A DNA stretch of 5,964 nucleotides from a virus. Its lineage: Duplodnaviria; Heunggongvirae; Uroviricota; Caudoviricetes. Both the position numbers and the translations under genes were made by a program. The stretch lies in the IMG/VR virus record IMGVR_UViG_2740892423_000011. One strand, given 5' to 3'. Of this stretch, positions 1-5,964 are shown piece after piece. Numbering within the stretch: position 1 is the first letter of the stretch; each line of letters opens with the position of its first letter. The notes below the pieces were generated by a model. The model was not told the origin of the DNA and did not search any database. It saw only the letters and a program-made list of their open reading frames with translations.

Positions 1-697
1 GCCTTAATGGGCCGATATCACCGTTTTCGCCCTGACCTTCACTGGTAGGGATAAGGTGCAGGAACTCTTCCGAACGACGAAAAATCAGGCCAAAGGCTTC
101 GTTGAAAATCCTCAGCGCATTAACACCACGGATTTTCAGCTCCCCGGTCATGGTGTCACCATCACGCTGAACGGCATTTTTTGCCTTGTCCATCGTGGGT
201 TTTAATCCGAGGTTTTCAACAGCCTCATCCTTATCTTCCACATCCGAAAGATTCCTGTCCTGTCGCAGAAACAGACCATCCCCGGTTGCCACATTCAGCA
301 TGACCTGCGCACTTTCTGCCACTGCCAGCCGGAACTGCAGTGTGGCTGTCACACCGTTTTCCGGTTTCTCAATGGCTGCACAACTTCCGACGGCATAAAG
401 CACACCATCGGTGGTCAGCAGCCCCGCTTCCCTGACCGTAAATCCCCCCGCGCCCTCCGGCAGTACAAGATACGCAATAAACTGGTTTTCCTGATCAGGC
501 GATACCGTCAAACGTGAGATGGTGCCGCGATAAACTTCCCTGACCAGCGCCGTCTGCCCTGCCTCTGGTGTGACAGCATTTCCGTTCCCGTCCCCCACAA
601 CAAACCCGTCCAGCACCACCGGTGCACCACGCGCCGCAGACGCAGCCTCCAGCGCCTTTCCCCTGTTTGTCAGAATACTGCAATGTTTCGTGGTCAC
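1..697 (-). CDS. Tail fiber protein, N-terminal portion (P2 gpH-like); 3' end lies beyond the window start
   Basis: Not in the ORF track because there is no stop inside the window. Manual minus-strand translation from GTG at 697..695 (GGAG 6 nt upstream; alternative TTG at 715..713) is open for 232 codons to the window edge. It begins VTTKHCSILTNRGKALEAASAARGAPVVLDGFVVGDGNGNAVTPEAGQTALVREVYRG and later contains LVLPEGAGGFTVREAGLL and NAVQRDGDTMTGEL. These resemble the conserved N-terminal baseplate-attachment region of P2 gpH as recalled from memory. It sits immediately downstream of gpI, the canonical position. Confidence 0.7.
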   Translation of the reverse strand, partial: MTTKHCSILTNRGKALEAASAARGAPVVLDGFVVGDGNGNAVTPEAGQTALVREVYRGTISRLTVSPDQENQFIAYLVLPEGAGGFTVREAGLLTTDGVLYAVGSCAAIEKPENGVTATLQFRLAVAESAQVMLNVATGDGLFLRQDRNLSDVEDKDEAVENLGLKPTMDKAKNAVQRDGDTMTGELKIRGVNALRIFNEAFGLIFRRSEEFLHLIPTSEGQGENGDIGPLR

Positions 698-698
698 G

Positions 699-1259
699 TT
701 ATTCTCCCGCCTCAATCACCACATCAATATGCGCAGTCACCGCGCCACCAACATAAAACTGGCTGTCCTTTCCGATATCCGTATTTACGTCAATGGTGCT
801 CAGACCGCTGCGTAAATTCTTGGCCTTAATGACCAGCGCCCTGACCTGACTGTAAAGCACACTGTCAGCACCTTCCCGCAAAAACAGCTCCACACGAAAG
901 GTGTACGGTTTTTTGCGCGGTGAATCCTGCCACCACTCTTTGATTGCTGCCGGAACACCAACCGCACCAAGCGCCCGCAGCACTGCCCCCGCCGTTCCCC
1001 GGTGCTGATGCACATATGCCGCATCACGTAAAATTTGCCGCTTCTGCTCTTCACTCCAGTCATCCTGCCAGAAATCCACAGCAAACTCCCAGGCCAGCAT
1101 CGGCAACAGATGCGATGGACAGGTGTCGGGGTTCTTCACCTTTCTGACCATATCCGTATCAAGCGTCAGGATGCTTTCTGTTGTGGCCTGCTCCTGTACC
1201 CGCTCCGGCCTGACAGCGGAAGGCGGCAGAAGTGAGCGATACGTCTCCGCCATCATCAC
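699..1259 (-). CDS. Baseplate assembly protein, P2 gpI-like (tail protein I family)
   Basis: 186-codon ORF from the track. Its GTG start at 1259..1257 overlaps the gpJ TGA stop, with in-frame ATGs at 1256 and 1253 preceded by AAGAGG. Size matches P2 gpI (~176 aa) and it lies between the gpJ-like and tail-fiber genes. The translation contains MLAWEFAVDFW, which I associate with tail protein I. Confidence 0.78.
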   Translation of the reverse strand: MMMAETYRSLLPPSAVRPERVQEQATTESILTLDTDMVRKVKNPDTCPSHLLPMLAWEFAVDFWQDDWSEEQKRQILRDAAYVHQHRGTAGAVLRALGAVGVPAAIKEWWQDSPRKKPYTFRVELFLREGADSVLYSQVRALVIKAKNLRSGLSTIDVNTDIGKDSQFYVGGAVTAHIDVVIEAGE

Positions 1260-2161
1260 ACCTCTTTACGCGTCACATTAACAGCGGCACAACGGGGAGC
1301 CGTACCGGTTGCCGGTTCAATATCAGCCCGGGGACTGGACAGAATAACCCGCGCCACACCAGTCTGTTGCAGTGCGGCGTAAATGGCGGACAGCGGCACC
1401 ATGCCATTAATCCGATTTGCCAGCCGGGTATAAGACAGCAGCGTGTTTTTTGCATTCTCCAGCACTTCACCAGCATCCGGACCGTCCGGTATTTCCAGCT
1501 CAGCCGTCACGGAATAGTCATTAATAATGGCGCTTTTCACCGTCACAAAATCCGTCAGCGGACGAATTTCATCAGCATTCAGCCGCGCACTGACCGCGTC
1601 CAGCAACGCCTCGCTGGCAGCGCCATTTCCTTCACGGGACAACACGTAGACATCCACCTCCCCCGCTCGCCCGTGCTCTTCCGGACCACAGGCATCAGCA
1701 TCCAGTACATCTTCATCAGCAGAACGGGCATGAAAACGATAGGCATTGCGGGCACCTGCGGTATTCAGTTGCGACCAGGACAACTGGATGCGTTCGCGAA
1801 AAGCATCGTCCTCTTCCATAATCGCATCCGTCGGAGGCACGGCATCCGGATTTGCCGGAACAACCACCATACGTTCGACATTGAACGTCGCACCAATCTG
1901 ATCGAGATCGGCCTTCTGTGCACTTGCCAGAAAAACAGCCCGCACGGCATCATTCACCCGCTGAAAAGCCAGGGTAAGCTGAAAGGCTGTCACTTCGCCC
2001 TGCTTGTAAACCGGGTCGGATTCCACCAGTGCATCAAATTCAGGATCCAGTTCGCGCAGACGTGCCAGCCAGGCCCCGAAAATCACCGACGCATCAGGCA
2101 CCACGATGGCATCCGGTACGGGCAAATCCGAAAGATTGATCACATCATAACTTTCTGCCAT
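1256..2161 (-). CDS. Baseplate assembly protein J (P2 gpJ-like, Baseplate_J family)
   Basis: 301-codon ORF; P2 gpJ is ~302 aa. Conserved-looking segments include INLSDLPVPD, RVNDAVRAVFLASA, NAYRFHARSADEDV, YVLSREGNGAASE, IRPLTDFVTVKSA and VPLSAIYAAL, which parallel P2 gpJ as recalled. The ATG at 2161 overlaps the gpW 3' end by 17 nt. Confidence 0.85.
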   Translation of the reverse strand: MAESYDVINLSDLPVPDAIVVPDASVIFGAWLARLRELDPEFDALVESDPVYKQGEVTAFQLTLAFQRVNDAVRAVFLASAQKADLDQIGATFNVERMVVVPANPDAVPPTDAIMEEDDAFRERIQLSWSQLNTAGARNAYRFHARSADEDVLDADACGPEEHGRAGEVDVYVLSREGNGAASEALLDAVSARLNADEIRPLTDFVTVKSAIINDYSVTAELEIPDGPDAGEVLENAKNTLLSYTRLANRINGMVPLSAIYAALQQTGVARVILSSPRADIEPATGTAPRCAAVNVTRKEV

Positions 2162-2498
2162 AAACGGTTATTCCTCCTGTTGACACCTGTGTACCGGTTT
2201 CCGTATTCGTCCCCGTGATATCCACCACGCACCCGGTCTCATCTTCCGGAAACGTTACGATCACTTTTGACACTTTCAGCCGGGGTTCCCAGCGCGCCAG
2301 CGCCGTCGCCGTGGCAGCAATTATGCGCAGCCTCAGCAGGTCATCCCGGGGAGAGTCCAGCAATTCAAAAAGATCGCTGCCGTAATCCCTGACCAGAACA
2401 CGGCTTCCCACTGGCGTGTTCAGAATATCGCTGACTGACTGGCGCAGATGCGCCGCACCGGACAGGCGCTTCCCCGTCCGGCAGTTCACACCATTCAT
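2145..2498 (-). CDS. Baseplate wedge protein W (P2 gpW-like, GPW/gp25 family)
   Basis: 117-codon ORF; P2 gpW is ~115 aa. The motif DILNTPVGSRVLVRDYGS parallels P2 gpW DILRTPVGSRVMRRDYGS (from memory). The ATG at 2498 lies 2 nt after the gpD TAA stop (2501..2503). Confidence 0.85.
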   Translation of the reverse strand: MNGVNCRTGKRLSGAAHLRQSVSDILNTPVGSRVLVRDYGSDLFELLDSPRDDLLRLRIIAATATALARWEPRLKVSKVIVTFPEDETGCVVDITGTNTETGTQVSTGGITVYGRKL

Positions 2499-2500
2499 GA

Positions 2501-3688
2501 TTATTTTTTTCCTGATCCGGTACCAAAATAATCCGGCGGCGTTTTATCACCGGATTTTTTGCTTTTGATTTCAGCCACCAGATTAAACGTGAAGGTAAAG
2601 CCTGAAGAAGAGAGGGAAAACGCCAGTGACTCCACGAGCCAGCGGCGATCTTCCCGCTTACCAAATCCGGATGTCACCACGCCGGATTCGGCGGTCATGG
2701 CAACATATGAAGGACGGCACGGCCCTGTCAGCGTCATTTTCCGGCTGTTGCGTTGCGCCTGTGTTTTTTTTGACTTTGCCTGTTGTTCAGCCGTTTCCTT
2801 TTCCGGCTGCGTGTACGGACTGGTTACAGACGAGCCGTCATGCTCCACGGTTGCTGTTTTGGTTCGCCCGTCAGCCTTGTCAAAATAACGAACCGTGATT
2901 TTTTCTTTCTTCTTTTTTTTCTCACCACTGCCAACAGAACTTCCCCGTTCACCTTCCTGATAATTCCAGGATGACACCACGGAAGGTGTCAGCGTCACGG
3001 TCCTAAGGGGCGCACCCGATACGGTGGTTCCGGCACCCTGCTCCAGAAACAACCAGTAACCTCCGGCAGGTTTGCTGACGGCGTTATACGTCCGGGCAAG
3101 GCGGGATAACAGGCTGGCATCCGATTCTGCCACCTGATCAACATGGGGAATGCGGATCCCCGCCAGCTTCTCCGCCACCCGGGCCTTCAGTCCGTTTTCC
3201 GTGGCAACGGTTTTCACCAGATCACCCAGCGTGAGATTGTCCCAGCTTCGTGTTTTCTGATTCAGCACATCACCGGACTGCTTTTCCGCATTCATGGGAG
3301 CTGCGGTAGCATAAATTTCGATCCGGCGTGGCGGGCCGCTGCTGCTCACGCCGCACACCACAAACCAGCCCTTGTCCACCAGATTACCGTTAAACCCCAG
3401 CGCCACCCGCAGACGCGCCCCCTTTGTCGGCAGGGGCAGCGTTTCAGAAAGCAGCGTGATTTTCAGTTCATCAGACCTGGCGGTGGCTCCGCCGTAATCC
3501 GTCAGGGTGATATCCACAAGATAACGGGCCAGCACCCGCGTGATATCCCACCCTTCAGCTGTCACCCGATACGCCGGGCAGAATTCCCGGACGGTCGTGG
3601 CAATGGTTTCCTGTTTTTTCTCACTGTTCAGGGACTCCTGATACGCAGCATTTATCGCCTGCAGCTGTTCTGATAATGACGTCATCAT
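2501..3688 (-). CDS. Tail hub / late control protein D (P2 gpD-like), intact copy
   Basis: The track ORF is 2501..3706 from a GTG inside the gpX 3' end. The start is more likely the ATG at 3688 or 3685 (MMTSLSEQ), preceded by GGGAGGAG. Length (~395 aa) matches P2 gpD (387 aa). LAGIRIPHVDQ parallels P2 LAGIKIPHIDQ, and a lysine-rich linker GEKKKKKEK mirrors the K-rich segment of P2 gpD (both from memory). Confidence 0.8.
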   Translation of the reverse strand: MMTSLSEQLQAINAAYQESLNSEKKQETIATTVREFCPAYRVTAEGWDITRVLARYLVDITLTDYGGATARSDELKITLLSETLPLPTKGARLRVALGFNGNLVDKGWFVVCGVSSSGPPRRIEIYATAAPMNAEKQSGDVLNQKTRSWDNLTLGDLVKTVATENGLKARVAEKLAGIRIPHVDQVAESDASLLSRLARTYNAVSKPAGGYWLFLEQGAGTTVSGAPLRTVTLTPSVVSSWNYQEGERGSSVGSGEKKKKKEKITVRYFDKADGRTKTATVEHDGSSVTSPYTQPEKETAEQQAKSKKTQAQRNSRKMTLTGPCRPSYVAMTAESGVVTSGFGKREDRRWLVESLAFSLSSSGFTFTFNLVAEIKSKKSGDKTPPDYFGTGSGKK

Positions 3689-3881
3689 CTCCTCCCTTAA
3701 TCCCACAGGCTGTATGGCGACTCAGACACCTGTTGTGTGATTTCAGGCAACACAATGCGGATCCCCGCCGGATAAACCGCCCCCTTATCTGCCAGCCCCT
3801 GATTGGCCTCCAGCACAAGAGTGAGCACGGCAGACAGATTTTCCGTGCCGTAATGCGTGGCGCAAATCGCATCAAGCACAT
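2943..3881. repeat. Direct repeat copy A (~939 bp), covering the gpD 5' region plus gpX 3' region
   Basis: By-eye alignment at a constant offset of 963 nt to 3906..4844: about 30 substitutions and no indels (~97% identity). Copy A ends exactly at the N run. Confidence 0.9.
3697..3881 (-). CDS. Tail protein X (P2 gpX-like), copy A; N-terminal ~11 codons lost in the assembly gap
   Basis: Open frame from the gap edge to TAA at 3697..3699, translating VLDAICATHYGTENLSAVLTLVLEANQGLADKGAVYPAGIRIVLPEITQQVSESPYSLWD. This is near-identical to the intact copy B at 4660..4875. The track ORF 3697..3915 spans the N run and is a chimera. Confidence 0.6.
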
Positions 3882-3891
3882 NNNNNNNNNN
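3882..3891. other. Run of 10 N: scaffold or assembly gap of unknown true length
   Basis: Ten consecutive n characters seen directly in the sequence; 10 or 100 N is a common placeholder for unsized gaps. Confidence 0.95.
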
Positions 3892-4651
3892 CTCCGGTAG
3901 AGCTCCCCCGTTCACCTTCCTGATAATTCCAGGATGACACCACGGAAGGTGTCAGCGTCACGGTCCTAAGGGGCGCGCCCGATACGGTGGTTCCGGCACC
4001 CTGCTCCAGAAACAACCAGTAACCTCCGGCAGGTTTACTGACGGCGTTATACGTCCGGGCAAGGCGGGACAACAGGCTGGCATCCGATTCTGCCACCTGA
4101 TCCACATGGGTAATGCGGATCCCCGCCAGCTTCTCCGCCACCCGGGCCTTCAGTCCGTTTTCCGTGGCAACAGTTTTCACCAGATCACCCAGCGTGAGAT
4201 TATCCCAGCTTCGTGTTTTCTGATTCAGCACGTCGCCGGACTGCTTTTCCGCATTCATGGGGGCAGCAGTAGCATAAATTTCGATCCGACGCGGCGGGCC
4301 GCTGCTGCTCACGCCGCACACCACAAACCAGCCCTTGTCCACCAGATTACCGTTAAACCCCAGCGCCACCCGCAGACGTGCCCCCTTTGTCGGCAGGGGC
4401 AGTCTTTCAGAAAGCAGCGTGATCTTCAGTTCATCAGACCTGGCGGTGGCTCCGCCGTAATCCGTCAGGGTGATATCCACAAGATAACGGGCCAGCACCC
4501 GCGTGATATCCCGCCCTTCAGCTGTCACCCGATACGCCGGGCAGAATTCCCGGACAGTCGTGGCGATGGTTTCCTGTTTTTTCTCATTTTTCAGGGACGC
4601 CTGATACGCGGCATTTATTGCCTGCAGCTGTTCTGATAATGACGTCATCAT
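3892..4651 (-). CDS. Second copy of the gpD-like N-terminal region (~254 codons), 3'-truncated at the N gap
   Basis: Minus-strand frame MMTSLSEQLQAINAAYQASLKNEKKQ ... NYQEGERGSSTG runs into the N run. It is ~97% identical in nucleotides to 2943..3688 of the intact gpD, with about 6 amino-acid differences across the shared region (E to A, N to K, S to N, W to R, T to R, P to T). The ATG at 4651 has the same GGGAGGAG context. Confidence 0.6.
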
Positions 4652-4844
4652 CTCCTCCCTTAATCCCACAGGCTGTATGGCGACTCAGACACCTGTTGTG
4701 TGATTTCAGGCAACGCAATGCGGATCCCCGCCGGATAAACCGCGCCTTTCTCTGCCAGCCCCTGATTGGCCTCCAGCACAAGAGTGAGCACGGCAGACAG
4801 ATTTTCCGTGCCGTAATGCGTGGCGCAAATCGCATCAAGCACAT
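3906..4844. repeat. Direct repeat copy B (~939 bp), partner of 2943..3881
   Basis: Same alignment as copy A. Similarity starts 14 nt after the N run and ends at 4844 (acat), after which copy B continues into unique gpX N-terminal and gpU sequence. Confidence 0.9.
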
Positions 4845-4875
4845 CCCCGTCACGGGTTATCCAGATCGTCGGCAT
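4660..4875 (-). CDS. Tail protein X (P2 gpX-like, LysM-like), intact copy B
   Basis: 71-codon ORF; P2 gpX is 67 aa. MPTIWITRDGDVLDAICATHYG ... PYSLWD parallels P2 gpX MKTFALQGDTLDAICVRYYG ... NLWE (from memory). The ATG at 4875 overlaps the gpU 3' end, and its TAA stop at 4660..4662 lies just before the gpD copy-B start. Confidence 0.8.
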   Translation of the reverse strand: MPTIWITRDGDVLDAICATHYGTENLSAVLTLVLEANQGLAEKGAVYPAGIRIALPEITQQVSESPYSLWD

Positions 4876-5329
4876 AATGTTTCAGCTCCAGACTCCACTT
4901 TTTGTTACGGTGCCCACCGCCAGGCAAAAAACGGTCGGTGGAATCAGAAAAACGCTCCACCACCCACCATCCCAGCACATCACCTTCTCCGCTGACCAGC
5001 AGTTGCGGCTCAGCCTTATTCGCCAGGTCATACAGCGTGTTCACCGCCTCCGTCCCCGACTTCCCCAAAAAGGCGTGCGATTCCCCTTCAAGGCGAACGG
5101 TTCGCCCGTTCTTCCCGGTGTACTGCAGCAGACTCTGCTGACCGATGCGCGCCTGCTCGCTCCAGGTCCACCCCGCCTCACGGGTCAGCTGGTTATATGC
5201 CGTGGTATCCACGGAAAAGGCGAAATCCCCCAGCATCAGCATGACTCTGGCATCTGCAGCACCACGGAGATAACTGTTGTCACGCTGAAGGCTGTCTTCA
5301 GCGAGAGCAATAACCGAACCCACACTCAC
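4850..5329 (-). CDS. Tail protein U (P2 gpU-like)
   Basis: The track ORF is 4850..5350 (GTG start). I prefer the in-frame GTG at 5329..5327, which overlaps the tape-measure TGA (5326..5328) as GTGA and has GGAGGA about 9 nt upstream, giving ~159 aa (P2 gpU is ~159 aa). Later ATGs at 5242 and 5236 (MLMLGDF) are alternatives. The translation contains DFAFSVDTTAYNQL and LLVSGEGDVLGWWVVERF, typical of the gpU family as I recall it. Confidence 0.75.
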   Translation of the reverse strand: MSVGSVIALAEDSLQRDNSYLRGAADARVMLMLGDFAFSVDTTAYNQLTREAGWTWSEQARIGQQSLLQYTGKNGRTVRLEGESHAFLGKSGTEAVNTLYDLANKAEPQLLVSGEGDVLGWWVVERFSDSTDRFLPGGGHRNKKWSLELKHYADDLDNP

Positions 5330-5964
5330 CAGACACTTCCTCCATCCCACAACGCATTATTACCACTGAAGGTCGGGTTGTTTTTCGTCATACCGGCAAT
5401 GGCGTCCGCAATACCCTGTTCGCTCTGTCCGGGCTGCGCAACAATGTTGAAGTTATAATTCTTCACGCTGTTGTCATTCAGCTGTGCGCCGGACTGTCCG
5501 CCCTCAACAGGAATGGCCTGCACGGCAGCCTGCCATGCTCCCGCACTGGCAAAAGGATCATCCTGTTTTCCGGCAGATCCTGCCTGCGCTGCCGGCAACG
5601 AAAAATCGAACGTTTTTTCCGGCGTGAGGTAACTGTTCACCGATTCATGAAACGCATCCGTATCCACAATGCCCATAAAGCCCTTCGCGGCGTTATATTT
5701 TTCACGGACATTCTTTTCAAAATCCGGATTATTTTTCAGTTGCTCATCAAGCCAGGCATCCTGCCCGCTGTTCCGGGCCACTGTCCGGGCAGCGGTCATG
5801 TCACCACGCCCGACATACTCCAGAATCTGCTTCTGATCGCCCTGTTCATCCGGTAATAACCAGGCGAGTTTTTTGGCTACTGCAAAAATAATTTTTCCGA
5901 CAAAAATGACGCCTTCGCCGAACTTCAGGGCCGCCGGATACAGCGTGTCCCTCAGAAAAGACAC
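5326..5964 (-). CDS. Tail tape-measure protein, C-terminal portion (5' end beyond the window)
   Basis: The frame is open from the window edge (the leading M in the track is a GTG artefact of the edge) to TGA at 5326..5328. The Gly/Ala/Gln/Asn-rich C-terminus (…NNALWDGGSVW) sits immediately upstream of gpU, which is the tape-measure position in P2-like tails. Assignment is by synteny and composition only. Confidence 0.55.
   Translation of the reverse strand: MSFLRDTLYPAALKFGEGVIFVGKIIFAVAKKLAWLLPDEQGDQKQILEYVGRGDMTAARTVARNSGQDAWLDEQLKNNPDFEKNVREKYNAAKGFMGIVDTDAFHESVNSYLTPEKTFDFSLPAAQAGSAGKQDDPFASAGAWQAAVQAIPVEGGQSGAQLNDNSVKNYNFNIVAQPGQSEQGIADAIAGMTKNNPTFSGNNALWDGGSVW

Follow-up and report, generated by a model that had tools for sequence, protein, structure and literature searches.

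The locus described here raises the question of where its tail spike is encoded, as the gene for a gpD-like baseplate hub is followed directly by gpW, with no gpV-like spike gene between them. An earlier note on this DNA had proposed that the spike is encoded elsewhere or that the lineage uses another puncturing device. The window (the whole stretch of DNA analysed, 5,964 bp) is an entire draft contig (JRGD01000167.1, assembly GCA_000754845.1) with no flanks, and an apparent gene absence in a short contig can simply mean that the gene lies outside the contig. It is very probable that the window represents the distal half of a P2-type contractile-tail cluster of an E. coli prophage (...T-U-X-D-W-J-I-H, one strand), and that the gpD-gpW adjacency is a known gene-order variant and not the mark of a missing or new puncturing device.

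ORF and profile analysis placed all window genes on the minus strand (Table 1). The Pfam gathering score was exceeded for six of six families among the window ORFs (PF05954, PF04965, PF04865, PF09684, PF06995 and PF05489), and the window thereby contains the gpD hub, gpW, gpJ, gpI, gpU and gpX of a P2-type tail/baseplate module. The start region of gpJ overlaps the end of gpW by 17 nt, and among the contigs read an identical copy of the gpJ protein is present on 24. At the fibre end, the phiP27 tail fibre gene is 95% identical at the DNA level to window positions 8-253. At the other end, the homologue of the window tape measure in L002, a longer related contig described below, matches the tape-measure PHROGs 9483 and 8125.

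Table 1. Features of the 5,964-bp window, in order of position
Feature	Position	Strand	Evidence or remark
gpH-like tail fibre, N-terminal 232 aa	1..697	-	PF12571 in gene call; contig end cuts gene
gpI-like baseplate/tail protein, 184 aa	699..1253	-	PF09684, 1.6e-38; gene call on record
gpJ-like baseplate wedge, 301 aa	1256..2161	-	PF04865, 2.9e-25
gpW/gp25-like baseplate wedge (sheath initiator), 117 aa	2145..2498	-	PF04965, 6.8e-16; phrog_43, 1.9e-36
D/W junction	2496..2503	-	gpD TAA 2503-2501, 'tc' 2500-2499 intergenic, gpW ATG 2498-2496; read from sequence
gpD-like baseplate hub, 394 aa	2501..3685	-	PF05954, 2.3e-9; phrog_52 tail protein, 1.3e-101
Second gpX copy (LysM 'glue' protein), 5'-truncated	3697..3879	-	PF05489 in gene call; begins just past N gap; within 946-bp repeat
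Extra gpD copy, 3'-truncated, N-terminal ~257 aa	3872..4648	-	Runs into N gap
Run of 10 N, scaffold gap	3882..3891	.	
gpX (tail protein X, LysM), 71 aa	4660..4875	-	PF05489, 3.5e-15
gpU-like tube initiator, 159 aa	4850..5329	-	PF06995, 3.4e-30; gene call on record
Tape measure protein, C-terminal 212 aa	5326..5964	-	Contig end cuts gene; placed between tail assembly chaperone and gpU in L002

The earlier note had placed the gpD stop at 2501 and the gpW start at 2498 with a 2-nt spacer, which is exact in the sequence, and its argument that a gene of ~200 aa cannot fit there holds, since only two intergenic bases are present. The left end it gave for gpD, 3706, is correct for the longest ORF (GTG 3706, 401 aa) but not for the gene, whose called start is the ATG at 3685, after a GGGAGG Shine-Dalgarno and just past the gpX stop; the source-contig record has a gene call with exactly the 394-aa product. 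A scan of positions 2000-3900 found no promoter- or terminator-like sites at the junction, and the 2-nt spacer suggests translational coupling.

One place in which a spike could be encoded without a gene of its own is the hub, if gpD were a VgrG/Pvc8-like hub-spike protein. The RefSeq name of the orthologue ('contractile injection system protein, VgrG/Pvc8 family') and the 677-position profile of its best PHROG, phrog_52, would fit such a fusion, but gpD covers only positions 176-521 of that profile, and its 394 aa compare with 387 aa for P2 gpD (1,164-nt gene). By phmmer, gpD residues 38-366 of 395 align to positions 3-317 of the R2-pyocin hub chain 6u5h_C (E=1.5e-24), an end-to-end alignment with a chain of 329 residues. 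A Pfam profile search of gpD returned neither a PF04717 OB domain nor an apex motif, and on the sequence evidence no stretch longer than ~35 residues is left without assignment. Fused proteins of the VgrG/Pvc8/Afp8 type combine a gp27-like hub, a gp5-like OB fold and a beta-helix in one polypeptide, a composition that gpD does not have, and the relatives described below encode a separate gpV. Judged by its sequence, gpD is a hub only, with the fused spike domain absent, and we assign the fusion a virtually negligible probability. A 5-aa deletion near the C-terminus distinguishes the window gpD from that of L002.

No gpV or gpV remnant was found when gpV of the relatives was searched by tblastn against the six frames of the 5,964-bp window. 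A single match (25 bits, 24% identity, E=0.005 in a 6-kb database) lies on the plus strand, antisense to the well-supported gpU, and was rejected as chance. Six longer contigs (L002-L007) with an identical gpJ and 98.6-99.3% DNA identity to window positions 1-3881 carry, in series, a 206-aa PF04717 protein, sheath, tube, chaperone, tape measure, U, X, D, W, J, I and fibre. The 206-aa protein is a gpV homologue (L002:3039-3659). Its gene belongs to this co-directional tail cluster, where it comes immediately ahead of the sheath gene and ~5 kb upstream of gpD. The protein matches PF04717 (2.5e-7, 31.4 bits against a cut-off of 23.8), the GpV Apex motif weakly, the full-length P2 gpV crystal sequence 3qr8 (residues 6-202, E=1.3e-21), the R2-pyocin spike 4s37 (5e-10) and the phrog_9992 baseplate assembly protein (5.8e-28). 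The HxH apex histidines (H189/H191) are invariant in an alignment of eight relatives and P2, and in complete E. coli genomes the same gene, ahead of the sheath gene, bears the RefSeq name 'phage baseplate assembly protein V'.

The whole 5.96-kb contig has no separate gpV spike of this kind, with OB domain and C-terminal HxH apex; 21 of 21 related loci have one. A lineage without a gpV-type spike, puncturing by other means (a PAAR-only or a tape-measure tip, for example), would account for the window, in which gpV-like sequence occurs nowhere and D abuts W, but every longer relative, including the contigs with 99% DNA identity, has an intact conserved gpV with the HxH apex before the sheath gene. 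Because gpV is conserved at 55-100% identity over its full length across at least six genera, the gene can be argued to be in use, and a spikeless lineage is extremely improbable. Of the two options offered by the earlier note, the spike encoded elsewhere has stood, with gpV before the sheath gene in all of the 99%-identical contigs, in E. coli prophages, in two phages and in other genera, and the other device is unsupported. The earlier note had also set out that finding a gpV-like gene at another place in the cluster would make this a known order variant, and that is the arrangement found in the relatives.

The source strain presumably carries gpV on another contig of a split cluster. A 946-bp repeat made up of a partial X and a partial D flanks the 10-N gap (window 3899-4844 against 2936-3881, 96.6% identity). 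The half of the contig with the extra gpD is 99.7% identical to the JNEC-KY178 prophage, and the other half is 99.2% identical to L002. The 10-N join probably brings two related prophage variants together in a chimeric scaffold. Many E. coli genomes have two or more matching places, and a short-read assembly broken up with a 96.6% repeat is the expected outcome of two co-resident related prophages.

The source-strain prophage might instead be defective and encode no spike, either gpV or the upstream half of the tail cluster having been lost; that the draft assembly breaks up the cluster, and that X-D is abnormally and partially duplicated at the N gap, could be taken as signs of this. We consider it very unlikely: the window ORFs are intact except for those cut by the N gap or the contig ends, fragmentation and repeat fit two co-resident related prophages in a short-read assembly, and both parental types (L001-like and L002-like) carry gpV. 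It is, in our estimate, very unlikely that the source-strain copy of the cluster lacks gpV and forms a particle that is spikeless or capped by another protein, or that the partial X-D repeat at the N gap reflects a genuine tandem duplication of the hub region.

To return to a gene-order variant as the explanation, we performed a tblastn synteny scan of 21 related loci, drawn from six or more enterobacterial genera. The order Neck1-p189-V-FI-FII-E-T-U-X-D-W-J(-I) was found in 19 of the 21. One further locus ends after V-sheath-tube and its cargo inserts, and the remaining one, from Serratia rubidaea, has the P2 order V-W-J-I...FI-FII-E-T-U-X-D, with proteins 40-69% identical and a tape measure only 30% identical. 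The D-W adjacency was thus found again in 19 independent related loci and is therefore neither chance nor an assembly artefact; the 2-nt spacing is kept in the E. coli loci, and the D and W alignment ends lie 5-46 nt apart in all loci, a value that includes the stop codon and unaligned termini.

The claim of a non-P2 order in the window is upheld by comparison with the P2 record. The P2 order was taken from that record and from a Peduoviridae Klebsiella phage, and it runs V-W-J-I-H-G and then FI-FII-E-E'-T-U-D, whereas in the window D is followed by W and in the relatives V is followed by FI. Nor does the window have the Mu-like order, for which phiP27 served as reference (tape measure, DNA-circulation protein, hub, V-like spike, W-like, J-like, I-like), as U and X precede the hub and nothing lies between D and W. 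It does have the order of the lineage formed by yong2, Chris1 and the E. coli prophages, in which U-X-D is contiguous and D stands directly before W. Literature searches on the tails of yong2, Chris1 and the Stx2e prophage gave no paper on this arrangement of the genes.

Judged by gene order, the variant is a single swap of the two tail blocks of P2 in which V keeps its place at the front. The P2 arrangement R-S / V-W-J-I-H-G / FI-FII-E-E'-T-U-D would have become (tail completion)-V / FI-FII-E-T-U-X-D / W-J-I-H-(assembly) by exchange of the two blocks; V would have remained behind the tail-completion genes, and would now stand directly ahead of the sheath gene and ~5 kb upstream of gpD, with the wedge genes W-J-I coming after gpD. 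We infer that the P2 order is ancestral, a direction given by parsimony from one in-clade relative with P2 order and the outgroups.

A conventional baseplate can be expected from the homology with P2 and the R2 pyocin. In P2, gpD is the hub and gpV the spike (bioRxiv 10.64898/2026.09.14.750843). Here a gpD trimer would form the hub and a gpV trimer (OB fold, beta-helix, iron-binding HxH apex) the membrane-piercing spike beneath it, with gpU above the hub, gpX as glue and gpW and J2-I wedges surrounding, and the particle would presumably assemble as in P2. No new puncturing device is indicated, and the significance of the locus is small. P2-type tail modules occur in two block orders that are one swap apart, with the spike gene staying beside the tail-completion genes, and a record of both orders is useful to annotation pipelines and to synteny-based searches for tailocins and prophage tails.

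Among known systems, prophages in complete E. coli genomes (e.g. the Stx2e prophage of JNEC-KY178, NZ_AP045174.1) and draft contigs (e.g. DANAVN010000070.1) have 96-99% DNA identity to the window, with the identical order V-FI-FII-E-T-U-X-D-W-J-I-H and the same 2-nt D/W junction; they differ in that X and D are single-copy, whereas the window has the extra partial X-D around the 10-N gap. Hafnia phage yong2 (MZ516527) and Citrobacter phage Chris1 (ON041214) share the tail order, in which the sheath gene comes straight after gpV and gpW straight after gpD, and have lambda-like head genes (terminase, portal, ClpP-capsid fusion) upstream, but protein identity is only 45-81% and the gap between D and W alignment ends is 42-46 nt versus 5 nt. 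Enterobacter phage Arya and Pseudomonas phage PPpW-3, larger phages whose gpD matches over ~80% of the query, and Halomonas phage phiHAP-1 were set aside as sharers of the variant, as in each the tail cluster ends with D like that of P2.

The Mu-like clusters (phiP27, SfV, Mu) likewise have their tail genes in one co-directional cluster that opens with sheath and tube and closes with baseplate wedge and fibres, but have a DNA-circulation protein, hub, V-like spike and W-like protein, and the gpU and gpX Pfam families are absent ahead of the hub. Of the order T-U-X-D-V-W-J-I-H that the earlier note gave for Mu-like and xenorhabdicin-like clusters, the place of V between hub and W holds for phiP27; in the Mu-like clusters the DNA-circulation protein, in place of U-X, precedes the hub. 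phiP27 had been the expected model, since the best complete relative is an Stx2e prophage, and was dropped as having a Mu-like tail with only tail-fibre DNA in common with the window.

The R2 pyocin of Pseudomonas aeruginosa is a tailocin without head genes, and its own genes presumably stand in the P2 block order (PA0616 V ... PA0628 D). The hub chain solved for it, 6u5h_C, is the one to which gpD is most similar, and its spike 4s37 is matched by gpV. P2 and the Peduoviridae have homologous V, W, J, I, FI, FII, E, T, U, X and D, with V after the tail-completion genes, but V-W-J-I-H-G form one operon and FI-FII-E-E'-T-U-D a second operon downstream, whereas in the present lineage V and W are separated by the F block. 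P2 does not have gene X between U and D (P2 record; bioRxiv 10.64898/2026.09.14.750843), and in the R2 pyocin X adjoins the hub gene, as it does in the window (bioRxiv 10.64898/2026.09.14.750843).

Genes in the window were assigned by Pfam search, and its coding capacity lies entirely on the minus strand (see table). On that strand the junction between the hub gene gpD and the wedge gene gpW reads ...GGA AAA AAA TAA tc ATG AAT GGT..., with the gpD TAA at 2503-2501 followed by 2 bases and the gpW ATG at 2498. These coordinates are exact and bear out the earlier note's claim that no spike gene separates gpD from gpW, since a gene of ~200 aa cannot fit in 2 nt. A six-frame tblastn search of the window with relatives' gpV as query found no gpV remnant; its sole match (25 bits, 24% identity) was antisense to gpU and was taken as chance. 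Our scan of the D/W junction detected no promoter-like or terminator-like site, and the 2-nt spacing suggests that gpD and gpW are translationally coupled.

Features of the window, with the basis of each assignment
Feature	Position	Strand	Basis or remark
Tape measure, C-terminal part	5326-5964	minus	position in L002 (longer draft contig, ~99% identical to the window)
gpU	4850-5329	minus	PF06995, 3.4e-30
gpX	4660-4875	minus	PF05489, 3.5e-15
gpD, truncated copy	3872-4648	minus	runs into N gap
N run	3882-3891		10 N scaffold gap
gpX, 5'-truncated copy	3697-3879	minus	gene call on record
gpD, full length	2501-3685 (longest ORF to 3706)	minus	PF05954, 2.3e-9
gpW	2145-2498	minus	PF04965, 6.8e-16
gpJ	1256-2161	minus	PF04865, 2.9e-25
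gpI	699-1253	minus	PF09684, 1.6e-38
Tail fibre, N-terminal part	1-697	minus	gene call on record

A fused hub-spike was considered for gpD and rejected. The protein is 394 aa long (P2 gene D measures 1,164 nt), its residues 38-366 align only to a hub chain (residues 3-317 of the 329-residue R2-pyocin hub 6u5h_C, E=1.5e-24), and Pfam search gave no OB-domain or apex match in it, so “VgrG/Pvc8 family”, its product name in RefSeq, refers to nothing beyond the shared hub fold. At its C-terminus (window 2540-2560) gpD has 5 residues fewer than the L002 orthologue (NASKSD replaced by S), and it carries a lysine-rich low-complexity stretch, GEKKKKKEK (about 2900-2925), that is absent from the R2-pyocin hub.

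The window is the entire WGS record JRGD01000167.1 (GCA_000754845.1, 5,964 bp), without flanks on the same contig, so the remaining tail cluster must sit on other contigs of this draft assembly and the presence of a spike gene cannot be judged from the window. The 394-aa gpD occurs on exactly one contig on record, JRGD01000167.1. A 946-bp direct repeat (2936-3881 and 3899-4844; 32 mismatches, 96.6% identity) flanks the 10-N run, so that a portion of gpX and, from the N-terminus, two thirds of gpD appear twice. On its left side the contig shares 99.2% identity with L002-type prophages and 96.0% with the E. coli JNEC-KY178 Stx2e prophage; on its right side (3892-5964) identity is 99.7% with JNEC-KY178 and 98.3% with L002. 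X and D are single-copy in all relatives. This pattern fits a host with two related prophages, whose overlapping contig ends a scaffolder joined, and the 10-N join is thus probably a chimeric scaffold artefact rather than a real duplication. Both parental types (L002-like and JNEC-KY178-like) carry gpV.

Relatives were chosen by identical gpJ protein; 24 contigs were read and six are shown (98.6-99.3% DNA identity to window 1-3881). All six share one gene order: genes for head closure and tail completion (Neck1) come first, then those for a 189-aa protein and a 206-aa PF04717 protein (31.4 bits; gathering cut-off 23.8), followed by sheath (489 aa), tube (168 aa), tail assembly chaperone (99 aa), tape measure (552 aa), gpU, gpX, gpD, gpW, gpJ, gpI and tail fibre. 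By phmmer against PDB sequences, residues 6-202 of the 206-aa protein matched full-length P2 gpV (3qr8, E=1.3e-21), and the protein also matched the R2-pyocin spike 4s37 (5e-10) and two C-terminal fragments of P2 gpV (3aqj, 3qr7). It further matched phrog_9992 “baseplate assembly protein” (5.8e-28) and, weakly, the GpV Apex motif, and its apex histidines HxH (here H-D-H-P-G-D-S-G-G-T-T) were invariant in an alignment of eight relatives and P2 gpV. RefSeq names the orthologue in complete E. coli genomes, directly before the sheath gene, “phage baseplate assembly protein V”; such annotated orthologues occur in one Stx2e prophage at 96% DNA identity and in another prophage at 73%. On the PF04717, 3qr8/4s37 and phrog_9992 matches, the HxH apex and the RefSeq annotation, we assign the 206-aa protein as a genuine gpV. 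Of the two explanations in the earlier note, a spike encoded elsewhere is thus supported by gpV before the sheath, as seen in relatives rather than in the source assembly, and a different puncturing device is not supported. The conserved 189-aa protein (L002 2477-3046; phrog_1072, 2e-48; faint Mu gp37 similarity), whose gene overlaps the gpV start by 8 nt and keeps its position in 21 of 21 related loci, may correspond to gpS, a tail-completion protein of P2.

In the P2 baseplate, three gpD form the hub above a trimeric gpV spike with an iron site, six gpU join hub to tube, gpX acts as glue, and the wedges consist of gpW and J2-I triplexes (bioRxiv 10.64898/2026.09.14.750843). By homology, a P2-like architecture would be expected for the window's lineage, with composition and assembly unaffected by gene order; what differs is only that its tail genes all form one co-directional array headed by V.

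The deposited Hafnia phage yong2 and Citrobacter phage Chris1 share the relatives' order, and a gpV scan of one genome per species returned 12 loci, in Citrobacter (4), Scandinavium (2), Enterobacter, Pantoea, Rouxiella, Serratia and two unclassified Enterobacteriaceae. Synteny was determined by mapping 13 reference proteins with tblastn onto 21 related loci, the window's own contig being left out; Neck1-p189-V-FI-FII-E-T-U-X-D-W-J(-I), where p189 is the 189-aa protein, was found in 19. The Rouxiella sp. T17 locus has V, a 1.4-kb insert (10619-12061; two opposite-strand ORFs), sheath, tube, a 6.2-kb insert (14029-20235) and E before the locus ends; the inserts look like cargo (moron) genes. 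The Serratia rubidaea NCTC12971 locus (8792-20039; proteins 40-69% identical, tape measure only 30%) has P2 order, Neck1-p189-V-W-J-I-(fibre)-FI-FII-E-T-U-X-D. In this locus the alignments of Neck1, p189, sheath, tube and D are each broken into two or three segments; this suggests frameshifts, due either to prophage decay or to errors in sequencing.

Among complete relatives, the Stx2e-encoding prophage of E. coli JNEC-KY178 (noted at 41789-43024) is the closest. Its lysis, stx and tRNA region is phiP27-like and its tail module is the P2-type variant, not phiP27's Mu-like tail, so Stx2e phages are mosaic, and at least two types of tail occur among them. Its tape measure gene (24344-26002) is labelled “AAA family ATPase” in RefSeq; position and tape-measure PHROG matches indicate a misannotation.

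The P2 record runs R, S, then V-W-J-I-H-G (V operon) and FI-FII-E-E'-T-U-D (F operon). A Klebsiella phage of the Peduoviridae shares this arrangement, and Arya, PPpW-3 and phiHAP-1 likewise have D last in the tail cluster. In phiP27, taken to represent Mu-like tails, sheath, tube, tape measure, DNA-circulation protein and hub precede V-like, W-like, J-like, I-like and fibre genes. The window's lineage fits neither order; the earlier note had called it non-P2. Relative to P2, the blocks [W-J-I-H-G] and [FI...D] are exchanged, with V still behind the tail-completion genes. P2 order occurs in every outgroup and in one relative inside the clade, so the most parsimonious reading would be that the blocks swapped once, in the ancestor of this enterobacterial lineage. 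The window's D-W layout is a variant gene order of the P2-type tail module that is already deposited and annotated.

Follow-up and report, generated by a model that had tools for sequence, protein, structure and literature searches.

In bacteriophage P2, the tail genes V-W-J-I-H-G lie upstream of FI-FII-E-T-U-D, and X is found elsewhere. The window analyzed here, a stretch of 5,964 nt that makes up the entire draft record JRGD01000167.1 (GCA_000754845.1), encodes the same protein families as P2 (GpU, X, GPD, gp25/W, J, I and the tail-fibre N-terminus), but the order differs from that of P2, with U-X-D directly preceding W-J-I-H in the window as well as in its relatives. The designation as a P2-like tail locus in the initial annotation is therefore correct for the protein families, as judged by Pfam, and not for the gene order. 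Two versions of this module of E. coli prophages, hereafter the A-type and the B-type, are represented by the loci L008-L014 and by the prophage of strain RM10740 (NZ_CP043821.1, 1478-1494 kb), respectively. Both share the order V-sheath-tube-chaperone-tape measure-U-X-D-W-J-I-H and carry one X and one D, with a gpD of 399 aa (A-type) or 390 aa (B-type), compared with a hybrid of 394 aa in the window. Among the isolated phages of the phage collection, no close match was found, and the nearest ones align over short stretches, either 11% of the left contig (75% identity) or just the tail-fibre end.

The second described system concerns assemblies rather than phages. A hallmark of false heterotype duplication, according to Ko et al. 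(Genome Biol 2022, PMC9516828), is a gap between the members of a duplicated pair on one scaffold, together with haplotype-specific sequence in each copy. The direct repeat in the window resembles those cases in that diverged versions adjoin on one scaffold across a gap, each with version-specific sequence, and in that spurious extra gene models result. The published cases involve the haplotypes of diploid vertebrates, whereas the versions in this bacterial draft would derive from a pair of related prophages (or strains). On the evidence described below, we consider it highly probable that the repeat is a false (heterotype) duplication produced by scaffolding and not a biological gene duplication.

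The record is a short scaffold of two contigs, and its gene calls, all on the minus strand, are backed by Pfam, with every P2-type family found passing its gathering score except the truncated D fragment. The left contig contains the N-terminal 232 codons of a gpH-like tail fibre gene that runs off the record end (2-697; PF12571 Phage_tail_fib, E = 3.8e-34), the baseplate protein gpI (699-1253; 184 aa as called in the record and supported by the gene call in L007; PF09684 Tail_P2_I, E = 1.6e-38) and the baseplate protein gpJ (1256-2161; 301 aa; PF04865 Baseplate_J, E = 2.9e-25). All three are A-type, the tail fibre according to its A-type alleles and gpJ being present as an exact protein in L008-L014. 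These are followed by the gpW/gp25 baseplate wedge protein (2145-2498; PF04965, E = 6.8e-16), the 5′ part of which lies within a B-type patch in the mosaic map, a full-length gpD of 394 aa (2501-3685; PF05954, 37.3 bits), which is an A/B hybrid in the protein alignment, and the C-terminal 61 codons of gpX cut by the contig end (3697-3881; from the ORF list and the L007 gene call at 2086-2268; PF05489). The right contig begins with the N-terminal 252 codons of a B-type gpD cut by the contig start (3892-4648; partial PF05954 match of 25.8 bits, under the cut-off, with the protein alignment and the L007 gene call at 1317-2093), and continues with a complete gpX of 71 aa (4660-4875; PF05489, E = 3.5e-15) and gpU of 159 aa (4850-5329; PF06995, E = 3.4e-30). 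The last gene, assigned by position, encodes the C-terminal 212 codons of a large protein upstream of gpU that runs off the record end (5326-5964). A Pfam search with this protein gave no hit; its counterpart in the relatives is 552 aa long and, in L008-L024, is flanked by the tail assembly chaperone and gpU, and from this position it is presumably the tape measure protein. Read literally from the gene calls and Pfam, the record is T-U-X-[D N-terminus]-gap-[X minus its N-terminus]-D-W-J-I-H, exactly as had been annotated.

In-register comparison of 2936-3881 with 3899-4844 at a fixed offset of 963 nt gave 32 mismatches in 946 positions (96.6% identity) and no indels, in agreement with the ~97% given initially; a match of this length and identity rules out chance or low complexity as the origin of the repeat. 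The sole N run in the window, 10 N at 3882-3891, separates the two copies exactly and would be the scaffolder's placeholder between the two contigs. Copy A (2917-3881), the end of the left contig, consists of an A-type arm (2917-3787) and 94 nt (3788-3881) that are identical in both types, and its final base immediately precedes the Ns. Copy B (3892-4844), the start of the right contig, consists of a B-type arm (3892-4750) and the start of a shared stretch. Homology of copy B is recognizable already from 3892, the first base past the Ns, and its first ~14 nt appear divergent because the two types differ there by a 12-nt indel and a few substitutions. The description of copy A as ending exactly at the N run and of copy B as starting right after it is confirmed. 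The repeat comprises the last 61 codons of gpX, the short interval between X and D, and an N-terminal part of gpD that amounts to ~252 codons with the annotated ATG as the start, or to 259 codons with the upstream GTG of the ORF. Hence gpX, which the heading of the initial annotation gave as duplicated, is repeated only in part.

The sequence across the junction of the two copies is absent from the record, where the N run is the only link between them. A literally correct scaffold would mean that co-resident related prophages recombined to give a real tandem X-D, with either an extra truncated N-terminal fragment of gpD (hub) or a second complete X-D pair, and we assign this a very small chance. 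The first of these forms, a genuine tandem partial duplication within one prophage, would read T-U-X-D(N-terminal ~252 codons)-junction-X(C-terminal 61 codons)-D-W. This is the order of the scaffold as written, and the junction would be hidden from inspection by the gap, but the observations on related loci and on the lineages of the copies make it less probable still.

When the two contigs were placed on the complete genome NZ_CP043821.1, the left contig (1484159-1488020) and the right contig (1483039-1485111) fell on the same strand and overlapped by 953 nt. The same colinear overlap geometry was observed on the IMG/VR contigs L003 and L004, and the two copies thus occupy the place of one locus as alternative versions of it. 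Between gpU and gpW, the X-D unit is single in all of the 23 other loci examined, which include 8 complete E. coli genomes, and is double only in JRGD01000167.1; in each of these 8 genomes there is one copy per prophage, and the gene order is U-X-D-W in all annotated relatives. An exact-pattern scan of species-representative genomes gave no match. The absence of a second unit in 23 of 23 loci argues against a tandem duplication, and the true gene order is almost certainly T-U-X-D-W-J-I-H, in which X and D each occur once.

The copies were then assigned to different lineages by their identity to external loci. The A-type loci L008-L014 match copy A at 99.89% (1 mismatch), as against ~96.1-96.2% for B-type loci such as L001 and L019. 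For copy B, the identity is 99.5-99.65% to the B-type loci L001, L003, L018, L019 and L021 and ~96.4-96.5% to the A-type. Each copy thus has its own external lineage to which it is far nearer than to the other copy, which is not what derivation of one from the other in place would give. The A arm contains 48 and the B arm ~30 informative sites, so that version-specific sequence is present in both. From these comparisons, the two copies represent two natural prophage lineages with a mutual identity of ~96%. Sequencing error is ruled out as the cause of the 32 differences, as each allele is present in an independent natural lineage. Between the copies, 24 codon differences are synonymous and 9 are nonsynonymous, a bias to be expected of two functional alleles rather than of truncated copies decaying in place. 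A tandem partial duplication accounts poorly for both results: its copies would have to match two different natural lineages at 99.5-99.9%, and synonymous changes would have to dominate though both extra fragments would be non-functional. The right contig is 99.76% identical to RM10740, and the left contig, outside its B-type patch, is about 99% identical to A-type contigs (98.65-99.32%).

Inspection of the contig ends showed that they fall at the boundaries of A/B identity. Base 3892, with which the right contig opens, is the first to be B-specific after 145 nt shared by both types. The left contig runs for 94 nt into a shared stretch of 300 nt before it ends, the last A/B difference being at 3787. 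The contig ends are thus branch points of an assembly graph. For a random breakpoint in a unit of ~950 nt, it would be a coincidence that copy B starts exactly where the B-type leaves identity. However, a de Bruijn graph breaks alike for dispersed and tandem repeats, and therefore the contig ends disfavour a duplication with arbitrary breakpoints and do not by themselves disfavour a longer tandem. Such a larger tandem duplication would have arisen when an A-type and a B-type phage recombined unequally, with the complete X and D of both types adjacent and the remainder hidden in an under-sized gap. Although this arrangement would give contig ends at these very boundaries too, it is seen in no relative, the missing parts of D and X require several hundred nucleotides in a gap written as only 10 N, and, as a general argument, the extra genome length would press on the limit of capsid capacity. 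It also leaves the B-type patch of the left contig unexplained, and we regard it as the least probable of the readings considered. The initial annotation had preferred an unmerged overlap between two related but non-identical P2-like tail loci, and the colinear overlap, the single copy in 23 of 23 loci, the separate lineages and the contig ends at points where these diverge or become identical all bear this out; it was equally justified in giving less weight to a genuine tandem duplication, in view of the single copy elsewhere, the different lineages of the copies and the predominance of synonymous divergence.

The left contig itself is mixed. An informative-site walk against the A-type L010 and the B-type L019 revealed a B-type patch at 2436-2771, with 9 B-type substitutions and a 15-nt B-type deletion, inside otherwise A-type sequence. 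Its flanks are identical in both types over 149 nt (2287-2435) and 145 nt (2772-2916), and the whole of 2287-2916 is 100% identical to RM10740 over 630 nt. The switches from A to B and back to A fall only within these identical stretches of 149 and 145 nt. As far as the sequence comparison goes, the left contig thus appears to be an A-B-A chimera, and its switching probably reflects mixing along the assembly path as well, while it could also be a natural recombinant. If both contigs belonged to a single locus with a tandem partial duplication, a mosaic of A-B-A-dup-B would be needed, which implies several independent recombination events. The 94-nt tail of the left contig prompted a model of graph nodes with k = 95, but this model fails at the outer ends of the scaffold, where the next A/B difference is 54 nt past position 5964 and the left end lies within A-specific sequence. 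The assembler and the k-mer size (k~95) therefore stay guesses.

Taking false duplication as the preferred reading, we infer that two loci were present in the sample and that the assembler behaved approximately as follows. The sequenced DNA would have held the A-type and B-type versions, ~96% identical, of one myovirus prophage tail module. Where the versions are identical beyond the read or k-mer length, the graph would merge them, and where they differ densely, two parallel arms would be kept. In the X-D region both arms would have survived, the A arm in continuity with W-J-I-H and the B arm with X-U-T. The two contigs, which in truth overlap by ~950 nt, would then be linked by read pairs from the end of the left one to the right one. 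Because of the 3.4% divergence this overlap could not be merged, and the unmerged contigs would have been written in series by the scaffolder with a minimal placeholder of 10 N. Velvet would use 10 N for any estimated distance of up to 10, negative values included; our literature search on the 10-N minimal gap in Velvet found no paper documenting it.

The most likely source of the two versions is a single E. coli genome with two prophages. Such a source is realistic, since the complete genome of E. coli NY1601 has the tail module at two distant sites (1.98 and 4.12 Mb). A mixed or contaminated culture of two strains with one prophage each would produce the same artefact and is a less likely though still appreciable possibility. 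The window fits both sources alike, as either yields two alleles in the read set. The assembly of a two-strain mixture is usually fragmented as a whole, and the record number 167 in the JRGD01 series weakly suggests the contig count of an ordinary E. coli draft; this and the documented double carriage in NY1601 speak against a mixture. A literature search for JRGD01 or GCA_000754845 found no paper mentioning either.

The repeat is biologically unimportant, since this ordinary tail cluster is already widespread among E. coli prophages; its relevance is confined to data hygiene. Two spurious gene models in the public record, fragments of gpD (258 aa) and gpX (60 aa), could, together with the 394-aa hybrid gpD, pass for gene gain, pseudogenes or a novel hub variant. 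Such artefacts can be tested for without reads by asking whether the sequence preceding a short N run recurs after it, whether both contigs overlap on a complete relative, and whether the contig ends match points where two known variants become identical.

When the hybrid gpD was aligned with the A-type (399 aa) and B-type (390 aa) proteins, it was A-type from the N-terminus through a lysine-rich tract and B-type in the C-terminus. A look-up in the collection with the longest-ORF GTG start gave no match, and with the annotated ATG start the exact 394-aa protein was recorded in this contig alone. The exact gpJ of the left contig was found in 25 collection blocks, and the exact gpU of the right contig in 1390.

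All genes in the window lie on the minus strand, and Pfam matches assign GpU (4850-5329), tail protein X (4660-4875), GPD (2501-3685), gp25/W (2145-2498), J (1256-2161), I (699-1253) and a tail-fibre N-terminus (2-697), with a GPD fragment (3892-4648) and an X fragment (3697-3881) on either side of the single N run at 3882-3891. Positions 2936-3881 (copy A) and 3899-4844 (copy B), compared in register 963 nt apart, show 32 mismatches in 946 positions (96.6%) and no indels, in agreement with the constant offset and ~97% identity of the initial annotation. As that annotation also described, copy A runs to the base directly preceding the Ns and copy B begins just after them, its homology starting at 3892; the opening bases of copy B appear divergent only through a 12-nt indel and some substitutions between the two versions. 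The repeat was said to comprise gpX and the start of gpD. This holds for gpD, whose first ~252 codons are repeated, and X is repeated in part only (its last 61 codons).

An exact-protein look-up identified the window as the complete 5964-nt record JRGD01000167.1 of the draft assembly GCA_000754845.1, in the same orientation, an accession mentioned in no paper found by our literature search. The window, being an entire draft record, is thus a short scaffold in which 10 N separate two contigs (1-3881 and 3892-5964). Alignment to the complete E. coli RM10740 chromosome (NZ_CP043821.1) places the left contig at 1484159-1488020 and the right contig, on the same strand, at 1483039-1485111, so that the two are colinear with a 953-nt overlap. 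The same geometry was found on the IMG/VR contigs L003 and L004. RM10740 is annotated with one X and one D, in the order baseplate V, sheath, tube, tail assembly protein, 552-aa protein, U, X, D, W, J, I and tail fibre. The 945-nt unit matches eight complete E. coli genomes, with a single hit in each prophage, and among all fetched loci it is present as one copy in 23 and as two only in the window's own record. The repeat is real in the record but almost certainly not a real biological feature.

The two copies belong to two natural lineages of the tail module, A-type, defined by the contigs encoding the window's exact gpJ (L008-L014), and B-type, defined by RM10740, L003, L004, L018, L019 and L021. 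Against A-type, the A arm (2917-3787) shows a single mismatch (99.89% identity), compared with ~96.1-96.2% identity against these B-type loci; for the B arm (3892-4750), identity is 99.5-99.65% with B-type and ~96.4-96.5% with A-type. Codon differences between the copies are 24 synonymous and 9 nonsynonymous, a bias that reads as the pattern of two functional alleles under selection and would not be expected if truncated D and X fragments had diverged by 3.4% in place. In having a gap between the two copies on a single scaffold and version-specific sequence in each, the locus matches published hallmarks of false heterotype duplication (PMC9516828).

We then classified every site differing between the A-type contig L010 and the B-type contig L019. 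The left contig is A at 1-2286, B at 2436-2771 (nine substitutions and a 15-nt deletion) and A again at 2917-3787, the types being identical at 2287-2435, 2772-2916 and 3788-3881; the right contig is B at 3892-4750, common to both at 4751-5050 and B at all three informative sites of 5051-5964. The right contig starts at the very first base separating B-type from A-type, past a 145-nt identical stretch, and the left contig ends 94 nt into a 300-nt one. The left contig switches type twice, both times inside identity stretches of at least 145 nt, resulting in a hybrid gpD whose N-terminus, with the longer lysine-rich tract, is A-type and whose C-terminus, with the 5-residue deletion, is B-type. 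In the collection, this 394-aa hybrid is on record in this contig only, with the exact gpJ in 25 blocks and gpU in 1390. The B-type patch reflects either a switch of paths by the assembler or natural gene conversion.

A literal tandem partial duplication in a single locus, which the initial annotation had already favoured less, is disfavoured by the single copy everywhere else, the different lineage origins of the copies and the lean toward synonymous substitutions. It would also require that copy B happen to start precisely where A and B diverge, and that one locus be an A-B-A-duplication-B mosaic. If the gap hid a larger tandem duplication, the graph would break locally in the same way, so the contig ends by themselves are compatible with this reading, but it is supported by no relative, leaves the B patch unexplained and is at odds with the minimal gap. 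Even taken together, we regard these two possibilities as highly improbable.

The unmerged overlap of related tail loci proposed in the initial annotation is supported and refined by the colinear overlap, the single copy in 23 other loci and the two lineages. The contig ends and type switches are the behaviour of an assembly graph whose reads stem from two sequences ~96% identical to each other. Stretches of identity would merge into common nodes that allow a path to switch, and densely divergent stretches would persist as two arms. At the X-D bubble both arms would have outlasted graph simplification, with W-J-I-H connected to the A arm and X-U-T to the B arm. Read pairs anchored at the left-contig end would fall in the shared X-U region, now in the right contig, and hence the scaffolder probably linked the two contigs. 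The true distance would be about -950 nt, that is, the overlap, which was presumably left unmerged behind a minimal 10-N placeholder because it is only 96.6% identical. Velvet inserts exactly 10 N for an estimated distance of 10 or less, and appends nodes without their k-1 prefix; no documentation of the 10-N convention was found in the literature. At a guess, Velvet with k = 95 would fit the right-contig start and the left-contig end, k-1 = 94 nt past the last A-specific base, but the outer scaffold ends disagree with this model.

The genome of E. coli NY1601 contains this tail module twice, at 1.98 Mb and at 4.12 Mb, and most of the tail proteins have the same accession numbers at both sites, so that two such prophages in one genome is a documented situation. 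The two versions could instead derive from a mixed culture, which we consider rather unlikely; the contig numbers of the draft look ordinary, which is weak evidence against such a mixture. The main value of this analysis is to flag the two spurious gene fragments and the chimeric gpD of the record.

The cluster is a tail module widespread in E. coli prophages and is composed of P2-family proteins in a gene order other than that of P2; no close isolated phage was found in the phage collection. In different genomes, this tail module lies downstream of either of two distinct head modules, one with a ClpP-protease/capsid fusion and a cement protein (L015, L017, L022-L024) and the other with a lambda-E-type capsid, HDPD decoration and Packaging_FI (L016, L018-L021), a swap that is classic modular phage mosaicism. 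In the related prophage L017, an IS66-family element (TnpA/TnpB/transposase, 13615-16200) breaks the tail-fibre region. The protein at the tape-measure position (window 5326-5964; 552 aa in L008-L024) has no Pfam match and is named 'hypothetical protein' or 'AAA family ATPase' in RefSeq, the latter seeming inconsistent or doubtful as a label for a tape measure.

Among L008-L024, gpD is 390, 394, 395 or 399 aa long through in-frame indels near the C-terminus (near 2560) and in a low-complexity lysine-rich tract (GEKKKKKEK; window 2890-2935), a T-rich homopolymer-like run on the plus strand whose position coincides exactly with the A/B branch point. The left contig has a private substitution at 3550, gpD codon 46 (TGG, Trp, versus CGG, Arg, in both types). 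Two IMG/VR contigs (L002 and L006) lack 72 nt near the gpD start (window 4560-4631), apparently an in-frame 24-codon deletion in the gpD N-terminus.

Follow-up and report, generated by a model that had tools for sequence, protein, structure and literature searches.

An apparent tandem gpX-gpD repeat in an E. coli prophage tail record as a probable false duplication of two related alleles

Tail genes and repeat copies around a scaffold gap

The window, by which we mean the whole stretch of 5,964 nt analysed here, is the entire NCBI WGS record JRGD01000167.1 from the E. coli draft assembly GCA_000754845.1. The proteins of this record are labelled Escherichia coli, and the assembly is the draft of an isolate rather than a metagenome. 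From open reading frames and Pfam matches we find that all genes of the window lie on the minus strand and together form one contractile-tail module, with both ends of the record falling within genes, as is typical of small contigs from repeated regions. A run of Ns divides the record into contig 1 (1-3881) and contig 2 (3892-5964). The features are as follows, with allele names (alpha and beta) referring to the two lineages described in the next section.

Left end of window, minus strand: start only of a tail-fibre gene, downstream of gpI
699-1259, minus strand: gpI, baseplate gene, alpha lineage
1256-2161, minus strand: gpJ, baseplate gene, alpha lineage
2145-2498, minus strand: gpW, GPW/gp25 baseplate wedge, containing a switch from alpha to beta (2286-2436)
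2501-3706, minus strand: full-length gpD ORF of contig 1, baseplate hub, Pfam Phage_GPD; the RefSeq start is at 3685 (394 aa)
2897-2942, minus strand: Lys-rich gpD linker (coding strand ...GAAAAAAAAGAAGAAAGAAAAAATC...), whose length differs between lineages
2929-3881, minus strand: copy A of the repeat, closing contig 1 on its 3' side; gpX from codon 12 to 71 plus ~259 N-terminal gpD codons; alpha allele with the long Lys-linker
3697-3881, minus strand: gpX fragment of contig 1, the last 60 codons and the stop, N-terminus lost in the gap; RefSeq WP_032083204.1
3882-3891, no strand: scaffold gap of 10 Ns, the sole non-ACGT stretch of the record and the junction of both the pieces and the repeat copies
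3892-4844, minus strand: copy B of the repeat, opening contig 2 on its 5' side; as much of gpX as in copy A, plus gpD codons 1-259; beta allele with the short Lys-linker
3892-4669, minus strand: gpD fragment of contig 2, 258-259 codons without a stop, entering the gap
4660-4875, minus strand: complete gpX of contig 2, tail protein X, 71 aa, Pfam Phage_tail_X
4850-5350, minus strand: gpU, Pfam Phage_P2_GpU (P2 GpU family), in the unique part of contig 2
5326-5964, minus strand: C-terminal 212 codons of the tape-measure protein, cut by the record end; 552 aa in complete genomes

The full-length gpD ORF scores 37.3 bits against Phage_GPD (PF05954) and so passes the gathering cutoff of 30.1, while the truncated copy-B fragment, at 25.8 bits, stays under it because its C-terminal part is missing. 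For Phage_tail_X (PF05489), with a cutoff of 22, both the gpX ORF at 4660-4875 (55.8 bits) and the 60-aa gpX fragment (48.4 bits) pass. The PF05954 match likens gpD to hubs of the P2 gpD/Mu gp44 type (RefSeq 'contractile injection system protein, VgrG/Pvc8 family'), and so does its position in a contractile-tail cluster, where tail protein X lies on one side of it and gpW/gpJ/gpI on the other; it differs from P2 gpD in being distant from P2 and in carrying a Lys-rich linker of variable length. The nearest gpD of any isolated phage in a protein search is that of Citrobacter phage Chris1 (67.7% amino-acid identity), with Hafnia phage yong2 at 62%, and a nucleotide search of the isolated-phage collection returned nothing closely related to the X-D region, the one match being Hafnia phage yong2, at 75% and over a part of that region. 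The gene order here is T-U-X-D-W-J-I with gpV upstream of the sheath gene, and the P2 tail gene order differs from this. In the same way, gpX resembles P2 tail protein X in its PF05489 match but stands between U and D in the tail module, whereas P2 X adjoins the lysis genes.

The cluster belongs to an E. coli prophage family that combines a lambda-like head module with a P2/Mu-like contractile tail. In the prophage of strain JNEC-KY178 (L001, 7015-28982), inserted at ompW beside trp-yciGFE, gpV lies upstream of the sheath gene, U-X-D runs directly into W-J-I-H, and the lambda-like head module includes gpFI, a head decoration protein, an S49 peptidase and a portal; at the DNA level, the isolated-phage collection has nothing close to this prophage. 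The two genes at the ends of the window deserve a brief comment. A Pfam search with the C-terminal 212 aa of the tape-measure protein gave no matches. The 552-aa protein encoded at 16344-18002 of L001, like its equivalents in L002 and L005, lies between the tail assembly chaperone and gpU, and RefSeq names this putative tape-measure protein 'AAA family ATPase' in several genomes, elsewhere 'hypothetical protein'; we assign it as the tape-measure protein by position, and the ATPase name looks like a mis-annotation. At the other end, the tail-fibre fragment (1-254) has matches of ~94-96% in hundreds of E. coli genomes and in phages such as phiP27 and Rac-SA53, which makes it far commoner than the remaining cluster, as is typical of a shared tail-fibre cassette.

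Differences between the copies and their natural lineages

Copies A and B align without gaps at an offset of 963. They differ at 30 positions in a 939-nt core (3.2%; 96.8% identity) and at 7 more in the 14 nt adjoining the gap, giving 96.1% identity across all 953 nt. A sequence-only reading of the window had counted about 30 differences with about eight amino-acid changes, six in gpD and two in gpX, and in the core we find six in gpD (E24A, N27K, S28N, W53R, T89R and P187T) and two in gpX (D31E and V43A), with V258T in the gap-adjacent stretch as an addition. The same reading described both copies as keeping intact frames. This is right insofar as both copies are free of frameshifts and internal stops, but the gap truncates both inner genes: gpD of copy B ends at codon 259 of about 390, and gpX of copy A is without its first 11 codons.

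The distribution of the core differences departs strongly from randomness. Codon positions 1, 2 and 3 carry 2, 4 and 24 of them (chi-square p = 4e-7), transitions outnumber transversions 22 to 8, and only 8 of the 30 are nonsynonymous where 74% would be expected (binomial p = 7e-8); 30 substitutions drawn at random cause 22 amino-acid changes on average. Four methods place dN/dS at 0.09-0.13 for gpD, 0.33 for gpX and 0.12 for the two combined, far from the value near 1 that the sequence-only reading had named as refuting it. The absence of stops is weak evidence when taken alone because 30% of random substitution sets likewise leave both frames open; the informative signal is the synonymous excess rather than the open frames.

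Each copy has close relatives of its own outside this record. We define lineage alpha by seven contigs (L011-L017) that stem from other assemblies and other sequencing runs of E. coli, and lineage beta by the complete genomes RM10740 and JNEC-KY178, with a divergence between the two of ~3% in X-D and 4-5% in I-J. Direct comparison shows that copy A (2929-3881) is 99.8-99.9% identical to alpha and 96.3-96.4% to beta, and that copy B (3892-4844) is 99.5-99.6% identical to beta and 96.6-96.7% to alpha. To the left of the repeat, gpI (699-1259; alpha 99.5-99.8%, beta 96.0-96.2%) and gpJ (1256-2161; alpha 99.9-100%, beta 95.5%) follow alpha, and the remainder of contig 2 (4845-5964) stands at 99.6% to alpha and 99.9% to beta. 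The 14 divergent bases beside the gap are the shorter Lys-linker allele of beta, and they are covered by the beta match, which extends over the full 953 nt of copy B. Because each copy is nearer to a separate natural lineage in which the locus is single-copy, the two are alleles and not paralogues that arose in place. The earlier proposal of two independently maintained functional alleles, as opposed to a decaying duplicate, is thus supported both by a dN/dS of about 0.1 and by the presence of each copy in a single-copy lineage of its own.

It also follows from the separate lineage matches that the differences are not sequencing errors, with one possible exception. At the 37 sites where A and B differ, every copy-B state occurs in other genomes. 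Six copy-A states were missing from the first comparison panel, and all but one of these were then found in alpha. The remaining one, at position 3550, gives Trp (TGG) in copy A at gpD codon 53 in place of Arg (CGG) and is private to this record among the genomes and contigs compared; either a mutation peculiar to this record or a miscalled base could account for it.

Proposed assembly of two alleles across the gap

The position of the repeat relative to the gap can be read directly from the record. The N-run at 3882-3891 is flanked, base for base, by the end of copy A on one side and the start of copy B on the other, so that the offset is simply repeat plus gap (963 = 953 + 10). Because the copies abut the Ns exactly, we take them to be the overlapping ends of two assembled pieces. 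The state of the locus elsewhere is equally plain: eight complete E. coli genomes with the tail cluster hold one X-D pair per cluster and match a 5,957-nt query over only about 4,980-5,010 nt, and a single pair is likewise present in each of seven further contigs with an identical gpJ (among the matches listed, out of 24 in all) and in a metagenome contig (L010). On this basis we conclude, with a probability of about 0.93, that the tandem gpX-gpD repeat is a false duplication, produced in the assembly and scaffolding of two related prophage tail alleles. The sequence-only reading had suggested that two related tail clusters were collapsed or chimerised here, and the second of these agrees with the copies meeting at the scaffold gap and with the alternation between lineages along the window.

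To interpret how such a structure might arise, we infer an assembly path from the divergence around the repeat. To the right of it, alpha and beta hardly differ, with 3 informative sites over 1,120 nt, and to the left lie ~145 nt in which they are identical. Contig 2 opens exactly where beta (…TTCTTCTTTT|CTCCGG…) parts from contig 1 (…TTCTTCTTTT|TTTTCTCACC…), on the first differing base, and contig 1 ends 94 nt past the last A/B difference (3787), an arrangement of ends that fits an assembly-graph bubble. In the proposed path, the sample would have contained two prophage tail clusters that were ~3% apart in gpX-gpD and had nearly identical flanks, and these flanks would have turned the assembly graph into a bubble with a shared left node, two arms and a shared right node. 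The left flank and the alpha arm would then have become contig 1, ending 94 nt into the shared right flank, and the beta arm with the right flank would have become contig 2, starting from the first beta-specific base. The scaffolder would have linked the contigs in the correct order and orientation, left them unmerged because their 953-nt overlap is only 97% identical, and written a minimal gap of 10 Ns; in short-read scaffolding, such a run would be a minimal placeholder for an overlap that could not be merged. The outcome on the scaffold would be T-U-X-D'-NNNNNNNNNN-'X-D-W-J-I, where each real phage would have T-U-X-D-W-J-I. Purifying selection on both alleles, as functional tail genes in their own lineages, explains the open frames and the low dN/dS. 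The 94-nt overhang would be in keeping with a de Bruijn k of 95, but we do not rely on this uncertain match, because with that k a 95-nt identical stretch within the repeat (3657-3751) would share one k-mer.

False heterotype duplication has been described in diploid vertebrate assemblies, where a scaffold gap between the copies together with allele-specific sequence is a hallmark (Ko et al. 2022, Genome Biol 23:205, PMC9516828); half read depth and discordant read pairs are further criteria of that paper, the latter with reference to Kelley & Salzberg. Our record resembles that situation in that diverged alleles of one locus stand next to each other on a scaffold as apparent paralogues with a gap between them, and in that false or truncated genes have been annotated as a result, here the 258-aa gpD and 60-aa gpX fragments and a mosaic gpD and gpW. 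Three features of the class are present here: a gap between the copies, allele-specific sequence in each, and a single-copy locus in correctly assembled genomes. What differs is the source of the alleles, which in the published cases are the parental haplotypes of a diploid and here, in a haploid genome, would be those of two related prophages or of two strains.

Two other explanations dispense with a second allele in the sample or with an artefact altogether. Taken literally, the record describes a prophage in which gpX-gpD' has truly been duplicated in part and in tandem and the 10 Ns hide a short real junction, and the open frames of both copies are in keeping with this. The features of a true tandem duplication are absent, however: the junction consists only of Ns and coincides exactly with the run, and the copies are not each other's closest relatives, each being at least 99.5% identical to a different lineage with single genes. 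The arrangement is also absent from every related genome or contig examined, and it would place two truncated genes, one for the hub and one for X, midway through an essential tail operon. We consider a real duplication very improbable and have rejected it on the N-run junction, the separate lineages and the single-copy state elsewhere. Alternatively, one allele plus noise could give two unlike copies if sequencing errors had accumulated at a low-coverage contig end, and the private Trp state at 3550 (W53R), where all other genomes compared have the copy-B state, is what such an error might look like. Against this, 24 of 30 differences fall at third codon positions, dN/dS is ~0.1, eight or fewer amino-acid changes were reached in 0 of 20,000 random trials, copy A is reproduced at 99.8-99.9% in seven contigs of other assemblies and runs, and every copy-B state is found in other genomes. 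Codon bias, dN/dS and this independent recovery of both alleles lead us to reject sequencing error for all but at most one site, and as an account of the repeat as a whole it is scarcely credible, even less so than a real duplication.

Mosaic structure, source of the alleles and meaning

Even within contig 1, the window does not follow a single lineage. Painting the window with 190 sites that are informative between alpha and beta gives alpha from 2 to 2286, with four isolated exceptions in the fibre gene, then beta from 2436 to 2771 (24 consecutive sites, with 100% identity to RM10740 from about 2400 to 2916), then alpha again from 2917 to 3787 (49 consecutive sites), with contig 2 in beta. 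The gpD ORF at 2501-3706 is therefore itself a mosaic, alpha in its N-terminal part and linker and beta in its C-terminal part (2436-2771, to about 2916). The three switches of lineage sit in the three longest stretches where alpha and beta are identical (149, 145 and 300 nt), and inside the repeat, where both real haplotypes can be seen and the longest identical stretch is 95 nt, there are none. JRGD01000167.1 is the only contig on record with the mosaic gpD (WP_032083203.1) and gpW (WP_032083202.1), whereas other alleles of the gpD and gpW clusters occur on up to about 160 contigs each.

Switches that fall in the longest identical stretches are what an assembler would produce when it is unable to phase variants beyond its k-mer or read length, and we regard assembly switching as the probable source of the alpha-beta-alpha mosaic. 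A genuine recombinant is a rather unlikely alternative, given some room by the metagenome contig L010, in which an alpha linker is joined to a beta-like gpD body and which thereby shows that linker and gpD body are reshuffled in nature. In one form of this alternative, which we hold to be doubtful, co-resident prophages would have undergone real gene conversion, from beta to alpha, over ~500-600 nt that take in gpW at its 3' end and gpD in its C-terminal part. If true, the record would have caught resident prophages in the act of recombining within a baseplate hub gene that is essential, one edge of the tract lying at the Lys-linker of variable length.

The linker deserves attention in its own right. 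A-runs code for this Lys-rich segment (…GEKKKKKEK…; gpD codons ~255-270), whose length is not constant among relatives: gpD has 390, 394, 395 or 399 aa in E. coli genomes, and the L010 ORF reaches 406 aa. It is a hotspot of recombination or indels as well as an assembly break point. An exact search for the allele-A linker in the viral-contig and genome-contig collections gave no matches, and a metagenome scan found it in one contig, L010, which is not the source of the record.

Returning to the false duplication of two alleles, we now consider where these alleles came from, a question on which the assembly path itself has no bearing since it would be the same in either of two cases. The alleles could belong to two related prophages in the same E. 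coli chromosome, or to two E. coli strains, each with one prophage, that were sequenced together through mixed culture or cross-contamination. The sequence is compatible with both, as strain mixtures likewise give bubbles and small chimeric scaffolds, and other lines of evidence have to be weighed. That the record comes from the draft genome of an isolate rather than from a metagenome speaks for double lysogeny, as do the differing integration sites of this prophage family (ompW in JNEC-KY178, ydfJ in TUM9812) and the chromosome of NY1601 (NZ_CM135959.1), which holds two copies of the same family at two sites with 99.93% identity over 11 kb. A further point comes from draft contig JRQF01000209.1, which equals positions 4695-5964 of the window and has the same end in gene T; this points to a repeat structure that is inherited rather than to a single contamination event, and an identical contig end in a second assembly is easier to understand as a genomic repeat structure that is shared. 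Two strains in one culture would also be expected to fragment the whole assembly. On the other side, alpha and beta occur together in 0 of 8 complete genomes. On balance we favour double lysogeny with modest confidence, and we consider a mixture of strains possible though unlikely.

The two comparison cases carry some detail of their own. The contig JRQF01000209.1 (L019; assembly GCA_000768125.1) is a 1,270-nt E. coli draft contig, 100% identical to its part of the window, and it stops at the same base as the window within the tape-measure gene. Divergence between alpha and beta does not explain this shared break, because their near-identity continues for ~1.4 kb beyond it; the break may reflect a related strain, use of the same pipeline or a third repeat. 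In NY1601, the two copies of the tail region (L005 and L006) lie at about 1.98 Mb and about 4.12 Mb and differ by 8 mismatches in 11,009 nt, the product of either a recent double lysogeny or a duplication. The double lysogeny that we favour for the source strain would be the same situation as two resident prophages in NY1601, but with alleles much less alike, alpha and beta being ~3% apart in X-D and 4-5% apart in I-J.

What does the finding mean in practice? JRGD01000167.1 gives the false appearance of a tandem gpX-gpD duplication in a prophage, and the value of recognising this lies mainly in data hygiene. It has given rise to artefact-derived RefSeq and UniRef entries, each on one contig only, namely the gpX fragment WP_032083204.1, the gpD WP_032083203.1 and the gpW WP_032083202.1, and such records would mislead gene-copy counts, family building and the inference of duplication in phage tail modules from draft assemblies. 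False heterotype duplication thus also arises in haploid bacterial drafts that contain two related prophages or two strains, and an N-run that coincides with the boundaries of a repeat allows such a case to be spotted quickly. Biologically there is nothing unusual here: the prophage alleles are related and under purifying selection, and the tail genes are mosaic.
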